Assembly: GCA_029225065.1 (NCBI GenBank)
Contig: JAQXVT010000050.1
Coordinates: forward strand, 3,359-67,358
Direction of reading: 5' to 3'
Source of the DNA: Lachnospiraceae bacterium
Lineage (GTDB): Bacteria > Bacillota > Clostridia > Lachnospirales > Lachnospiraceae
Length of the DNA: 64,000 nucleotides
Shown: positions 1 through 64,000 of the stretch, one piece after another
Numbering within the stretch: position 1 is the stretch's first letter
How the letters are laid out: each line of letters starts with the position of its first letter
Position numbers and translations under genes: made by a program
The notes under the pieces: model-generated
Told to the model about the DNA's origin: nothing
The model's input: only the letters and a program-made list of their open reading frames with translations
Databases searched by the model: none

Positions 1-771
1 CCAGGAAAAACGAAGAAAATTATGGTGACGGTAATCGTACTGGCGGTAATCATTTACTGTGCGGCCGGAATTGATTACTCGGGAATGGCGGCATTTTCGC
101 CGTCGATGGCGGGCGATGTAATCCGGGGCCTGCTGTCACCGAAGTGGAGTTATTTTTATGACGGAAGCGGCGAAGATGTATTTTCCCTTTTGCTTCTGAC
201 GATCGGAATTGCATTTCTTGGCACGACGATTGCAACCGTACTCGCGGTGCCGGTGATGCTGCTGAGCGCCTCCAATCTCTGGAGAGGCTGCCCGATTATT
301 GCAAGAATCGGAAAGCTGATCTGTAATGTACTCCGCGCTTTCCCGGAGCTTGTATACGCGATTATTTTTGTAAAAATGGTAGGGCCGGGACCGTTTGCCG
401 GCGTTATGGCGATCGGTGTCCACCAGATCGGTATGCTCGGAAAGCTTTTCACCGAGGAGATGGAAGCTTTGGATGAAAAGCCGGTGGAGGCCATGCATGC
501 GGTCGGGGCCGGATTCTGGCAGACCTTTTTCTACGCGAGAGTGCCGCAGCTCATGCCGATCTATGCATCCCTCTCACTGAATCATTTTGAGATTGCAGTG
601 CGAAGTGCGGCAACACTCGGATTGGTCGGTGCAGGCGGAATCGGTGCGCCGTTGATCTTTGCGATTCAGGCGAGAAACTGGGACCGTGTGAGCATCATTC
701 TGCTCGGTGTCATCGTGACGGTATTTTTACTGGATGTCCTGACGGGATATATCCGGAAGAAGCTGCGTTAG
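1..771 (+). CDS. phnE: Phosphonate/phosphate-type ABC transporter permease, 5'-partial
   Basis: PhnE-like motifs (NVLRAFPELV, GPGPFAG, EEME, RSAATLGLVGAGGIG). The frame is open back to base 1, so the start probably lies outside the window. Confidence 0.9.
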   Translation, partial: PGKTKKIMVTVIVLAVIIYCAAGIDYSGMAAFSPSMAGDVIRGLLSPKWSYFYDGSGEDVFSLLLLTIGIAFLGTTIATVLAVPVMLLSASNLWRGCPIIARIGKLICNVLRAFPELVYAIIFVKMVGPGPFAGVMAIGVHQIGMLGKLFTEEMEALDEKPVEAMHAVGAGFWQTFFYARVPQLMPIYASLSLNHFEIAVRSAATLGLVGAGGIGAPLIFAIQARNWDRVSIILLGVIVTVFLLDVLTGYIRKKLR

Positions 772-1429
772 ACAGTTCACCGGCGGACTGCATGAGCAGC
801 TTACGGTCGGTAATCAGATAGCCATTGCGTGTTTTGGAAAGAATCTGATCGGAACAGAATTTTTTCAGAACGCGCAGCAGATGGCGGTAGCTTGTATTCA
901 GGATATCGGCGCAGTCATTGAGCTGAAACGCAAAAATATCGTTGGTGGAATATTGCAGGATAAATTTGGCGAGCCGCATTTCCAGCGGTTCCACAAGCGC
1001 ACAGATCTGCCCTTCGTTGTTCATGCGGCATGCGAGCGTATAACAGACATGCTGCAGAAAGCGGAGGTCATTCAGGAGCGTCTGGCGGTGCAGCCGCAGA
1101 CTGACGGCGACGCAGACGCAGTCGCAGAGCGCTTTTACATTGGCAAGAGGCGGTTTTCCCCACAGAGAGGCGGCCTCCCCTAAAATGGTGACAGACTGAT
1201 GATACGCAAAACATTCATCCCGTTCGCTGCCGGTACAGGTAAAGCAGGTGACTTTTCCGATTACAAGAAAATAGAGATAGTCAGAAGCTTCTTCTGCATG
1301 GATCAGATAGTCGTCGCGCTGAAACGTGTGCAGCTCGGCGATGTCGGAAAGTTTTGTGTCCATGTACTGCTGAAGCTGATATTTTTCAATGTATTCGTTT
1401 ATAAGCTGAGCGGATGCTTTTTTTTTCAT
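710..1429 (-). CDS. Crp/Fnr-family transcriptional regulator
   Basis: cNMP-binding-like N-terminal domain (YLYFLVIGKV, LGEAASL) and C-terminal HTH (ADILNTSYRHLLRVL). Its last ~60 nt overlap the convergent phnE 3' end. Confidence 0.85.
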   Translation of the reverse strand: MKKKASAQLINEYIEKYQLQQYMDTKLSDIAELHTFQRDDYLIHAEEASDYLYFLVIGKVTCFTCTGSERDECFAYHQSVTILGEAASLWGKPPLANVKALCDCVCVAVSLRLHRQTLLNDLRFLQHVCYTLACRMNNEGQICALVEPLEMRLAKFILQYSTNDIFAFQLNDCADILNTSYRHLLRVLKKFCSDQILSKTRNGYLITDRKLLMQSAGELSNAASSGYIPSGHPVKIPSR

Positions 1430-1498
1430 TTTTTCACCCCTTAAGAGTAGTCATATGAGGACGTTTCATACACATATATTTTGCTGCTGTATGAAACT

Positions 1499-1776
1499 CG
1501 TTCAGAGCCAACTATAAAGCGGACATTCGCAATCCGCATTTGCTACTTGCTCATGAACACAGTCGTTTCGCTGCCTGTGTTCAAAATGCTGCGCATTTCG
1601 TCGGTGTGGCGTATCCGCCAGATGAAATTTTAAAAGCTCCCTTAAAAACGCAAGCGTTTTACGTTCGCTTTATAAAATTTCGTCTGGCTCTGTAGTGTCA
1701 AATAAAATTTCAAAAACAGGCTTAAAAATGCAAGCATTTTACGCCTGCTTTCTGAAATTTTACTTGGCTCTGAACG
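1499..1776. repeat. MITE-like intergenic element
   Basis: Perfect 13-bp terminal inverted repeats (CGTTCAGAGCCAA 1499-1511 / TTGGCTCTGAACG 1764-1776), two internal ~50-bp imperfect direct repeats and one copy of the dispersed hairpin. Confidence 0.6.
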
Positions 1777-1831
1777 GTTATAACAAATTATAAAAAAATA
1801 TACGAAAGAAATCAATAGAAAGGACACAGTT

Positions 1832-2647
1832 ATGCAGATTCTTCATATATCAGACATCCATTTTCGTCGGCGGTACGAGGCGGCGCAGGACGGTTATGCG
1901 GCGGTACTGTATCGGATGACAAACCCGCTGACACTGCTTGACCGGTGCCTGGAGCAGGCTTTTTTGGAGCATCCGGGGATCGGGCTTGTGATGATTACAG
2001 GCGATCTGTGCGATGACGGGAAGGCGGAGGATTACGAGGCGCTTCGGGCGTATCTGGAGCGGAATCTTCGCGGTGCCGAGGTCGTTGTGACGGTAGGAAA
2101 TCATGACCGGAAGGACGAGTTTCGCAGGGGCTGGCTTGGAGTGATGCCAAAAGATGACGGGGAAGGAAATCTTGCATACAATGTGCATTTCAACGGCGGG
2201 GAGCTGGATGTGCTGTCTTTGGACAGTGCGGTATTTGGAGAGAGCGACGGCCGTTTTGTGCAGGGACAGGCGGACTGGCTGGAAGCGGAACTGAAAAAGG
2301 CCGGGGATAAACCGTCTTTTCTGATGACGCATCACCACCTGCTTGACGCACATGAGGGAATCCGCGCCGTAGCATGCCCGGAGAAGATTGCGCAGCTGGT
2401 AAAAGAAAGCCGGATTACAGCGGTCATGGCCGGCCACACGCACCACTGTTTTGCCGGACGCTGGCAGGACCGGCCGTATTATACTTCGGACGGGATGTCG
2501 TTTTATGGAATTGACGGGATGGGAAGTGTGCGGTTTGAGGAAAAATATGGGTATAATTATTATGAAACGACTCAGGGTGTGGTTACGGCGAGCGAGCAGA
2601 GGACTTTTTCGGAGAACCGGGAGCTGGCAAATATTATATTTTTCTGA
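1832..2647 (+). CDS. Metallophosphoesterase, CpdA/Icc-like cyclic-nucleotide phosphodiesterase
   Basis: Calcineurin-like motifs SDIH, TGD, GNHD, HHH, GHTH. Confidence 0.85.
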   Translation: MQILHISDIHFRRRYEAAQDGYAAVLYRMTNPLTLLDRCLEQAFLEHPGIGLVMITGDLCDDGKAEDYEALRAYLERNLRGAEVVVTVGNHDRKDEFRRGWLGVMPKDDGEGNLAYNVHFNGGELDVLSLDSAVFGESDGRFVQGQADWLEAELKKAGDKPSFLMTHHHLLDAHEGIRAVACPEKIAQLVKESRITAVMAGHTHHCFAGRWQDRPYYTSDGMSFYGIDGMGSVRFEEKYGYNYYETTQGVVTASEQRTFSENRELANIIFF

Positions 2648-2722
2648 AAGAATTTGAATGAAGTTGACAATTTCTGGCGATTCTTTTAAGATAAAGGGAA
2701 AGTAAGAAGGGGGATTTTATTC

Positions 2723-3064
2723 ATGGTACGTAAGGCACAGATTGAGATAAAAAAAGAGCTGCGCGGAGGCAAAGGTGAGGTGGAATTCCACCACATCCTG
2801 ACAAAGGAAGAGCTGAACGGGCATGGCAGCATGTACGCGATGGTTCGTCTGAAACCGGGCTGCAGCATTGGATATCATCAGCACATCGGGAACACGGAAC
2901 CATATTTTATTCTGGAGGGGAAAGGTACGTTTGTGGACAACGACGGCTCCAGAACAGAGGTCGGACCGGGAGATGCCTGTCTGATTGAGGTAGGCCAGAG
3001 CCACGCGCTGGAAAATAATTCCGACCAGGATCTGGTATTTATGGCACTTATTTACAATGAGTAA
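2723..3064 (+). CDS. Cupin-domain protein
   Basis: PGCSIGYHQH...EPYFILEGKG and GQSHALEN cupin motifs. Confidence 0.9.
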   Translation: MVRKAQIEIKKELRGGKGEVEFHHILTKEELNGHGSMYAMVRLKPGCSIGYHQHIGNTEPYFILEGKGTFVDNDGSRTEVGPGDACLIEVGQSHALENNSDQDLVFMALIYNE

Positions 3065-3076
3065 GGAGGATGCATT

Positions 3077-3862
3077 ATGATGAATTTTGAGGAAATCAGT
3101 AAAAAGGTTAAGAAGTTCAGTCAGGATACTATGACGGAAGTCCAGAAGATGAACGAAGTGCGTCAGCTGAATGGTAAAGTAAGTGAGGAAAAGAAGTATT
3201 TAAATAGGCTTTATCTCGAGATGGGAAAGAAACTGTACGATAAATACAAGGATGCGGAGAACGCGCCAGAGGGGTTTGAGACAGAGTTTCGCAAGATCAG
3301 GGAGCGTTACAGCGTGATGGATCTGCTGCAGGATGAGATCCGCAAGGTAAAGGGCGTAGTGCTCTGCCCGTGCTGCAATATGGAAGTAGCGGCAACCGAG
3401 CGTTTCTGTTCGAACTGCGGCAATCGGATGCCGGAGCCGGTAAAGATTGAGGGAAAAGAGGACGCTGAGGTGATTGATTCAGCGGATGGCGAGACAAAAG
3501 CGGCGGATGCAAAAGCAGCGGAGCCGGTTGTGGACGTGGAAGCAGAAGAGGTAACGGAAGCAGATGCAGCAGAGGCAGAAGATGCAGCGGATGCTGATGT
3601 AACAGAGAAAATTGTAGAAGAAAGCGATGCCGCACAGCCGGATGAAGAAATGACAGAAGAAGTTTCCGGTGAGGATGCGGGAGAAGCGGCTGAGGAAGTA
3701 CTGGAAGAGGCGAAAGAGACTTCGGAGAAGATCCCGGAAGAAGCTGGGGAAGCAGTCGAAGAGCCAAAGGAGGAAACTCCGGCTGATAAGACGGAAGAAG
3801 TAGCCGCAGAGGCAGATGAGGCGGCAGCTGCAAAGGCAGCGGAGCCAAAAGAGGAAGAATAA
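3077..3862 (+). CDS. Zinc-ribbon protein with long acidic low-complexity tail
   Basis: AAGGAGG RBS, coiled-coil N-terminus, CPCC...CSNC double Cys motif, about 140-aa Glu/Ala-rich tail. Confidence 0.8.
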   Translation: MMNFEEISKKVKKFSQDTMTEVQKMNEVRQLNGKVSEEKKYLNRLYLEMGKKLYDKYKDAENAPEGFETEFRKIRERYSVMDLLQDEIRKVKGVVLCPCCNMEVAATERFCSNCGNRMPEPVKIEGKEDAEVIDSADGETKAADAKAAEPVVDVEAEEVTEADAAEAEDAADADVTEKIVEESDAAQPDEEMTEEVSGEDAGEAAEEVLEEAKETSEKIPEEAGEAVEEPKEETPADKTEEVAAEADEAAAAKAAEPKEEE

Positions 3863-4072
3863 TAGAAAGACATTAATTGAGTCAAGTAAGTCTCCTGCGG
3901 GGATGCAAGGCGTAATAAGAAGCAAAAAGGCAGTGGTGTGCGGAGAGAAATCGGTATCCCCCACTGGCATGAATCAAGTCAGAACCGGATTTTTTCGACT
4001 TGTCAGACTTCGGAAAAATACCGACTGTGAATTGAAACAACAAATAAAAAAAGCCACGGAAAGGTGTAAAAA

Positions 4073-5026
4073 ATGGCATATAAAAAGGAAATCGATACGC
4101 TTGTCGGAGAGATTCTGGAAAGTTACGGAAGACACCCGGAGACATGCAGCATCAATATGAGAAACCGGGTAAATAAAGAAATCGTGATTGATATTCTGGA
4201 GGAGATCCGATGTATCGTATTTCCGGGATATTTTGAAGTAAAAAATCTGAATGAAGATTCGATCGAGTACCATGTGGGTGAGCTGTTGGAGGATATCAGT
4301 TACCGTCTGCGCAAGCAGGTAGCGAAGGCATTGTACCATACCGGGACAAAAAAAATTACGGATGAGGAAGTGCCGCAGGAGGCAGAGCGGATCGTAAAGG
4401 AGTTCTTAAACCGGATTCCGGCGCTCCGGGAGATTCTGGCGACAGATGTGCAGGCAGCATACGACGGTGACCCGGCGGCGTTCAATACGGACGAGGTAAT
4501 TTTTTCCTATCCGGGCGTGTTTGCGATCACGGTCAACCGAATCGCACATGAACTGCATCTGCTTGGCGTACCGCTGATTCCGCGAATGATGACGGAGTAT
4601 GCGCACAGCCTGACGGGAATCGATATTCATCCGGGTGCGACGATCGGGAAATACTTCTTTATCGACCATGGAACCGGCGTGGTAGTCGGCGAGACGACGG
4701 AGATCGGAGATAATGCGAAGATCTATCAGGGTGTAACACTCGGCGCGCTCTCGACGCGAGGCGGCCAGACATTGCGCAATACAAAACGTCATCCGACGCT
4801 GGAGGACAATGTGACGGTTTATTCAGGAGCTTCCATTCTCGGCGGTGATACGGTGATCGGGGAAGGCGCGGTTATTGGATCGAATGCGTTTATTACTTCT
4901 TCGGTACCTGGCGGTACGAGAGTCAGCATCAAGAATCCGGAGCTGCAGTTCAAGGATCGCAAGGAGCGCGGTGTGCAGATGACCGAGCTTGGTCAGGAAG
5001 GATTCTGGACGAAGGATAATGAGTGA
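4073..5026 (+). CDS. cysE: Serine O-acetyltransferase
   Basis: GDPAA, SYPG, GIDIHPGATIG, IDHGTG, QGVTLG, RHPT motifs. Confidence 0.92.
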   Translation: MAYKKEIDTLVGEILESYGRHPETCSINMRNRVNKEIVIDILEEIRCIVFPGYFEVKNLNEDSIEYHVGELLEDISYRLRKQVAKALYHTGTKKITDEEVPQEAERIVKEFLNRIPALREILATDVQAAYDGDPAAFNTDEVIFSYPGVFAITVNRIAHELHLLGVPLIPRMMTEYAHSLTGIDIHPGATIGKYFFIDHGTGVVVGETTEIGDNAKIYQGVTLGALSTRGGQTLRNTKRHPTLEDNVTVYSGASILGGDTVIGEGAVIGSNAFITSSVPGGTRVSIKNPELQFKDRKERGVQMTELGQEGFWTKDNE

Positions 5027-5171
5027 GGCAGAAGCTGACAGCAGTCGATTGAAAAGAAAAACTGGATCGTCAGGAGCAGGGGATCAATCATGCACTGATA
5101 TTAGCCGAAAAACTGTGAGATGCAGAGCAAATAAGATCAGCAAGACAGATGAGAGGAGCGTGTCCGAATGA
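5019..5171 (+). CDS. Possible 50-aa small ORF
   Basis: Start overlaps the cysE 3' end and stop overlaps the next ATG (ATGA). No recognised motif. Confidence 0.25.
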   Translation: MSEAEADSSRLKRKTGSSGAGDQSCTDISRKTVRCRANKISKTDERSVSE

Positions 5172-5320
5172 AAGAACTGAAGAAAGAAAAACAGGAGCAG
5201 GGATGTACTGACGAGCAGGAAAATACAAAGTCTACGCCAATCAGCGAAACCTGGGCACAGGAGACGATCGAGGATCTGGATGATTTTATTGAGTCACAGG
5301 GGATTTATATCCGGCAGTGA
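5168..5320 (+). CDS. 50-aa acidic small protein (MKELKKEKQE...EDLDDFIESQGIYIRQ), absent from the ORF track
   Basis: Translated by hand. GAGGAG RBS upstream and a protein-like C-terminal segment. Confidence 0.55.
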   Translation: MKELKKEKQEQGCTDEQENTKSTPISETWAQETIEDLDDFIESQGIYIRQ

Positions 5321-5594
5321 AATGTAAAATAATTTTTCAGTTTGGCTGAAAAGATCGAGCGTTGCGGAGAAAAGCATTTTGCTGATGGGCAGCTGAAGAA
5401 GCCGGTATGATATTGACAGTCAGCGATGATGGAAACAATTGCAGCGTTAAGAGAAAAATATAATCTCCATATGAAGTTGAGCAGTATCAGTCAGAAGAGA
5501 TTAGCGTCAGGTAAGGCCCTGTCCGCTGTTTTAAAGGCAGCAGATAGGGCCCTGTTTGTATTAGCCTCCGCTTTGATTGCTGCGCAGTGTCTGA

Positions 5595-6512
5595 CTACAG
5601 GATTCGCTCTGCCACAAACATCAGCAGCGGAATTGTCACAAGCGACGCGATCGTCGTAAACGCATACAGTTCAGATGCATACCGGTAATTTTTCTGGAAA
5701 CGTAAGGCAAAAGCGGTTCCGGTGGCAGCGACCGGGCAGGCGGCAGCCACGAGGATAGTATAGGCAACTGTAGACGGCAGATGCGCCGCGGCAAGTCCGA
5801 CGAGCACAATGATCGGGAGCACAAGCAGCTTCAGCAACGAGATCAGGTACAGCTTCTTATTTTTCAGCATACCGAAAAGATCGGTCTGTGCCACGGAAAT
5901 TCCGGCAATCATCATGGCGAGCGGAGTGTTCATCGAAGCCACATAGTTCATGGAATCGGCCAGCAGCGTCGGAATACGGATCTGTGCGAAAAACAGTACC
6001 AGACCGAGCAGACTGGAGAGAATCATCGGGGAGAGAAGTCCCTTCAGAAGCTCTTTCGGTGAAAATTTTCCGGTCATGACCATCATGCCATGCGTCCAGG
6101 AAAAAATATTAAATACAGTCATATAAGCAGTCAGGTAGAGAACGCCCTCCCCGCCAAGAATACTCTGTACGAGCGGAATTCCGATAAAGCCGCAGTTGGA
6201 ATACATGGCAGCGAAGCGGTCAATGCCACAGTCTGGATTTCCTTTTGTGCGGATCAGCGCGGTGGAGAGAATGCAGCCGACGATATGAGTCAGAAACGCA
6301 GCCAGATAAGAAAGAAGAAGTCCATGAACCAGCTGCGGGCTGTAGTCCACCTGAAGGGATAAAATGGCGAGCATGGGATTGACGATCATCAAAAGCAGGT
6401 TGGCAAGCATTTTGTTGCCACTTTGGTCGATCAGCTTTTTGCGGTAACAGAAGATACCGAGGAGCAGCAAAAGCAGCATTTTTATAATCTGGTTTACTAT
6501 AATGAGAAACAT
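5595..6512 (-). CDS. AEC (auxin efflux carrier / malate permease) family transporter
   Basis: About 10 TM helices, SNCGFIGIPL and PLAMMIAG motifs. Start moved to MFLII (6512), which has an AAAGGA RBS. Confidence 0.9.
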   Translation of the reverse strand: MFLIIVNQIIKMLLLLLLGIFCYRKKLIDQSGNKMLANLLLMIVNPMLAILSLQVDYSPQLVHGLLLSYLAAFLTHIVGCILSTALIRTKGNPDCGIDRFAAMYSNCGFIGIPLVQSILGGEGVLYLTAYMTVFNIFSWTHGMMVMTGKFSPKELLKGLLSPMILSSLLGLVLFFAQIRIPTLLADSMNYVASMNTPLAMMIAGISVAQTDLFGMLKNKKLYLISLLKLLVLPIIVLVGLAAAHLPSTVAYTILVAAACPVAATGTAFALRFQKNYRYASELYAFTTIASLVTIPLLMFVAERIL

Positions 6513-6630
6513 TGTGGTATAATTCCTTTTATAAATTTGAAGGATTGCAGAACAATCCGTGACATCATGATATTTTATTATCACATCATTTGCTGGCGCT
6601 GTCCAGTAGATTTTACAGAAGGAGGATCTT

Positions 6631-7203
6631 ATGAAACAGATTATTCTTGCGTCGGCTTCCCCGCGCAGACGGGAGCTGCTCGAACAGATCGGGTTGGAAT
6701 TTACCGTACTTCCGGCGTTAGGAGAGGAAAAGATTACAAAACAGATTCCGTCAGATGTTGTGGAGGAGCTGTCAGCTCAGAAAGCGGAGGTCGTGGCGGC
6801 ACAGATCACAGATGGAATTATCATCGGAGCGGACACTGTGGTGTGCCAGAACGGTGAGATCATGGGGAAACCGAAGGATGAGGCGGATGCAATGCGGATG
6901 CTGAGACAGCTGCAGGGCGAGATGCATTCTGTTTTCACGGGCGTGACATTGATTGTGAAAGAAAATGGTTCCGTGATTTCAAGGCAGACCTTTTCACAGG
7001 AGACGCGAGTATATCTTTACGCGATGACAGATGAAGAGATTCAGGCGTATATCGCAACCGGTGAGCCGATGGACAAGGCCGGCGCATACGGAATCCAGGG
7101 ACGCTTTGCCGCTTACGTAGAAGGAATCGAGGGCGATTACAACAACGTGGTCGGACTTCCGGTGTCTGCGGTATGGCAGGAGATTAAGGAGTACTGCATA
7201 TGA
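6631..7203 (+). CDS. maf: Maf-like nucleotide pyrophosphatase
   Basis: ILASASPRRRELL, IIGADTVV, DKAGAYGIQG, NVVGLP. Confidence 0.95.
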   Translation: MKQIILASASPRRRELLEQIGLEFTVLPALGEEKITKQIPSDVVEELSAQKAEVVAAQITDGIIIGADTVVCQNGEIMGKPKDEADAMRMLRQLQGEMHSVFTGVTLIVKENGSVISRQTFSQETRVYLYAMTDEEIQAYIATGEPMDKAGAYGIQGRFAAYVEGIEGDYNNVVGLPVSAVWQEIKEYCI

Positions 7204-7222
7204 TGCAGAATGGAGGGCGCTT

Positions 7223-8413
7223 ATGAGCTTCGCTGGAAAAGCGGTTCTCGCACTGTTCTGGCTGATGCTGGTGCCTTGGGGAGCCGGAACTCTGTTTTTC
7301 AGGAAAGAAAAAAAAATGTGTCACGGACAGAGTTTTCTGATCGGATATGTATTTCTGTTTTCTGTGACAGAACTTCTGACGCTGCCGGCGATCTGGCTGA
7401 AACTGCCGCTGCATGTGTTGTCGATCTGCTATGCGGTGATCGGAGTGGGGGCGGCAGGGGCCGGACTCTGGCACTGGAGAGAGAAATGTTTAGGGCAGGA
7501 AATAGACAGCAGTTTGTATGTTGGAGAAACAACAGAAACAGCTGATGATTTAGAAAAATACCTGCTTCAGAAAACAGATGAATGTCTGTCCGGCGATGAA
7601 AAGATAAAATCAGCCGAAGATTCAGATGCAGGAGCAGAAAAAAGATCCTGGTTTGCCGGGATGTGGGTGAATCTGCGAAACGTCTCCGCATGGTTTTGGA
7701 TCGCGCTCATTTTAATCGCAGCGCAGATCTGCGTTGTCTCTCTTCTGGCGCACATGGATGCGGACGATGCGTTTTACGTCGCTACCGCGACAACTGCAGT
7801 TCATACGGACAGCGTTTTTGCAGTCAATCCTTATACAGGCAATGCGTACCGAAAGCTGCCGAGCCGCTACGTACTGTCGCCTTTTCCGATTTTTCTGGCC
7901 GTGATCAGCCAGCTGTGCGGCGGGCTGCATCCGGCAATTCTGGCGCATGCGATCTTTCCGGCTGTATTTCTGATCATGGCGTATCTCACGCTGTATCAGT
8001 TTGCGAAACTGTTTTTCCAAAAAGACGCAGATGCCAGAGGAATTTTTCTCATTCTTGGATGTGTGCTGACATGGTTTTCCGGATTTTCCGTTTATACTTC
8101 CGGAAATTTCCAGATGATCCGGATCTGGCAGGGAAAAGGACTTCTGGCCGCGGCGCTTTTGCCGCTTTCGATCTGGCTGTGTATGAAGATCGTGATGCAA
8201 AAGAAACCGGAGTTTCCCTGGTATTTTCTGTTGCTTACAAACGGAGCCTGCTGTCTCGTATCGTCGATGGGAATCATGCTTTCGCCGCTTGTGATGGGGA
8301 TTTTTGCGGTGATGGGAGCCGTTCACTGCCGTGACCCGAAGCGAATTATAAAATACGTTTTGTGCTGCATCCCGTCGATCGTGCTCGGAGCAGTGTATGT
8401 GCTGATAAAGTGA
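7223..8413 (+). CDS. Polytopic membrane protein, DUF6077-like (possible GT-C fold)
   Basis: Many TM helices, acidic DADDAFYV motif after a TM helix, RIWQGK motif. Family recognised from memory. Confidence 0.6.
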   Translation: MSFAGKAVLALFWLMLVPWGAGTLFFRKEKKMCHGQSFLIGYVFLFSVTELLTLPAIWLKLPLHVLSICYAVIGVGAAGAGLWHWREKCLGQEIDSSLYVGETTETADDLEKYLLQKTDECLSGDEKIKSAEDSDAGAEKRSWFAGMWVNLRNVSAWFWIALILIAAQICVVSLLAHMDADDAFYVATATTAVHTDSVFAVNPYTGNAYRKLPSRYVLSPFPIFLAVISQLCGGLHPAILAHAIFPAVFLIMAYLTLYQFAKLFFQKDADARGIFLILGCVLTWFSGFSVYTSGNFQMIRIWQGKGLLAAALLPLSIWLCMKIVMQKKPEFPWYFLLLTNGACCLVSSMGIMLSPLVMGIFAVMGAVHCRDPKRIIKYVLCCIPSIVLGAVYVLIK

Positions 8414-8424
8414 AGGGGGCTGTC

Positions 8425-9423
8425 ATGAAAGAAGTAATCAATTTAATTTTTTCGACCTGGCAGTCGTACTGGAATGGGAGCTGGTATCCGTATCTGCTGG
8501 CGGGGGCTGTGGTATTCATTCTAATCTGTCTGTTTCTAAATGGACAGTATAGTAGAAAAAAATACAAAAAATTCGGACAGGGTCCTGAAAAAGATGACAG
8601 CAAGTCTGATATTAAAAAAAAGAAGTCTGATCTTCAGGGAGAGAGTGTGATTCGTACAGGTTTTCAGACAGAAAATGCAGACGAGAAAACAGACATTGAA
8701 GACAGCATTATAAATAAAAAGAAGAGCGATGTTTGCCAGAAGGATACGGATAAAGTGTGCATAGAAGCGGAGGCCGGCACGATGGTCATTTACGCGCTCC
8801 TGGCACTGGCAGCTTTCTTTTTCCCGGTGAGCGCCTGGATTCTTCAGAAATGTATTGGTGCGGAGGTATACTGGCGCGTGCTGTGGACCGTCCCGGTGGT
8901 ACCGCTTCTTGCGTATGTTGGCACGAAGCTGGTGCGGATGCCGAAGAAAAGGATTGTTCAGGCAGCAGTGCTTATTGTAATGCTTGGAGTGACGGCGGTT
9001 TCCGGAAAAAGTATTTATGAGGGCAATTACAGCCGGGTACACAATTACCAGCAGGTACCAGACGAGGTGGCGCATGTCTGCAATCTTATCAATGCGCATC
9101 GCGGCGACGGGGATGCACTGCTGGCAACGGACAATAATTTATCACCGTACATTCGAGTTTATGATGCATCGATTCGGATGCCGTACGGAAGACTTGGACA
9201 CGGAGCAAAGGCAGAGATCGACCGAACGATTTACCATGACATCAATTTTGAGAGTGATAAATATGTCGAAATCGCAAAAAATGCGAAACACCGGGGATGC
9301 ACCTACCTTGCGATCTGCATTTATAATGAAGAACAGCAAAGTGAGATCGAGGCAGAAGGATATGTGCTGCTGGATTTTGTGAATCAGTATGGGGTGTTCG
9401 CGTTGGAGGAGACGGAAGAATAA
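8425..9423 (+). CDS. Membrane protein with soluble C-terminal domain, DUF6077-associated
   Basis: TM helices, VYWRVLW motif, a charged insertion and an extracytoplasmic C-terminus. Start moved to MKEVI. Confidence 0.6.
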   Translation: MKEVINLIFSTWQSYWNGSWYPYLLAGAVVFILICLFLNGQYSRKKYKKFGQGPEKDDSKSDIKKKKSDLQGESVIRTGFQTENADEKTDIEDSIINKKKSDVCQKDTDKVCIEAEAGTMVIYALLALAAFFFPVSAWILQKCIGAEVYWRVLWTVPVVPLLAYVGTKLVRMPKKRIVQAAVLIVMLGVTAVSGKSIYEGNYSRVHNYQQVPDEVAHVCNLINAHRGDGDALLATDNNLSPYIRVYDASIRMPYGRLGHGAKAEIDRTIYHDINFESDKYVEIAKNAKHRGCTYLAICIYNEEQQSEIEAEGYVLLDFVNQYGVFALEETEE

Positions 9424-9441
9424 ATTATTTTATAGCATGAG

Positions 9442-9488
9442 AAAAGCGCAGAGAAAAGAGTTGGTTGACTTGAATCTCTGCGCTTTTT
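9442..9488. terminator. Bidirectional intrinsic terminator
   Basis: AAAAGCGCAGAGA / TCTCTGCGCTTTT inverted repeat between convergent genes. Confidence 0.75.
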
Positions 9489-9686
9489 GTAATTATATTT
9501 TGGAACAGGCATTTCATCAACAATCTATGCATCGATTTTACCAAAGTCAGGTAAGTCCGCTGCTTTAATTGCAGATATCCGATTTGACTGACGGAGAAAA
9601 ATGAGAAAGCAAATTGTAAATATCTGTTTTGTCATGTGTAGAGTCCCTGCGTCAGCTTCGGATCGGAGCATGTCTGAAAAATGCGC

Positions 9687-10763
9687 TTACTCCTGCGCGG
9701 TCAGCTGCTTTAAATTTTCCTCACTGAAATAGTCGATGCGCATTGCATGGCGCACGTCGTCGAGGGTTTTTGCTGCTGTAGCGCGTGCTTTTTCACTGCC
9801 GGATTTCAGAATATCGAAGACATCCGCCGGGCGGCTCTCCCACATTTTGCGGCGCTCACGGATCGGTCCGAGTTCTGACTGCATGACGTTGTTCAGGAAT
9901 TTCTTTACCTTGACATCGCCAAGACCGCCGCGCTGATAGTGAGCTTTGAGTTCATCGAGGTTCTGGTATTCCGGAAGAAATTCTGCGAAATGCTCCGGAC
10001 GGCAGAAAGCATCGAGGTAGATGAAGACCGGATTGCCATCTGTACGGCCCGGATCCTGAACACGCAGATGGTTCGGGTCTGTGAACATGGACATAATCTT
10101 TTTGCGGACCTCTTCCGGCTCATCAGATAAATAAATGCAGTTGCCAAGAGATTTGCTCATCTTTGCTTTGCCGTCGATACCCGGCAGTCGCAGGCAGGCC
10201 TGGTTGTCCGGCAGGATGATCTGCGGATCGGTGAGCGTTTCACCGTAAACGGTGTTGAATTTGTGCACAATCTCCTTGCACTGCTCAAGCATCGGAAGCT
10301 GATCCTCCCCAACCGGAACAGCGGTAGCACGGAAGGCGGTAATGTCTGCCGCCTGGCTGATCGGGTAACAGAAAAATCCGACCGGAATGCTCGTCTCAAA
10401 ACCGCGCTGCTGGATCTCGGATTTTACCGTAGGATTGCGCTGTACGCGGGAAACGGTAACGAGATTCATATAGTAAAACGTAAGCTCAGTGAGCTCCGGA
10501 ACCATCGACTGGATAAAGATTGTGGATTTTTCCGGATCGAGTCCGCATGCAAGATAATCGAGTGCAACTTGCAGAATGTTCTGGCGCACTTTTTCCGGAT
10601 GCTCTGCATTGTCGGTCAGCGCCTGTGCATCGGCGATCATGATGTAGATTTCATCGTAATTTCCGGAATTCTGTAACTGGACACGTCTGGCAAGAGAGCC
10701 TACGTAATGTCCGACGTGAAGGCGGCCGGTTGGACGGTCACCTGTTAAAATAACCTGTTTCAT
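9687..10763 (-). CDS. trpS: Tryptophanyl-tRNA synthetase
   Basis: [13 protein letters not shown] (HIGH-type), VPVGEDQ and KMSKS motifs. Confidence 0.98.
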
Positions 10764-10800
10764 AATTTTAATGGAACTCCTTTCTGTAACCGGTACAGGA

Positions 10801-11568
10801 TTAAGATTCCGGAACTGCGTCCGGATAAAAAACGTCTACAAGAAACAGCGCATTCGGCGGAGCCGTAAAACCGGCGAGAGAGCGGTCAAGACCCTCCAGA
10901 ATCATCGGAATCTGAAAAGGCGCCCGATTCCCGGTGCCGACCTCGATCAGCGTGCCGGTGAGAATACGCACCATATTGTAGAGAAAACCGTCACCGTGAT
11001 AACGGATGCGCAGGATTCCATCCTGTTCTTCGATTGAAATATCAAAAATGGTGCGCACCGTTGACTTTTTCATGTGACGATTGGCACAGAAGCTTTTAAA
11101 ATCATGTGTGCCGATGAGATAAGAGGCAGCTTCTTTCATTTTTTCAATATTCAGCGGCTCTTCGATACGAAGAAGATAACGCCGGTCGAAAATATTTGCG
11201 ACAGCTCCGCAGTCAATGCGGTACTCGTAAATCTTGCTTGTGGCGGACAGCCTTGCATGAAACCGCTCCGGCGCCTTTTCAACGGCAAGTACACGAATGT
11301 CCTGCGGAAGATACTGATTAAAATACTGTTGAATCTGCGAACAGGAATGGCGGCTCAGCATTCGTGGGATACGGTAATTGGCAATCTGGCGCAGTGCATG
11401 CACACCGGCATCGGTACGTCCGGAGCCGTTCAGGTCGACAGGTTCGCCGTAAAGCTGCAGCAGGATCGCTTCAAGCTTTCCCTGAATCGTGTCCGCTGTA
11501 TTTCCCTGACGCTGCCAGCCATTGTAGCGGGTACCGTCATACTGTATCATAAGACAGAAATTCGCCAT
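10801..11568 (-). CDS. truA: tRNA pseudouridine(38-40) synthase
   Basis: [26 protein letters not shown]. Start MANF at 11568 has an AGGAGG RBS. Confidence 0.96.
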
Positions 11569-11788
11569 ACATTTCCTCCTCTTTTTTCTGCTGTATGCCC
11601 GGATCCTTTCCTGCGCTTGTTCAGGCACAAAAAGATTTCGAGAATACATCTGTATGATAGGATAACAAGTTTGCGGGGGAAAATCAAGTGCGAAGGATGG
11701 TTTCAAGGGGAAATCGTGTCGGTTTCAGGTTGAAATAGGAGGGGGAAATCAGGTATACTGAGAGAAGTGCGGTGCCTCAGAACGGGAG

Positions 11789-11877
11789 AAAGTGACCGGG
11801 AAATGAGAGAGAAGAAATGAAGTGTCCGTTAAAACTGAAAAAGTGACCGCGAAAATGAAGAAAGTGACCGAAAAATG
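11789..11877 (+). repeat. Four imperfect direct repeats AAGTG(A/T)CCG
   Basis: Core starts at 11791, 11821, 11842 and 11863 (spacing 30, 21, 21 bp), downstream of a TTGAAA-18-TATACT promoter-like sequence. Confidence 0.75.
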
Positions 11878-11912
11878 GACGTGGTAGAAGAAAATTTATA
11901 CAGATAGAAAGA

Positions 11913-12503
11913 ATGGGAAAAACCATGGAGGAGAAATCAACAGAATTTGAAGAAATAAACAGAAAAAAGAGGGAGGAAATTGAGCAGCAGCTTCTTGACC
12001 TCCCAATTGTGCAGTACGCGTGGCTGTCGGAAGAAGACATTCCATTTTCCGATCATGTTCGTGAAATCTGCCGGAAAGAATGTCCGCGCTATGGGAAGAG
12101 CTGGTCCTGCCCGCCTGGAGTTGGAACCGTAAAGGAATGTCAGGAACGATGCAGCCATTTTTCAGAGGTATTTGTATTTACGACGATCGCAGAGGTGGCG
12201 GATGTCGATAATCTGGAGGAGACTCTTGCGACGCGGCCGGAGCACGAGGCAGTGACAAAAAGAGTGCAGGAGATTCTGCATCCGTATTTTGGAAAAACGC
12301 TTGCGCTCTCTGCGCAGTCCTGTGAGATCTGCGAGAAATGTGCCTACCCAGATGGTCCGTGCCGTTATCCGGATCAGATGATGCCCTGTGTGGAAGGATA
12401 TGGGATTGTAGTGCTGCCGCTGGCGGAAAAGGCAGGAATTGAGTTTATGAACGGAGCAGGGATCGTGACATGGTTTGGGATGGTGATGCTGTCGTCGGAG
12501 TAA
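11913..12503 (+). CDS. DUF2284-like predicted metal-binding protein
   Basis: CxxxCxxYGKSWSCPP, CxxCxxC and CRYP...MMPCVEGYGI Cys pattern. Confidence 0.8.
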   Translation: MGKTMEEKSTEFEEINRKKREEIEQQLLDLPIVQYAWLSEEDIPFSDHVREICRKECPRYGKSWSCPPGVGTVKECQERCSHFSEVFVFTTIAEVADVDNLEETLATRPEHEAVTKRVQEILHPYFGKTLALSAQSCEICEKCAYPDGPCRYPDQMMPCVEGYGIVVLPLAEKAGIEFMNGAGIVTWFGMVMLSSE

Positions 12504-12565
12504 AAGGTGGTGTCAATTACGGAAGGGGCTTCTGAAAGGGGTGTTAGATTCAAAAAATGTCCGAT

Positions 12566-12593
12566 TTCACAGAAACACCACATTTTAATCACA
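12566..12593 (+). promoter_or_regulatory. Putative OmpR/PhoB-family binding array upstream of htrA
   Basis: TTCACA, ACCACA and ATCACA at exact 11-bp periodicity. Confidence 0.4.
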
Positions 12594-12745
12594 ATTCAGT
12601 CAAAGGAAGCCGTTATACTGTCAGCATAAAGTAAAGGAAAAGGATAACAGGAACGAAAGAAAGCAAAGAAAGGCTTCGGATGAATAAAACCGAATGCCAG
12701 AGTTTCCTGGGGTTTCTGAGGTACAAAGACAAGGAGGTCTTATAT

Positions 12746-13975
12746 ATGAAAAAACAGACATTGATTTCTCTTTTATGTGCAGGCGTTTTAACGGCAGGTG
12801 CAGTCACAGGACTGATGGGATTTGCAAATATTAATACTGCAACTGATATTTCAACTACAAGCGACAAGAAAGTGGAGCTGATTTCCAGTTCCGATATTGA
12901 TACCGCTGAGGTTTCCACAGATGGTACGATTACAGGAGTCAGCGATGTGGCAGCGGCAGTGATGCCGGCAGTCGTATCGATTACAAATAAATCCGTGCAG
13001 GAGGTACAGAATTACTTCAGCAGATATGGATACGGCGCTCCGTCCTATACGGAGGAAAGCACGAGCGCAGGCTCCGGAATCATCATCGGACAGAACGACG
13101 ATGAGCTGCTGATCTGCACCAACAACCACGTAGTAGAGAATGCAACCGAGCTTACCGTTGGTTTTGCGGATGACTCGGCATACGAGGCAGTAGTCAAAGG
13201 AACCGATGCAGCAAACGATCTGGCAGTTGTAGCAGTTAAGCTGGATGACATTTCTGATGACACGATGGATGCGATCAAGATCGCAGAGATCGGTGATTCC
13301 GATGAGCTGCTGGTTGGTCAGCAGGTTGTCGCAATCGGTAATGCACTTGGTTATGGCCAGTCAGTAACGACCGGTATCGTCAGCGCTCTGAACCGTACGA
13401 TCGAGATCGAGGGCAACGAGCAGACACTGATCCAGACAGATGCAGCAATCAACCCGGGCAACAGCGGCGGCGCACTGCTTGACATGCAGGGCAGAGTCAT
13501 CGGTATCAACTCCGCAAAGGCATCTGCAAACGGAGTTGAAGGTATGGGCTATGCAATCCCGATCTCTACGGCAAAACCGATTCTTGAGGATCTGATGAAC
13601 AAGAAGACAAGAACCGAGACAGTCAGCGAAGAAGACAGTGCTTACATTGGAATTTCCGGTCAGGCAGTTTCAAATGAGATGTCAGAGCTGTACGGTATTC
13701 CGGAAGGAATTTATATCACAGATGTCAGTGAAGACAGCCCGGCAGAGGACGCAGGTCTGAAGAAGGGTGACATCATCACAAAGTTTGATGGCAGCAGTGT
13801 GACAAGCATGTCCGCTTTGAAAGAGACACTTGCTTACTATGCAGCCGGCGAGGAAGTTCCGGTTACCATCAGCCGCCAGTCCGGTGATGGATATGAGGAG
13901 CAGCAGGTTACTCTGACACTGGGTGCACTGGCAGATTATCAGAGTCAGGCAGACGACAGTAATTCAGGTAAGTAA
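12746..13975 (+). CDS. htrA: HtrA/DegP serine protease with PDZ domain
   Basis: TNNHVV, DLAVV and TDAAINPGNSGG catalytic triad, C-terminal PDZ. Start MKKQ has an AAGGAGG RBS. Confidence 0.95.
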   Translation: MKKQTLISLLCAGVLTAGAVTGLMGFANINTATDISTTSDKKVELISSSDIDTAEVSTDGTITGVSDVAAAVMPAVVSITNKSVQEVQNYFSRYGYGAPSYTEESTSAGSGIIIGQNDDELLICTNNHVVENATELTVGFADDSAYEAVVKGTDAANDLAVVAVKLDDISDDTMDAIKIAEIGDSDELLVGQQVVAIGNALGYGQSVTTGIVSALNRTIEIEGNEQTLIQTDAAINPGNSGGALLDMQGRVIGINSAKASANGVEGMGYAIPISTAKPILEDLMNKKTRTETVSEEDSAYIGISGQAVSNEMSELYGIPEGIYITDVSEDSPAEDAGLKKGDIITKFDGSSVTSMSALKETLAYYAAGEEVPVTISRQSGDGYEEQQVTLTLGALADYQSQADDSNSGK

Positions 13976-14029
13976 AATACATTGAGATGGCACAACTTTA
14001 AAGTAATAGCGTATTGATGCAAAAAATAA

Positions 14030-14058
14030 TTGCCAAATGATTTTTGGTAGTGTATAAT
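14030..14058 (+). promoter_or_regulatory. Sigma-A promoter of gdhA
   Basis: TTGCCA-17-TATAAT with extended -10 TG. Confidence 0.8.
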
Positions 14059-14089
14059 AATCGCATGTGTGTGACGGAGCAGACATAGG

Positions 14090-14178
14090 TACCCGCGGCG
14101 CAGCCGCGGGTATTTTGGGTTATAAAGCAGATGGAGTACAGCCCGCCAAAGGACGACGTAATCTGCTTTGCTATAACC
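14090..14178 (+). ncRNA. Candidate structured 5' leader of gdhA
   Basis: Perfect 10-bp hairpin followed by TTTT, then a ~15-bp interrupted stem (14118-14132 with 14161-14178). Confidence 0.45.
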
Positions 14179-14235
14179 GGATATCCGTGAGGAGACGCGG
14201 TGGAGAAGACTGTGTTTTCTAAGTATACCGCATAA

Positions 14236-15600
<1,365 letters not shown>

Positions 15601-15690
15601 AATTTGAACGCAGATCGCGAAGCGGATTGTGAATGTCCGCTTTACATCAAAACAGGATAAAAGGCAGATCGTCAGGAGCTGCCAGGGTGA

Positions 15691-15727
15691 GGACCGGAAT
15701 TTCAGACCAGGGATTCCGGTTCTTTTT
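15691..15727 (+). terminator. Intrinsic terminator after gdhA
   Basis: GGACCGGAAT / ATTCCGGTTC stem followed by a T run. Confidence 0.75.
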
Positions 15728-15786
15728 GCCTCAATTCAGGCAGATCCCACATGGGACTAAATGACTTAAGTTTTCAGCAAAATCGC

Positions 15787-15815
15787 TTGCGTAAAAAAAG
15801 GGCGTATTATATAAT
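15787..15815 (+). promoter_or_regulatory. Sigma-A promoter of the methyltransferase-GH3-sensor operon
   Basis: TTGCGT-17-TATAAT. Confidence 0.7.
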
Positions 15816-15854
15816 GAAATCGAAAAACTGTGTGAAACGAAATGGAAAATAGAA

Positions 15855-16436
15855 ATGACTTGGGTAGAATGGACTGGAAGTGCAGGATTTCTGTGCTATT
15901 TTCTTTATGATATCAACAGTGTTACATGGAAAAACCGGCTGCTTCAGAGATTCTTTTTGCTTGGAACTCTGCTAGTGGCTTTTTCTAGTGCCGGAATTGT
16001 GGCAGATGGCTGGAATGTGATGAAAAATCAGCCGGTGCGCACAATTGTTTTTGGGCTTTTGGCATTGTTCTGGCTGGCACTTCTGGTATATACTCTGTTT
16101 TTTGCACTGCCGTTTCAGGAAACGTATCTGGAGAAGAATCAGAAAAGAAAAACCTACACGGAAGGAATGTATGCGCTGTGTCGCCATCCAGGAGTGCTGT
16201 GGTTCGCTCTTTTTTATCTGTCCCTTGCGTTGCTGCTTGGTACGTCATGTGCAGTAAAAACCGGCTGTCTTTTAACCGCCTGGGATGTGTGCTATATCTG
16301 TTTGCAGGATATGGTGATCTTCCCGCGGACTTTTTGCGATTATAAGGAGTATAAAAAAACGACGCCATTTCTCTTCCCAAATCGGAAAAGCGTGGGGAAG
16401 TGTCTTAGATTCTTCGGGAAGGAGAGAAAAAAATGA
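15855..16436 (+). CDS. Isoprenylcysteine carboxyl methyltransferase / PEMT-like membrane protein
   Basis: About 4-5 TM helices, GMYALCRHP (G-x-Y-x3-RHP) and YKEYKKTTPFLFP C-terminal motifs. Confidence 0.7.
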   Translation: MTWVEWTGSAGFLCYFLYDINSVTWKNRLLQRFFLLGTLLVAFSSAGIVADGWNVMKNQPVRTIVFGLLALFWLALLVYTLFFALPFQETYLEKNQKRKTYTEGMYALCRHPGVLWFALFYLSLALLLGTSCAVKTGCLLTAWDVCYICLQDMVIFPRTFCDYKEYKKTTPFLFPNRKSVGKCLRFFGKERKK

Positions 16437-18052
16437 GCCTTGGTGAACGGCTGCAGAAGCAGGAGTACCGTGAAATCTGGAATCAGTACTGTGGATTTCT
16501 GGATTTAAGTATCAGTGAATACATGAATATTCAGAAGCGTTTGATGGAAGAACAGATGGAGCTTTTTTGCAGCTGCGGGCTTGGGGCATCAATTTTAAAG
16601 GGAAAGAAGCCGCGGACGATCGAGGAGTTTCGGAAAATGGTTCCTCTGACGACGTATGAGGATTATGCAGATATTTTGCTGCAAAAGCAGGCACAGAGCC
16701 TTCCCGGTAATCCGGTAATCTGGATTCAGACAACATGGGAAGGCGGAAAACATCCGACGAAGGCAGCACCGTATACAAGAAGTATGCTGGATACCTTTCG
16801 AAATAATGTAGTAGCGTGTCTTCTGCTGGCAACGAGCCGGGAAAAGGGACATTTTTCCTACGAAGAAGGAGACAAGATGCTTTACGGGCTGGCACCATTG
16901 CCGTACGCAACGGGGCTTTTGCCGCTGTTGCTCGGAGAGGAGACGGATATCCGGTTCCTGCCGGATGTAAAAGACGCAGTCAATATGACGTTTAGCCAGC
17001 GCAATAAGCTGGGCTTCAAGCTGGCGCTGCAAAAAGATGTAGAGCTCTTTTTTGGCCTCGGCAGTGTGGCATATGCGGTGAGCCAGAGCCTGACTGCAGG
17101 GGGAAGCGGAAACAGTGATCTGTCAGAGCTTTTGAAGTGTGAGCCGCATATGCTTTACCGCATGGCAAAGGCAAAGCGTCTCAGTAAAAAGGAAGGTCGT
17201 CCGATCCTGCCGCGGGACCTGTTTGGATTAAAAGGATTTATGGTGGCAGGCACAGACAACCGCTGCTATAAAGATGAGCTGGAACAGCTTTGGGGTGTCC
17301 GGCCAATGGAAATCTTTGCGGGGACAGAGCCATCCCTGATCGGTACGGAAAGCTGGACACGTGACGGGATGTACTTTTTTCCTGACAGCTGCTTCTACGA
17401 ATTTATTACGGAAAAGGATATGGAGGAGCTGGAGGAGCACCCGGATTTCGTGCCGCAGACACTTCTGATGGACGAAGTGGCAGCCGGTGAAAAGTATGAG
17501 CTGGTACTGACTGTATTAAAGGGCGGAGCGTTTGCAAGGTATCGATGCGGGGATATGTACCGGTGCGTTGGGCTGTCAAACAGGGAGGATGGAACACGGA
17601 TTCCACGGTTTGAATACATCGACCGTGTGCCTTCGATCATTGATATTGCAGGCTTTACAAGAATTTCAGAAAACGGGATCAAAAGTGCGATCCGCCTGTC
17701 TGGACTACCGGTAGCGGATTGGGTGGCAGCAAAGGAATTTAATGAAAAGAACCGTCCATTTTTGCATCTGTATGTGGAAGTGGAACGAGGTGCGTTCACG
17801 CAGCAGGCGGTGAGTGCTGAGATTTTAAAAGAAATATTGTCCACATATTTTAAATACATCGACCAGGACTACCGTGACCTGAAAAAGATTCTCGGGATGG
17901 ATCCGCTGGTCGTGACAATTCTGCGATGCGGAAGCTTTGACGCATACAGGGAGAAAAAAGAAAAGGGAATCCGGCATATGAATCCTCCGAAGCGAGAACT
18001 GGCAGAGCTGATTCGGATGCAGGAGAGCAACTGGGAATACGGGCGGAGATAA
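16433..18052 (+). CDS. GH3-family acyl-adenylate/amido ligase-like protein
   Basis: FRKMVPLTTYEDY, TTWEGGKHPTKAAP (P-loop-like), FAGTE, YFFPDSCFYEFI, KYELVLT...ARYRCGD. ATGA overlap with the previous gene. Confidence 0.8.
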   Translation: MSLGERLQKQEYREIWNQYCGFLDLSISEYMNIQKRLMEEQMELFCSCGLGASILKGKKPRTIEEFRKMVPLTTYEDYADILLQKQAQSLPGNPVIWIQTTWEGGKHPTKAAPYTRSMLDTFRNNVVACLLLATSREKGHFSYEEGDKMLYGLAPLPYATGLLPLLLGEETDIRFLPDVKDAVNMTFSQRNKLGFKLALQKDVELFFGLGSVAYAVSQSLTAGGSGNSDLSELLKCEPHMLYRMAKAKRLSKKEGRPILPRDLFGLKGFMVAGTDNRCYKDELEQLWGVRPMEIFAGTEPSLIGTESWTRDGMYFFPDSCFYEFITEKDMEELEEHPDFVPQTLLMDEVAAGEKYELVLTVLKGGAFARYRCGDMYRCVGLSNREDGTRIPRFEYIDRVPSIIDIAGFTRISENGIKSAIRLSGLPVADWVAAKEFNEKNRPFLHLYVEVERGAFTQQAVSAEILKEILSTYFKYIDQDYRDLKKILGMDPLVVTILRCGSFDAYREKKEKGIRHMNPPKRELAELIRMQESNWEYGRR

Positions 18053-18056
18053 AACG

Positions 18057-20576
18057 ATGGGAACTTATGGATATATTTCATGCATAGCGCTTTTTTGTTA
18101 CGTTTTCATGCTGCTTCTGATGCTGGCAGCACGAAGAAATAAGATCGCAAACAGCTTTCTGATTCTGCTCATTGCGATGATCTGCTGGACCGGCGGTTCA
18201 CTTTTGATGAGAAATCTGTTCTGGCCCGGATATGTGTTTTGGTATCACGTATCCCTGTTCGGGCTGTTTGCGCTGCCGTTTGGGTATTACCGGTTTATCA
18301 CAGAGTTCGCCGGCAAGACCAGAAAAGGGGGCTGCATCTTTTACGGTGCACTGTATTTGCTGCTGTTTGCATTGAATGTGCCGCACGGTCTTTTTCTGGC
18401 ACCGCCGCAGCTGTTGCAGGAAAATGGAAGAACCGCGTTTGTCTATCGAACGAACTGGCACGTCGCTCTGCTCTTTGTGGCAGGTGGGCTGACCGTGGTA
18501 CATATTTTGAGTGTGCTGCTGCGTTTTTGCCGGAAAAACCGGACGATGGGAAAACAGTTTCAACCGATTATTATCGGTATCTGCTTTCTGTTTGCAGGGC
18601 AGCTGGCGCTTTTAATACCTGTATTTGAGGGATTTCCGATTGATATTCTGGCGGGACTTGTCAATGCCTTCCTGATTTTGTATGCACTGATCAGGCGCAG
18701 GCTGTTTCAGCTGCGGCTTCTGGCGTCAGAGGGCCTGTGCTACGGTGTCGGACTTTTGCTGAATTTTGTCCTCTATTTCAATCTTTCTCCTTACCTGACG
18801 AAGGTACTGGAGCGAATCCTTCCGGAAAACTCCAGCTACGATTCCCTGGCATTTGCCGTCTGCTTTCTCGGCACGGCGATGCTCCTCGCGTTTGTATGGC
18901 GGGAGATTATGAAGAACGTGTTTGTAAAGGAAGAGCTGCAGCAGGCAGAGGATCTGAAAAATTTCAGTGAAGCGGTATCAAAGAGCCTTTGTGTACGCGA
19001 GATTTTAGGTGAGATTATCCGTGTCATTCAAAGGACAATTCAGGTGGAGGGAATTTATATCTGCATCCAGCAGTTGCCGGATGGTGATTATCAGACGGAA
19101 TACAGCGACCGTCCGTTGGATGACCGATCATTTGTCCTGAAAAAGGACAACCCAATGGTATGCTGGCTGAAAAAAAGCGAAGGCATTTTGATGCGTGAAT
19201 TCCGCACAACAGTTGAGTACAAGGCGATGTGGGAGACAGAAAAAAAGCAGCTGAGGGACCGGAAGATTGAAGCCTGCATTGGACTGAAGGACGATGAGGA
19301 ACTTGTGGGTGTCCTTCTCCTTGGAGAGAAGAAGGGCCGCAAAAAGCTGGATAATAATGATCTTAAATTGATGAACTCCATTGCCTCTGTGGCTTCGATT
19401 GCGATCAAAAACGCAAGGCTGTATGAGCATGCATATTATGAAGCGAGAACGGACGAGCTGACAGGTCTTTTGAACAGGAAATATTTTACAGAAGTACTGA
19501 ATGAAGAATTTGAAAAAAATAAAGATGGATCTCTTGCGCTGGTGTTGATCAATCTGGATGATTTCAAGCTTTACAATCAGCTGTACGGGACGAGGCAGGG
19601 CGATGAGACGCTGCGTCAGGTAGGTGAGGTAATCCGGGCAAGTGTAGGGGAGAATGGATATGTGGCGAGATATACCGGAAAGGAATTCGCCGTTTTACTT
19701 CCCAAATACGATGTTTACGGGGCAAAAAGTCTGACGGAATCCATCCAGAAGCAGATTTTCTATATGAATCAGCACTCGGCGGACTGTAAACTGAAGGTGC
19801 TGACAATCAGTGCGGGAATCAGCGCAGCGCCGTACGCAGCACGGACCGTCAAGGAGCTTCTGGAGAATGTGGATATGGCCGTTTATCATGTAAAACGAAA
19901 CGGCAAAAACGGAATCAAGGTATTTGATACCCTGATCCAGGAAAATCTGACCGCAAAAGAGGAGCAGACCGATCACGAGCATATTTATCAGGAGTATGAA
20001 TCCACAATCTATGCGCTGACGGCAGCGATTGACACGAAGGATCACTATACCTTCCAGCACTCCAAAAATGTAGCTTATTATGCAGCTGAGCTGGCCAGGG
20101 CACTGAATCTGAATTCCGATGTGATCGAGATTGTACGGCAGGCGGCACTGCTGCATGACATCGGCAAGATCGGCATTCCGGAAAGTATTTTGAACAAGCC
20201 GGGCAAGCTGACAGATGAGGAATATGAGGTGATCAAAGGCCACGTCGAGGCATCAATCGGAATTATCCGTCATCTGCCATCTCTGGATTATGTCATTCCG
20301 GCGGTCATTGGCCATCATGAACGTTACGACGGAAAAGGCTATCCACGGCGGATCGCGGGAGAAAACATTCCTCTGACTGCACGAATCCTGTGCGTGGCAG
20401 ATTCCTTCGATGCAATGACTTCAAAACGGTGCTACAAGGAGGGAATTCCGGTAGAACGTGTGCTGAAGATTTTGCGGGAGGAAGAAGGCCGCCAGTTTGA
20501 TCCGAAGCTGGCTCGCGTATTTGAAGGTCTGGTCGAAAACGGAACCATACATGTAGTAAAAGAGCCGGCTGTTTGA
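18057..20576 (+). CDS. Membrane sensor with HisKA_7TM-like, GAF, degenerate GGDEF and HD-GYP domains
   Basis: Polytopic N-terminus, GAF-like LVGVLLLG segment, TDELTGLLNR...RYTGKEF, LLHDIGK and HHERYDGKGYP. Confidence 0.88.
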   Translation: MGTYGYISCIALFCYVFMLLLMLAARRNKIANSFLILLIAMICWTGGSLLMRNLFWPGYVFWYHVSLFGLFALPFGYYRFITEFAGKTRKGGCIFYGALYLLLFALNVPHGLFLAPPQLLQENGRTAFVYRTNWHVALLFVAGGLTVVHILSVLLRFCRKNRTMGKQFQPIIIGICFLFAGQLALLIPVFEGFPIDILAGLVNAFLILYALIRRRLFQLRLLASEGLCYGVGLLLNFVLYFNLSPYLTKVLERILPENSSYDSLAFAVCFLGTAMLLAFVWREIMKNVFVKEELQQAEDLKNFSEAVSKSLCVREILGEIIRVIQRTIQVEGIYICIQQLPDGDYQTEYSDRPLDDRSFVLKKDNPMVCWLKKSEGILMREFRTTVEYKAMWETEKKQLRDRKIEACIGLKDDEELVGVLLLGEKKGRKKLDNNDLKLMNSIASVASIAIKNARLYEHAYYEARTDELTGLLNRKYFTEVLNEEFEKNKDGSLALVLINLDDFKLYNQLYGTRQGDETLRQVGEVIRASVGENGYVARYTGKEFAVLLPKYDVYGAKSLTESIQKQIFYMNQHSADCKLKVLTISAGISAAPYAARTVKELLENVDMAVYHVKRNGKNGIKVFDTLIQENLTAKEEQTDHEHIYQEYESTIYALTAAIDTKDHYTFQHSKNVAYYAAELARALNLNSDVIEIVRQAALLHDIGKIGIPESILNKPGKLTDEEYEVIKGHVEASIGIIRHLPSLDYVIPAVIGHHERYDGKGYPRRIAGENIPLTARILCVADSFDAMTSKRCYKEGIPVERVLKILREEEGRQFDPKLARVFEGLVENGTIHVVKEPAV

Positions 20577-20754
20577 CACCGGCTTGTTGCGACCTATCAG
20601 GGTGCATATGAGCGGTTCTGCGAATCATCAAAATAACAAAAGCGAATAAGAAGTAAAAGAATTCCTCCAAAACGGATAAGTGAAAAAGAAAAGACCCAGA
20701 AAACAATGCAGACTGTAAAGCAGAGGTTTACCAAAAAGAAAGTGAGGAAATGTT

Positions 20755-21735
20755 ATGTGTACAGCAGCAACGTATCAGTCGAAGGATTTTTATATGGGAA
20801 GAACACTGGACTATGAATTTTCCTACGGGGAGGAGATTGCGGTGATGCCAAGAAATTATCCTCTTTCCTTCCGTTATGATGGAAAACGGGAGCATCACTA
20901 CGCAATGATCGGAATGGCGCATATGGCTGGGCTTCCGCTGTATTATGATGCGGTAAATGAAAAGGGGCTTGGCATGGCCGGGCTGAATTTTGTGGGAAAC
21001 GCAGTTTATCAGGAGCCGAAGGAAGGGTGCCGGAATATAGCTCAGTTTGAATTTATTCCGTGGATTCTTTCGCAGTGTGCGGATCTTGCGGAGGCGAAAG
21101 CACTTTTAAAAGAAATGAATCTCACCGGGACGCCGTACAGTGAACAGCTTCCGGCGGCGCAGCTGCACTGGATTATCGCGGATAAGACGGGAGCAATCAC
21201 GGTGGAGTCGATAGCAGACGGGCTGAAGGTCTACGAGAATCCGGTCGGTGTGCTGACGAACAATCCGCCGTTTGAGACGCAGATGTTTCTGCTCAACAAT
21301 TACATGCATTTGTCGGTAAAGCAGCCGGAAAATCATTTTTCGGAGCAGATTCCGCTGCAGACGTACAGCCGTGGCATGGGTGCTCTGGGGCTGCCGGGAG
21401 ACCTGTCTTCTGCATCCAGATTTGCAAGAGTGGCGTTTACGAAGCTGCATTCTGTGTCCGGTGAGTCGGAGTCGGAGAGTGTCGGTCAGTTTTTTCACAT
21501 CCTCGGATCGGTCGATCAACAGAGGGGCTGCTGCGAGGTAGCGGAAGGAAAGTATGAGATTACAATCTATACGTCCTGTTGGAATGCACAGAGGGGAATT
21601 TATTATTACACGACGTATACGGGACACCAGATCACGGCGGTAGATATGCACCGGGAGGATCTGGATGGTACGGTGGTGGTTTCCTATCCGATGCTGCAGA
21701 AGGAACGGATTTACTGGCAGCAGACAGTCAGATAA
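20755..21735 (+). CDS. bsh: Choloylglycine hydrolase / linear amide C-N (Ntn) hydrolase
   Basis: N-terminal MCT nucleophile, GRTLDY, DAVNEKGL, VLTNNP, LPGDLSSASRF. Confidence 0.9.
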   Translation: MCTAATYQSKDFYMGRTLDYEFSYGEEIAVMPRNYPLSFRYDGKREHHYAMIGMAHMAGLPLYYDAVNEKGLGMAGLNFVGNAVYQEPKEGCRNIAQFEFIPWILSQCADLAEAKALLKEMNLTGTPYSEQLPAAQLHWIIADKTGAITVESIADGLKVYENPVGVLTNNPPFETQMFLLNNYMHLSVKQPENHFSEQIPLQTYSRGMGALGLPGDLSSASRFARVAFTKLHSVSGESESESVGQFFHILGSVDQQRGCCEVAEGKYEITIYTSCWNAQRGIYYYTTYTGHQITAVDMHREDLDGTVVVSYPMLQKERIYWQQTVR

Positions 21736-21751
21736 AAATATGCAATTCCCG

Positions 21752-21794
21752 AAAAAAACATCCCCCGACGGGGCTTCCGTGGGGGATGTTTTTC
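21752..21794 (+). terminator. Intrinsic terminator
   Basis: AAAACATCCCCC / GGGGGATGTTTTT. Confidence 0.85.
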
Positions 21795-21909
21795 TGTTAT
21801 AGTCTTTGACATAAGTTGGTGAATGTGCGCAGTTCGCCATATGGCCGGGCAGAACAATCGAACCCGGAATGCCGGCCTCATAAAAAACGAAAAAGGAGAC
21901 CTTGAAACA

Positions 21910-23433
21910 ATGAAAAAGTCTGTTTTATTTTTTGCTGCATTTGCGGCTGTGTTTGGAATGAATGTCTGTAGTGCTTCCGCATCTACTCTGGTATATGGAA
22001 GCGGCGATTATACGAGAATTAATCCGGCGATGGATGAGCACGGAGAGATCAACATTCTGCTGTTTAACGGTCTGACGGCGCACGACGGAGAAAATCAGAT
22101 CGTTCCGGGACTGGCAAAAAGCTGGGAATTTGACGAGAATACCTGCACCTATACGTTTCATCTCGAGGAGGGCGTGAAGTGGCATGACGGGGAGGATTTT
22201 ACAGCGAACGATGTAAAGTTCACAATCGAGTCGATCATGGATCCGGACAATGGATCAGAGAATGCGCCGAATTATGAGGATGTGGAAAAAATAGAGGTCA
22301 TTGATGACTATACGATCTCATTTCAGCTGGATGCGCCGAATGTAGCATTTCTGGACTACATGACGATGGCAGTCCTGCCGGAGCACCTGCTGGAGGGCGA
22401 GGATATGCAGGAATCGGATTTCTTCCGTCATCCGATCGGTACCGGTCCGTACAAGCTGGCAGAGTGGGATGAGGGACAGGCAATCACGCTGGAGAAAAAT
22501 GAAGATTACTTTAAGGGAGAGCCGAACATTGATGAGGTGATCTTTAAGATTGTCACGGATGACAATGCAAAAGCGATGCAGATGCAGTCCGGCGAGCTTG
22601 ATCTGGCGCTGCTCACACCGAAGGACGCACAGCTCTTTGCAGGTCAGGACGACTATACCTGCTACGATATGAAGACCTCCGATTACCGCGGTATTCTGTT
22701 TAACTTCTGGAATGAGTACTGGACGGAAAATAAAGACATTATCCCGGCAATCTGCTACGGCATTGACCGCGAGGCAATCGTTCAGTCGGTGCTGCTCGGT
22801 GAGGGCATGACGGCGTACGGTCCGCTGCAGCGCAACATTTATAATAATGAAGATGTAGAGCATTATGATTATAATCCGGAAAAGGCAAAAGAAGTGCTGG
22901 AATCCGTGGGATGCACGATGGGCGAGGACGGATTCTATTATCGAAACGGCGAAAAGATCGGTTTTGTGATCAGCGTTGGCGCAGGAGATCAGGTGCGTGT
23001 GGATATCGCGCAGGCCGCAGCACAGCAGCTTAAGGAGATCGGAATCGATGTCAGTGTAGAGGTACCGGCGCAGGTTGACTGGAGCGGACAGATGGCGTAT
23101 CTGATCGGCTGGGGCAGTCCGTTTGACGCAGATGATCATACTTACAAGGTGTTTGGCACTGATAAGGGAGCCAACTACTCCGGTTATTCCAATGCACTGG
23201 TTGATCAGTATCTGACGGAAGCGCGCCAGTCTGATGATCCGGAGGTGCGTGCCGAGGCATATGACAAGTTTCAGGAAGAGCTGGCAAAGGACCCGGCGTT
23301 TGCTTTTATCTGTTACATCGATGCGAATTATGTGGCGAAATCGTCAATCGAAGGTATTTCGGCGGATACCGTTATGGGACATCATGGCGTCGGAATCTTC
23401 TGGAACATTACTGACTGGACGATCGCGGAGTAA
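21910..23433 (+). CDS. Family 5 (Opp/Dpp/Nik) ABC substrate-binding protein
   Basis: VPGLAKSW, YTFHL...KWHDG and PIGTGPY motifs. Start moved to MKKSV. Confidence 0.9.
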   Translation: MKKSVLFFAAFAAVFGMNVCSASASTLVYGSGDYTRINPAMDEHGEINILLFNGLTAHDGENQIVPGLAKSWEFDENTCTYTFHLEEGVKWHDGEDFTANDVKFTIESIMDPDNGSENAPNYEDVEKIEVIDDYTISFQLDAPNVAFLDYMTMAVLPEHLLEGEDMQESDFFRHPIGTGPYKLAEWDEGQAITLEKNEDYFKGEPNIDEVIFKIVTDDNAKAMQMQSGELDLALLTPKDAQLFAGQDDYTCYDMKTSDYRGILFNFWNEYWTENKDIIPAICYGIDREAIVQSVLLGEGMTAYGPLQRNIYNNEDVEHYDYNPEKAKEVLESVGCTMGEDGFYYRNGEKIGFVISVGAGDQVRVDIAQAAAQQLKEIGIDVSVEVPAQVDWSGQMAYLIGWGSPFDADDHTYKVFGTDKGANYSGYSNALVDQYLTEARQSDDPEVRAEAYDKFQEELAKDPAFAFICYIDANYVAKSSIEGISADTVMGHHGVGIFWNITDWTIAE

Positions 23434-23469
23434 GAAGCGAAAGCGGATTGCGAATATCCGCTTTACAAA

Positions 23470-25446
23470 ATGGGAACAGAAAATAGAAAGAACAGTATGG
23501 ACGAATTATTGAAAGTAGAGCATCTGGCGGTAAGCTTTCAGACAGATGCAGGGGAACTGGAAGCAGTGCGGGACGTAAGCTTTTCCCTGCGTCCCGGAGA
23601 GGTGCTGGCGCTTGTCGGTGAATCGGGCTGTGGAAAGAGCGTTCTGTGTAAGTCAATTATGAGGCTGCTGCCGGAAAAAGCAAGAATAAAAAGCGGGAGT
23701 ATCCGTATCAATGATACGGATATTTCTGCGTATAAGGAAAAAGAAATGCAAAAGCTGCGAGGACGGCTGTTTGCAATGGTATTTCAGGATCCGATGACCT
23801 CCCTGAACCCGACTATGACGATTGGAGCGCAGATTGCGGAGGCGGTTCTGGTGCATCAGCCAAAACTGAAAAAAGAAGCGGTACAGAAGCGTGTGATAGA
23901 GCTGATGGAGCTGGTAGGAATTGATCGCGCCAGGGAGCGGGCAAAGCTGTATCCGTGGAATTTTTCAGGTGGAATGCGGCAGCGCAGTGTGCTGGCAATC
24001 GCGCTTGCATCGAATCCGGAGATCCTGATTGCGGACGAGCCGACGACAGCGCTTGACGTGACGATCCAGGCGCAGATTTTAGATCTCTTAAAGGAGATTC
24101 AGCAGCGTCTTGGCACGGCGACAATCCTTGTGTCACACGACCTTGGTGTGGTGGCGCGCGTGGCGGACCGGGTGGCAGTGATGTATGCGGGAAAAATCTG
24201 TGAAATTGGCACCGCGGAAGAAATCTATTACGATCCGAAGCATCCATACACAAAAGGGCTTTTGCGGTCGCTTCCGGCACTCTCGCGCGGAAAAGAGACG
24301 CTGCATACACTTTCAGGGATGCCGCCGTCGCTTGTCCGTCCGCCAAAAGGTGACGCATTTGCGTGCCGCAATGAATCTGCACTTGCGATTGATTATGAGC
24401 AGCAGCCTCCGATGTTTCGGGTATCGGATACCCATTATGCGGCGACGTGGCTGCTCGATGAACGGGCGGCAAAGGTGCGGCAGGAGCTGGAGAGGCGTGA
24501 GCAGGCAGAGTCAATGCCGAAGGAAAAAGAAGAAAAAATTCAGAAGATAGACGGTGAAAATACCTTCTCCGACCTCCTCCTTGATGTTCGTCATCTTACG
24601 CAGGTATTCCCGCTGACGAAAAAACTGGCGGTGCGCGCTGTGGATGATGTTTCCTTTCAGATCAGAAAGGGCGAGATCTTTGGTCTGGTCGGAGAGTCAG
24701 GTTCAGGAAAATCAACGGTTGCACGCTGTGTCATGAATATTTACCGCCCATCCGGAGGGCAGATTATTTATCATGGAATTGACACAGGAGACCGCATAGC
24801 AGTGCGGAAAAATCGTGCACTCCTGCAGCAGGAGCGTCAGATGATCTTTCAGGACTCTGCGTCAAGCCTGAACCAGCGAATGAAGGTGGCGGATATTGTG
24901 ATGGAGCCGATGAAGCTGGCGCATCGCAGACCGCCGCGTGGCTCTTACCGGGCAGAGGCGGCATATCAGCTGAAATATGTCGGACTGGATGAAGCCTGTC
25001 TCGATAAGTATCCGTCTGAGCTTTCCGGCGGGCAGCGCCAGCGCGTGGCGATCGCACGTGCCGTCAGCATGGAGCCGGAGCTTCTGGTGGCGGATGAGCC
25101 GATCGCTTCTTTGGATGTGTCAATTCAGGCGCAGATTGTCAATCTCTTCCGTCATCTGCAAAGAGAGCATGGCTTTTCGATCCTCTTTATCGCTCATGAC
25201 CTGGCAATGGTAGAGTTCCTCTGCGATCGTGTCGGCGTGATGTACCACGGGCGTCTGATCGAGGTTGCGCCGTGCCGTGAGCTGTATCGGAATCCATTGC
25301 ATCCGTATACGCAGGCACTGCTTTCTGCGATTCCGCTTCCGGATCCAAAGCGCGAGCGTGAGCGGAAAATGACGGAATTTGCGCAGAAATATGAGACAGC
25401 AGGCGTGATGGTGGAAGCGTCCGCCGGGCACTTTGTACTGCGGTAA
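23470..25446 (+). CDS. Fused DppD/DppF-type ABC ATP-binding protein
   Basis: Two nucleotide-binding domains (GESGCGKS, FSGGMRQR; GESGSGKS, LSGGQRQR) with HPYT tails. Confidence 0.95.
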   Translation: MGTENRKNSMDELLKVEHLAVSFQTDAGELEAVRDVSFSLRPGEVLALVGESGCGKSVLCKSIMRLLPEKARIKSGSIRINDTDISAYKEKEMQKLRGRLFAMVFQDPMTSLNPTMTIGAQIAEAVLVHQPKLKKEAVQKRVIELMELVGIDRARERAKLYPWNFSGGMRQRSVLAIALASNPEILIADEPTTALDVTIQAQILDLLKEIQQRLGTATILVSHDLGVVARVADRVAVMYAGKICEIGTAEEIYYDPKHPYTKGLLRSLPALSRGKETLHTLSGMPPSLVRPPKGDAFACRNESALAIDYEQQPPMFRVSDTHYAATWLLDERAAKVRQELERREQAESMPKEKEEKIQKIDGENTFSDLLLDVRHLTQVFPLTKKLAVRAVDDVSFQIRKGEIFGLVGESGSGKSTVARCVMNIYRPSGGQIIYHGIDTGDRIAVRKNRALLQQERQMIFQDSASSLNQRMKVADIVMEPMKLAHRRPPRGSYRAEAAYQLKYVGLDEACLDKYPSELSGGQRQRVAIARAVSMEPELLVADEPIASLDVSIQAQIVNLFRHLQREHGFSILFIAHDLAMVEFLCDRVGVMYHGRLIEVAPCRELYRNPLHPYTQALLSAIPLPDPKRERERKMTEFAQKYETAGVMVEASAGHFVLR

Positions 25447-25603
25447 AAATCAGAGCGTGTTTGAGCACAGATAAGTTCTCGTCCTTATTTGGATAAAATT
25501 GTGACGCATATTTTGCAGAAAGGATGTCGTCAACCATGCATTCCTGACAGAAACGAATCAGAAAAATTTTCGTTGAATCAAATGCCTGGCGACAGTCAGA
25601 TAT

Positions 25604-26608
25604 ATGAAAAAAAACAAAGTATGGTACGTAACGAAAAAGCTCCTGATCTTTGTGGTCAGCCTGCTGCTTTTGTCGGTTATTACCTTTTACATTTCAAGGC
25701 TTGCGCCGGGTGATCCGCTGGTATCGTATTACGGCGACCGGGTGGAAAAAATGAGCACGCAGGAGCGGAACTGGGCAGAAGAGAAGCTTGGGCTGCATGA
25801 GCCGATCACGGTTCAGTATGTCCGCTGGCTTGGCAATGCATTGCATGGAGAGTTCGGAATTTCCTATAAATATAAAACAGACGTGCTGGAAGTAATCGCA
25901 GGCAGAATCGGGAACACACTGATTCTGGGCGGTGTCGGTTTTATTCTTATTTTTGTGCTGGCACTGCTGCTGGGCGTCTGGTGTGCGTGGTACGAAGACC
26001 GCCTGCCGGACCGGATTGTCTGCCGCATCGGAACTGTGACGAGCTGCATCCCGGAATTTTGGATGTCGCTGCTGTTTATTCTGGTTTTTTCGGTACAGCT
26101 TCGCCTGCTGCCAAGCAGCGGTGCATACAGCATCGGAAAAAGCAATGATATCCTGGATCGGATCCGGCATCTGATTCTGCCAATCACGATCGTGGTACTG
26201 GGGCATCTGTGGTATTACGCATATATGGTTCGCAACAAGCTGCTTGAGGAGGTGCGCTCAGATTATGTCCTGCTTGCAAAATCAAAGGGGCTTGGAAAGA
26301 AAAAAATTCTGTTCGGTCATTGCCTGCGGAATATCCTGCCGTCGTATCTGAGTATCATGGCAATCTCCGTGCCGCACGTGCTCGGCGGCACATATATCAT
26401 TGAGACGGTATTTTCGTATCCGGGCATCGGTACACTCTCCTATGAAAGCGCACGTTATAAGGATTACAACCTGCTTATGGTGCTGTGTATTCTCTCCGGA
26501 GCGATCGTCATCCTCTGCAATATGATTGCACAGGCCATCAATGAGCAGATCGATCCAAGAATCCGGGCAAACGAGATGACAGAAGAATCGGAGGTGGTGA
26601 AGCAATGA
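25604..26608 (+). CDS. DppB/OppB-type permease
   Basis: APGDP, QYVRWL, YVLLAKSKGL, ETVFSYPGIG. Confidence 0.93.
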   Translation: MKKNKVWYVTKKLLIFVVSLLLLSVITFYISRLAPGDPLVSYYGDRVEKMSTQERNWAEEKLGLHEPITVQYVRWLGNALHGEFGISYKYKTDVLEVIAGRIGNTLILGGVGFILIFVLALLLGVWCAWYEDRLPDRIVCRIGTVTSCIPEFWMSLLFILVFSVQLRLLPSSGAYSIGKSNDILDRIRHLILPITIVVLGHLWYYAYMVRNKLLEEVRSDYVLLAKSKGLGKKKILFGHCLRNILPSYLSIMAISVPHVLGGTYIIETVFSYPGIGTLSYESARYKDYNLLMVLCILSGAIVILCNMIAQAINEQIDPRIRANEMTEESEVVKQ

Positions 26609-27639
26609 GATTTTTGAGACATCACCTGTATGACGGCGGAGGAGAGCCGGAAGACGATCTTTTTGAAAGGAACCGAAAAGAAGCTTTTGAAAATGCAAAG
26701 ATAGAGATTAATGAAAAATCACGGGAATCAGGGGAAGCACTCAAAAAAGAGGAACACAACGATGCGTTCCGGATCGTCGGCATTCAGCCAGATACGACGG
26801 CTTTGGCGCCTCTGAAAAAGAAGTGGTACAAAGACAAGCCGATACTTTCGATGGTGTTCCTTGCACTGGTCATCGGCGGCTGTCTGTGCTGTGATCTGAT
26901 CATGACAAAAAATCCGACCTATATGGATCTGATGAATTACAATCGTGCGCCGGATCGGGAGTTTTTATTTGGTACAGATACAATGGGGCGGGATATCTTC
27001 TCAATGATCTGGTATGGAGGACGTATTTCACTGTTTATCGGACTGTTTTCTACACTGATTTCGACCGTAATTGCGGTCGTATTCGGCGGGATCAGCGGCA
27101 TTGCACCGCAGTGGCTGGATACGCTGCTTATGCGGCTGACCGAAATTCTTCTGAGCATCCCAAATCTGCTGCTTGTAATTTTGCTGCAGGCCATCCTTGG
27201 GACAGCAAACGTAGTGACAATCTCGATTGTGATCGGTGTGACGAGCTGGCCGAGCATTGCAAAGGTCGTGCGCACCGAAGTGCGCCAGATCAGAAGCAGC
27301 GAGTACGTGATTGCATCGAGATGCATGGGCGGCGGATTTTTCCACCTGCTGTGGCATCATCTGGCTCCGAATTTCGTCTCCTCAATCATGTTTATGGTTG
27401 TGATGAATATCCGCAGCGCAATCGTATCCGAATCCACGTTGAGCTTCATGGGAATCGGTCTTCCGCTGGAAATTATTTCCTGGGGAAGTATGCTTTCTCT
27501 TTCCGAAAAAGCGCTTCTGACCGGCTCGTGGTGGATCATCCTGATTCCGGGTGTATTTTTGGTAGTTACATTGCTGTGCATGACAGAGGTAGGAAATTAT
27601 CTGAGAAGACAGGTGAATCAGAAAGAACGGAATCTGTGA
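26605..27639 (+). CDS. DppC/OppC-type permease with charged N-terminal extension
   Basis: FGTDTMGRD, WPSIAKVVR, ESTLSFMGIG. Confidence 0.93.
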   Translation: MRFLRHHLYDGGGEPEDDLFERNRKEAFENAKIEINEKSRESGEALKKEEHNDAFRIVGIQPDTTALAPLKKKWYKDKPILSMVFLALVIGGCLCCDLIMTKNPTYMDLMNYNRAPDREFLFGTDTMGRDIFSMIWYGGRISLFIGLFSTLISTVIAVVFGGISGIAPQWLDTLLMRLTEILLSIPNLLLVILLQAILGTANVVTISIVIGVTSWPSIAKVVRTEVRQIRSSEYVIASRCMGGGFFHLLWHHLAPNFVSSIMFMVVMNIRSAIVSESTLSFMGIGLPLEIISWGSMLSLSEKALLTGSWWIILIPGVFLVVTLLCMTEVGNYLRRQVNQKERNL

Positions 27640-27702
27640 AAATTTGTGCAGCGGAGATTCGCAATCCGCTATGCTGCCTGCAGGATTATAAGAAATAAGC
27701 TG

Positions 27703-27814
27703 ATAAGGGGATCGGCCCATAAGGGGATCGGCTCATAAGGGATCAGCCCATAAGGGGATCGGCCCATAAGGGATCGGCCCATAAGGGATCCTCCCGCAAG
27801 CGGGCCCCTCCTTA
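27703..27814. repeat. Six tandem 15-16-bp repeats (ATAAGGG(G)ATCGGCCC) plus a terminal hairpin
   Basis: Units at 27703, 27719, 27735, 27750, 27766 and 27781, then a CCCGC-AA-GCGGG stem closed by ATAAGG/CCTTAT. Confidence 0.9.
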
Positions 27815-27819
27815 TGGGA

Positions 27820-28575
27820 TTAGATATTATACTCGTAGTCATCGCGCAGTACCCGGTGCAGGAACTGCGAGGTCCGCTCTTCTTTTGGGCGGGTGAAGAT
27901 CTCGCGGGGAGAGCCTTCCTCTACGACGACCCCTCCGTCCATGAAAATGACGCGGCTGGCTACCTGCTGGGCGAAGGTCATTTCATGGGTGACAACGATC
28001 ATGGTCGCACCCTCACGTGCGAGATTTTTCATAACATTTAAAACCTCACCGACCAGCTCCGGGTCAAGTGCGGAGGTCGGCTCGTCAAAGAGCAGGACAT
28101 CCGGGTTTACTGCGATGGCTCTTGCAATACCAACGCGCTGCTGCTGACCACCGGAGAGCTGGGAGGGATAGTAGTCATAACGCTCCGATAAGCCAACCTT
28201 ATCGAGCGTTTTTTTTGCGATTATTTCGGCCTCTTTTTTCGGAACCTTGCGTGCAATGACAAGCCCCTCCATCACGTTCTCAAGAGCTGTTTTATTCTGG
28301 AACAGGCTGTAGTTCTGAAATACGAAGGCTGTTTTTTTGCGGACCTGATTGACGGTGGATTTTGACGCTGTTTTCAGGTCTGTGTGAATCTCATCAAAAT
28401 CCATGGTGCCCTGATCTGCGCGCTCCAGAAAGTTCAGGCAGCGCAGCAGCGTCGTTTTTCCTGAGCCGCTCGGACCGAGGATGACGATGATATCTCCTTT
28501 TTCTACCTTGAGATCAACGCCGCGCAGCACGTGGTTGGCGCCGAAGGATTTTTGCACATTTTTGACTTCAAGCAT
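27820..28575 (-). CDS. Polar amino-acid ABC ATPase (TcyN/GlnQ type)
   Basis: [26 protein letters not shown]. Confidence 0.95.
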
Positions 28576-28657
28576 AAGAAACCTCCCTGTGAGTGAAAGC
28601 AGATTTCGATATCCGCTTTATTCAGATTTTGCGGTGTGCCGGATCTGATGGCCTGTG

Positions 28658-29425
28658 TTATCTGGCGGATGCCATATGACGGCGATATGCAGATGCGGCA
28701 TTTTTTTCGTGCCTCTGAGCGGCAGTATTTTTATAAGAAGAAAGCGCGTGCTCCAGAAGGTGAAAAAGGAGCTGCACAAGTGAGCACAGCAGGATGTAAA
28801 CGAAAAAGATCACAAGATACGCTTCCAGGTAATTGTAACCGAATGATGCGTCGATTTTTGCGATCGCGGTGACATCCTTTACGGTCATCATAAATGCGAG
28901 TGACGTGCTTTTCAGAAGATTCACAGAAGCGTTGCACAGATTCGGCAGTGCTGCGGTGAGCGCCTGCGGAAGAATGATGCGCACGTAAGCCTGACGGGCG
29001 TTTAAGCCGATGGAAAGTGCTGCTTCCAGCTGTCCGGCCGGGACAGTGGAGAGTGCCGATCGGAAGACCTCGGAGAGGACTGCCGTTGTATTGAGGGTGA
29101 AAACGATGTAAGCGTAGATGATCGGATCGGTGCGGAAAATATTGAACGAGAGTCCGAGCACATTTCGGATGATATAATTTAATGTGGTCGGGAGCAGGCT
29201 GTAGAGAAAAAGAATCTGCAGAACGACCGGCGTTCCACGGATGAACGAAACATAAACGGTGATGATTCTGCGGGCAATTCCCCAGCCGGAGGATTTGGAC
29301 AGTGCCATAAAAAATCCGATCGGGGAGGAGAGCAGAAGCGTGATGATGGTAAGCTTCAGCGTAGTAGGAATTCCGTGAAGTACATCAAGAAAGGTTGTCC
29401 ACATAAAAGCGGTATCTAACTGCAT
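28658..29425 (-). CDS. Polar amino-acid ABC permease
   Basis: FIRGTP, GQLEAALSIGL, LLKSTSLAF. Confidence 0.92.
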   Translation of the reverse strand: MQLDTAFMWTTFLDVLHGIPTTLKLTIITLLLSSPIGFFMALSKSSGWGIARRIITVYVSFIRGTPVVLQILFLYSLLPTTLNYIIRNVLGLSFNIFRTDPIIYAYIVFTLNTTAVLSEVFRSALSTVPAGQLEAALSIGLNARQAYVRIILPQALTAALPNLCNASVNLLKSTSLAFMMTVKDVTAIAKIDASFGYNYLEAYLVIFFVYILLCSLVQLLFHLLEHALSSYKNTAAQRHEKNAASAYRRHMASAR

Positions 29426-30138
29426 TTTCTCACCTCCGTATACACCTGGCCGTTTCGGCCTCTGGAAAGCTGCAGCTCAAGCGCGCCGAAGCCTTTTTCT
29501 ACCAGAATGGTCAGCGCCCAGTACAGAAGGAAGAGTGCAAGATAGACCTCCAGACTGTAGGAGCCCTGATTTTGACCAATGATCAGCTGTCCCTTACCCA
29601 TGATGTCGATCAGTCCGATCGTGTAGGCAAGAGAGCCTTCCTTCATAAGGCTGATCAGAGAGTTGGTAAAATTTGGAATCACGACGCGTATGCACTGTGG
29701 GAGCACGATCCGCCGAAACGCCTGAAACTCTGTCAGTCCGATGCTGACGGCCGCCTCGCGCTGCCCTTTGTCGATCGCTTCATAGGCGGAGCGGAAGCCC
29801 TCGGCCATATTTGCGGAGAAAAGAATGGAAAACGTCGTGATCACGAAAAAGCCCTTGCTTGCGTCATTGATATTGATGCCGAACCACAGAAGAAACTCCG
29901 GCAGACCGTAGTAGACGATGAAAAGAAGTACGATCGACGGAACACAGCGTGTAAGATAGATGTAAAGGTTGGCCAGAGCTGCGCCGACCTTTCTTTTCCG
30001 GATTTTTGCGGCTGCTAAAAGCAGTCCGAACAGACTTCCGAAAAATACTGTGCCGATCACCATTTCTGCGGTGACAAGAAGATATGGTATGAGCTGCGGC
30101 AGCACCTCAAGAATGTAGGCCGGATGAAACGGACGCAT
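29416..30138 (-). CDS. Polar amino-acid ABC permease
   Basis: GQREAAVSIGL, KEGSLAYTIG. Start moved to MRPFHP. Confidence 0.92.
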   Translation of the reverse strand: MRPFHPAYILEVLPQLIPYLLVTAEMVIGTVFFGSLFGLLLAAAKIRKRKVGAALANLYIYLTRCVPSIVLLFIVYYGLPEFLLWFGININDASKGFFVITTFSILFSANMAEGFRSAYEAIDKGQREAAVSIGLTEFQAFRRIVLPQCIRVVIPNFTNSLISLMKEGSLAYTIGLIDIMGKGQLIIGQNQGSYSLEVYLALFLLYWALTILVEKGFGALELQLSRGRNGQVYTEVRKCS

Positions 30139-30325
30139 AATCGGCCCTCCCTTCGAAATTGAGCCAGATGACGGGAAACCCGCCATCTGACGATGTGAAA
30201 TATCATAATCCTGCAATCTTATAAGGAATCCTGTGTCAATGGGAGGATGTCTTATGGGCTGCCTGTTTTATTCTGTCAAAGAGGATATTCGCAGCCTCGC
30301 AGGTGACTTGCTTGACTCGGTTTAA

Positions 30326-31195
30326 TTACAGCTCGTCGCCGATCTGGTAACCCTCCGGTACGTAGTCAAACAGGCTGTATCCGAAATATTCCTGCTGCAG
30401 TTTTTCCAGAGTACCGTCTGCTTCCAGCTGTTCCCATGCCTGGTCGTAAGCGTCTGCCAGTTCCTGGTTGCTGCTGTTGAAAAGCGGCCAGGTCGGGATG
30501 CCCTCATACGTTACGTAGCTTAACTGATCTGCGTACTGGTGATATTCACCGTCCTCTGATTCAACGTTTGCCTCAAAGGATGTCTTGATGTTGAAATATG
30601 CATCATAGCGGCCCTCCAGCACCCACTGATAAGCGTCGGCCGCCTCAAACTGGTCGCCGGCAATCAGGTCGATCGGCTTGTCCGGATGATTTTTGTTGTA
30701 ATTGTCAACGATCGCGTACTGTGCATTCTGTGCGCCGATCGGGACAAGGCTGCCACTGTAGTCGGCAAAGGATTCGAGGTCAGTAATCTTGTCCGCATCC
30801 TCACTGCGGATCACGATACCGATAATGCTGGTGCCGATGTAATGCTGCGGAAATACAAATTTATCCGCGCGGGCCTCGGTCCACCAGACACCTTTTGTGC
30901 CGACATCGTATTTGCCGGATTCCACGCCGATGAGCAGGTCATCATCTGTCGTGCCGACGTATTCAAATTCATACTGATCGAGCAGTTCATCCACTGCTTT
31001 AAGTACAGCAACCTCGTAGCCGTCGGATTCCCCGTTTTCATTGATAAAATCATAAGGCTTGTAGGCCTGGGTATGGGCAACGGTCACCTTTGTGACACCA
31101 TCCTCTGCGGCAAAAGCGGCCGGAGCGAGAATGGAAGATGCGAAAACAGAGAGAGAAGCGAGAAATGCAAGCTTGCGAAATGATGTATGAGTCAT
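30326..31195 (-). CDS. Amino-acid ABC substrate-binding protein, TcyJ/TcyK/YxeM-like (cystine or sulfur-amino-acid class, tentative)
   Basis: Family 3 SBP motifs (KPYDF, DGYEVAVLKAV, GVESGKYDVG). Specificity is inferred from resemblance only. Confidence 0.8.
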   Translation of the reverse strand: MTHTSFRKLAFLASLSVFASSILAPAAFAAEDGVTKVTVAHTQAYKPYDFINENGESDGYEVAVLKAVDELLDQYEFEYVGTTDDDLLIGVESGKYDVGTKGVWWTEARADKFVFPQHYIGTSIIGIVIRSEDADKITDLESFADYSGSLVPIGAQNAQYAIVDNYNKNHPDKPIDLIAGDQFEAADAYQWVLEGRYDAYFNIKTSFEANVESEDGEYHQYADQLSYVTYEGIPTWPLFNSSNQELADAYDQAWEQLEADGTLEKLQQEYFGYSLFDYVPEGYQIGDEL

Positions 31196-31274
31196 GATAA
31201 AAGTCCTCCTTATTTATAAGTATGTACCTGAAATTTTTTATAAATGAGTCACTCTGACCGGAGCTGCCGGTAAA

Positions 31275-32261
31275 TTATCGGCCGTACTCCTGTGCAGCCT
31301 CGCGCACCCAGTTTAAATGTTCGATCGGTGTGTTCTCAGGAATTGTGCAGTCGGCACCGAGGATGACACCGGTCGTACCGGCTTCGTCGAGCAATCGCTT
31401 TGCTTCTGCCTGAATTTCTTCCTTTGTGCCGCGGTACAGGACACTGTTTTTAGTATTGTCGAAGCCACCGATTACTGCGCGGCCGCCGAAAAGTGCTTTG
31501 CCCTCTTTGAGGGAAACTTCTTCGACAACAGCGGCCCAGTTGATGACTTTTACATCATAGTCCTTATAAATGGAGAGGTTATTTCGCGCGCCCTCATAGC
31601 CGCAGATATGTAAAATGTTATAGTCGCTCACAGCATTTGCGGCATTTAAGACACCCTGTTCACTCGGTGTGATGAGTGTGTGGTATTCTTCCGCGGTAAT
31701 AGTCGGGTCCTGAATGTTTTTGGTACTCAGATAGATGCCGTCTGCCTTGCCATCGGTGATAATCTTTACCGCCAGCTTTGCGAGGTCCTGCTTAATCACA
31801 TTTAAGGCATAAGCAAGCTCCTGCGGTGCTTCCTTCACAAGCTTTGCAAGTGTCAGCTGATTGCCGGAATCCTCAAGTGCGAAGCCAAGCACAGTGACCG
31901 GGGCAAAAAGGTTGTAGAAGGTGGCTGTCTCGCCGTGGAGCCGGTCGGTCAGTTCCTTTACAAGGGAAACCTGCTGGTCGATCCATTCGTCCACAAGGCC
32001 GCTCTTTGCTTTTTTCAGATCCTCCACGGAAGTGATGGTTTCCAGCGTCGGATTTGGATAATGAAAATATCCGTCACTCATCAGCTTTACAAAATCAGGA
32101 TGGAATTCATCGAAGTACTTCTGGTGTCCTTCGATATTTTTGCGGCGGACCTCCGGATCATTTACGAAAAGCTGATCCGGTGCGAAGTGAAACCAGAAGC
32201 CGACCGGTACGCGGGTTGTTTCCTTATTGTCAAATGCATCAAATACAAACTGCTTGCTCAT
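31275..32261 (-). CDS. Uroporphyrinogen decarboxylase / MtaA-CmuA methyltransferase-fold protein
   Basis: DFVKLMSDG, ILHICG, INWA, ILGADCTIP. Start moved to MSKQF. Confidence 0.85.
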   Translation of the reverse strand: MSKQFVFDAFDNKETTRVPVGFWFHFAPDQLFVNDPEVRRKNIEGHQKYFDEFHPDFVKLMSDGYFHYPNPTLETITSVEDLKKAKSGLVDEWIDQQVSLVKELTDRLHGETATFYNLFAPVTVLGFALEDSGNQLTLAKLVKEAPQELAYALNVIKQDLAKLAVKIITDGKADGIYLSTKNIQDPTITAEEYHTLITPSEQGVLNAANAVSDYNILHICGYEGARNNLSIYKDYDVKVINWAAVVEEVSLKEGKALFGGRAVIGGFDNTKNSVLYRGTKEEIQAEAKRLLDEAGTTGVILGADCTIPENTPIEHLNWVREAAQEYGR

Positions 32262-32334
32262 AATAAAAATCCTCCTCAAAATAAATGATAGAAATATCTG
32301 GTCTGAAACCAGTTTTAAAAGTACAGTGGAATAT

Positions 32335-32358
32335 AAAAAAAACAGGCCATCAGGCCTG
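32335..32358 (-). terminator. Intrinsic terminator inside the operon leader (candidate attenuator)
   Basis: Minus strand reads CAGGCC-TGAT-GGCCTG-T8. Confidence 0.85.
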
Positions 32359-32396
32359 CCGGATTCTTCTTTGCCGTTTTCCTCTGCTGTGGAAAG

Positions 32397-32537
32397 TCAG
32401 CGAATCGTATATTCAGACTCTGGTGTGCGTTTATTCTTCGGTTTTGGGGTAGCAAAACAAGACATGCAACACATACACATACACATGCCTTCCATACACA
32501 TCAGATTCATCATAGTTGCAGCTTTTGTCTGTCTCAT
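32397..32537 (-). CDS. Met/Cys-rich leader peptide, 46 aa, absent from the ORF track
   Basis: Hand translation MRQTKAATMMNLMCMEGMCMCMCCMSCFATPKPKNKRTPESEYTIR*, with AGGAGG RBS. Confidence 0.8.
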   Translation of the reverse strand: MRQTKAATMMNLMCMEGMCMCMCCMSCFATPKPKNKRTPESEYTIR

Positions 32538-32618
32538 TTTTACTCCTCCTTCTGGATTTTTACTGAATTTTTATATTCCTAGTTTCCATACAAGAATGGT
32601 ATGAATTAGGTTGAGAGA

Positions 32619-32647
32619 ATAATAGCACAGAAGAGAAGGGTTGTCAA
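32619..32647 (-). promoter_or_regulatory. Sigma-A promoter of the leader peptide and operon
   Basis: TTGACA-17-TATTAT on the minus strand. Confidence 0.8.
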
Positions 32648-32760
32648 CAGGAAAATAGAGAAAATTTTGAATCTGGACGAAAACGACTCCTACATTGCAA
32701 ATGCGAAAAATTTGTAGTACCTTATGTAGAGAAGAAGCAATATATGGGAGGTAGACAAAA

Positions 32761-33939
32761 ATGGAGGAAGTACTTCGAATCACCGTTCGGCTCGAGGAGA
32801 TTTGCGAAACAAAAGGGCATTTGGGGAGCGCACGTATGATCGCATTTTCCGGGGAGGCGGATGGGCCTTATTTTACAGGAAAAATATTGCCGCACGGAGT
32901 TGACACGCAGACGGAAAAAACAGGGGAGACGATGCAGCTTTCTGCAAGGTACATGCTGTCAGGCACGGATCATACCGGACAGCCCTGTCGTCTGTTTATT
33001 GAAAACAACGGGACAGAGGACAAAAACGGAATTGTGACGAGCCCGCAGATCTATACGGACAGTGAGGCGCTGGCATGGATGGAAAAAGCCGTGCTGACGG
33101 GGAGCGTAGAGGGCTGCGGAGAAAATCAGGTTGTGATTCACATCAGAAGGGCCGAAGCGCAGCAATACGCCTTTCGCGTGGAGAAGTGCAGCATTGCAGT
33201 GGGAGACAACCGGATTTTTGCGTCATTGTATCTGCCGGAGTGTGAGCAGAGAGTCCCGGCGGTTGCCCTGAGCCATGGCTATAACGGAAAGGGAAATGAT
33301 TTCAGGGAGGAGGCTGCGTATTTTGCAGCAAATGGAATTGCGGCCTGTACCTTTGACTTCTGCGGAGGAAGCGTGGGAGCAAAAAGCAGCGGCAGCACAA
33401 AAGAAATGTCGGTGCTCACAGAAAAAGAAGATTTGAAGGCAGTCGTATCATTTTTGAAAGAACGGCCGGAAATTGAGAAGGACAGCCTGTTTCTTTTCGG
33501 AGGAAGCCAGGGCGGTTTTGTAAGCCTGCTGACAGCGGCAGAATGCCCGGAGGAGATTCGTGCGCTGGTCCTTTACTATCCGGCGCTTTGCATCCCGGAT
33601 GACTGGAGAAAGGAATATCCGGATCCGTCGCAGATCCCGGAAAGCAGAGAATTCTGGGGGATGGAGCTTGGCAGGTGCTATTTTGAGGCGGCAGTGCGCC
33701 TGGATGCGTTTCAGCCGTTTGAGACGGTAAAACAGAAAATCCTGCTTTTCCACGGAGATCAGGATGAGATTGTGCCGGTTTCGTATGCAGAGAAAGCAGC
33801 GCAGGTCGGAAAAAATGTGGAACTGGAAATTCTGCCCGGGGAGAAGCATGGTTTTTCCGGGCAGGCGGGCAGATATACCATGGAAAAAGCGCTTGCGTTC
33901 ATGAAAAGCATTTGCCGTCAGAATGGGAATCTGTTATGA
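32761..33939 (+). CDS. DUF3237-like domain fused to an alpha/beta hydrolase (esterase)
   Basis: N-terminal GKILPHGVDTQ...LSARYML segment, then SHGYNG, GGSQGG nucleophile elbow, HGDQD and EKHGF. Confidence 0.8.
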   Translation: MEEVLRITVRLEEICETKGHLGSARMIAFSGEADGPYFTGKILPHGVDTQTEKTGETMQLSARYMLSGTDHTGQPCRLFIENNGTEDKNGIVTSPQIYTDSEALAWMEKAVLTGSVEGCGENQVVIHIRRAEAQQYAFRVEKCSIAVGDNRIFASLYLPECEQRVPAVALSHGYNGKGNDFREEAAYFAANGIAACTFDFCGGSVGAKSSGSTKEMSVLTEKEDLKAVVSFLKERPEIEKDSLFLFGGSQGGFVSLLTAAECPEEIRALVLYYPALCIPDDWRKEYPDPSQIPESREFWGMELGRCYFEAAVRLDAFQPFETVKQKILLFHGDQDEIVPVSYAEKAAQVGKNVELEILPGEKHGFSGQAGRYTMEKALAFMKSICRQNGNLL

Positions 33940-34060
33940 TAATGAGGCGGCATCCATGCCGGAGCCGCCGAAGTGAAAAAGCAAAAGAGAGCGGAGGCTT
34001 CCTGGGCGGAAGGACTGACAGCAGCAAAGGGAGCAGCCGAGGCAGATAGGAGGAACAAAA

Positions 34061-34684
34061 ATGAAAGTATTACTCGTAAACGGAAGCCCACATACGAACG
34101 GAAGCACGTATACGGCGCTGCATGAAATGGAGCAGGTATTTGCGCAGGAAGGAATCGAGACAGAAATCCTGCAGATTGGAAAAGAAAGCATCCGCGGCTG
34201 TATCGCCTGTCAGGGCTGCCGCAAAAAAGGAAGCTGTGTATTTGAGGATGCGGTAAACGAGGCGGCTGCAAAATTTGCGGCGGCAGACGGCCTCGTAGTC
34301 GGCAGCCCGGTCTATTATGCATCGGCAAATGCGACACTGATCGCCTTCCTCGACCGGCTGTTTTACAGCACCGGCTTTGACAAGACCATGAAGGTTGGCG
34401 CATCGGTCGTATCAGCCAGACGCGGAGGCCTTTCTGCGACCTTTGATGAGCTGAACAAATACTTTACGATCTCAGGAATGCCGGTGGCATCGGGGCAGTA
34501 CTGGAACAGCATTCACGGCAACAACGCAGACGAGGCAGTGCAGGATCTGGAAGGACTGCAGAGCATGCGGACGCTGGCGCGCAACATGAGCTTTCTGATG
34601 AAGAGCATCGCGCTTGGAAAAGAGAAGTACGGACTGCCGGAGAAGGAAGCGAGAGTTGGTACAAACTTTATCCGGGAGATTTGA
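34061..34684 (+). CDS. Flavodoxin-like / iron-sulfur flavoprotein
   Basis: NGSPH, CIACQGCRKKGSC, GSPVYY. Confidence 0.9.
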   Translation: MKVLLVNGSPHTNGSTYTALHEMEQVFAQEGIETEILQIGKESIRGCIACQGCRKKGSCVFEDAVNEAAAKFAAADGLVVGSPVYYASANATLIAFLDRLFYSTGFDKTMKVGASVVSARRGGLSATFDELNKYFTISGMPVASGQYWNSIHGNNADEAVQDLEGLQSMRTLARNMSFLMKSIALGKEKYGLPEKEARVGTNFIREI

Positions 34685-34865
34685 TCTGGAAACAGGAGAA
34701 ATTTTATCTGTGAGAGATGGAAGCCGACACAACTTTATCTGCGGGATACAAAAAGAATCCCTGCAAATGTGATTCATGTGAGGTGCGTATGAGAGAAAAA
34801 AGAAACAGCTATGGAGACTGCGTCTGTCAGAGCACAAGAATTATAAAAGAAATGGAGAATAAAAT

Positions 34866-36239
34866 ATGAAATATGATGTCATTATTATCGGCGCTGGCCC
34901 GGGCGGCATTTTTTCGGCGTATGAGCTGATGAAAAAGAGCCCGGAGCTGAAAGTGGCGGTCTTCGAGGCCGGTTACTCTCTGGAAAAAAGGCGCTGTCCG
35001 ATCGACGGCAAGAAGGTAAAATCCTGCATCAAATGTCCGACCTGCGCGATTATGAGCGGATTCGGCGGAGCAGGTGCTTTCTCCGACGGAAAATATAACA
35101 TTACGAACGATTTCGGCGGAACGCTGTATGAGCATATCGGACGCAAAGAGGCGATCGACCTGATGTACTACGTCGATGAGATTAACGTCAGCCACGGCGG
35201 AGAGGCCACAAGAATGTTCTCGACCGCGGGCACGAAATTCAAAAAGCTCTGCATGCAGAACAAGCTGAAGCTGCTCGATGCATCGGTGCGCCACCTTGGT
35301 ACCGACATCAATTACATCGTGCTGGAAAATATGTACAATGAGATGAAGTCCCATATCGATTTCTATTTCCATACGCCGGTGGAGCATGTGGAAAAGCTGG
35401 AAGAGGGCTACCGCATCCACTACGGCGAGGACAAATATGAGGACTGCGAAAAATGTATCATTTCCGTTGGCCGAAGCGGCAGCAAGTGGATGGAGAAGGT
35501 CTGCCAGGAGCTGGATATCCCGACAAAATCAAACCGCGTGGACATCGGTGTGCGCGTCGAGCTTCCGGCTGTCATTTTTTCTGATCTGACCGACGAGCTG
35601 TACGAGAGCAAGATTGTATACCGCACGGAGAAATTTGAGGACAATGTGCGTACTTTCTGTATGAACCCGAACGGCATTGTCGTAAATGAAAATACGAATG
35701 GCATTGTCACGGTAAACGGACACAGCTATGAGGGTGCGGAAAAGCAGACCGAAAACACGAACTTCGCGCTGCTCGTTGCAAAGCATTTCTCGGAGCCGTT
35801 CAAGGACAGCAACGGCTATGGCGAGAGCATCGCGCGTCTCTCAAACATGCTGGGCGGAGGCGTAATCGTGCAGCGGTTCGGTGATCTGGTGAGAGGACGC
35901 CGAAGCAATGCAAAGCGAATCGAGGAGGGATTGGTGACCCCGACACTCGCAGCGACACCGGGCGATCTGAGCCTTGTCCTGCCTAAGAGAATCCTTGACG
36001 GCATCATCGAGATGATCTATGCGCTTGACAAGATCGCTCCTGGTACGGCAAACGACGATACGCTTCTCTATGGCGTGGAAGTCAAATTCTACAACATGGA
36101 AGTGGAGATTGATGAAAATTTGGAGAGCCGCTACAAGGGACTGTATATCATCGGCGACGGAAGCGGTGTGACCCATTCGCTGTCGCACGCGTCGGCGAGC
36201 GGTGTGTATGTGGCGCGGAAGATCGCGGAGCAGCAGTAG
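34866..36239 (+). CDS. Uncharacterised FAD-dependent oxidoreductase
   Basis: GAGPGG Rossmann motif, CxxCxxC, GGAGAFSDGK, FCMNP, YGVEVKFY, GDGSG. Confidence 0.88.
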   Translation: MKYDVIIIGAGPGGIFSAYELMKKSPELKVAVFEAGYSLEKRRCPIDGKKVKSCIKCPTCAIMSGFGGAGAFSDGKYNITNDFGGTLYEHIGRKEAIDLMYYVDEINVSHGGEATRMFSTAGTKFKKLCMQNKLKLLDASVRHLGTDINYIVLENMYNEMKSHIDFYFHTPVEHVEKLEEGYRIHYGEDKYEDCEKCIISVGRSGSKWMEKVCQELDIPTKSNRVDIGVRVELPAVIFSDLTDELYESKIVYRTEKFEDNVRTFCMNPNGIVVNENTNGIVTVNGHSYEGAEKQTENTNFALLVAKHFSEPFKDSNGYGESIARLSNMLGGGVIVQRFGDLVRGRRSNAKRIEEGLVTPTLAATPGDLSLVLPKRILDGIIEMIYALDKIAPGTANDDTLLYGVEVKFYNMEVEIDENLESRYKGLYIIGDGSGVTHSLSHASASGVYVARKIAEQQ

Positions 36240-36353
36240 AAACAGGATAAAATTTTCTGTTGCAAACGCGCTCTGGTCGGAAGTCAAAGCGAATATTTGC
36301 AATCCACTTCGCTGCTTGCCTGACTCGGTTAAAAGTGAAATAGGATAAAAAAG

Positions 36354-36410
36354 AAACAGGCCTCACGTTTCAACTGCACCTGGCAGCGGAAACGTGGGAC
36401 CTGTTTTTTT
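36354..36410. terminator. Bidirectional terminator
   Basis: AAACAGG..CACGTTTC / GAAACGTG..CCTGTTT between convergent genes. Confidence 0.8.
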
Positions 36411-36448
36411 CGGGCTAATCAATTTGCTGCGCAAATTGGTTGGAGAGG

Positions 36449-37192
36449 CTATAATACCTTGTTCAGGAAGTCGATGGTTCTCGGCTCTTTCGGATTTAAG
36501 AGTACCTCCTGCGGGGTGCCCTGCTCGACGATGTACCCGCCGTCCATGAAGAGTACGCGGTCAGCGACCTCGCGGGCAAAGCCCATCTCATGGGTAACGA
36601 TAACCATTGTCATGCCGTCTGCAGCCAGCTGCTTCATAACCTGCAGTACCTCACCGACCATCTCCGGGTCGAGGGCACTCGTCGGCTCATCGAAAAGCAT
36701 AATGTCCGGTGCCATACACAGGGCGCGTGCGATCGCGACACGCTGCTTCTGACCGCCGGAGAGCTGATCCGGATAAGCATCTGCCTTGTCCTCCATGCCG
36801 ACCTTGCGCAGCATCTGAAGGGCACGCTCCTTTGCCTCTTCCTTTGTGGCTTTTTTCAGATCGACCGGAGCCAGCATCAGATTCTGCATGACATTCATAT
36901 GCGGAAAGAGATTGAAATGCTGGAATACCATACCGACGTTTTCGCGTACCTTATTGATGTCCACGCGGCGGTCGGTCAGGTTGTGGCCGTCGACGACGAC
37001 CTCGCCGCCGGAGATTTCCTCCAGCTTGTTCATGCAGCGAAGAAATGTGGATTTGCCGCTTCCGGAAGGTCCGATGATGACGACGACCTCTCCTTCATGC
37101 ACATCGTAGGAGATATCTTTGAGTACCTCAAGCTTTCCGAAGCTTTTCTGCAGGTGAGATACATGGATTTTGACATTTTTACTTGCGTCCAC
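36449..37192 (-). CDS. glnQ: Polar amino-acid ABC ATPase
   Basis: [26 protein letters not shown]. Confidence 0.92.
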
Positions 37193-37850
37193 GGTTCAGT
37201 CTCCTTTCCAGTCTCTTTGCGATCTTAGAGAGGATCGTAATGACGATCAGATACATCACTGCGACGATGCCCCAGACCTCAAACGATTTGAAGGAGATCG
37301 CAATGACATTTTTTGCGGTGTTGACCAGTTCCGGGAATCCGATGACGGACAGGATCGAGGTATCCTTTAAGGTGATGATGAACTGGTTGATGATGCTCGG
37401 GATCATCGTGCGGATGGCCTGCGGAAGTACGACACGGATCATGGCGCGCCAGTACGGAAGTCCGAGGCTTCTTGCCGCTTCCATCTGCCCCGGATCAACA
37501 GACTGAATGCCGGCGCGGATGATCTCCGCCATATAGGCACCGCAGTTGAGCGCAAGTGCGGCAGTACCGGCCTGGAGTGCGGTCAGCGTTATTCGGCTGC
37601 CAAGGAAATTTTTAAATGCGTACGGCAGACCGAAGAAAATAAAGTAGGCAAGGACGATCATCGGCACACCGCGGATGACATCGACGAAAATCGATGCAAT
37701 GACGTTGCAGGCTTTATTTCTTACCACGCTCAGCAGTCCGAAGATCATACCGAGGATGCAGGCAAAGAAAAGTCCCCACAGTGCGAGGAGTAATGTCTGC
37801 CCCATTGCAAACAGCAGCATCTGCCCATATTTTGATAATATCTGGATCAT
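37179..37850 (-). CDS. Polar amino-acid ABC permease (GlnP type)
   Basis: [31 protein letters not shown]. Confidence 0.93.
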
Positions 37851-37924
37851 AATGGTTCCTTTCAAAAAAGGGACTGCCGCAAGGTATGCAGCAGCCCCGT
37901 GAAATTTGCGTGGATTTTCTGAAA

Positions 37925-38770
37925 TTATTCAGTCACTGCTTCGGTAGCTGCTTCAGTAGCTGCTTCTGTGGCAGCCTCAGTACCAGCTTCCGTGGTATCT
38001 TCTGTTGGAACAGCGTCTTCACCAAGGTATTTTGCGATAATTTCATCGTAGGTACCATTTTCCTTGATATCAGCAAGTCCTGCGTTGAACATATCAAGCA
38101 GCTCCTGGCTGTCCTCTGAGAAGATTGCGAAGCCGTACGGAGCACCTTCGTTTTCAGAGCCCTCTACGATCTGCAGTGCAAGATCGCCGTCCTTGATGGA
38201 GGAAGCCATGATCGGTGTATCCTCGAAGCAGGCAACTACCTGTCCGCCGAGGACTGCCTGATACATTGTCGGTGAATCCTCAAAATAAGTAATATCAAAG
38301 CCATACTCGTCCTTCAGGCTTTCTGCGTAGGTCGCACCCTGTGTACCGGTCTTTACGCCTACGGTCTGATCCTTCAGGTCCTCAAAGCCCTTGATATCAG
38401 AATCCTTTGCTACGGTCATGGACTGTGTTGCATTATAATATCCGTCGGAGAACATCCAGCCGCTTTCTTTTCTCTCGTCTGTGATGGATGCACCTGCGAT
38501 CATACCGTCTGCCTGTCCGGCCTGGCATGCAGCGATGGAAGCGTCCCAGCCAAGGCTGTTCATTTCATATTTAAAGCCCTGATCTTCTGCGATTGCCGCT
38601 ACGATATCGACGTCGATACCGACAAAATTGCCGCTCTCATCGGTGTACTCGAACGGTTTGAATACCGTGTCCGTAGCGATGACCCATGTCTTGTCTTCCT
38701 CTGCGGCAGCAGGAAATGCCATGCAGCCTGCGATCAGTCCTGCAGTGAGAAATAAAGATAATTTTTTCAT
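37925..38770 (-). CDS. Amino-acid ABC substrate-binding protein (GlnH type) with a TEAA-repeat tail
   Basis: FKPFEY, GIDVDI, ITDERK, VGVKTGT. C-terminus is EAGTEAATEAATEAATEAVTE. Confidence 0.92.
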   Translation of the reverse strand: MKKLSLFLTAGLIAGCMAFPAAAEEDKTWVIATDTVFKPFEYTDESGNFVGIDVDIVAAIAEDQGFKYEMNSLGWDASIAACQAGQADGMIAGASITDERKESGWMFSDGYYNATQSMTVAKDSDIKGFEDLKDQTVGVKTGTQGATYAESLKDEYGFDITYFEDSPTMYQAVLGGQVVACFEDTPIMASSIKDGDLALQIVEGSENEGAPYGFAIFSEDSQELLDMFNAGLADIKENGTYDEIIAKYLGEDAVPTEDTTEAGTEAATEAATEAATEAVTE

Positions 38771-38832
38771 AATGCAACACTCCTTTTCTTTTTTTGAAAT
38801 GGCTTATTTGGAGGCCTTTTGGGTCCTTCATG

Positions 38833-38908
38833 AAAAAAAAGGTGCAGCATACAGATGCTGACACCTTTGCCTTTGTTTATTCTAGCACAGATACTATTCG
38901 ACTGTCAA
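38833..38908 (-). promoter_or_regulatory. Promoter followed immediately by a terminator-like hairpin
   Basis: TTGACA-18-TAGAAT, then AAAGGTG-T-CAGCAT-CTGT-ATGCTG-CACC-T8. Confidence 0.65.
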
Positions 38909-39181
38909 CGAAATCTGGCGAATTAATGCGGTGAAATGTTAGCAGAATACAGCTGGATTTTCCGGACGCAGATAAACAACAGGTATCAGAGCAACCTGTG
39001 AACTCTCGCATTACGGTTTGGACGCGGTTGATATGCCGCATCGGCAAAGAGCAAATTCTGTCGAAAATCTTAGCATACCCATTGGTTGACGCAATGTGTG
39101 GAAAATGGTATTTTAATATGTAATAATAAATGAAAACATTAACTATGGATTGAGTATTGACGAAAAGCGAACATATAGAAG

Positions 39182-39206
39182 GCCCTGAAAGTATCAGGGC
39201 TTTTTT
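39182..39206 (+). terminator. Intrinsic terminator of a possible short transcript
   Basis: GCCCTGA-AAGTA-TCAGGGC-T6. Confidence 0.75.
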
Positions 39207-39232
39207 CGGGGAAGCATAATTGTAAGAGAATA

Positions 39233-39565
39233 GTGAGTCACAGGCGGAGTGTATACATTCTCTCAGGCTTTGCGAAAATACTGCCCGGAAACAACGAGAA
39301 ATTCAGAAAGGAGCGCAGCGCAATTGTTACACCGTATTTTTATGTCGCGGAGGACAGCACACTTGCAAAGGTGTTGTTTGCAAGCAGGGATATCAACGAC
39401 TACAAGCAGCGGGAGGAGACATATAAGGAGCAGCTGAGAGAGACAGCGCTCTCCGAGGTAACGTCATTTATCGGGGAGCGGGCGTGTGAGAAGGAGATTC
39501 ATTTTTCGTATGATTTTTCTGCTATTGTGCACAGGCAAAGCCGATCAATATTGAGGAGCTGGTGA
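39233..39565 (+). pseudogene. Remnant of a hybrid histidine kinase
   Basis: Fragments resembling a PAS C-terminus/coiled coil (VLFASRDINDYKQREE) joined to a pre-HATPase helix (EKEIHFSYDFSAIVHR). No RBS and no catalytic motifs. Confidence 0.5.
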
Positions 39566-39809
39566 GGCTGATCGAGAGGTACTGCGGGAAGCGAGAGAAG
39601 TCACTGAATTAGTCAATAAGGAAAAGAATAGATTGTCAAATAATGGCTGCCGCCGTATGGAAGGGATTCTGTACGGCGTTTTTTGTATACGCCTTGTTTT
39701 ATTCCGAAACGGAATAAAGAAACAGAAAATGGGAATTGTTTGGGAATTTGTGTACAGGTATACTGGAAATGAAAAGGTATGTACGGACAATAAAAATTGG
39801 GGGAACGAT

Positions 39810-41427
39810 ATGAAATACAGTGCGATTATCGCCGATGATGAGCCGAAGATTATTCTGCTCATCCGGCAGCTGGGGCATTTTGAGGAGCTTGGAATTGAGA
39901 TTGTTGATGAATGCCGAAATGGAAAAGAAGCGTATGAGAGCATCCTGAAGCATCATCCGGATTTTGTGCTTTCGGATATCAAGATGCCGGTCTATGATGG
40001 AATCGATCTGATCCGGCGTGTGCGGGAGGCGGAGCAGGACCCGCTTTTTGTGCTGCTGAGTGGATACCGCCATTTTGAGTATGCGAGGAGCGCAATTCAG
40101 CTGAATGTGATGGATTATCTGCTGAAACCGATTGATGAAAAACAGCTGAACGATACATTGCGGCGGGTCTGCAGCCGGATCGATCAGCGACGGGCACAAA
40201 AGGAGGATCGCCAGACGCTGACTGCACTTCGGGCAGATCAGGATGAAAAGGCGATCGGACGGTTCTGGCAGAAGCTGATCCACGACGATCCGTCGATTGA
40301 CGATGCGTATTTTGTATCGGAAGCGCGCTGTAATCAGGAATTTCATACCGCATTTCACGAGGGCTGGTGCTATGAGGTGCTCTACATTTTTTCAAATCTG
40401 AGTGCCGTATTTGGCGAAGAAAACCGGACCGGGGACGGAAGAGTCGACCAGTATATCCAGGAGAGCTTCGGTGGTCATGCGCTGATTTACACGCACAATA
40501 CGTTTATGGGCTACGTCATCGTGCTGCATTTCGAGGAGAAAGGAAAGGCGGAGGTGCGCAAAGGGATTCCGGCACTTTATTACAAGATCCGTGATCTGCA
40601 GGAAATTTACGGAGAGATTCATCTGAATATCGGCTGCAGCCGGATCAAACACAGTACGGCGCAGCTGCAGGAAGCGTTTCACGAGGGCCACAGTGCGGAG
40701 TGGGGGGCGGCTTGTGCTGGCGCGAAACGGGGTGCTGGATTACGACCAGATCTGTACGCTGCCCCGGTTTGAACGGGATGAGCTTGTCACGGAAAAGGAG
40801 CTGCAGCAGCTCATGGAATGCATCAAATACCTGCGCGCCGGCGAATTCGGTGATCTTTTTCAGCGTATTTACCAGCGCTCGGGCGCATTGAACCATTCGA
40901 ACCCGGAGGATATCATGTTTGGGTTCTTTTATCTGCGCTGTGGGCTGATGGAATGCTTTGAGGAGCACTCGCCGGTGTGGGAGCGGATGAATGTGGATAC
41001 ATATTACGCCTACTTAAATGCACGCAGCTTTCAGCAGGTGATCAAAAACATTTATCTCTCATATCAGAAATATATGCAGGAGGAGCAGAAACGGCTGAAA
41101 GAGAAAAAGGGAAAGCCGATTCTGCTGGCTGCCCGGTATGTAAAGGAGCATTACGCCGACCAGATCTCTCTGGAGGAGGTGGCGGAGGCCAGCAATGTTT
41201 CTCCTACCTACTTAAGCAAGCTGTTCAAAAATGAAATGCAGGTCGGATTCAACGATTATCTGACGCAGGTGCGGCTCGAGGAATCAGAAAAGCTGCTGGC
41301 AGAGACAAATCTTTCTGTCCGGGAAATCGCGGCGAAGGTCGGATATCTGGATGAAAAATATTACTCAAAGCTGTTCAAGAAAAGCACGGGAATCAAGCCG
41401 ACGGAGTACCGGAGAATCTACAGCTGA
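39810..41427 (+). pseudogene. AraC-family (YesN-like) response regulator split by a +1 frameshift in a G6 run
   Basis: Receiver domain (ADDE, SDIKMP, LLKP) in one frame and AraC HTH in another. Removing one G at 40702-40707 restores E-W-G-R-L-V-L. Confidence 0.8.
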
Positions 41428-41445
41428 CGGCGCAGGGGGAGAAGG

Positions 41446-42318
41446 ATGAGAATAACAGAATACGTGTTGCTCGCGCTTGTTGCAGTACTGTTCGGGTTGG
41501 TGATCTTTCTGTGCGTGCGGGTCCGCAGTCTGAAGCGGATGCTCCGTTTTCTTGCGCAGGAGGAAAAAAAGAAAAAGAGTGCGGAGAATGTGACTTGGAA
41601 TGAGGAGGAAATGCAGGAGCTTGGGCTTCTGCGCAAACGGATGGAGCTTTCCGTGTTGCAGGAGCAGATCAACCCGCATTTTCTTTACAATACACTGGAC
41701 AGTATCCGGAGCCGTGCGCTGATGGATGACCAGCTGGAGATTGCGAAGATGACGGAGATTCTGTCGCGTTTTTTTCGGTACTGCATCAGCAGGCAGGAAA
41801 ATCTGGTGAAGGTGCGCGAAGAACTGGAACATATCGAAGACTACTATTATATTCAAAAATATCGATTTGAGGATCGAATTGAGCTGGAAATTCATATGGA
41901 ATCGGAGGAACTGTACGACCTGTATCTTCCGAAGATGACACTTCAGCCATTAGTGGAGAATGCGATGATCCACGGCCTGGAAAAGCGGGCCGAGAATGGA
42001 AAGATTGATATCCATCTGTTTCGGGCAGATGAACGGCTGGTGATTCTGATTTCAGACAACGGAGTCGGAATGGACCGCAGACATCTGGATCAGCTGAATG
42101 CGCGGATGCAGGAGCCGTATTTCGACGCGGACCGGAAGCATGGAAGACACAGCGGCATTGCACTGAACAACGTAAATGCGCGGCTGAAGATGACATTCGG
42201 GGAGGACAGTGGTATCCACTATCGCTCGATGGAGGGCGAGGGAACCGATGCGGTTGTGATGCTGCCGGTGGTTGATGTATTTTCCAGAGTGGCATATGAG
42301 GAGAAATCGGAGCTGTGA
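41446..42318 (+). CDS. YesM-type histidine kinase with a single TM helix and no sensor domain
   Basis: QINPHFLYNTL H-box, LQPLVENA and DNGVGM. Confidence 0.92.
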   Translation: MRITEYVLLALVAVLFGLVIFLCVRVRSLKRMLRFLAQEEKKKKSAENVTWNEEEMQELGLLRKRMELSVLQEQINPHFLYNTLDSIRSRALMDDQLEIAKMTEILSRFFRYCISRQENLVKVREELEHIEDYYYIQKYRFEDRIELEIHMESEELYDLYLPKMTLQPLVENAMIHGLEKRAENGKIDIHLFRADERLVILISDNGVGMDRRHLDQLNARMQEPYFDADRKHGRHSGIALNNVNARLKMTFGEDSGIHYRSMEGEGTDAVVMLPVVDVFSRVAYEEKSEL

Positions 42319-42469
42319 TGGGATATGGAAGTGTGCACAGGCGAGATAGAAAGTATTATTTTTAAGTGACCCCGGATGGAACAGCTGAAAGCCAGACAGA
42401 GCTCGTAAAACAGAAAAGACGTCTGTACCATGAGAGCGGACAGGACAGAATGACGGAGAAACAGCAGAT

Positions 42470-43861
42470 ATGAAAGAATTACTTCGGATCACGCACGGCA
42501 TGCAGGATCAGGCCGGGGAGGATGCGCTTTACGATTACAATTTGGAGGTATACGAGGGAGAAATCCTCTACATTCAGGGAATGCCGGGAAACGGAATACG
42601 GACTCTGATGAATATTTTTGCCGGGGACTGTGCGTTAAAAAGTGGTAAACTGCTCTTAAACGGAAAGGAAGTATCCGGCTACAATCGAGACGGGGCGTTT
42701 CTGCACGGTATCTACACAATCACAGCGGAGCGCGACCTTGTGGAGACACTGACCGTTGCGGAGAATCTGGAAGCGATCCGGTATCTGCCATTTTCCGGAA
42801 GTCTGTACAGCAGGAAACGCTCAACCAGACGGGTAAAGAAATATCTGGAGCAGGAGGGTGTGCACATCAGCGCGGAGGATTACGTCTGGACGATTGGCAG
42901 TAAGGACCGGAAGCGTCTTAGCATTCTGAAGGCGAAAATGCACGGCGCACGTCTGATTATCCTCGACGCGATGAATGAGCTGTATGAGGGAAAAGAAGCA
43001 GAGGAGATCTGCAGCCTGATCCAAAAGGCGAACCGGGAGGGAATCACGTTTGTGATTCTGACGCAGCATTACAATATGCTGGCGGAGATCGCTGACCGCA
43101 TCCAGCTCGTATCGCGCGGAATTGATCTGAAGGAGTGGCGGGAACTGAGCGACCGGATACGAAATGTTCTGCGCGATCCGATGGGATACCAGCAGGAAAG
43201 TGGCAAACCGGGAAGTGGGGCCGGGCAGAAGTGTTTTAGCGGCTTTCTCGGATTGTACGATTATGAGTGGGAGACGGAGCGGGAATTTCGCAATTATCTG
43301 GTGCTTCTGAGGCGGGAAAACGAGGCGCTGTGGAATGCGGAAATCTGGGCGGAGCTGCCGGAAAAAGGATTCGTCGCCGGTCGCGGCACGGTCCTGATTC
43401 AGCAGGACAGCGCGGAGAAGCTCCTTATGAATTTAAGCATCGCAGACAATTTAATTCTGCCGATTCCGCGCCGTGTCAGCCGCAGCTGCATCGGTTTGAT
43501 TCCGAAACATATCGAGAAGAATATCGCGGACCGGTTTTATACAGTGACGGGAGTAGATGCGGCAAAAACGGAAATCTGTGAGCTGGACCGCGTGGAGCGT
43601 AAGATTCTGTCCATCTACCGCTGGGCTGCGAGTCATCCCAAGGTGATGATTCTGGAGCGTCCATACAGCGGTTTTCACCCGGAGGAAGTGCAGCGTATCC
43701 GGAATTTTCTTCAGGATCTGGAACAGAAAGGAATCCGGATCATTTACTTTTCAAAGGCATTTGATGAGATGCAGCTGGACTGTGAGAAGATTCTGATCTC
43801 GCATAATGGCAGGAGTGCAAAAATGACCACCCCGATCACATTTTTTTCCACTCCCGAATGA
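42470..43861 (+). CDS. Degenerate two-NBD sugar-ABC ATPase-like protein (predicted inactive)
   Basis: RbsA-like layout, but Walker A reads GMPGNGIRT, Walker B reads LIILDA and MILERP, and there is no LSGG signature. Confidence 0.75.
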   Translation: MKELLRITHGMQDQAGEDALYDYNLEVYEGEILYIQGMPGNGIRTLMNIFAGDCALKSGKLLLNGKEVSGYNRDGAFLHGIYTITAERDLVETLTVAENLEAIRYLPFSGSLYSRKRSTRRVKKYLEQEGVHISAEDYVWTIGSKDRKRLSILKAKMHGARLIILDAMNELYEGKEAEEICSLIQKANREGITFVILTQHYNMLAEIADRIQLVSRGIDLKEWRELSDRIRNVLRDPMGYQQESGKPGSGAGQKCFSGFLGLYDYEWETEREFRNYLVLLRRENEALWNAEIWAELPEKGFVAGRGTVLIQQDSAEKLLMNLSIADNLILPIPRRVSRSCIGLIPKHIEKNIADRFYTVTGVDAAKTEICELDRVERKILSIYRWAASHPKVMILERPYSGFHPEEVQRIRNFLQDLEQKGIRIIYFSKAFDEMQLDCEKILISHNGRSAKMTTPITFFSTPE

Positions 43862-43928
43862 AGCAGGGCACTGCTATACTAAAGACATCAGAAAGGCACG
43901 GAAGGTGCCAAGAACGGGAGGAAACAAA

Positions 43929-44981
43929 ATGAAAAAGAGATTGATGGCAGTACTTATGGCAGGCTGTATGGCACTTGGATGCCTGGGCAGCGCAGCAGGC
44001 GTAATGGCAGCAGAGGATGAGACGACGGCAGAGGCTGTGACTGAGGCGGTTGCAGAGGAGGCAGAAAAACAGGGCGAAGACCTGACCGGTAAGAAGGTAG
44101 GTTTTTCCGCACTGATGATGTCTTCCGAGTTCTTTACCGATATGTCCAACCAGATGGAGGATTACTTCACTGGATACGGAATGGAGTATGAGGTAGCCGA
44201 TGCGGCAGGAAACGCACAGACGCAGATCCAGACCGTAGAGAACTTCGTTTCCATGGGAATGGATTACATCATCTGTTTCGTTGTAGATGCTTCTTCCATC
44301 AGCGACGCGCTGATCAAGGCAAGAGAGCAGGGCGCATACATTATCGTCATCGGAACGGTACTGGACAACCCGGATGCATACGATGTCTGCATCAACATCA
44401 GCCAGAATGAGTCCGGCTGTGTGGAAGCACAGATGGCGGCAGACTGGATCGATGCGACGTTCCCGGATGCAGAGGACGGATCGGTCAAAGTCGGACTTCT
44501 GACTAACTCCGAAAATGAGGATGCCGTATCCAGATGCGACGGACTTCGCGAGATCGTAAATTATACATCGAAGGCAACGATCGTGGAGGAGCACGAGACG
44601 GTACAGGCTGACGGCTCCGCAGTTCCGCAGAGCTATGCAGAGATGATGCTGATGAACAATCCGGATCTGAACGTGATTCTTACCTATGGAACCGATCAGG
44701 GCCAGGGCGCAAACGAGGCAGTCATGAAAGACACCAACGTAAACAAAGACGAGTTCGCAGTCTTCACGATTGATACCGCAGAGTTTATCCGTGAGAAGGT
44801 AAAGGCTTCTGTTACGAATGATTCCGTAATCCGTGGTACGGTAATGCTTGGTGAAGGTACACCGATGACCTGCTACAAGCTGATGGACGGCACATGGGCA
44901 GACCGTATCGTAGACAAGGTTTACTCTGAGCGCTGCATCGAGATCACACCGGATACCATTGGTGAGTATTTCCCGGAATAA
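43929..44981 (+). CDS. Monosaccharide ABC substrate-binding protein (RbsB-like)
   Basis: ADAAGNAQTQIQTVENF, GAYIIVIG. Start moved to MKKRL. Confidence 0.88.
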   Translation: MKKRLMAVLMAGCMALGCLGSAAGVMAAEDETTAEAVTEAVAEEAEKQGEDLTGKKVGFSALMMSSEFFTDMSNQMEDYFTGYGMEYEVADAAGNAQTQIQTVENFVSMGMDYIICFVVDASSISDALIKAREQGAYIIVIGTVLDNPDAYDVCINISQNESGCVEAQMAADWIDATFPDAEDGSVKVGLLTNSENEDAVSRCDGLREIVNYTSKATIVEEHETVQADGSAVPQSYAEMMLMNNPDLNVILTYGTDQGQGANEAVMKDTNVNKDEFAVFTIDTAEFIREKVKASVTNDSVIRGTVMLGEGTPMTCYKLMDGTWADRIVDKVYSERCIEITPDTIGEYFPE

Positions 44982-44997
44982 GAGAAAGCAGATGATG

Positions 44998-45046
44998 GAC
45001 TGCTGCATGGCGGTGGAGTCAGAGCCGCTTTGCAGCAGTCCTTTTA
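44998..45046 (+). terminator. Intercistronic hairpin after the SBP gene
   Basis: GGACTGCTGCA / TGCAGCAGTCC followed by TTTT. Confidence 0.7.
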
Positions 45047-45068
45047 CGAAGCGTAAAGGGGTATCAAT

Positions 45069-46559
45069 ATGGCAAAGGTATTGGAAGTAAAAAACATCAC
45101 CAAGACATATCCCGGTGTTGTCGCGCTGGATCACGTTTCATTTGATGTGGAAAAGGGAGAGATCCTTGCACTGATCGGGGAAAACGGGGCTGGAAAATCC
45201 ACAGTGATCAAGTCAATTTCAGGAGCGATCACGCCGGATTCCGGATCGATTGTGATCGATGGAAAGGAATATGAAAAGCTGACCCCAATGCAGGCAAAGG
45301 AAGCCGGAATCGGGGTTGTTTATCAGGAACTGAATCTCGTGCCGTCGCTTAGCATCATGGAAAATATTTTCCTCGGCGACCGGGTCGGCAAAGCACGGTT
45401 TCTGCCGGATTTCAAGATAATGCGCAAAAAGGCACAGGAAATCATGAACGACCTCGGCGTAAAGATCGATGTATCGACGCAGGTGCAGATGCTCTCTACC
45501 GCGCAGATGCAGATCGTGGAGATCGCAAAAGCGGTTGTAAAAAACTGCAAGGTGCTGATCATGGACGAGCCGTCCGCGTCAATTCCGATGGCGGAGGTGG
45601 AGAACATGTTCCGCATCGTGCGCAGACTGAAGGAAAAAGGCGTGTCGGTCATCTACATCAGCCACCGTCTGGAGGAGCTCTTTGAGTTGTGCGACCGCGT
45701 GACCGTTTTCCGGGACGGAAAATTTGTCGTGACAAGAAACGTAAAGGACATTACCAAGAAGGAACTCATCCGATATATGATCGGCCGTGAGCTGACCGAG
45801 AAATTCCCGGAGCGAAATGTGAAGATCGGCGAACCGGTGCTGCAGGTAAAGGACCTGACCGGAAATGGTGATTTCCACATTAATTTGGAACTGCACAAGG
45901 GAGAAATTCTTGGACTGGCCGGACTGGTCGGAGCAGGCCGCACGGAGCTTGCAAAGATGCTCTGCGGCGATGTGAAGCCGGACAGCGGTGAAATTATCGT
46001 AAAAGGAAAGCCGATGAGAGCTGCATCCGCAGCGGACGGCGTAGAGGCTGGTATCGGTCTGGTGCCGGAGGACCGAAAGCTGGAGGGTGTGTTCCTGGAG
46101 TATACAATCGAGTGGAACATTCCGATTATGAGCATGAAGCGGATCAGCCACATGGGTGTCGTGGACTTTAAGAAGGCGGATCAGCTGACTGATACATATG
46201 TAAAACAGCTTGGCATCAAAACGCCGACCGTAAAGCAGCTGGTCAAGAACCTCTCCGGAGGCAATCAGCAGAAGGTTGTCGTGGCAAAGGTGCTTGCGGC
46301 GGACAACGATATCCTGATCTTCGATGAGCCGACGAGGGGTATCGATGTCGGAGCAAAGCAGGAGATATACAAGCTGATGAATCAGCTGGTCGAGGAGGGC
46401 CGTTCGATTCTGATGATCTCCTCAGAGATGGAGGAGCTGCTTGGAATGAGCGACCGGATACTGGTGCTTCACGAGGGCAAATTAAGCGGAGAACTGTCGA
46501 AAAACGAGTTCAGCCAGGATCACGTCCTGGAACTGGCTTCCGGAATGGTGGAGGAATAA
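45069..46559 (+). CDS. Monosaccharide ABC ATPase (RbsA/MglA type)
   Basis: GENGAGKS, VYQELNL, VPEDRK, LSGGNQQK, DEPTRGIDVGAK. Confidence 0.96.
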   Translation: MAKVLEVKNITKTYPGVVALDHVSFDVEKGEILALIGENGAGKSTVIKSISGAITPDSGSIVIDGKEYEKLTPMQAKEAGIGVVYQELNLVPSLSIMENIFLGDRVGKARFLPDFKIMRKKAQEIMNDLGVKIDVSTQVQMLSTAQMQIVEIAKAVVKNCKVLIMDEPSASIPMAEVENMFRIVRRLKEKGVSVIYISHRLEELFELCDRVTVFRDGKFVVTRNVKDITKKELIRYMIGRELTEKFPERNVKIGEPVLQVKDLTGNGDFHINLELHKGEILGLAGLVGAGRTELAKMLCGDVKPDSGEIIVKGKPMRAASAADGVEAGIGLVPEDRKLEGVFLEYTIEWNIPIMSMKRISHMGVVDFKKADQLTDTYVKQLGIKTPTVKQLVKNLSGGNQQKVVVAKVLAADNDILIFDEPTRGIDVGAKQEIYKLMNQLVEEGRSILMISSEMEELLGMSDRILVLHEGKLSGELSKNEFSQDHVLELASGMVEE

Positions 46560-46562
46560 GAT

Positions 46563-47546
46563 ATGTCAAAAGTAGTTGATTTTTGCAGAAGAAACCTGGC
46601 ATGGGTACTGCTGCTTCTGATCTGTATCGTATTTACATTTACGAGCAAAAACTTTCTTACAATCACGAACCTGTTAAACATTCTGAATCAGAATGCCTAT
46701 ATTATCATCTGTACCTATGGTATCGCGCTGATCATGATGTCCGGCGGACTGGATATGGCGGTCGGCTATCAGATGAGTATCTGCGGCGTTTTGTGTGCGC
46801 TGATGCTGACTCGCACCGGACTTCCGATTCCGGTAATCGTGGTGATTACCATCGCAATCAGCGTTCTGTTCGGAGCCCTTGGCACACTGCTTGAGCAGCT
46901 GCTTCAGCTGCCGCGTATCTTCGTTTCCATCGGACTGAGCACGGTATATCAGGGTGTGGCATACGTAATCACAAACTCCAAAACGATTTCTGGTCTGCCG
47001 GATGTGTTTAAAGCAATCGGCCAGGGCACAATCTTTCATCCGAGCCTGACCTATGCGACGATCCTCATGATCATCGGCGGCATCGTGATGAGCTTTATCA
47101 TGGACCGCACATACTTCGGACGTTACGTCTTTGCACTTGGCGGAAATGAATCTGCGGCCAGACTTGCCGGTATCAACGTAAAGCGCATAAAATATGCGAT
47201 CGGCTGTGTGGCAGGATTCTTTTGCGGCATCGGTGCAATTATCCTGACTTCCCGTGTCGGAGCAGCTGCGGCAGGTACCGCAGCCGGAACTGAAATCACG
47301 ATCATGACCGGCGTTCTGGTCGGCGGCGTATCCGTCCGCGGCGGTGACGGCAAGATCGCAAACTGTATCGCCGGTGTCCTGATCATGGGACTTCTAGCAA
47401 ACGGCATGCAGCTGGCAGGCCTGAACACGTACTATCAGTATATCGCAAAGGGCGCAATCATGCTGCTTGTGATGTGGTTCGACGCATTCCAGATCAAGCG
47501 CAGAGCGATCGCTGCAAATAAGAGAAAAGAGGAGCACGCGGCGTAA
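46563..47546 (+). CDS. Monosaccharide ABC permease (RbsC type)
   Basis: TYFGRYVFALGGNESAARLAGI, VGGVSVRGG. Confidence 0.94.
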   Translation: MSKVVDFCRRNLAWVLLLLICIVFTFTSKNFLTITNLLNILNQNAYIIICTYGIALIMMSGGLDMAVGYQMSICGVLCALMLTRTGLPIPVIVVITIAISVLFGALGTLLEQLLQLPRIFVSIGLSTVYQGVAYVITNSKTISGLPDVFKAIGQGTIFHPSLTYATILMIIGGIVMSFIMDRTYFGRYVFALGGNESAARLAGINVKRIKYAIGCVAGFFCGIGAIILTSRVGAAAAGTAAGTEITIMTGVLVGGVSVRGGDGKIANCIAGVLIMGLLANGMQLAGLNTYYQYIAKGAIMLLVMWFDAFQIKRRAIAANKRKEEHAA

Positions 47547-47718
47547 GAAGCAAAAATACAGGAAAAAAGACAGGCTGCAAAGCAGATAAAAAATCCTGCC
47601 GGCAGCCTGTTTTGATTAAAGTGCCCTGTTTTAACTGCGCCCGCAATGGGTGGAGACTCATATCCGCCTTGTCAGGTCAAAGTGGCTATTCGCAATCCGC
47701 CTCACTGCTCGGTTAAAA

Positions 47719-48072
47719 TCAGTGTGATTCTCTGTGTGTCCCGCGCACAACCATAATTCCGCGGTCTCCGATCATGTGGCAGATCGCAGTGATCCGCGGG
47801 CATTCCTCACCATTGCGGTTTAGGCAACAGACACCGACGTGGACGGTTTCAATGTTTTCGCTGACGAGGCGGTCGATCTTCTCGCTCATTCCCTTGTCGT
47901 CTGCCGTTTCCGTCATGCTGCGGCAGCCGTTGCACGTCATCATGGCTGCGAGGACGGTATCCTGTGGATAACCGGCGAAAAAAGCGGTCCGGTTGTTGAA
48001 AGCGGACAGACAGGAGACTCTGGCACAGACGTCGTTGGAGTGAAGACAGGTGAGAGCTGCGATTTTTTTCAT
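47719..48072 (-). CDS. CGGC-domain-like Cys-rich protein
   Basis: MKKIAALTC..CARVSCL..F, TCNGC, VHVGVC and CP pattern. Confidence 0.8.
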   Translation of the reverse strand: MKKIAALTCLHSNDVCARVSCLSAFNNRTAFFAGYPQDTVLAAMMTCNGCRSMTETADDKGMSEKIDRLVSENIETVHVGVCCLNRNGEECPRITAICHMIGDRGIMVVRGTHRESH

Positions 48073-48114
48073 AGTGAGTGCTCCTTTCAAAGATGATATT
48101 TGCAATTTATATAT

Positions 48115-48600
48115 TTAAGAATGCCCCGGGAATTCCTGCTGACAGCTGCCCGGGCATATCTGCTGCACATGAGGTGCGCAGGCGACCCCATCCTCCTCAC
48201 ATTCCTCCCACACGGGCATCGGTGCACCGGTCTGCAGCGACTGACGAATTGCCCGGTAATGCGCAATCTTATGGTGAACGTGCGCGGAATCCTTCTGGAG
48301 CTGTGCGAGCTTTTCGTTGACCTGCGCTTCCTGTTCCTCCAGCAGTGCGATGATATCATCGATGTGTGCTGCCTCGTCTGTCTCGTATTCAAACAGCTTT
48401 TTGAGCTGTGCGATCGTCATGCCGGTTCGCTTGAAACAGTTGATGCAGTGCAGCCGGTCGATGTGCTCCTGGGTATAGATGCGCTGACCGGAAGCGGATT
48501 TCTGTACGTTTGTAAGAAGCCCCTCCTCCTCGTAATAGCGAAGCGTGGAGAGGGGAAGCGAAAAAAGGCGTGATATTTCACGAATTGTGTAAGTGTGCAT
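48115..48600 (-). CDS. MerR-family regulator (AdhR-like)
   Basis: YTIREISR...STLRYYEEEGLL, CINC motif. Confidence 0.92.
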   Translation of the reverse strand: MHTYTIREISRLFSLPLSTLRYYEEEGLLTNVQKSASGQRIYTQEHIDRLHCINCFKRTGMTIAQLKKLFEYETDEAAHIDDIIALLEEQEAQVNEKLAQLQKDSAHVHHKIAHYRAIRQSLQTGAPMPVWEECEEDGVACAPHVQQICPGSCQQEFPGHS

Positions 48601-48615
48601 AGGAAACCTCCTGAA

Positions 48616-48665
48616 TCAAAGCGGATATTCGCAATCCGCTTCGCTGCTTGTCTGACTCGGTAAAA
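48616..48665 (+). repeat. Best copy of the dispersed REP-like hairpin family
   Basis: TCAAAGCGGATATTCGCAATCCGCTTCGCTGCTTGTCTGACTCGGTAAAA. Related copies near 1516, 9546, 9605, 15610, 23434, 27651, 28596, 30275, 36283 and 47676. Confidence 0.9.
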
Positions 48666-48681
48666 GTACTGGAAAAATATC

Positions 48682-48712
48682 TTGACTTCAAGTATACTTG
48701 AGGTGATAAGGT
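48682..48712 (+). promoter_or_regulatory. MerR-type promoter with a 19-bp spacer and dyad
   Basis: TTGACT-19-TAAGGT enclosing the perfect palindrome TCAAGTATACTTGA. Confidence 0.85.
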
Positions 48713-48749
48713 TTTGTAAAGAACAAAGCATGAAGAGGAGGAAAAAAAG

Positions 48750-49874
48750 ATGGAAAAATCAACCGTTTATTTTACCGATTTTCGTTGTCCGGTCGGCACG
48801 AGCCAGCTTGATAAGCTAAGAAAGCTCTGCATTGCAGCCGGAATCAAGGATATCGATATGGACGGAAAATTTGTGGCGATCAAGATGCATTTCGGAGAGC
48901 TTGGCAACATGGCATTCCTGCGTCCGAATTATGCGAAGGTGGTCGCAGATCTTTGTAAGGAGCAGGGCGGCAAGCCGTTTCTTACCGACTGCAACACACT
49001 GTATCCGGGAAGCCGCAAAAATGCGCTGGAGCATCTGGACTGCGCAAATCTGAATGGATTTAATACAATCACAACGGGTTGCCAGATCATCATTGCAGAT
49101 GGAATCCGCGGAACGGATGAGGTAGAGGTTCCGGTCGTAAACGGAGAGTACTGCAAGACGGCGTACATTGGCCATGCGATCATGGATGCCGATATTTTCA
49201 TCAGCCTAAGCCACTTTAAGGGACATGAGGCGACAGGCTTCGGCGGTGCACTGAAGAATATCGGAATGGGCTGCGGAAGCCGTGCCGGAAAAATGCAGCA
49301 GCATGCAAGCGGCAAGCCGGCCGTCAACGAAGAGCTGTGCCGTGGATGCCGTCGCTGTGCAAAGGAGTGCGGAAGCGACGCAATCACCTATCCGAATAAG
49401 AAGGCAGTCATCGATTACGATAAGTGCAAGGGCTGCGGACGCTGCATCGGAGCCTGCAGCTTTGACGCAGTTTACAATCCGAACAGCAGTGCAAACGAGC
49501 TGCTCGACCGTAAGATGGCAGAGTATGCACAGGCAGTCTGTCACGGACGCCCGTGTTTCCACATTTCTCTCGTACAGGATATCAGCCCGAACTGCGACTG
49601 TCATGGCGAGAACGATGCTCCGATCCTTCCGAACATTGGTATGTTCGCAAGCTTTGACCCGGTAGCACTCGATCAGGCGTGTGCGGATGCATGCCTCGAG
49701 GCAACGCCGATCGCAAACAGCCAGCTTGGCGAGCATCTGGCAAAGCCGGGATGGCATTTCCATCACGACCACTTCAAGGATTCCAACCCGAACATCGAGT
49801 GGGAAGCAACGCTGGATCAGGCGGAGAAGGTTGGCCTTGGCAGAAGAGAGTATGAACTGAAGCGAATAAAATAA
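48750..49874 (+). CDS. DUF362-domain protein with a 2[4Fe-4S] ferredoxin insert
   Basis: AIKMHFGE, SHFKGH, CRGCRRCAKEC, CKGCGRCIGAC, DPVALDQAC. Confidence 0.9.
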   Translation: MEKSTVYFTDFRCPVGTSQLDKLRKLCIAAGIKDIDMDGKFVAIKMHFGELGNMAFLRPNYAKVVADLCKEQGGKPFLTDCNTLYPGSRKNALEHLDCANLNGFNTITTGCQIIIADGIRGTDEVEVPVVNGEYCKTAYIGHAIMDADIFISLSHFKGHEATGFGGALKNIGMGCGSRAGKMQQHASGKPAVNEELCRGCRRCAKECGSDAITYPNKKAVIDYDKCKGCGRCIGACSFDAVYNPNSSANELLDRKMAEYAQAVCHGRPCFHISLVQDISPNCDCHGENDAPILPNIGMFASFDPVALDQACADACLEATPIANSQLGEHLAKPGWHFHHDHFKDSNPNIEWEATLDQAEKVGLGRREYELKRIK

Positions 49875-49886
49875 GAATAAAAATAA

Positions 49887-49939
49887 AAAACGGAACCGTC
49901 ACATCTGCGGGAATTTTTGCAGGCGATGGTTCCGTTTTG
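49887..49939 (+). terminator. Intrinsic terminator
   Basis: AAAACGGAACC / GGTTCCGTTTT. Confidence 0.75.
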
Positions 49940-50057
49940 ACGTTATTTCAGAAAAAATCTACAAAGAGTGATAATAAATCCACAAAATAAGATTGATTTC
50001 GACAAGCCATTCATGATAAAGTTTCTTTATATATTTTTTCTGTAAAGGAAATGAGAT

Positions 50058-50879
50058 ATGAAAAGACGAAAAAGAAAATGGATGCTTTTAGTGTCAGCGT
50101 TCTGCGCCTTGGCTGTGCTGACGGGCTGTGGAGGGAAGCAGACAGCGGAAACGCGCGAAGCTGCGCTGCCGCAGATCGTAGTCGACAGTGACAATTATCC
50201 GCCTTACAATTTTGAGGATGCAAACGGCAGGCCGGCCGGGATCGATGTTGAGCTTGCAACGGAAGCCTTTAAGAGAATGGGCTATGAGGCTGTTTTTACC
50301 TATATTAACAGGGAAGATAAGAAAGAACTTGTAGAAAGCGGTGCGATCGACTGTATTTGGGGCAGCTTTTCGATCGATGGAAGAGAAAATGATTACAGCT
50401 GGACGAAGCCATACATGGTCAGTCGGCAGGTGGTGGCTGTGCGCGCGGACAGCACCATTTATACGCTGGCAGATCTGGAGGGGAAACGCGTGGCGGTACA
50501 GTCGACGACAAAGCCTGAGGTGCTCTTCAGCTCGCATACAGACAGCCGCATTCCGGTTCTGCAGGAGCTGTTTTCCCTGCAGAACCGGGAACTGATTTAT
50601 TCGTTTCTGAGCAAGGGCTATGCGGACGCGGTGGCTGCACATGAGACGGCGATTCTGAAATGTATGGAAGATTATGATCTGGAATACCGCATTCTTGCAG
50701 AGCCGCTGCTTACGGTCGGGCTTGGTGTGGCATTTGCAAAGGATGACGATCGCGGACTGAATGAGGAGCTGTCGCAGACATTTGAGGAGATGCGCAGTGA
50801 CGGCACGATGAAAAGGATCATCGGAAAATATCTGGAGCACCCGGAAAAATATCTGGAGGTAGAAAGCCTTGAAAAATAA
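50058..50879 (+). CDS. Family 3 amino-acid-binding lipoprotein without its own permease
   Basis: LTGC lipobox, YPPYNF, GIDVEL, YTLADLEGKRVAVQ. Confidence 0.9.
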   Translation: MKRRKRKWMLLVSAFCALAVLTGCGGKQTAETREAALPQIVVDSDNYPPYNFEDANGRPAGIDVELATEAFKRMGYEAVFTYINREDKKELVESGAIDCIWGSFSIDGRENDYSWTKPYMVSRQVVAVRADSTIYTLADLEGKRVAVQSTTKPEVLFSSHTDSRIPVLQELFSLQNRELIYSFLSKGYADAVAAHETAILKCMEDYDLEYRILAEPLLTVGLGVAFAKDDDRGLNEELSQTFEEMRSDGTMKRIIGKYLEHPEKYLEVESLEK

Positions 50880-53106
50880 GAAAAAAACGACCGGCAAACG
50901 GCTTCGGCTGTGGCCTCTGGAGGCGCTGCTTGGAATTTTTCTGATCGGAGGTGTCTTTCTGATTGCGACAAATGCGGATATGCGGGAGACGGAGCAGCGT
51001 CTCTGCGCGACGGTCAGCTACATAAAAGAACAGTGCAATCAGTACAACCGAATGAATCTTGCGTCAGAGACCAAAAGCCTGATGCGCATCATCGAGAGTG
51101 CGCACCAGATTGAACGGCAGCTTACGCCTGGGCAGGAACTGAAGGAATCATTGCCAATAGATGAAGAAGCGATGGAAGCCTGCGTAAGGAGCAGCTATGT
51201 GACAGGCGCGCTGCTGCTGGATCTGAATGGAAACGTGCAGGCGGAATACTGTGATAAATTTGAAAGGCCGGAGGAGCTGGAGGCGTATTTTGATACAGAG
51301 ACGCTGCTCGATACGGCAAAGGTTTCGGAGAAGTCCTATTCGGTGCGGATTGCATGTGCGGACGGCTCCTATGTAGATCTCGGCGCAGTGGGAAGAAGCG
51401 ATGGCTCCGGCGTGGTGGCAGCGTATTACCAGACATCAGCCGAATATGTGAATACATTCAGCCTTACGTTGGAGGCACTGCTGACCGGATACAGTCTGGA
51501 AGATGATGGAACGATTGTTGTGAGCAGCGGAAACGATATCGTTGCAAGCAACGACACCAGTCTGATCGGACAGAGTACAGATGACATCCCGATTCTGCGT
51601 CGGATCAAGGCGGAGGCGAACAGCGATCGTCTTGTGCATGCAAAAAGAAATGCGAATTCACAGGCACAGAATTTTGGCCTGATGGAGCACGGACGTGATT
51701 ATTACGTGTATGCCTTCATGCCGGAGCAGGCTGTATTTAATTCGACGTTTCAGAACGTATTCTATTCTCTGATTGTGTATCTGGTGCTGCTCGCAGTCAT
51801 CAACATAATACGCTGGCGGATGGCGGAGGGCTATCAGGAGAATCAGCTTGCGGCGCAGAAGATGTATGCGGAAAATCTGCGCAGCAAAAATGAGCAGCTG
51901 CGTGAAGCGGTAGATCAGGCAGACCGCGCCAATGCGGCGAAGACAAGCTTTCTTTCGCGGATGAGCCACGATATCCGCACTCCGCTCAACGGAATCATCG
52001 GACTTCTGGAGATCGATGAGGCGCATCCGGATGATCTTGCACTGATCCGGGCAAACCAGAAAAAAATGAAAATTGCAGCGAACCATCTGCTCTCGCTGAT
52101 CAACGATATTCTGCAGATGAGCAAGCTGGAGAGCGGCAGGGTGGAGCTTACCGAGGAGCCGATGGATCTGCAGGAGCTTTCAGCGGGAATCCTTGCCATC
52201 ATTGAGCAGCGGGCCGCTGAGGCCGGTATCACGCTGGAATACGACAAAAATTCTGGACGAATCGCATATAGCAATGTCTATGGAAGTCCGCTGTATTTTC
52301 GCCAGATTTTTCTGAATATTTACAGCAACTGCATTAAGTACAACAAGGTCGGCGGAAAGGTGGAGACGTCGTGCACCTGCCTTGGAATCAAGGATGGAGT
52401 CGTGACGTATCGCTGGAGTATCCGAGATACGGGAATTGGCATGAAGCCGGAGTTTGTGAAACATATTTTTGATCCGTTTGCACAGGAACGCTCTGACGCA
52501 CGCAGCGTCTACAATGGAACGGGTCTTGGCATGGCGATCGTCAAAAACCTGATCGACAAAATGAACGGTACGATTGAAGTGACGAGTGAGGAAAATGTCG
52601 GCTCAATTTTTGTGATCACGCTTCCGCTGCGGCTGGTGGAAGAGGCAAACCTTCCGGTGAAAGAGCCCCGTGAGCAGACGAAGGAAGCGGAGGAATCCGG
52701 CGAGATCGGCGGACTGCATCTGCTGCTTGCGGAGGACAACGATCTGAACGCGGAGATTGCGGAGACGCTGCTCACCGACAGAGGCGCTGTGATTACGATT
52801 GCTCATGACGGACAGCAGGCGCTCGATGCATTTGAGGCGAACCCGCCGGGAACGTTTGACGCAATTCTTATGGATGTGATGATGCCGGTCATCGACGGCT
52901 TATCGGCGACGCGCATGATCCGTGCGCTGCCGCGTGAGGATGCAAAGAAGATTCCGATCATCGCAATGACGGCCAATGCATTTGACGAGGACGTAAAGCG
53001 ATGCATGGAAGCCGGAATGGACGCGCATTTATCCAAGCCGCTTCAGATGGAGCAGGTGGGCAGGACGATCGCAAAATACTGCCGAAACAGGGGAGAGCGG
53101 ACATAA
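50869..53106 (+). CDS. Hybrid sensor histidine kinase / response regulator
   Basis: Two TM helices, FLSRMSHDIRTPLNG, DTGIGM, GTGLGMAI, receiver AED..MDVMMP..KP. Confidence 0.95.
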   Translation: MKNKKKTTGKRLRLWPLEALLGIFLIGGVFLIATNADMRETEQRLCATVSYIKEQCNQYNRMNLASETKSLMRIIESAHQIERQLTPGQELKESLPIDEEAMEACVRSSYVTGALLLDLNGNVQAEYCDKFERPEELEAYFDTETLLDTAKVSEKSYSVRIACADGSYVDLGAVGRSDGSGVVAAYYQTSAEYVNTFSLTLEALLTGYSLEDDGTIVVSSGNDIVASNDTSLIGQSTDDIPILRRIKAEANSDRLVHAKRNANSQAQNFGLMEHGRDYYVYAFMPEQAVFNSTFQNVFYSLIVYLVLLAVINIIRWRMAEGYQENQLAAQKMYAENLRSKNEQLREAVDQADRANAAKTSFLSRMSHDIRTPLNGIIGLLEIDEAHPDDLALIRANQKKMKIAANHLLSLINDILQMSKLESGRVELTEEPMDLQELSAGILAIIEQRAAEAGITLEYDKNSGRIAYSNVYGSPLYFRQIFLNIYSNCIKYNKVGGKVETSCTCLGIKDGVVTYRWSIRDTGIGMKPEFVKHIFDPFAQERSDARSVYNGTGLGMAIVKNLIDKMNGTIEVTSEENVGSIFVITLPLRLVEEANLPVKEPREQTKEAEESGEIGGLHLLLAEDNDLNAEIAETLLTDRGAVITIAHDGQQALDAFEANPPGTFDAILMDVMMPVIDGLSATRMIRALPREDAKKIPIIAMTANAFDEDVKRCMEAGMDAHLSKPLQMEQVGRTIAKYCRNRGERT

Positions 53107-53179
53107 GAGAATGAAATGAAGTGCAGGGGTGGGCACTCCCCTGCTCTGACATAAGAGAAAACATTGGGAGGGACATCAA

Positions 53180-54556
53180 ATGGAAGAACATCATAATGAA
53201 AAACGCAGTACGTTTTCGGGCAGGCTCGGATTCGTACTCTCGGCGGCCGGAGCCTCGGTCGGTCTTGGAAATATCTGGAGGTTTCCGTATCTCGCAGCAA
53301 AGTACGGCGGCGGAATTTTTCTGCTGATCTATATCGTGCTGGCACTGACCTTTGGCTACACGATGATCGTGGCGGAGACGGCACTTGGGCGCATGACGAA
53401 AAAGAGTCCGGTCGGCGCATTCCGAAAGTTTGGAAAGTCCGGATGGCTGTCATTTGGCGGCTGGATCAATGCGGTTATTCCGATTCTGATTGTGCCGTAT
53501 TACTCCGTTATCGGCGGCTGGGTCATCAAATATCTGGTGGAATATATCAAAGGAAACGGCAGCGCACTGGCAGGTGACGGCTATTTCACCTCCTTTATCT
53601 CAAACGGTGTATCGACAGAACTGTGTTTCCTGGTATTCACTTTTTTCACGCTGGCGGTCATTTATGCGGGTGTCCGCAACGGCGTGGAGCGTGTCTCCAG
53701 TATGATGATGCCGGTGCTCGTCGTACTTTCAATTATCATTGCAATTTATTCAGTCACAAGACCGGGCGCGTTGGAGGGCGTGAAATATTTTCTCGTACCG
53801 AACCCGGCAAACTTCTCGTGGATGACGGTTGTTGCAGCGATGGGGCAGATGTTCTATTCGCTGTCAATCGCGATGGGCATTCTTGTGACCTTCGGCTCCT
53901 ACATGAAAAAAGACATCTCGATCGAGGATTCGACGAGAAATGTGGAGGTCTTTGATACGGCAATCGCAGTAATGGCGGGACTGATGGTTATCCCGGCAGT
54001 CTTTGCATTCTCCGGCGGCGATCCGGATACTCTGCAGGCAGGCCCGTCGCTGATGTTTATTACAATCCCGAAGGTATTTGAGAGCATGGGACTTGGAACA
54101 CTGGTCGGCATTGCATTTTTCCTGCTCGTGCTGTGCGCGGCAGTGACCAGCTCGATTGCCCTGACCGAGAGCGCTGTCTCGACCTTCCAGGATGAGCTGA
54201 AATGGGGCCGAAAAAAATCGACCATCGTAGTGGGCGCTATCATGGCCGTGCTCGGCACACTCTCCTCACTTGGCTACGGACCGCTCGGTTTCGTGAAGAT
54301 CATCGGAATGCAGTTCCTCGATTTCTTTGATTTCCTGACGAACTCCGTGATGATGCCGATCGCCGCGATGGCAACCTGCCTTCTCGTCTCCGGCGTGATC
54401 GGTGTGCAGAAGATTGAGCAGGAGATAATCACAGGCGAGGCGAAGTTTCGCAGAAAGAAGATTTTCAATTTCATGATCCGCTATCTGTGCCCGGTATTCG
54501 CAGCGATCATTCTGGTCAGCTCGGTGGCGAATGCGTTTGGGTGGATTAAGATGTAA
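53180..54556 (+). CDS. Sodium-dependent transporter (NSS/SNF family)
   Basis: SAAGASVGLGNIWRFPY, GGGIF, QMFYSLS. Confidence 0.95.
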   Translation: MEEHHNEKRSTFSGRLGFVLSAAGASVGLGNIWRFPYLAAKYGGGIFLLIYIVLALTFGYTMIVAETALGRMTKKSPVGAFRKFGKSGWLSFGGWINAVIPILIVPYYSVIGGWVIKYLVEYIKGNGSALAGDGYFTSFISNGVSTELCFLVFTFFTLAVIYAGVRNGVERVSSMMMPVLVVLSIIIAIYSVTRPGALEGVKYFLVPNPANFSWMTVVAAMGQMFYSLSIAMGILVTFGSYMKKDISIEDSTRNVEVFDTAIAVMAGLMVIPAVFAFSGGDPDTLQAGPSLMFITIPKVFESMGLGTLVGIAFFLLVLCAAVTSSIALTESAVSTFQDELKWGRKKSTIVVGAIMAVLGTLSSLGYGPLGFVKIIGMQFLDFFDFLTNSVMMPIAAMATCLLVSGVIGVQKIEQEIITGEAKFRRKKIFNFMIRYLCPVFAAIILVSSVANAFGWIKM

Positions 54557-54604
54557 AAGAATCTCTGAAAGAAATAAAACAGAATCACACGGGCAGCAAA
54601 TCGC

Positions 54605-54656
54605 TGCTTTGCACAAAGGTTGGCAGACTCTTGGACAGAGTTTTGCCGACCTTTTT
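54605..54656 (+). terminator. Intrinsic terminator
   Basis: AAAGGTTGGCAGACTCT / AGAGTTTTGCCGACCTTT followed by a T run. Confidence 0.75.
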
Positions 54657-54849
54657 CTTTGGTAAAAGTTTAACAAAAATAGTGGCGATAAATTGTGAAT
54701 TTAGGCAAAAAGAGAGGATTACAGCAAAAATACAATCAGAGAAAAAAGAGCCGGGTTTGCACTCGCAATTCTTTTTTCCCAAAAATTTGCACTGAGTAAA
54801 ATTTCAAGAGGATTATTGATGGTGTGCTGGCAGAAAATATTTCCAATGG

Positions 54850-55150
54850 AGATCGAATCCCGAGACCACATCATTATTGGGATTCGGATCTGGCAAAATG
54901 GATCGAGGCGGCATCCTACAAGTCTGTACTATCATCCGGACGCTGAAATTGAAGCACAAATCGATGAGATCGTAGATGATTACGAAAAAATGCAGCAGCC
55001 GGATGGCTATCTGAATACGTATTATACCGTTGTGGAACCGGGACGGCGATGGACTAACGTGCACCGGATGCATGAACTTTACTGTGCCGGACATCTGATT
55101 GAGGTAGCGGTGGCGTATTATCAGGCGACCGGAAAAAGGAAAAATACATG
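54850..55150 (+). pseudogene. GH127 (beta-L-arabinofuranosidase-like) internal fragment
   Basis: WDSDLAKWIEAASY, then a frameshift, then QQPDGYLNTYY and HELYCAGHLIE. Truncated at both ends. Confidence 0.85.
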
Positions 55151-55363
55151 GTTATAAATTTGTAGCGAAACCCCATAGGCTTGCCTATGGGATGAAAGCC
55201 ACTTTTCTGGCTTGATTTTAACATAGAATAGATATATGATATATGTGTAAAATAGAAATATTTAACAGGAAATATAATCATATATGAATTATCATGCTAA
55301 ATGTAACCCAAACAATACAAATCCGCATAAATAATATCATGCATAATATAGGAGAACAGATAA

Positions 55364-55561
55364 ATGGCGCGACCTAAAAGTGATAATGTACAGATTAACA
55401 TTTCTATTCCTTCTGAATGGAAGATCGAACTTGAAAACCTTGCCCGTATCTATTCTGTGGAAGAAGGCAAGACTATTACTTTTCTTGAACTGATGCGTAG
55501 AGGTATCCAGGAAAAATATCAATTAGGAGCACAAGGCAATGAGCAAGGAACAATATCATAG
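55364..55561 (+). CDS. Small ribbon-helix-helix-like protein inside the IS
   Basis: AGGAG RBS. VQINISIP beta-strand followed by two predicted helices. Overlaps the tnpA start. Confidence 0.55.
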   Translation: MARPKSDNVQINISIPSEWKIELENLARIYSVEEGKTITFLELMRRGIQEKYQLGAQGNEQGTIS

Positions 55562-55952
55562 TGCTTCTCATTGTAAATATTTAATACAGTATCATATCAT
55601 ATGGTGCCCTAAATTCAGGTTTTCGGTCTTAAAAGGCAATGTTGAGCTTACCTTAAAAGAGATAGTACAGAAAATTTGTGCTAATTATGGATATCTCATA
55701 AAAGCTCTCGAGGTGATGCCTGACCATATACATATATTTGTGGATGTACCACAAACAGTAGCTCCTTGTGATGTTGTAAGAACTCTTAAAAGCATCAGTG
55801 CGATTGAGCTATTTAAAGTATACCCGCAGTTAAAACAATTTTACGCAAGATGTGGAGCTTTATGGTCAAGGGGATATTTTGTATCGACAGTAGGACATAT
55901 CAGTGAAGCCACTGTAATTAAATACATTGAGGAACAGAAAAAGCATGATTGA
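55539..55952 (+). CDS. tnpA: IS200/IS605 Y1 (HUH) transposase
   Basis: YHIIWCPKFR, MPDHIHIF, LWSRGYFVSTVG, IKYIEEQ. Confidence 0.96.
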   Translation: MSKEQYHSASHCKYLIQYHIIWCPKFRFSVLKGNVELTLKEIVQKICANYGYLIKALEVMPDHIHIFVDVPQTVAPCDVVRTLKSISAIELFKVYPQLKQFYARCGALWSRGYFVSTVGHISEATVIKYIEEQKKHD

Positions 55953-56363
55953 CAACGAACACAAGAAGGTTTTAAAACAATATTATAAACGTTCTGATAG
56001 GCATATTTTAGTCGTTGAGGCGGATATGTCTTATTCTGATGTGTTAAAAGTCGTAGCTTTATCTGATAAAATCCGCAAAGCAGGTAACGAACTTGTTAGC
56101 CTTATGTGAAAAAATTATGGTCAACTTATCTATAATGAGAATGGTACAATTAAGAAAGGACATAAGACATGGAAGTATTCTTGGTACAAAGAGATTGGTA
56201 TTCATCATTTTTGCTGTATTGCTATAATTTTAAAAATCATGATATAGATAAAGATAAATGTATGAAAAAATTTAAGAGGCATTACAATAAGGAAAAAGCC
56301 TTAATCGAATGGATTAAGGCTAATAGAATCAAAGTGTTAAATAGTGGTATCAAGATAGCATAA
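55945..56363 (+). pseudogene. tnpB: TnpB-like remnant
   Basis: In-frame stop at 56107-56109, an NENGTIKKG segment, then a frame change to QRDWYSSF (RuvC-III-like) and the C-terminus. Confidence 0.7.
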
Positions 56364-56480
56364 AATAAAGCATTTTAGGGAGACTGACTATACTTCCTTG
56401 TTGCAAAACAGAAATTTACCGCTAATGAAAGCACAGAACAGAAAATTTCAGCTTTATAGGATTGAAGATCAGGAGAAAAA

Positions 56481-57623
56481 ATGAAAGCAGTAGTGGCAAT
56501 TGATTCATTCAAGGGCAGCATGACCTCCATGCAGGCGGGAAATGCGGCAAAACGCGGAATCCTTGCAGCGCACCCGGAGGCTGAGGTGGTCGTCTGCCCG
56601 GTAGCCGATGGAGGCGAGGGTACGACAGATGCACTGATTGAAGGGCTTGGCGGAGAAAAGATTGAGCTTGCAGTGTCCGGTCCGCTGGGAGATGTGGTAA
56701 AGGCGTATTATGGCTGGCTGCCGGAGCGAAAGACAGCTGTCATGGAGATGGCATCGGCGGCAGGCATTACACTGGTGAAAAAAAAAGATCCGCTTCGGGC
56801 TTCGACGCGCGGCGTGGGCGAGATGATAGCAGATGCGCTTGCGCGCGGCTGCCGTGATTTTATCATCGGAATCGGCGGGAGTGCGACAAACGACGGCGGG
56901 ATTGGAATGCTGAAAGCACTCGGCTATACGTTCACAGATGAAAACGGAGCGGATGTCGGAGAGGGGGCACAGGCGCTTGGAAGAGTTGAGCGGATCTGTG
57001 CAGACCAAAGAACCCCGCTTCTTGAGGGCGTTCGGTTTCAGATCGCGTGCGATGTGACAAATCCGCTCTGCGGCGAGAACGGAGCAACGTATATTTTCGG
57101 GCCGCAAAAGGGGGTCACGGAGGAGCAAAAGCAGCCGATCGATGAGGCGATGCGCCATTATGCAAAGGTGGCCGAGCAGTATTTTCGGTGCAGCACGGCA
57201 AAGGCAGCGGGAGCCGGAGCGGCAGGTGGTCTCGGTTTTGCATTTCTGACATTTTTAAGCGGAACTTTGATACCGGGCGTCACGCTCGTTCTGGAGGTGA
57301 CCGGGCTTGAAAAGGAGCTGCAGGACGCGGATTTTGCAGTGACGGGAGAGGGCAGGCTGGATGCGCAGTCCGTGATGGGCAAGGCTCCGGTCGGCGTGGC
57401 AAAGCTTGCGAAAAAGTACGGGGTAAAGACGATTGCATTTGCCGGAAGCGTCGCCAGGGACGCGGGCTGCTGCAATGCCTCCGGCATTGACGCATTTTTT
57501 CCGATCGTGCGCGGTGTGACGACGCTCGAGGCGGCAATGGAGACGGAGACAGCCGAGCAAAATATGGCGGCAGCGGCGGAGCAGGTGTTCCGGCTGTTGA
57601 CAATTGCATCGCGATTGAACTGA
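56481..57623 (+). CDS. glxK: Glycerate kinase (GlxK/GarK family)
   Basis: AIDSFKGS, ADGGEGT, GIGGSATNDGG, GAGAAGGLG, TGEGRLDAQ. Confidence 0.95.
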   Translation: MKAVVAIDSFKGSMTSMQAGNAAKRGILAAHPEAEVVVCPVADGGEGTTDALIEGLGGEKIELAVSGPLGDVVKAYYGWLPERKTAVMEMASAAGITLVKKKDPLRASTRGVGEMIADALARGCRDFIIGIGGSATNDGGIGMLKALGYTFTDENGADVGEGAQALGRVERICADQRTPLLEGVRFQIACDVTNPLCGENGATYIFGPQKGVTEEQKQPIDEAMRHYAKVAEQYFRCSTAKAAGAGAAGGLGFAFLTFLSGTLIPGVTLVLEVTGLEKELQDADFAVTGEGRLDAQSVMGKAPVGVAKLAKKYGVKTIAFAGSVARDAGCCNASGIDAFFPIVRGVTTLEAAMETETAEQNMAAAAEQVFRLLTIASRLN

Positions 57624-57723
57624 GAATGTTTTCTGCCTTGGTGAAGTGACGCGAGTATTCGGTTTCTTTACGGTAAGAATACACAAGTTTGAATACTGAA
57701 AAAAGTGCTGCAGGAGGTCCCAT

Positions 57724-59256
57724 ATGAGTGAAGAAAAATCACATATTTATATTGCGATCGATCTGAAATCATTTTATGCGTCGGTGGAATGCCAAGAACG
57801 GAATCTGAACCCGCTTATGACAAATCTTGTGGTGGCGGATGAGGAGCGGACGGAAAAAACGATCTGTCTGGCGGTCTCACCATCGCTGAAAGCATACGGA
57901 ATTTCGGGCCGTGCGCGCCTGTTTGAGGTGGTGCAGCGTGTAAAAGAGGTGAACCGGGAGCGGGCAGCGAAAGCGCCCGGCGGAAAATTTGCGGGAAGCT
58001 CATGCTTTGCGGATGAGCTGAAAGACCATCCGGAGCTTGCAATCGGGTATGTCACAGCACCGCCGCGCATGGCACTTTACATGGAGTACAGCACAAGAAT
58101 TTACGACATTTATCTGCGGTATTTTGCGCCCGAGGACATGCATGTCTACTCAATCGATGAGGTGTTTATGGATGTGACGGAATACCTTGGCATGTATCAG
58201 ATGACGCCGGCGGAGCTTGCCGCGAAAATCATTTCCGAAGTGATGGAGGAGACCGGAATCACAGCGACGGCCGGGATTGGCACAAATCTCTATCTGTGCA
58301 AGGTGGCGATGGATATCGTGGCGAAACATATCGCACCGGATGCGTGCGGTGTGCGGATTGCGCAGCTGGACGAGGAGAGCTACCGAAAGCTGTTGTGGTC
58401 GCACCGCCCTCTGACAGATTTCTGGCGCGTTGGTCCGGGCTATCGCAAAAAGCTGGAGAGCGTTGGATTGTATACGATGGGGGATATTGCGAGGTGCTCG
58501 CTTGGCGGTACAAACGATTATTATAATGAAGAACTCCTGTACCAGCTGTTTGGAATTAACGCAGAGCTTCTGATCGACCATGCATGGGGGTATGAACCGG
58601 TGACTATTCGCGAGATCAAAGCGTATAAGCCGGAGAGCAGCAGTATCGGCTCCGGTCAGGTGCTGCACTGTCCGTATGGCTTTGAGCAGACGAAGCTGGT
58701 CGTTCGCGAGATGGCGGATTTTCTGGCACTTGATCTGGTCGAAAAACATCTGGTCACGGATCAGATCGTGCTGACGATTGGTTATGATACAGAAAATCTG
58801 GCGAATCCGGAGCTTCGGAAAAAGTATCGCGGAGAGGTGAAAGCAGACCGCTATGGAAGACTTGTCCCAAAGCATGCGCACGGGACAGTGAATTTGGAGC
58901 GGCAGACCTCCGCGGCATCCGTCATTACAGACGCAGTGCTTGGGCTCTACGGGCAGATCGTAAATAAAAATCTTCTGATACGGCGGATCTATATCACGGC
59001 AAACCATGTCATAGATGAAAAGAATGCGGCAGAAACGAAAACGTATGAGCAGATGGATCTGTTCACCGATTATCAGGAGCTGGAAAGAGAGCGAAAAGCA
59101 GAAAAAGAAATGCTGGAAAAAGAGCGGAAACTGCAGGAGGCGATGCTTTCCATTAAGAAAAAATATGGAAAAAATGCAATGCTGAAGGGTACGAGCCTGC
59201 AGGAGGGGGCGACGGCGATCGACCGGAATAATCAGATTGGAGGGCACCGGGCATAG
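57724..59256 (+). CDS. Y-family DNA polymerase (UmuC/ImpB type)
   Basis: IDLKSFYASVEC, YSIDEVF, GIGTNLYL, DFWRVG. Confidence 0.92.
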   Translation: MSEEKSHIYIAIDLKSFYASVECQERNLNPLMTNLVVADEERTEKTICLAVSPSLKAYGISGRARLFEVVQRVKEVNRERAAKAPGGKFAGSSCFADELKDHPELAIGYVTAPPRMALYMEYSTRIYDIYLRYFAPEDMHVYSIDEVFMDVTEYLGMYQMTPAELAAKIISEVMEETGITATAGIGTNLYLCKVAMDIVAKHIAPDACGVRIAQLDEESYRKLLWSHRPLTDFWRVGPGYRKKLESVGLYTMGDIARCSLGGTNDYYNEELLYQLFGINAELLIDHAWGYEPVTIREIKAYKPESSSIGSGQVLHCPYGFEQTKLVVREMADFLALDLVEKHLVTDQIVLTIGYDTENLANPELRKKYRGEVKADRYGRLVPKHAHGTVNLERQTSAASVITDAVLGLYGQIVNKNLLIRRIYITANHVIDEKNAAETKTYEQMDLFTDYQELERERKAEKEMLEKERKLQEAMLSIKKKYGKNAMLKGTSLQEGATAIDRNNQIGGHRA

Positions 59257-59257
59257 T

Positions 59258-59662
59258 ATGAAAAACTGTCATGAATACGATGATATCATAGATCTTCCGC
59301 ATCACACATCAAAGACACATCCGCGGATGACGCTTTATGACCGTGCAGCACAGTTTTCGCCGTTTGCAGCGCTCAGTGGTTACGAAGCGGCAGTGGATGA
59401 GACCGCAAGGCAGACGGAACCGTGGAATCCTTTGGAGGAAGATAAAAAAGAAGAGCTGGACAACAGACTGCGGGCGATCATGCAGCATCCGGAAAAAGAA
59501 AGCGTCACGATTACATTTTTCCGCCCGGATGAGAAAAAAGAGGGCGGAAGCTATGTGACGGTACGCGGTACAGTGAAAAAGATCGATCTGTATACTCGCA
59601 CGCTGCGTTTGATGGACGGCACACAGATCGATATCGATCGAATTGTTGAGATTGCGGAGTGA
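59258..59662 (+). CDS. YolD-like protein
   Basis: YDDIIDLPHH..HPRM..DRAAQFSPFAAL motif, directly after the Y-family polymerase. Confidence 0.85.
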   Translation: MKNCHEYDDIIDLPHHTSKTHPRMTLYDRAAQFSPFAALSGYEAAVDETARQTEPWNPLEEDKKEELDNRLRAIMQHPEKESVTITFFRPDEKKEGGSYVTVRGTVKKIDLYTRTLRLMDGTQIDIDRIVEIAE

Positions 59663-59750
59663 AATATACAAGTATATAAATTTTGTGTAATATAATTCTG
59701 TATTCTTTTTACAAGATTCTGTGCATCATCAGATGCTGGATCCATATTCT

Positions 59751-60122
59751 TTATTTCTCCAGCTTGCTTCTATCAAAAGCCTTAAAATCCATGTGTTTCA
59801 CTTCTGATAATTTTATTCCAAGAGCAAAGTTCATCAAGTTTTCAATATGTTCCTTCTTAATCCCAAGCAGCTCTATTTGTTGTTCTAAAGCTTTGCGTCT
59901 GACAAAATCAGGATTATTAACAATCGACTTAATGTCTTTGAGCGGGAACTCCAATTCTCGAAACAGCAAAATGTTTTGAAGACGCTCCAAATCTGCATCG
60001 TCATACAATCTGTAGCCTGCATCGGTATATCCCGTCGGATGTAAAAGACCAATCTTGTCATAATATTGTAGAGTACGTATACTCACTCCGGCAAGCTTAC
60101 TCACTTCATGCACTGTCATCAT
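59751..60122 (-). pseudogene. Mta/TipA-type MerR regulator truncated before the TipAS effector domain
   Basis: Intact HTH (VSIRTLQYYDKIGLL, GYRLY). Ends at MDFKAFDRSKLEK, where TipAS normally begins. Confidence 0.7.
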
Positions 60123-60152
60123 TGATATTTCCTCCCTTAACTTGGTGACTTC

Positions 60153-60183
60153 AGCATAAACTATTACGTAACGTCGGAGTCAA
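60153..60183 (-). promoter_or_regulatory. MerR (Mta-like) promoter with a 19-bp spacer
   Basis: TTGACT-CCGACGTTACGTAATAGTT-TATGCT on the minus strand. Confidence 0.75.
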
Positions 60184-60268
60184 TACTTTTTGGGTACATA
60201 ATCACACAATCTTGGTTCGCAAATTTACACATTCACAAATTCTGGGTTCACACATTCTTCACAAAAAA

Positions 60269-60311
60269 TTAGCACTCACCTATTGACGTGGCTAACAACA
60301 TGTGTTATATT
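60269..60311 (+). promoter_or_regulatory. clpB promoter overlapped by a degenerate CIRCE
   Basis: TTAGCACTC-N9-CGTGGCTAA against consensus TTAGCACTC-N9-GAGTGCTAA, and TTGACG-17-TATATT. Confidence 0.7.
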
Positions 60312-60425
60312 CTCGATAGAACAAAGAGCGAAAGCTCCTCCGAAAGGAAGCGGATGGTCCGCTTTCTTTTGGGGTTCACATATATTTTCATGTATCCAAT
60401 ACACGGAAACAGGGAGGTGTGCTTT

Positions 60426-63032
60426 ATGAACATCAGTAAATTTACACAGAAATCAATTGAGGCAGTAAATACCCTGGAGAAGGTCGCATATCAGTTCGGC
60501 CACCAGGAGATAGAAGAAGAGCACCTGCTGTACGCGCTGTACCATCAGGAGGACAGTTTGATTGCAAAGCTGATCGAAAAGATGGAAATCCAGAAGGAAT
60601 ATTTCGCAGACCGTCTGGAGCAGGCACTTAATGGCAGGACAAAAGTAAGCGGCGGCAGCCCGTACATCGGACAGTACCTGAACAAGGCACTGGTCAGTGC
60701 GGAGGATGTGGCAAAGCAGATGGGGGATGAATACGTATCCGTTGAGCATCTGTTCCTTTCCATTCTGAACAATCAGAGCCCGTCGATGAAACAGTTTTTG
60801 AAAGAGTTCGGTATCACGAAGGAGCGTTTCCTTCAGGCGCTTTCGACCGTGCGCGGCAACCAGCGCGTGACCACGGACAATCCGGAAGCGACATACGATA
60901 CCTTAAATAAATACGGTCAGGATCTGGTAGAAAAAGCGAGAAGTCAGAAGCTTGATCCGGTCATCGGACGTGATGCGGAGATCCGAAATGTCATCCGTAT
61001 CCTTTCGAGAAAGACGAAAAACAACCCGGTGCTGATCGGTGAACCTGGCGTCGGTAAGACGGCGGCAGTAGAAGGCCTGGCACAGCGTATTGTGCGCGGT
61101 GATGTACCGGAAGGACTGAAGAATAAAAAGATTTTTGCACTGGATATGGGTGCGCTGGTCGCAGGAGCAAAGTACCGCGGCGAATTCGAGGAGCGTCTGA
61201 AAGCCGTACTGGAAGAGGTACGCAAGAGCGAGGGCGAGATCATCCTGTTTATCGATGAACTGCATCTGATCGTTGGTGCCGGCAAGACTGACGGTGCGAT
61301 GGATGCCGGAAATATGTTAAAGCCGATGCTGGCAAGAGGCGAGCTGCACTGTATCGGTGCGACAACGCTGGATGAGTACCGCAAGTACATTGAAAAAGAT
61401 CCGGCGCTGGAGCGTCGTTTCCAGCCGGTTCTGGTCGATGAGCCGACCGTCGAGGATACGATTTCAATCCTGCGTGGCCTGAAGGACCGCTACGAAGTAT
61501 TCCACGGCGTAAAGATTACAGACAGCGCACTGGTAGCTGCTGCAACTCTGTCACACCGTTACATCAGCGACCGGTTCCTGCCGGATAAAGCGATTGACCT
61601 GGTCGATGAGGCGTGTGCACTGATCAAAACAGAGCTGGATTCTCTGCCGACCGAGCTCGATGAGCTTCGCCGGAAGATCATGCAGATGGAGATCGAGGAG
61701 GCGGCTCTGAAGAAGGAGACCGACCGGCCGAGCCGTGAGCGTCTGGAAGCACTCCAGAAAGAGCTTGCCGAGCTGCGCGATCAGTTCAACAGCCAGAAAG
61801 CACAGTGGGACAACGAGAAGAAATCCGTTGAGAAGCTGCAGACGCTGCGTGAGCAGATCGAAGCGATGAACAAGGAAATCGAGCTGGCACAGCGCAATTA
61901 TGATCTGAACAAGGCTGCCGAGCTGCAGTACGGCGAATTGCCGAAGCTGCAGAAACAGCTGGAAATCGAGGAAGAGCGTGTCCACAAACAGGATATGACA
62001 TTGGTACATGAGAGTGTGACCGAGGAAGAGATCGAGCGGATTATCTCCCGCTGGACCGGTATCCCGGTAGCAAAACTGACACAGGGCGAGCGTGCAAAGA
62101 TTTTGGCACTTGGTGACGAACTGCACAAGAGAGTTGTCGGACAGGATGACGGCGTGACGAAGGTGACGGAAGCCATTCTTCGTTCGAAAGCAGGTATCAA
62201 AGATCCGTCCAAACCGATCGGATCGTTCCTGTTCCTTGGGCCGACTGGTGTCGGCAAGACCGAGCTTGCCAAAGCGCTTGCAGAAAATCTGTTTGACGAT
62301 GAACAGAACATGGTGCGTATCGATATGAGCGAGTACATGGAGAAGCATTCTGTGTCCCGTCTGATCGGAGCGCCTCCAGGATATGTCGGATATGAGGAGG
62401 GCGGTCAGCTGACCGAGGCAGTCCGCAGAAAACCGTATTCTGTCGTACTGTTCGACGAGGTGGAAAAAGCGCATCCGGATGTCTTCAACGTCCTGCTTCA
62501 GGTGCTGGATGACGGTCGGATCACCGATTCACAGGGTCGTACCGTGGACTTCAAGAACACAATATTGATCATGACTTCGAACATCGGCTCGCAGTATCTG
62601 CTTGACGGCATAGAAGCGGATGGCAGCATCCGCCAGGAAGCACAGGATAAGGTTATGGAGCAGCTGAGAGGCTCGTTCCGTCCGGAGTTCCTGAACCGTC
62701 TGGATGAGATCATTATGTTCAAGCCGCTGACGAAGGATAACATCGGCAGCATCGTTGATCTGATGATGAAAGACCTGAATAAGCGTCTGGCTGACCAGGA
62801 TATCAAACTGGAGCTTGATTCATCTGCGAAGGAATACATTATCGACGGCGGTTACGATCCGATCTACGGTGCCCGTCCGCTGAAGCGTTTCCTGCAGAAA
62901 AATGTGGAGACGCTGGCTGCAAGGCTGATCCTGTCCGGTAAGGTAGGCATGGAGGATGTGATCCTCTTTACTGTAAAGGCTGGAGAGCTTGTGGCAGAAG
63001 TAAAGGCAGAGCCGGAGAAGATCACGGGATAA
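60426..63032 (+). CDS. clpB: ATP-dependent chaperone ClpB
   Basis: [26 protein letters not shown], long M-domain coiled coil, [13 protein letters not shown]. Start moved to MNISK. Confidence 0.98.
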
Positions 63033-63062
63033 ATCAAATATTTCCTGAAATTCAATTATACA

Positions 63063-63093
63063 ATCCCCGTCCCATATGGTGACGGGGATTTTT
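63063..63093 (+). terminator. Intrinsic terminator after clpB
   Basis: ATCCCCGTC / GACGGGGAT followed by a T run. Confidence 0.85.
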
Positions 63094-63331
63094 GTGTCAA
63101 AGCCATAGACAGCGGGATATAATTCATCGGTATTCGTGTATGGCTGTTAAAATAAAAAGGAATATCTATCAAAGAAAAAATGGCAAAACAATTGAAAAAA
63201 ATTTTGCGGGTTAGAAAATTGACTGCGTGCTTTGCGGAAACAAGGATTCGCAATTGTACCGAGGCAGTAAGTTTGCTATACTGACAATAGTAATAAAAGC
63301 TTCGAAGCAGAAACAAAGGGAGGGATTTACC

Positions 63332-64000
63332 ATGAAGAAACAGGCTTACAATCCGTATCTTCCGAGCTGGGAGTATGTCCCGGACGGAGAGCCTTACGTG
63401 TTTGGCGACCGTGTTTACGTGTATGGTTCACATGACCGGTTCGGCGGGTATGGATACTGCCAGAATGATTATGTGTGCTGGTCGGCGCCGGTGGATGATC
63501 TGGGTGACTGGAGATACGAGGGCGTGATTTACCGGCGAAATGCAGATCCGATGAATCAGGACGGTGACATGTATCTGTTTGCGCCGGATGTGACGGTCGG
63601 AGCGGATGGAAGATACTACTTATATTACGTGCTGGATCAGGCGTGTGTGGTTTCGGTGGCTGTCTGCGATACACCGGCCGGAACCTATGAATTTTACGGA
63701 TATGTGCATTATGAGGACGGCACGAGACTTGGCGAGAGGGAGGGCGACGAGCCGCAGTTTGATCCGGGCGTGCTCACAGAGGGTGAGACGACGTATCTTT
63801 ACACGGGCTTTTGTATGCCGGGCGATGAGAGCAGGCATGGCGCAATGCTGACCGTTCTTGGAAAAGATATGCTTACGATCAAAGAGGCACCGCGGTTTGT
63901 GGCACCGTCGAAACCGTATGAGAAAAACACCGGATATGAGGGACATGCCTTTTTTGAGGCCGCCTCGATCCGTCGTGTGAACGAAACGTACTATTTTATT
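63332..64000 (+). CDS. GH43 glycoside hydrolase, 3'-partial
   Basis: Hand translation MKKQAYNPYLPSWEYVPDGEPYVFGDRVYVYGSHD...WSAP...LFAPDV...FDP...FFEAAS. Runs off the window and is absent from the ORF track. Confidence 0.9.
   Translation, partial: MKKQAYNPYLPSWEYVPDGEPYVFGDRVYVYGSHDRFGGYGYCQNDYVCWSAPVDDLGDWRYEGVIYRRNADPMNQDGDMYLFAPDVTVGADGRYYLYYVLDQACVVSVAVCDTPAGTYEFYGYVHYEDGTRLGEREGDEPQFDPGVLTEGETTYLYTGFCMPGDESRHGAMLTVLGKDMLTIKEAPRFVAPSKPYEKNTGYEGHAFFEAASIRRVNETYYFI

What the first reader, a model, noticed from the sequence alone, without database searches (positions are those of the whole stretch)
32335..32647. Met/Cys-rich leader peptide plus terminator: candidate ribosome-coupled sulfur-amino-acid attenuator
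Seen on the minus strand, in order: a TTGACA-17-TATTAT promoter, an AGGAGG RBS, a 46-aa ORF missed by the ORF track (MRQTKAATMMNLMCMEGMCMCMCCMSCFATPKPKNKRTPESEYTIR), and 38 nt later a CAGGCC/GGCCTG-U8 terminator ending ~74 nt before the operon. Codons 9-27 are 14/19 Met or Cys. The UCUUGUUUUGC at codons 26-29 can pair with GGCAAAGAAGA just 5' of the terminator stem. Established: amino-acid-rich leader peptides drive trp/his-type attenuation, whereas Firmicutes usually control Met/Cys genes with S-box riboswitches, T-boxes or CymR. Inference: ribosome stalling on Met/Cys codons under sulfur limitation allows read-through into a UROD-fold enzyme and a cystine-like ABC importer, giving a dual Met+Cys sensor. 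Alternatives are a metal-binding peptide or a RiPP precursor.
Basis: partly seen in the sequence, partly recalled or inferred. Interest (0 to 1): 0.9.

Follow-up and report, generated by a model that had tools for sequence, protein, structure and literature searches.

The report
Met/Cys-rich leader peptide transcription attenuator
A tiny upstream gene packed with methionine and cysteine codons, followed by a switchable transcription stop signal, most likely lets this Lachnospiraceae gut bacterium turn on a sulfur-amino-acid uptake and salvage operon only when charged Cys (and perhaps Met) tRNA runs short; the principle is known, but this form and host group are new.

Summary
On the minus strand there is a near-consensus promoter, an AGGAGG ribosome-binding site, a 46-codon ORF with 14 Met/Cys in 19 codons, and a strong intrinsic terminator. 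These precede a five-gene operon encoding a Zn-type URO-D/MtaA-like enzyme and a TcyJKLMN-like ABC importer.

- **Rarity:** the Met/Cys tract is the top outlier in all six frames of the 3.18-Mb genome.
- **Close relatives:** three further lineages from metagenomes keep the ORF. Their tract length differs only by in-frame 3/6-nt indels.
- **Conservation:** the best-conserved segments are the last eight codons and the terminator block. These two can pair as a three-helix antiterminator that hides the terminator's 5' arm.
- **Mechanism:** a ribosome stalled on Met/Cys codons leaves this antiterminator intact. A ribosome at the stop codon melts it.
- **Other lineages:** sequence-unrelated Cys-rich small ORFs precede the orthologous module in other Lachnospiraceae and in Treponema (6 of 36 lineages; about 0.13 expected).

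I read it as a ribosome-mediated Cys(+Met) attenuator (confidence about 0.7). Met sensing is unproven. No expression data could be obtained.

This is a new variant of a known kind. Polycysteine leaders are published for mycobacteria and for Rhodobacterales cysS.

The parts
32619..32647 (-). Sigma-70-type promoter, TTGACA-17-TATTAT, with TG before the -10
   Evidence: 11/12 match. The -35, -10 and spacing are conserved in L048, L050, L051, L052, L085 and L086.
32578..32610 (-). Hairpin/palindrome at the start of the 5' UTR, CCUAAUUCAUAC...GUAUGGAAACUAGG. It is possibly also a DNA operator of the CCTA..TAGG type seen at this module's promoters in other lineages.
   Evidence: It forms in every fold. 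CCTAY-N7-RTAGG-like palindromes sit at or near the promoter in Treponema loci and in L032, L100, L101 and L103. The CCTA-N(7-11)-TAGG form occurs only 7 times in the whole own genome. Function not tested.
32545..32550 (-). Shine-Dalgarno AGGAGG of the leader ORF, 7 nt before the ATG
   Evidence: Invariant in all seven related leaders.
32397..32537 (-). Leader ORF, 46 codons plus UGA
   Evidence: Homologous ORFs P0001-P0004 (70-98% identity) are called in metagenomes and lie in front of the URO-D-like gene wherever the contig reaches it (L050 ends at the leader ORF). L052, L085 and L086 show the same arrangement.
32457..32513 (-). Regulatory tract, codons 9-27: 8 Met and 6 Cys codons in 19
   Evidence: the genome-wide top outlier. 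Tract length varies by in-frame 3- and 6-nt indels among lineages.
32351..32422 (-). Proposed antiterminator.
- P1: CAG-A-GUCUG (32422..32414) pairs with CAGGC-CUG (32358..32351), which is the terminator's 5' arm plus two loop bases.
- P2: GAUUC (32406..32402) pairs with GAAUC (32366..32362).
- P3: a hairpin at 32401..32373 whose 5' base contains the UGA stop codon.
   Evidence: It is the co-transcriptional MFE whenever the Met/Cys tract is masked, in all four lineages. It is also the RNAalifold consensus. Both strands of P1/P2 are nearly invariant (6-7% of columns changed) while the flanks change at 25-64%. P3 is kept despite sequence change. Its stability alone is not exceptional (z = -1.45).
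32333..32360 (-). Intrinsic terminator, GGCAGGCC-UGAU-GGCCUGUU plus U8
   Evidence: 8 pairs, 5 of them GC. Hairpin energy -13.4 kcal/mol. Invariant in all related leaders that reach it.
31275..32261 (-). First structural gene: a 328-aa URO-D-fold protein of the MtaA/CmuA (MT2) type with the zinc motif H218-x-C220...C305
   Evidence: PF01208 E = 1e-19. Weak MtaA/CmuA NCBIfam hits below cut-off. LHICG and GADCTIP align to MtaA 4ay7. HxC...C is kept in all 100 homologous segments where all three positions aligned; 3 more lack the third position.
27820..31195 (-). ABC importer: SBP_bac_3 binding protein (31195..30326), two permeases (30216..29416 and 29425..28658) and an ATPase (28575..27820). Best NCBIfam matches are cystine TcyL/TcyN-type.
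   Evidence: The five genes travel together in nearly all orthologs of at least 44% identity across five phylogenetic groups.

Best explanation
This is a classical ribosome-mediated transcription attenuator whose regulatory codons are Cys and, probably, Met.

Transcription starts about 75 nt upstream of a 46-codon leader ORF, and a ribosome loads at the AGGAGG site. What follows depends on tRNA charging.

- **Plentiful Cys-tRNA and Met-tRNA:** the ribosome runs to the UGA stop, which lies in the base of hairpin P3. There it occupies or unwinds the 5' strands of helices P1, P2 and P3. The segment CAGGCC is then free to pair with GGCCUG, and RNA polymerase terminates at the U8 tract, 71 nt before the operon.
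- **Scarce charged tRNA:** the ribosome stalls somewhere in codons 9-27, at least 35 nt upstream of P1. The three-helix antiterminator forms as soon as the terminator's 5' arm is transcribed. The terminator cannot fold, and polymerase reads into the URO-D/MtaA-like gene and the TcyJKLMN-like importer genes.

The operon products most likely import and convert a cysteine-related sulfur compound.

Shown here:
- the anatomy of the leader;
- its rarity in the genome and its conservation pattern among close relatives;
- the alternative pairings;
- recurrence of unrelated Cys-rich leader ORFs before orthologous modules;
- the zinc-thiol motif of the enzyme.

Inferred:
- translation of the ORF;
- stalling on the tract;
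- coupling of ribosome and polymerase;
- a contribution of the Met codons;
- the transported substrate.
For: 1. Every part of an attenuator is present and in the right order.
2. The Met/Cys tract is the single strongest such window in six frames of the own genome.
3. Three further lineages (L048; L049/L052/L085/L086; L050) keep the promoter, SD, ATG and frame. Tract length changes only by 3- or 6-nt indels.
4. Codon changes between the window and L049 are 3 synonymous against 7 non-synonymous (read). The peptide sequence itself is therefore not constrained.
5. The last 8 codons and the terminator block are the two most conserved segments: 7% and 6% of columns changed, against 18-64% elsewhere in the leader. 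They are complementary to each other.
6. With the tract masked, the co-transcriptional MFE is the P1-P2-P3 antiterminator in all four lineages. With a ribosome at the stop codon only the terminator remains. RNAalifold returns the same structure.
7. The orthologous module is preceded by unrelated Cys-rich small ORFs:
   - L099: ..KMCCMCRCC..
   - L101: ..NMNCCCLCCC.., with a terminator
   - L032: ..SCCCRMKLCIHRACCC.., with a terminator, from a same-genus genome
   - seven Treponema loci (five lineages in the census)..RMCLCC..
8. In a census, 6 of 36 lineages (5 unrelated peptide families) have an SD-led small ORF with at least 4 Cys in 9 codons within 20.4 kb scanned. The own-genome rate predicts 0.13, which gives a Poisson P of about 3e-7 by my arithmetic.
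9. In L032, stalling at the first CCC gives an antiterminator as the MFE even in the full-length leader.
10. The regulated genes fit a sulfur-amino-acid role:
   - the HxC...C zinc-thiolate motif is invariant;
   - the transporter's best matches are cystine-type;
   - in L117 the module directly follows a PF01053 Cys/Met PLP enzyme gene.
11. No riboswitch or T-box occupies this leader.
Against:
- The antiterminator alone is not unusually stable (z = -1.45; 17 of 200 shuffles fold as well).
- At equilibrium the terminator conformer is favoured (-24.4 against -19.1 kcal/mol), so the switch has to be kinetic.
- Covariation is limited to P3, because only three or four close lineages exist.
- A 1:2 'anti-antiterminator' pairing appears in the window and L049 folds but not in L048 or L086.
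- From my own knowledge (Johnson et al. 2020), RNA polymerase outruns ribosomes in Bacillus subtilis. Tight transcription-translation coupling therefore cannot be assumed in Firmicutes.
- Most orthologous modules (30 of 36 lineages) lack such a leader.
- Many loci carry a palindromic operator-like motif at the promoter, so a repressor may be the main regulator.
- Met enrichment outside the window family is modest: 8 internal Met in 127 residues.
Confidence: 0.7

Rival explanations
1. The small ORF encodes a functional Cys/Met-rich micro-protein, such as a metal- or thiol-binding peptide, a RiPP precursor or a partner or substrate of the MtaA-like enzyme. The terminator merely sets a high peptide-to-enzyme ratio.
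For: - 'Precursor gene, leaky terminator, then enzymes' is a common RiPP layout (my own knowledge).
- In the Treponema family the small ORF FEKLVRENFRNGxMCLCC is under amino-acid-level purifying selection: 101 synonymous against 32 non-synonymous pairwise codon differences. At least some of these peptides therefore matter as peptides.
- A Met residue sits next to the Cys cluster in all five families.
Against: - There is no maturation enzyme, protease or exporter in the operon. The ABC system has a binding protein and is an importer.
- The peptide families are unrelated in sequence and length, and 30 of 36 module lineages lack one.
- Within the window family, substitutions are mostly non-synonymous outside the tract.
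- The invariant part is the 3' end, which is complementary to the terminator arm.
- Making a Cys-rich peptide from a Cys-acquisition operon would be wasteful.
Confidence: 0.1
2. Regulation is mainly by a DNA-binding repressor or activator at the CCTA..TAGG palindrome next to the promoter. The terminator is a constitutive partial stop or the end of a small RNA, and the ORF is a by-product of a TG-rich repeat.
For: - CCTAY-N7-RTAGG-type palindromes lie on or just after the promoter in Treponema loci and in L032, L100, L101 and L103, including loci without any leader ORF.
- The window has CCTAATTC...CTAGG at about +3 to +35.
- The CCTA-N(7-11)-TAGG form is very rare genome-wide: 7 in 3.18 Mb.
- Part of the tract is an (ATGTGT)3 microsatellite.
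- In Streptococcus mutans the tcyDEFGH cysteine-transport operon is controlled by the LysR-type regulator HomR (PMC5131005, citing Sperandio 2010).
Against: - A repressor does not explain the conserved SD, ATG and frame, the in-frame indels, the invariant complementary segments, or the repeated independent appearance of Cys-rich ORFs.
- The two mechanisms are compatible, so dual control is likely and this is not a true alternative.
Confidence: 0.1
3. The leader ORF is sensed by the ribosome, but the output is not the terminator/antiterminator choice modelled here. Possible outputs are mRNA stability, Rho-dependent termination, translational coupling, or a nascent-peptide arrest that responds to a small molecule rather than to tRNA charging.
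For: - L099 has a Met/Cys-rich ORF but no obvious terminator before the first gene.
- Treponema leaders have a conserved hairpin at the stop codon but no U tract, and a conserved peptide.
- Mycobacterial polyCys small ORFs act on translation, not termination (10.1101/834739).
- The antiterminator z-score is weak.
Against: - The window family has a textbook U8 terminator that is invariant.
- That terminator's 5' arm is complementary to the invariant ORF end.
- L032 and L101 also have U-tract terminators.
Confidence: 0.1

Closest known systems
Classical leader-peptide transcription attenuators of enterobacterial amino-acid operons (trpL, hisL, thrL, ilvL; multivalent in thr and ilv)
   Same: - SD-led short ORF with a cluster of regulatory codons.
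- Intrinsic terminator before the structural genes.
- Antiterminator sharing the terminator's 5' arm.
- Stop codon placed so that a terminating ribosome disrupts the antiterminator.
- Possible sensing of two amino acids, as in thr and ilv.
   Different: - The regulatory codons are Cys and Met. To my knowledge no Met-codon leader has been described.
- The host is a Lachnospiraceae (Firmicutes), where T-boxes and riboswitches dominate.
- The target is an importer plus an orphan enzyme, not a biosynthetic pathway.
- The 1:2 pause hairpin is not clearly conserved.
Mycobacterial polycysteine leaderless sORF attenuators (Ms5788A, 'Cys ribulon'; Canestrari et al., bioRxiv 10.1101/834739) and the Cys leader peptides predicted in Actinobacteria (Seliverstov et al. 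2005, PMC1262725)
   Same: A Cys-codon-rich short ORF upstream of cysteine-related operons, with ribosome stalling on Cys codons as the signal.
   Different: - Those are leaderless and act by unmasking the downstream ribosome-binding site (translation level), and no terminator was found.
- Here there is a 75-nt 5' UTR, an SD, a U8 terminator and a mixed Met/Cys tract.
uORFC-8-2 motif upstream of cysS in Rhodobacterales (Brewer et al. 2021, PMC8632094)
   Same: A predicted ribosome-mediated transcription attenuator with Cys codons and an intrinsic terminator.
   Different: - That motif has two tandem Cys codons in alpha-proteobacteria and controls the Cys-tRNA synthetase gene.
- Here there are 6 Cys and 8 Met codons, in Firmicutes, controlling an uptake/salvage operon.
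- There is no sequence relationship, and no Rfam hit.
His leader peptides of hisS/hisZ paralogs in Bacilli (Naville and Gautheret 2010, PMC2965389)
   Same: A 'regular' leader-peptide attenuator in Firmicutes standing where a T-box would be expected.
   Different: A different amino acid, different genes and a different class (Bacilli, not Clostridia).
Streptococcus mutans tcyDEFGH operon of the HomR regulon (Sperandio et al. 2010, as cited in PMC5131005)
   Same: A Cys-starvation-induced cystine-type ABC importer operon.
   Different: It is controlled by a LysR-type activator, and no leader peptide has been reported.

Membership tests
Leader-peptide (ribosome-mediated) transcription attenuator | Short ORF with its own ribosome-binding site and a cluster of codons for the regulating amino acid(s) | tested here: met
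   AGGAGG-7 nt-ATG and 14/19 Met/Cys codons. The window is the genome-wide top outlier. SD, ATG and frame are conserved, with in-frame indels.
Leader-peptide (ribosome-mediated) transcription attenuator | Intrinsic terminator between the leader ORF and the structural genes | tested here: met
   8-bp stem with 5 GC pairs plus U8 at 32360..32333. It is invariant in relatives.
Leader-peptide (ribosome-mediated) transcription attenuator | Antiterminator mutually exclusive with the terminator | tested here: inconclusive
   P1 pairs CAGAGUCUG with CAGGCCUG, the terminator's 5' arm. It is the MFE in truncated and masked folds of all lineages and the alifold consensus, and both strands are nearly invariant. 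However, z = -1.45 and there is no covariation in P1/P2.
Leader-peptide (ribosome-mediated) transcription attenuator | Geometry: a stall at the regulatory codons spares the antiterminator, and a ribosome at the stop codon disrupts it | tested here: met
   The last Met/Cys codon ends 35 nt before P1. The UGA lies in the base of P3, between the P2 and P3 5' strands.
Leader-peptide (ribosome-mediated) transcription attenuator | Regulatory-codon content conserved while the peptide sequence is not | tested here: met
   Five unrelated Cys-rich leader families precede the orthologous module. Within the window family there are 3 synonymous against 7 non-synonymous codon changes.
Leader-peptide (ribosome-mediated) transcription attenuator | Read-through increases on starvation for the cognate amino acid | not testable with these tools
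A wet-lab test is needed.
Mycobacterial polycysteine sORF attenuators (Cys ribulon) | Leaderless transcript beginning at the small ORF's start codon | tested here: not met
   There are about 75 nt between the -10 and the ATG, with a conserved SD.
Mycobacterial polycysteine sORF attenuators (Cys ribulon) | Output through sequestration of the downstream gene's ribosome-binding site | tested here: not met
   The URO-D SD (GAGGAGG) lies 71 nt past a U8 terminator, and no pairing that hides it was seen in the sequence between the terminator and the ATG (no fold covered this region).
S-box (SAM) riboswitch / T-box leader | Match to the Rfam covariance model in the leader | tested here: not met
   There was no Rfam hit at E <= 1 in 26000..36000. 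The same genome has 1 SAM riboswitch and about 12 T-boxes elsewhere.
RiPP precursor peptide | Adjacent maturation enzyme(s), protease and/or exporter | tested here: not met
   The operon encodes only a URO-D-fold protein and a binding-protein-dependent importer. Neighbouring genes encode a peptidase S9, an FMN reductase and an FAD protein on the other strand.
MT2/MtaA-type zinc methyltransferases (for the first operon gene) | URO-D fold with the H-x-C ... C zinc ligands | tested here: met
   PF01208 E = 1e-19. LHICG and GADCTIP align with MtaA 4ay7. H/C/C is kept in all 100 homologous segments where all three positions aligned; 3 more lack the third.
MT2/MtaA-type zinc methyltransferases (for the first operon gene) | Score above the curated family cut-off, and a corrinoid-protein partner | tested here: not met
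   NCBIfam MtaA/CmuA scores are 40-50 bits against cut-offs of 235-600. No corrinoid protein gene is in the module. It is a distinct orphan subfamily.

The most novel reading that the evidence does not exclude
The tract is a true bivalent sensor. Met codons as well as Cys codons would stall the ribosome, making this the first leader peptide that reads methionine supply. The dual signal would match the chemistry of the operon: the importer brings in an S-alkylated cysteine, such as S-methylcysteine from plant diets, and the orphan Zn-thiol MtaA-like enzyme moves the methyl group to homocysteine, yielding cysteine and methionine together. A Met codon abuts the Cys cluster in all five unrelated leader families (GMCMC, KMCCMC, NMNCCC, RMKLC, RMCLCC). 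That pattern would then be selected and not accidental.
Probability: 0.2. Interest if true: 0.75.

Novelty: new variant of a known kind. Interest (0 to 1): 0.55.

Why it matters
- **Regulation in Firmicutes:** leader-peptide attenuation is usually considered rare in Firmicutes, where sulfur amino-acid genes are assigned to S-box, T-box or protein regulators. This element and its convergent counterparts in other Lachnospiraceae and in Treponema show that ribosome-read Cys-rich leaders have arisen repeatedly on one mobile uptake/salvage module in gut and rumen anaerobes.
- **Function of an orphan enzyme:** the leader gives a regulatory 'label' (induced by Cys and perhaps Met shortage) to a Zn-dependent MtaA-like enzyme family with no assigned function. 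That narrows the search for its substrate.
- **A testable question:** if the Met codons are functional, this would be the first methionine-sensing leader peptide, testable with a simple reporter.
- **Annotation:** such unannotated small ORFs should be called as regulatory leaders, not as hypothetical proteins or RiPPs.

Tried and rejected
1. **Rfam scans.** The leader at E <= 1 and 16 orthologous loci at gathering score (a first attempt, exceeded the size limit) gave no riboswitch, T-box or known leader.
2. **Full-length thermodynamic folds** with a masked ribosome. The terminator always wins at equilibrium, so no switch is visible. Only co-transcriptional (truncated) folds reveal the antiterminator.
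It is not conserved and does not compete with the terminator.
4. **A 'Cys ribulon' in the own genome.** SD-led small ORFs with Cys clusters were listed and the best inspected. All others lie inside long ORFs or in a lanthipeptide cluster, so this leader is the only one of its kind in the genome.
5. **The CCTA..TAGG palindrome as a regulon marker** in the own genome. Too few and too heterogeneous hits to define a regulon.
6. **Same-genus orthologs**. The module is patchy (nearest 52% identity), so genus-level comparison of the same leader was impossible. Metagenome contigs supplied the close relatives instead.
8. **Literature.** Searches for a Cys/Met leader in Clostridia, Lachnospiraceae or Treponema found none. 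A search on the enzyme's function found nothing specific.
Full report
**1. What is there**

The minus strand of 32330-32650 reads, in order:
- TTGACA-17-TATTAT, 11/12 consensus positions, with TG before the -10;
- a roughly 75-nt 5' UTR that begins with a hairpin/palindrome, CCUAAUUCAUAC...GUAUGGAAACUAGG;
- AGGAGG, 7 nt before an ATG;
- a 46-codon ORF, MRQTKAATMMNLMCMEGMCMCMCCMSCFATPKPKNKRTPESEYTIR, ending in UGA;
- 38 nt later the hairpin GGCAGGCC-UGAU-GGCCUGUU followed by U8;
- 71 nt later GAGGAGG and the ATG of a 328-aa gene.

Codons 9-27 hold 8 Met and 6 Cys codons. I scanned every stop-free 19-codon window in all six frames of the organism's own 3.18-Mb assembly. This window ranks first with 14 Met/Cys codons; the runner-up has 11 and lies out of frame in other sequence. 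Only 18 nt are a perfect (ATGTGT)3 repeat. No Rfam family matches the region even at E <= 1.

**2. What it controls**

The downstream genes are:
- a URO-D-fold protein (PF01208, E = 1e-19) whose only family-level similarities are weak, sub-threshold matches to MtaA/CmuA methylcobamide:CoM methyltransferases;
- an SBP_bac_3 binding protein;
- two permeases whose best match is the cystine permease model;
- an ATPase whose best match is TcyN.

The enzyme aligns with MtaA (PDB 4ay7) over LHICG and GADCTIP, the H-x-C...C zinc ligands. These three residues are kept in all 100 homologous segments where all three positions aligned.

The five genes stay together in almost all orthologs of at least 44% identity. 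This holds in Lachnospiraceae, Treponema/Spirochaetales, Megasphaera/Acidaminococcus, Desulfovibrionaceae and Sporolactobacillus, with varying gene order. In one Lachnospirales genome (L117) the module directly follows a PF01053 Cys/Met-metabolism PLP enzyme gene.

The module is patchy. It occurs in 14 of 61 close relatives at any similarity, and the nearest same-genus ortholog is only 52% identical. It therefore looks like a mobile sulfur-amino-acid uptake/salvage cassette with an orphan zinc-thiol enzyme.

**3. Close relatives of the leader**

A protein search with the 46-aa peptide found four clusters at 70-98% identity. Three of their contigs show the URO-D-like gene directly behind the leader (L048, L049, L051); L050 ends at the leader ORF. 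A metagenome scan with the enzyme added L052, L085 and L086.

The alignment shows:
- Promoter hexamers, SD, ATG and reading frame are kept.
- The Met/Cys tract differs in length only by 3- or 6-nt indels.
- Many substitutions change the amino acid. Between the window and L049 there are 3 synonymous and 7 non-synonymous codon changes, including M25K and C27Y.
- In L086 the stop codon is mutated (UGA to AGA) and the ORF runs four codons further, to a UAA inside the next hairpin loop.

The fraction of changed alignment columns by segment is:

| Segment | Columns changed |
|---|---|
| Codons 1-8 | 0.25 |
| Met/Cys tract | 0.18 |
| Codons 28-38 | 0.27 |
| Codons 39-46 plus stop | 0.07 |
| Next hairpin and spacer | 0.62 |
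| GAAUCC...terminator...U tract | 0.06 |
| Terminator to URO-D SD | 0.64 |

The two nearly invariant blocks are complementary to each other.

**4. The switch**

Full-length equilibrium folds always contain the terminator, whatever is masked. I then folded the transcript only up to the terminator loop, which is what exists before the 3' arm is made. With the Met/Cys tract covered by a ribosome, the minimum-energy structure is one three-helix element:
- P1: CAG-A-GUCUG (codons 39-41) pairs with CAGGC-CUG, the terminator's 5' arm plus two loop bases.
- P2: GAUUC (codons 44-45) pairs with GAAUC.
- P3: a hairpin whose base contains the UGA.

The same structure is obtained for all four lineages and as the RNAalifold consensus.

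P3 keeps its helix although its sequence differs:
- window: GCUG-AC-UUUCC / GGAAA-A-CGGC;
- L048: GCUG-A-UUUUCC / GGAAAA-CAGC;
- L049: GCUGAUUUC / GAAAUCAGC.

P1 and P2 do not vary, so they offer conservation but no covariation.

A ribosome stalled with any of codons 9-27 in its A site ends at least about 20 nt before P1. A ribosome at the stop codon covers the 5' strands of P2 and P3 and abuts P1, leaving only the terminator. Conformer energies are -19.1 kcal/mol for the antiterminator and -24.4 for the terminator. As in trp, the choice must therefore be kinetic.

Two weaknesses remain:
- The antiterminator on its own is not exceptionally stable (z = -1.45).
- A segment-1:segment-2 pairing (GUGUAU...AUAUAC) appears without a ribosome in the window and L049 but not in L048 or L086. 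The no-translation state is therefore uncertain.

It also decays in L049, from -8.9 to -3.5 kcal/mol.

**5. The decisive comparison**

The more distant orthologous modules mostly have no such ORF. Several, however, carry sequence-unrelated ones:
- L099 (60% identical enzyme): MRTIRKETVNSIKECNRKMCCMCRCCTHNPMQK.
- L101: MNVYLNNLQVNMNCCCLCCCNNYNMASFMRKLTERFHCRIT, followed by a U7 terminator.
- L032 (a same-genus genome): TTGACA-17-TATCAT, an SD, MFYARIRRTDESCCCRMKLCIHRACCCATSIC and a U7 terminator.
- Seven Treponema loci (five lineages in the census): MKFFFEKLVRENFRNGRMCLCCLFN and variants.

I ran a census with one fixed rule: an SD-led ORF of 10-70 codons with at least 4 Cys in 9 codons, within about 450 nt upstream of the first module gene. 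Six of 36 dereplicated lineages were positive, representing five unrelated peptide families, in 20.4 kb scanned. The same rule finds 40 such ORFs in 6.36 Mb of strand in the own genome, nearly all inside coding regions. That gives 0.13 expected and a Poisson P of roughly 3e-7 by my arithmetic.

In L032, masking the first CCC cluster gives an antiterminator that uses the terminator's 5' arm as the MFE even in the full-length leader. L101 shows a weaker version.

Cys enrichment is universal in these leaders. Internal Met counts are:
- window: 8 of 45 residues;
- L099: 3 of 32;
- L101: 3 of 40;
- L032: 1 of 31;
- Treponema: 1 of 24.

A Met abuts the Cys cluster in every family.

**6. Interpretation**

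The best reading is a ribosome-mediated transcription attenuator that opens the operon when Cys-tRNA, and plausibly Met-tRNA, is short (confidence about 0.7).
- A functional micro-protein or RiPP is unlikely. There is no maturation or export gene, the ABC system is an importer, the peptide families are unrelated, and substitution within the family is near neutral.
- A protein regulator probably acts as well. Palindromes of the type CCTAY-N7-RTAGG lie over or just after the promoter in most Treponema and several Lachnospiraceae loci, with or without a leader ORF.
- The window's 5' UTR starts with a longer CCTA...CTAGG palindrome. The CCTA-N(7-11)-TAGG form is very rare in the genome.
- The genome also has one SAM riboswitch and about twelve T-boxes elsewhere, so the leader peptide is an addition to the usual Firmicutes repertoire, not a replacement.

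**7. Known relatives and novelty**

Published precedents are:
- Cys-codon leaders predicted in Actinobacteria (PMC1262725);
- Cys-codon leaders shown in mycobacteria, where they are leaderless and act on translation (10.1101/834739);
- a two-Cys-codon leader with a terminator predicted upstream of cysS in Rhodobacterales (PMC8632094);
- 'regular' His leaders predicted in Bacilli (PMC2965389).

Notes from this scan list many polycysteine attenuators in other phyla. Two notes cover the same URO-D/ABC cassette.

My literature searches found no report of a Cys or Met leader peptide in Clostridia, Lachnospiraceae or Treponema, and none of a leader with Met regulatory codons. I therefore class it as a new variant of a known kind.

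Noticed in passing
L013, L054, L055, L057, L060, L070, L080 (Treponema loci), 100-230 nt upstream of the URO-D-like gene: A conserved 25-26-codon small ORF, M-x-x-[FY]-FEKLVRENFRNG-x-MCLCC-x-x-x. It is under amino-acid-level purifying selection: 101 synonymous against 32 non-synonymous pairwise codon differences, with Arg coded as CGC, CGT or AGA. A hairpin starts at the stop codon (GCYG..CRGC, with compensatory changes) and there is no U tract. It looks like a peptide-dependent (arrest-type?) Cys leader and not a simple codon counter.
   Followed up: partly
L101 about 1355-1410 of the locus (second small ORF), L102/L004, L103, L118: directly upstream of the module: A second family of 16-23-codon small ORFs has a basic stretch and a single Cys near the end:
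- MEFIQLRKQNCESDRCYT
- VNQVTYIKKNWESKRCLV
- MESIKLRRKNGKSERC
- MNRKYVNYRHLNSRNKHKICDSR

The shared motif is [KR][KR]-N-x-x-S-x-R-C. It may be another leader type for the same module.
   Followed up: no
Promoter regions of L010, L013, L028, L032, L057, L060, L070, L100, L101, L103; window 32578..32610: Palindromes of the type AACCTAYTAA-N4-5-RATAGGTA (CCTAY-N7-RTAGG) overlap the -35 and/or lie just after the -10 of the module's promoter across phyla. They probably form the operator of an unidentified regulator. Only one strict copy exists elsewhere in the own genome (C70:32947).
   Followed up: partly
L032 401-470; L099 and L102 upstream regions: A recurring element consisting of a long hairpin (ATATCATAGG...CCTATGATAT or GTGTCATAGG...CCTATGACAC) followed by AAAAAC-N-CTCCGCG-N-GGAT-GTGCA. 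It occurs in three unrelated Lachnospiraceae loci near the module. It may be a small mobile repeat or an unknown RNA motif.
   Followed up: no
L086 about 905-925 (leader ORF end): In one metagenomic lineage the leader's UGA is mutated to AGA. The ORF ends four codons later at a UAA in the P3 loop, and the change also breaks one P3 pair. It is a natural variant that could test how stop-codon position affects attenuation.
   Followed up: partly
Window 32552..32573 (minus-strand 5' UTR): A direct repeat, CTGAATTTTTA x2, goes with a 10-nt insertion (ATATAAAAAT) that is absent from the other lineages. In the full-length MFE this A-rich stretch pairs with the terminator's U tract. Its significance is unknown.
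   Followed up: no
Own genome contig C73, about 47.2-50.0 kb (outside the window): A class II lanthipeptide-like cluster: a precursor-like ORF, MKTGKNEMKDEIILELEEAEKLTERREDITVKASSIFGGPYMTVICC, followed by an 866-aa LanM-like protein with CHG motifs. It turned up while screening Cys-rich small ORFs.
   Followed up: no
L117 (revcomp 1-590): In a Lachnospirales genome the SBP/URO-D/permease module is fused to the 3' end of a PF01053 Cys/Met PLP-enzyme gene with only a 12-nt gap. This links the orphan enzyme to C-S lyase or cystathionine chemistry.
   Followed up: partly

Follow-up and report, generated by a model that had tools for sequence, protein, structure and literature searches.

How does a histidine kinase that has no sensor domain obtain its input, and why should the gene that follows it encode an ABC ATPase fold stripped of its catalytic motifs? 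Both questions are raised by one cassette in a 64,000-nt stretch of the genome of a gut Lachnospiraceae bacterium (contig JAQXVT010000050.1, assembly GCA_029225065.1), referred to here as the window. Two-component kinases of this sensor-less kind are common, and what they respond to is in most cases not known.

Organization of the cassette

Reading of the open reading frames together with Pfam and NCBIfam searches places six genes on the + strand of the interval 39810–47546 (Table 1). The interval opens with a YesN-type response regulator, which was absent from the sequence-only reading that preceded this analysis. The domain content of the kinase (PF06580 His_kinase and HATPase_c) and of the regulator (REC and AraC HTH) is that of the YesM/YesN family. 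The cassette holds a single permease gene and a single Peripla_BP_4 gene, and the true start of the latter is likely the ATG at 43929 (MKKRLMAVLMAGC...).

Table 1. Features of the cassette in window coordinates.
Feature	Position	Strand	Basis
YesN-type response regulator, REC domain and AraC HTH	39810..41427	+	Pfam Response_reg in the first part, HTH_AraC/HTH_18 in the second
YesM-type histidine kinase without sensor domain, 290 aa	41446..42318	+	Pfam PF06580 and PF02518 only
Species-specific insert, ~143 nt	42307..42449		blastn and pairwise alignment to L017
Pseudo-ATPase, 463 aa, CUT2-type fused two-NBD fold	42470..43861	+	AraG model 110 bits, motif alignments, AF2
Substrate-binding lipoprotein, Peripla_BP_4	43905..44981	+	Pfam; weak NCBIfam and PDB matches
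Canonical CUT2 ABC ATPase, two NBDs, 496 aa	45069..46559	+	AraG 536 bits, RbsA 527 bits
CUT2 permease, BPD_transp_2, 327 aa	46563..47546	+	Pfam and NCBIfam

The ATPase encoded two genes beyond the pseudo-ATPase is fully canonical, as first read, with GENGAGKS, GLVGAGRT, two DEP motifs and LSGGNQQ all in place. Compared with an 89%-identical relative, its dN/dS is 0.016 and that of the binding lipoprotein 0.017. The substrate is a different matter: the label 'sugar' comes solely from CUT2 family membership, the lipoprotein has only weak matches to sugar binders in NCBIfam and the PDB (E about 1e-7), and relatives of the cassette show linkage to esterases, metallo-beta-lactamase-fold hydrolases and UbiD/LpdBCD-type decarboxylases. 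A monosaccharide, as in the sequence-only reading, is a candidate substrate.

A kinase without a sensor domain

YesM kinases usually comprise about 570–620 residues, with two membrane helices around an extracellular domain and a HAMP domain, and the long kinases in the genome of the window measure 478–635 aa. The kinase of the cassette does not fit this layout. In Pfam neither HAMP nor any other domain was found besides the two listed in Table 1. Hydropathy analysis gives a single hydrophobic helix (residues 6–24) followed by a helical linker, with the H-box His (QINPHF) at residue 78, and the AF2 model (pLDDT 82) consists of a long N-terminal helix (residues 2–47), then DHp and CA, with no extra domain. 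The three approaches agree with the initial description of a kinase with one membrane helix and no extracellular or HAMP domain, and a dN/dS of 0.049 against the 89%-identical relative was obtained for its gene. The kinases that accompany pseudo-ATPases at other loci are also of the PF06580 (YesM/LytS) type, with 0–2 membrane helices; two of them, at L023 (284 aa) and L026 (260 aa), are devoid of membrane helices and must therefore receive their input from a partner in the cytoplasm.

An ATPase fold that has lost its catalytic motifs and is under selection

In motif alignments the pseudo-ATPase shows the two-NBD layout of RbsA without the catalytic residues, in agreement with the first description. 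In NBD1 the Walker A motif reads GMPGNGIRT, in which the Lys is gone, the Q-loop Gln is replaced, and Walker B reads LIILDAM, in which the Glu is gone; in NBD2 a YDYEWE motif stands in place of Walker A and Walker B reads ILERP. An LSGGQ-like signature was not found in either half. Of the marks of a CUT2 ATPase, Walker A (GxxGxGK[ST]), Walker B (hhhhDE), the signature and a score above the curated cut-off of the family are all missing: the best NCBIfam score is 110 bits (AraG), against a cut-off of 689 and 536 for the real ATPase. The fold is retained, since two stretches match the AraG, YtfR and RbsA models, and the AF2 model (pLDDT 82, pTM 0.69) finds its best PDB matches in the fused two-NBD subunits DppD and OppD (TMq up to 0.71), with the BceABS complex (8g4c/8g4d) also among the fold matches.

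The protein belongs to a family of about 110 clusters at 50% identity. Neither a Walker B DEP nor a signature occurs in any of these clusters, these being the two motifs scanned. In some members a GK[ST] persists in Walker A, and these may still be able to bind nucleotide; in the window's protein, as in most close relatives, the Walker A Lys is gone. The dN/dS against the 89%-identical relative is 0.107, below 1 as the sequence-only reading had proposed for an adaptor. No relative, from 89% to about 24% identity, has a broken reading frame, and relatives down to ~24–30% identity keep the length and the family's own motifs (IYTITAE, VAENLEA, LSILKAKMHGA, YDYEWE and RKILSIYRW). A pseudogene is ruled out by the dN/dS value and by the conservation of frame and length. 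The idea of a decaying, functionless duplicate of an ATPase gene could draw on the loss of all catalytic motifs and on a rate of evolution about 5–7 times that of the real ATPase, but selection, the intact frame, the private motifs and the synteny across families leave it with almost no credibility.

Two regions of the pseudo-ATPase stand out in its conservation pattern. When pseudo- and real ATPases are compared, conservation is lost in the Walker A and signature windows, and the best-conserved nine-residue window outside the core is the post-Q-loop segment (LTVAENLEA in the former, LSIMENIFL in the latter), which faces the permease and in MalK is the coupling-helix contact. The most conserved of the family-specific motifs, YDYEWE and RKILSIYRW, occupy the former ATP site.

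Pairing with short kinases and co-inheritance

In every locus read the pseudo-ATPase is accompanied by a short YesM kinase, and none was seen beside a long one, which bears out the association that the first reading had suggested. The genome of the window has two short kinases among 15 YesM kinases and two degenerate genes among 13 of the CUT2 ATPase type, and each of the two short kinases adjoins one of the two degenerate ATPases. Across the genome scans, a pseudo-ATPase follows 12 of the 15 kinases shorter than 430 aa versus 0/28 of the long ones (Fisher p = 3e-8). The stricter rule that all kinases below 430 aa have such a partner is false: three kinases of 396–426 aa are without one, are only distantly similar to the window's kinase and, in two cases, have regulators of other types.

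The order regulator, short kinase, pseudo-ATPase holds at all loci read, the sole interruption being two genes between kinase and pseudo-ATPase at L016, and the synteny of this module is conserved across families of the order Lachnospirales. Kinase and pseudo-ATPase genes overlap by 4 nt at 8/19 loci. Isolates of Kineothrix alysoides and Blautia schinkii are among the carriers of the cassette. In the tree, a branch with 99% support separates the pseudo-ATPases from 20 canonical ATPases, a grouping in one clade that may be inflated by long-branch attraction. The kinase and pseudo-ATPase trees have matching sub-clades, with the deepest node of the single short-kinase clade weakly supported. Because the cognate real ATPases of these cassettes form a clade of their own, the whole six-gene set is inherited together. 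A recent duplication of the neighbouring real ATPase was considered as the source of the pseudo-ATPase and ruled out, the two lying in separate deep clades.

These data bear on the possibility that the pseudo-ATPase acts as a transport brake, competing with the real ATPase for the permease and lowering uptake, with its position next to the kinase reflecting shared expression only. Such a brake would account for the retained fold and permease-facing motif, and the gene does lie in the regulatory half of the cassette; it leaves unexplained, however, why the sensor domain is missing from every partner kinase and why long kinases never have a pseudo-ATPase as neighbour, and the module persists where there is no real ATPase to compete with (see below). 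We regard it as very improbable.

Loci without a real ATPase

A BPD_transp_2 permease gene is present in 16 of the 16 loci with enough context. At three of the loci read, L015, L016 and L026, the permease, regulator, kinase and pseudo-ATPase are kept and a real ATPase was not found within the ~15 kb read around each, although these genomes may encode one at another place; L026 is also without a binding protein. Genes of a tricarboxylate-type transporter, TctCBA, flank the module in two of the three.

The sequence-only reading had cast the dead ATPase as an adaptor through which the kinase senses flux. The first half of this proposal is supported, in that the gene is under selection (dN/dS 0.107) and is a conserved partner of the kinase; the second half fares worse. 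In a flux-sensing design the pseudo-ATPase would monitor the working transporter, made up of real ATPase and permease, and inform the kinase of its activity, after the model of BceAB and BceS; the cassettes of the window and of most relatives do encode a complete transporter, real ATPase included, and the set is inherited together. At the three loci without a real ATPase, however, the module cannot report flux through its own transporter, and the pseudo-ATPase, being a fused two-NBD protein, offers no free half-site to another fused ATPase. We therefore consider flux sensing unlikely, and the three loci point instead to receptor-type sensing, i.e., of occupancy.

A second alternative is that the pseudo-ATPase is a cytoplasmic sensor for an intracellular ligand, be it a nucleotide or the solute brought in, and that it acts on the kinase with no docking to the permease. 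The fully soluble kinases at two loci, the GK[ST] of some family members and the placement of YDYEWE and RKILSIYRW are in keeping with such a protein. Against it speak the loss of the Walker A Lys, in the window's protein as in most close relatives, the permease gene that accompanies the module at each of the 16 loci, even where the ATPase and, at L026, the binding protein are missing, and the rank of the permease-facing motif as the best-conserved segment outside the core. It too seems to us an improbable solution.

A receptor complex as the favoured explanation

Taken together, (i) the pairing with short kinases, (ii) the conservation of the permease-facing segment, (iii) the constant presence of the permease, (iv) the loci without a real ATPase and (v) the kinases without a membrane helix favour a receptor complex of binding protein, permease and pseudo-ATPase over flux sensing. 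We consider it reasonably probable that the pseudo-ATPase is a functional, non-catalytic descendant of a CUT2 ATPase that serves as the input module of the adjoining sensor-less kinase encoded upstream of it. Parts of the transporter would thus probably act as the receptor for this kinase; contacts between these parts, the way in which the signal runs and the nature of the ligand are all inferred.

In the proposed mechanism, the pseudo-ATPase would dock beneath the CUT2 permease dimer in the manner of a real fused two-NBD ATPase and, with the ligand-loaded binding lipoprotein on the outside, would complete a non-transporting receptor complex. The conformation of the permease would be passed to the pair of pseudo-NBDs and from there to the kinase, which would be bound directly to the pseudo-ATPase and merely tethered to the membrane or, in some relatives, untethered. 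The kinase would then phosphorylate the REC-AraC regulator, and the transporter operon would be switched on. In the window, the real ATPase, for transport, and the pseudo-ATPase, for signalling, would both make use of the single permease and the single binding protein, an arrangement assumed because the cassette has one permease gene plus a working ATPase. ABC importers normally need ATP-driven closure of the NBDs to respond to their binding protein, which counts against a receptor whose NBDs have no ATP site.

A broader form of the receptor reading can be put forward more tentatively, as a possibility short of even likelihood: Lachnospirales and related Clostridia may have turned ABC importers into pure receptors, in which the binding protein, together with a CUT2 permease and a pseudo-ATPase that works without ATP, would form a non-transporting transmembrane assembly for signalling that drives a cytoplasmic or barely anchored kinase and is able to control unrelated transporters such as TctCBA. 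These would constitute a new class of bacterial receptor, with the NBD dimer as a nucleotide-free conformational relay.

Comparison with known systems

In PstSCAB-PhoU-PhoR and MalK-MalT, the ATPase side of an ABC importer conveys the state of the transporter to a regulator without a periplasmic sensor. PstB and MalK are active ATPases and work with an unrelated adaptor (PhoU) or a regulatory domain, whereas the window has a separate paralogue that has lost catalysis and would be dedicated to signalling. Pfam searches gave no PhoU or PAS match in any gene of the cassette.

A further parallel is BceAB-BceRS, the bacitracin system of Bacillota, in which the kinase lacks an extracellular sensor domain and depends for its input on the ABC transporter encoded close by (PMC7828314). 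The arrangement proposed here has in common with it the sensor-less kinase, the input from an ABC transporter and, as the regulated target, a transporter operon. The two differ in that the input of BceS is the activity of a working exporter, whose BceA ATPases are active and whose permease carries a large extracellular domain, whereas the cassette has a dedicated dead paralogue of a CUT2 importer ATPase and some related loci have no active ATPase at all. The traits of the BceS type (two membrane helices with a very short loop, a HisKA-type DHp, a Peptide-7-exporter permease with a large extracellular domain, an active BceA) are accordingly replaced here by one membrane helix, a PF06580 DHp, a BPD_transp_2 importer permease and a dead ATPase.

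The same families of PF06580 kinase and REC-AraC regulator are found in XylFII-LytS-YesN, the D-xylose sensor of Clostridium beijerinckii, and in the CuaD-type systems of Ruminiclostridium (PMC8050422, PMC10384115), where, as proposed here, a Peripla_BP_4 binding protein serves to switch on a CUT2-type ABC operon; there, the full-length LytS has a periplasmic domain, a four-helix bundle, that interacts with a second binding protein dedicated to sensing. The window's cassette has neither a second, sensing binding protein nor a periplasmic domain in the kinase, and its extra component is the cytoplasmic pseudo-ATPase. Loci in which the module lies beside TctCBA genes resemble VirAB-VirRS-AnrAB of Listeria, in which one ABC assembly senses for an intramembrane-type kinase and another transporter is the regulated effector (PMC7828314); VirAB itself belongs to the BceAB type and is active in transport, and the system has no pseudo-ATPase. 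A full-text literature search, with most subscription journals outside its scope, returned no description of a dead ABC ATPase paired with a kinase, and hence none of the wiring between pseudo-ATPase and sensor-less kinase proposed here.

Implications

For one large group of sensor-less kinases, the YesM-type kinases of nutrient-uptake operons in gut and rumen Clostridia, the module offers a concrete, testable input. In it, bacteria would provide a clear case of selection keeping an ABC ATPase fold for signalling once catalysis was lost, with a conceptual likeness to the SUR subunits of K-ATP channels. Should the receptor reading be true, the loci trace a stepwise path from transporter to receptor, i.e., from a full transporter with pseudo-ATPase, through permease and pseudo-ATPase only, to a soluble kinase, and the cassette would be a compact ligand-sensing device for the engineering of anaerobes. 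This role is hidden by the current annotation of the family's genes as 'ATP-binding cassette domain-containing protein'.

Regulator frameshift and intergenic insert

In this assembly a single surplus G, in the G-run at ~40697–40702, breaks the regulator gene into two frames; without it, the gene encodes 538 aa. Pairwise alignment gives GAGTGGGGGGCGG in the window and GAGT-GGGGACGC in L017. The extra G is missing from the 89%-identical relative and from contigs of five independent pig-gut metagenome runs, which have one base fewer at 40702, and the two halves of the gene have dN/dS values of 0.03 and 0.065. The frameshift as the mark of a dead system is ruled out by the five other samples. One run labelled as metatranscriptomic, a kind of run in which DNA can be present, also contains short contigs that match stretches of the regulator, kinase, junction, ATPase and permease at full identity; these are weak evidence of RNA.

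Kinase and pseudo-ATPase genes overlap (ATGA) in relatives; in the window, unlike these, the 143-nt insert separates the kinase stop from the pseudo-ATPase start. A repeated mobile element was considered and ruled out, the insert being single-copy in the genome. It is flanked on both sides by the direct repeat GGAGAAA and is found in all metagenome contigs aligned to the window.

Architecture of the cassette and loss of the catalytic motifs

The sequence-only reading had described a short histidine kinase followed by a degenerate ATPase and, further downstream, a canonical ATPase, and domain matches, motifs and model scores all agree with that description (Table). The kinase contains a single hydrophobic helix (residues 6–24), with the H-box His at residue 78, and in its AF2 model (pLDDT 82) a long N-terminal helix leads into the DHp and CA domains, with no further domain. 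In the degenerate homologue, hereafter the pseudo-ATPase, NBD1 has GMPGNGIRT at Walker A and LIILDAM at Walker B, and NBD2 has YDYEWE at the expected Walker A position and ILERP as Walker B. In the motif alignment the Q-loop Gln is absent, as is the signature motif from both halves.

Table. Features of the window cassette and of related loci
Feature	Position	Strand	Basis or remarks
Promoter-like site	39486–39514		precedes the hairpin
Terminator-like hairpin	39651–39678		strong; 12-bp stem then TTTTTTGT; ~130 nt 5' of regulator start
Response regulator, REC + AraC-type HTH	39810–41427	+	domain matches
Histidine kinase, 290 aa	41446–42318	+	domain matches; PF06580 His_kinase + HATPase_c only
Insert, 143 nt	42307–42449		GGAGAAA direct repeats at its edges
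Pseudo-ATPase, 463 aa	42470–43861	+	110 bits to AraG model
Peripla_BP_4 lipoprotein	43905–44981	+	domain match
Canonical two-NBD CUT2 ATPase	45069–46559	+	536 bits to AraG; GENGAGKS, GLVGAGRT, two DEP, LSGGNQQ
BPD_transp_2 permease	46563–47546	+	domain match
SBP_bac_3 + 745-aa hybrid kinase	50058–53106		3' of cassette
Second system in the window's genome	C31:14693–22726	−	canonical ATPase, permease, binding protein, regulator (529 aa), short kinase (350 aa), pseudo-ATPase (488 aa)
SBP_bac_3 + 849-aa hybrid kinase in L017	L017:914–4506		inserted directly 5' of regulator

A sequence search recovered ~70 clusters at 100% to 30% identity, each of 440–480 aa, below which scores drop steeply to ordinary ATPases. 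Their sources are Clostridia, both Lachnospiraceae and others, with Kineothrix alysoides and Blautia schinkii among them. When 1.8 billion representative sequences are searched with a profile, the family grows to about 110 clusters (50% identity); no cluster has a Walker B DEP or signature motif, and a minority retain the Walker A GK[ST]. Compared with L017, an 89%-identical relative, the pseudo-ATPase has a dN/dS of 0.107, below 1 as the adaptor proposal of the sequence-only reading requires; the kinase, binding protein and real ATPase have values of 0.049, 0.017 and 0.016, respectively. The best fold matches of the pseudo-ATPase AF2 model (pLDDT 82, pTM 0.69) are DppD and OppD of M. tuberculosis, importer subunits with two fused NBDs (TMq up to 0.71). 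Based on family conservation, the missing motifs, dN/dS and the fold match, we conclude that the pseudo-ATPase is a selected, folded, non-catalytic ABC protein.

Pairing with short kinases

By profile, the protein family occurs in 5 of 401 genomes, a set that represents about 400 genera in the bacterial family of the window, and the order regulator, short kinase (299–332 aa), pseudo-ATPase is kept in all four relatives from this search. The same order is found in eight metagenomic or isolate loci, including a distant member (270 bits to the profile); in genome G061 (loci L016/L021) two transporter genes, an extra TctC and a DctM, lie between kinase and pseudo-ATPase. The kinase and pseudo-ATPase genes share a 4-nt overlap in 8/19 loci.

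The window's genome also carries a second, far more diverged system on contig C31, in which the kinase has two membrane helices and the pseudo-ATPase lacks Walker A, Walker B and signature; related systems are present in families of the order other than the window's (L029, L031, L033). Two of the 15 YesM-type kinases in this genome are short and two of its 13 CUT2-type ATPase genes are degenerate, and it is the short kinases that adjoin the degenerate ATPases. The expected adjacency of degenerate RbsA homologues and short YesM kinases was borne out when PF06580 kinases were scanned in five and then 61 genomes of the order: a pseudo-ATPase follows 12 of 15 kinases shorter than 430 aa (11/11 at ≤360 aa), but stands beside none of 28 long kinases, 13 from the window's genome and 15 from control loci (Fisher p = 3e-8). 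Three short-kinase loci belong to other families of the order.

Co-inheritance of kinase and pseudo-ATPase

A tree built on kinase catalytic cores places the 13 short kinases in a group separate from the window genome's long ones, with a weakly supported deepest node. When 13 pseudo-ATPases and 20 canonical CUT2 ATPases were placed in one tree, the two kinds fell on either side of a branch with 99% support, and the pseudo-ATPase sub-clades (window, Kineothrix, B. schinkii, L020, L013), (L015, L016) and (L025, L027) mirror the kinase tree. The cassettes' real ATPases cluster tightly in a clade of their own, with much shorter branches, which rules out the pseudo-ATPase as a recent copy of its neighbour. 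Given the matching sub-clades and the separate clade of real ATPases, the trees indicate an old lineage co-evolving with its kinase, although the single origin that they seem to show may be overstated by long-branch attraction.

Proposed docking to the permease and proposed mechanism

Few positions are universally conserved across pseudo-ATPase lineages, among them those of the fold skeleton and the Asn of the post-Q-loop 'xxN[LI]' in each half. In a sliding-window comparison of pseudo- and real ATPases, the Walker A and signature windows collapse in the former (NBD1 Walker A scores 5.16 within real but 1.08 within pseudo-ATPases), and the most conserved segment is LTVAENLEA / LSIMENIFL of NBD1 (cross score 2.24), which, by MalK (A85 region, EAA-loop contacts), we take to line the groove for the permease coupling helix. 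Every one of the 16 loci with sufficient context encodes a BPD_transp_2 permease.

A real ATPase was not found in three loci (L015, L016 and L026). Genomes G380 (L015/L022) and G061 (L016/L021), of two genera, share the order TctC, TctB, TctA, binding protein, permease, regulator, kinase, pseudo-ATPase, with the tricarboxylate-type transporter genes directly 5' of the ATPase-less module and, in G061, the binding-protein gene split into two ORFs; L026 contains only regulator, kinase, pseudo-ATPase and permease. In two further loci outside these three, the pseudo-ATPase is the final gene of its cluster. Membrane helices in the partner kinases number two (with a minimal loop), one or, in L023 and L026, zero.

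Together, the conserved permease-facing segment, the constant permease, the loci without a real ATPase and the minimal, even helix-less, kinases fit a receptor-type arrangement in which, with all contacts inferred, (i) the pseudo-ATPase would sit under the permease, (ii) it would hold the kinase, and (iii) the ligand-loaded binding protein would be sensed via the permease, without transport. The same evidence, including the three loci without a real ATPase, argues against the earlier suggestion that the dead ATPase reports flux through the module's own transporter.

The substrate

The transporter is a CUT2 family member but falls far below the cut-off of each equivalog model, and the binding protein matches sugar binders weakly (E about 1e-7). 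Recurrent neighbours in relatives encode BD-FAE/Abhydrolase_3 or carboxyl-esterases, a metallo-beta-lactamase-fold hydrolase, and UbiD, flavoprotein and LpdD, a gallate/protocatechuate-decarboxylase-like set (decarboxylase, esterase or hydrolase links in L018, L019, L024, L013, L014, L020 and L023); esterase, hydrolase and UbiD-type neighbours are absent in the window. These neighbour genes hint at a plant-phenolic substrate more than a simple sugar; a phenolic ester or acid and a monosaccharide are equally plausible ligands.

Relation to known systems

Transporters are established co-sensors for kinases without a sensor domain, as in PstSCAB–PhoU–PhoR. The same is established for BceAB–BceS and VirAB–VirS (PMC7828314), and the YesM/YesN-type system XylFII–LytS uses an extra binding protein (PMC8050422). 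The window module lacks the defining features of each of these four systems. New here are coupling through a dedicated ATPase paralogue that is catalytically dead, and loci whose transporter parts appear to serve as receptor only. Full-text searches of a collection without most subscription journals turned up no description of a dead ABC ATPase paired with a kinase.

Regulator frameshift, insert and flanking regions

One extra G in a G-run splits the window regulator into two frames (GAGTGGGGGGCGG versus GAGT-GGGGACGC in L017). Near-perfect matches to the window among Logan contigs (four pig-gut metagenome studies plus a fifth run) are all one base short at 40702, and each half of the regulator shows strong purifying selection (dN/dS 0.03 and 0.065). 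We accordingly attribute the frameshift to an error in the assembly or to a private allele; the species carries an intact regulator. Near-identical genes at identical or similar coordinates on contig pairs C39/C71, C5/C6 and C28/C86 of the same genome (for example kinases at 410–2065 on both C39 and C71) suggest duplicated contigs or a strain mixture in the assembly.

In L017 the kinase gene overlaps the pseudo-ATPase gene (ATGA); in the window the 143-nt insert, single-copy in the genome and found in all metagenome contigs of the species, lies between them. The hairpin 5' of the regulator could terminate a transcript arriving from upstream or serve the regulatory genes as a leader attenuator. 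Downstream, the cassette borders on CGGC-domain and DUF362 genes. In the window, the counterpart (39219–39680) of the upstream insertion in L017 spans only ~460 nt, and a similar SBP_bac_3/hybrid-kinase pair lies 3' of the window cassette; the differing position of the pair suggests a rearrangement.
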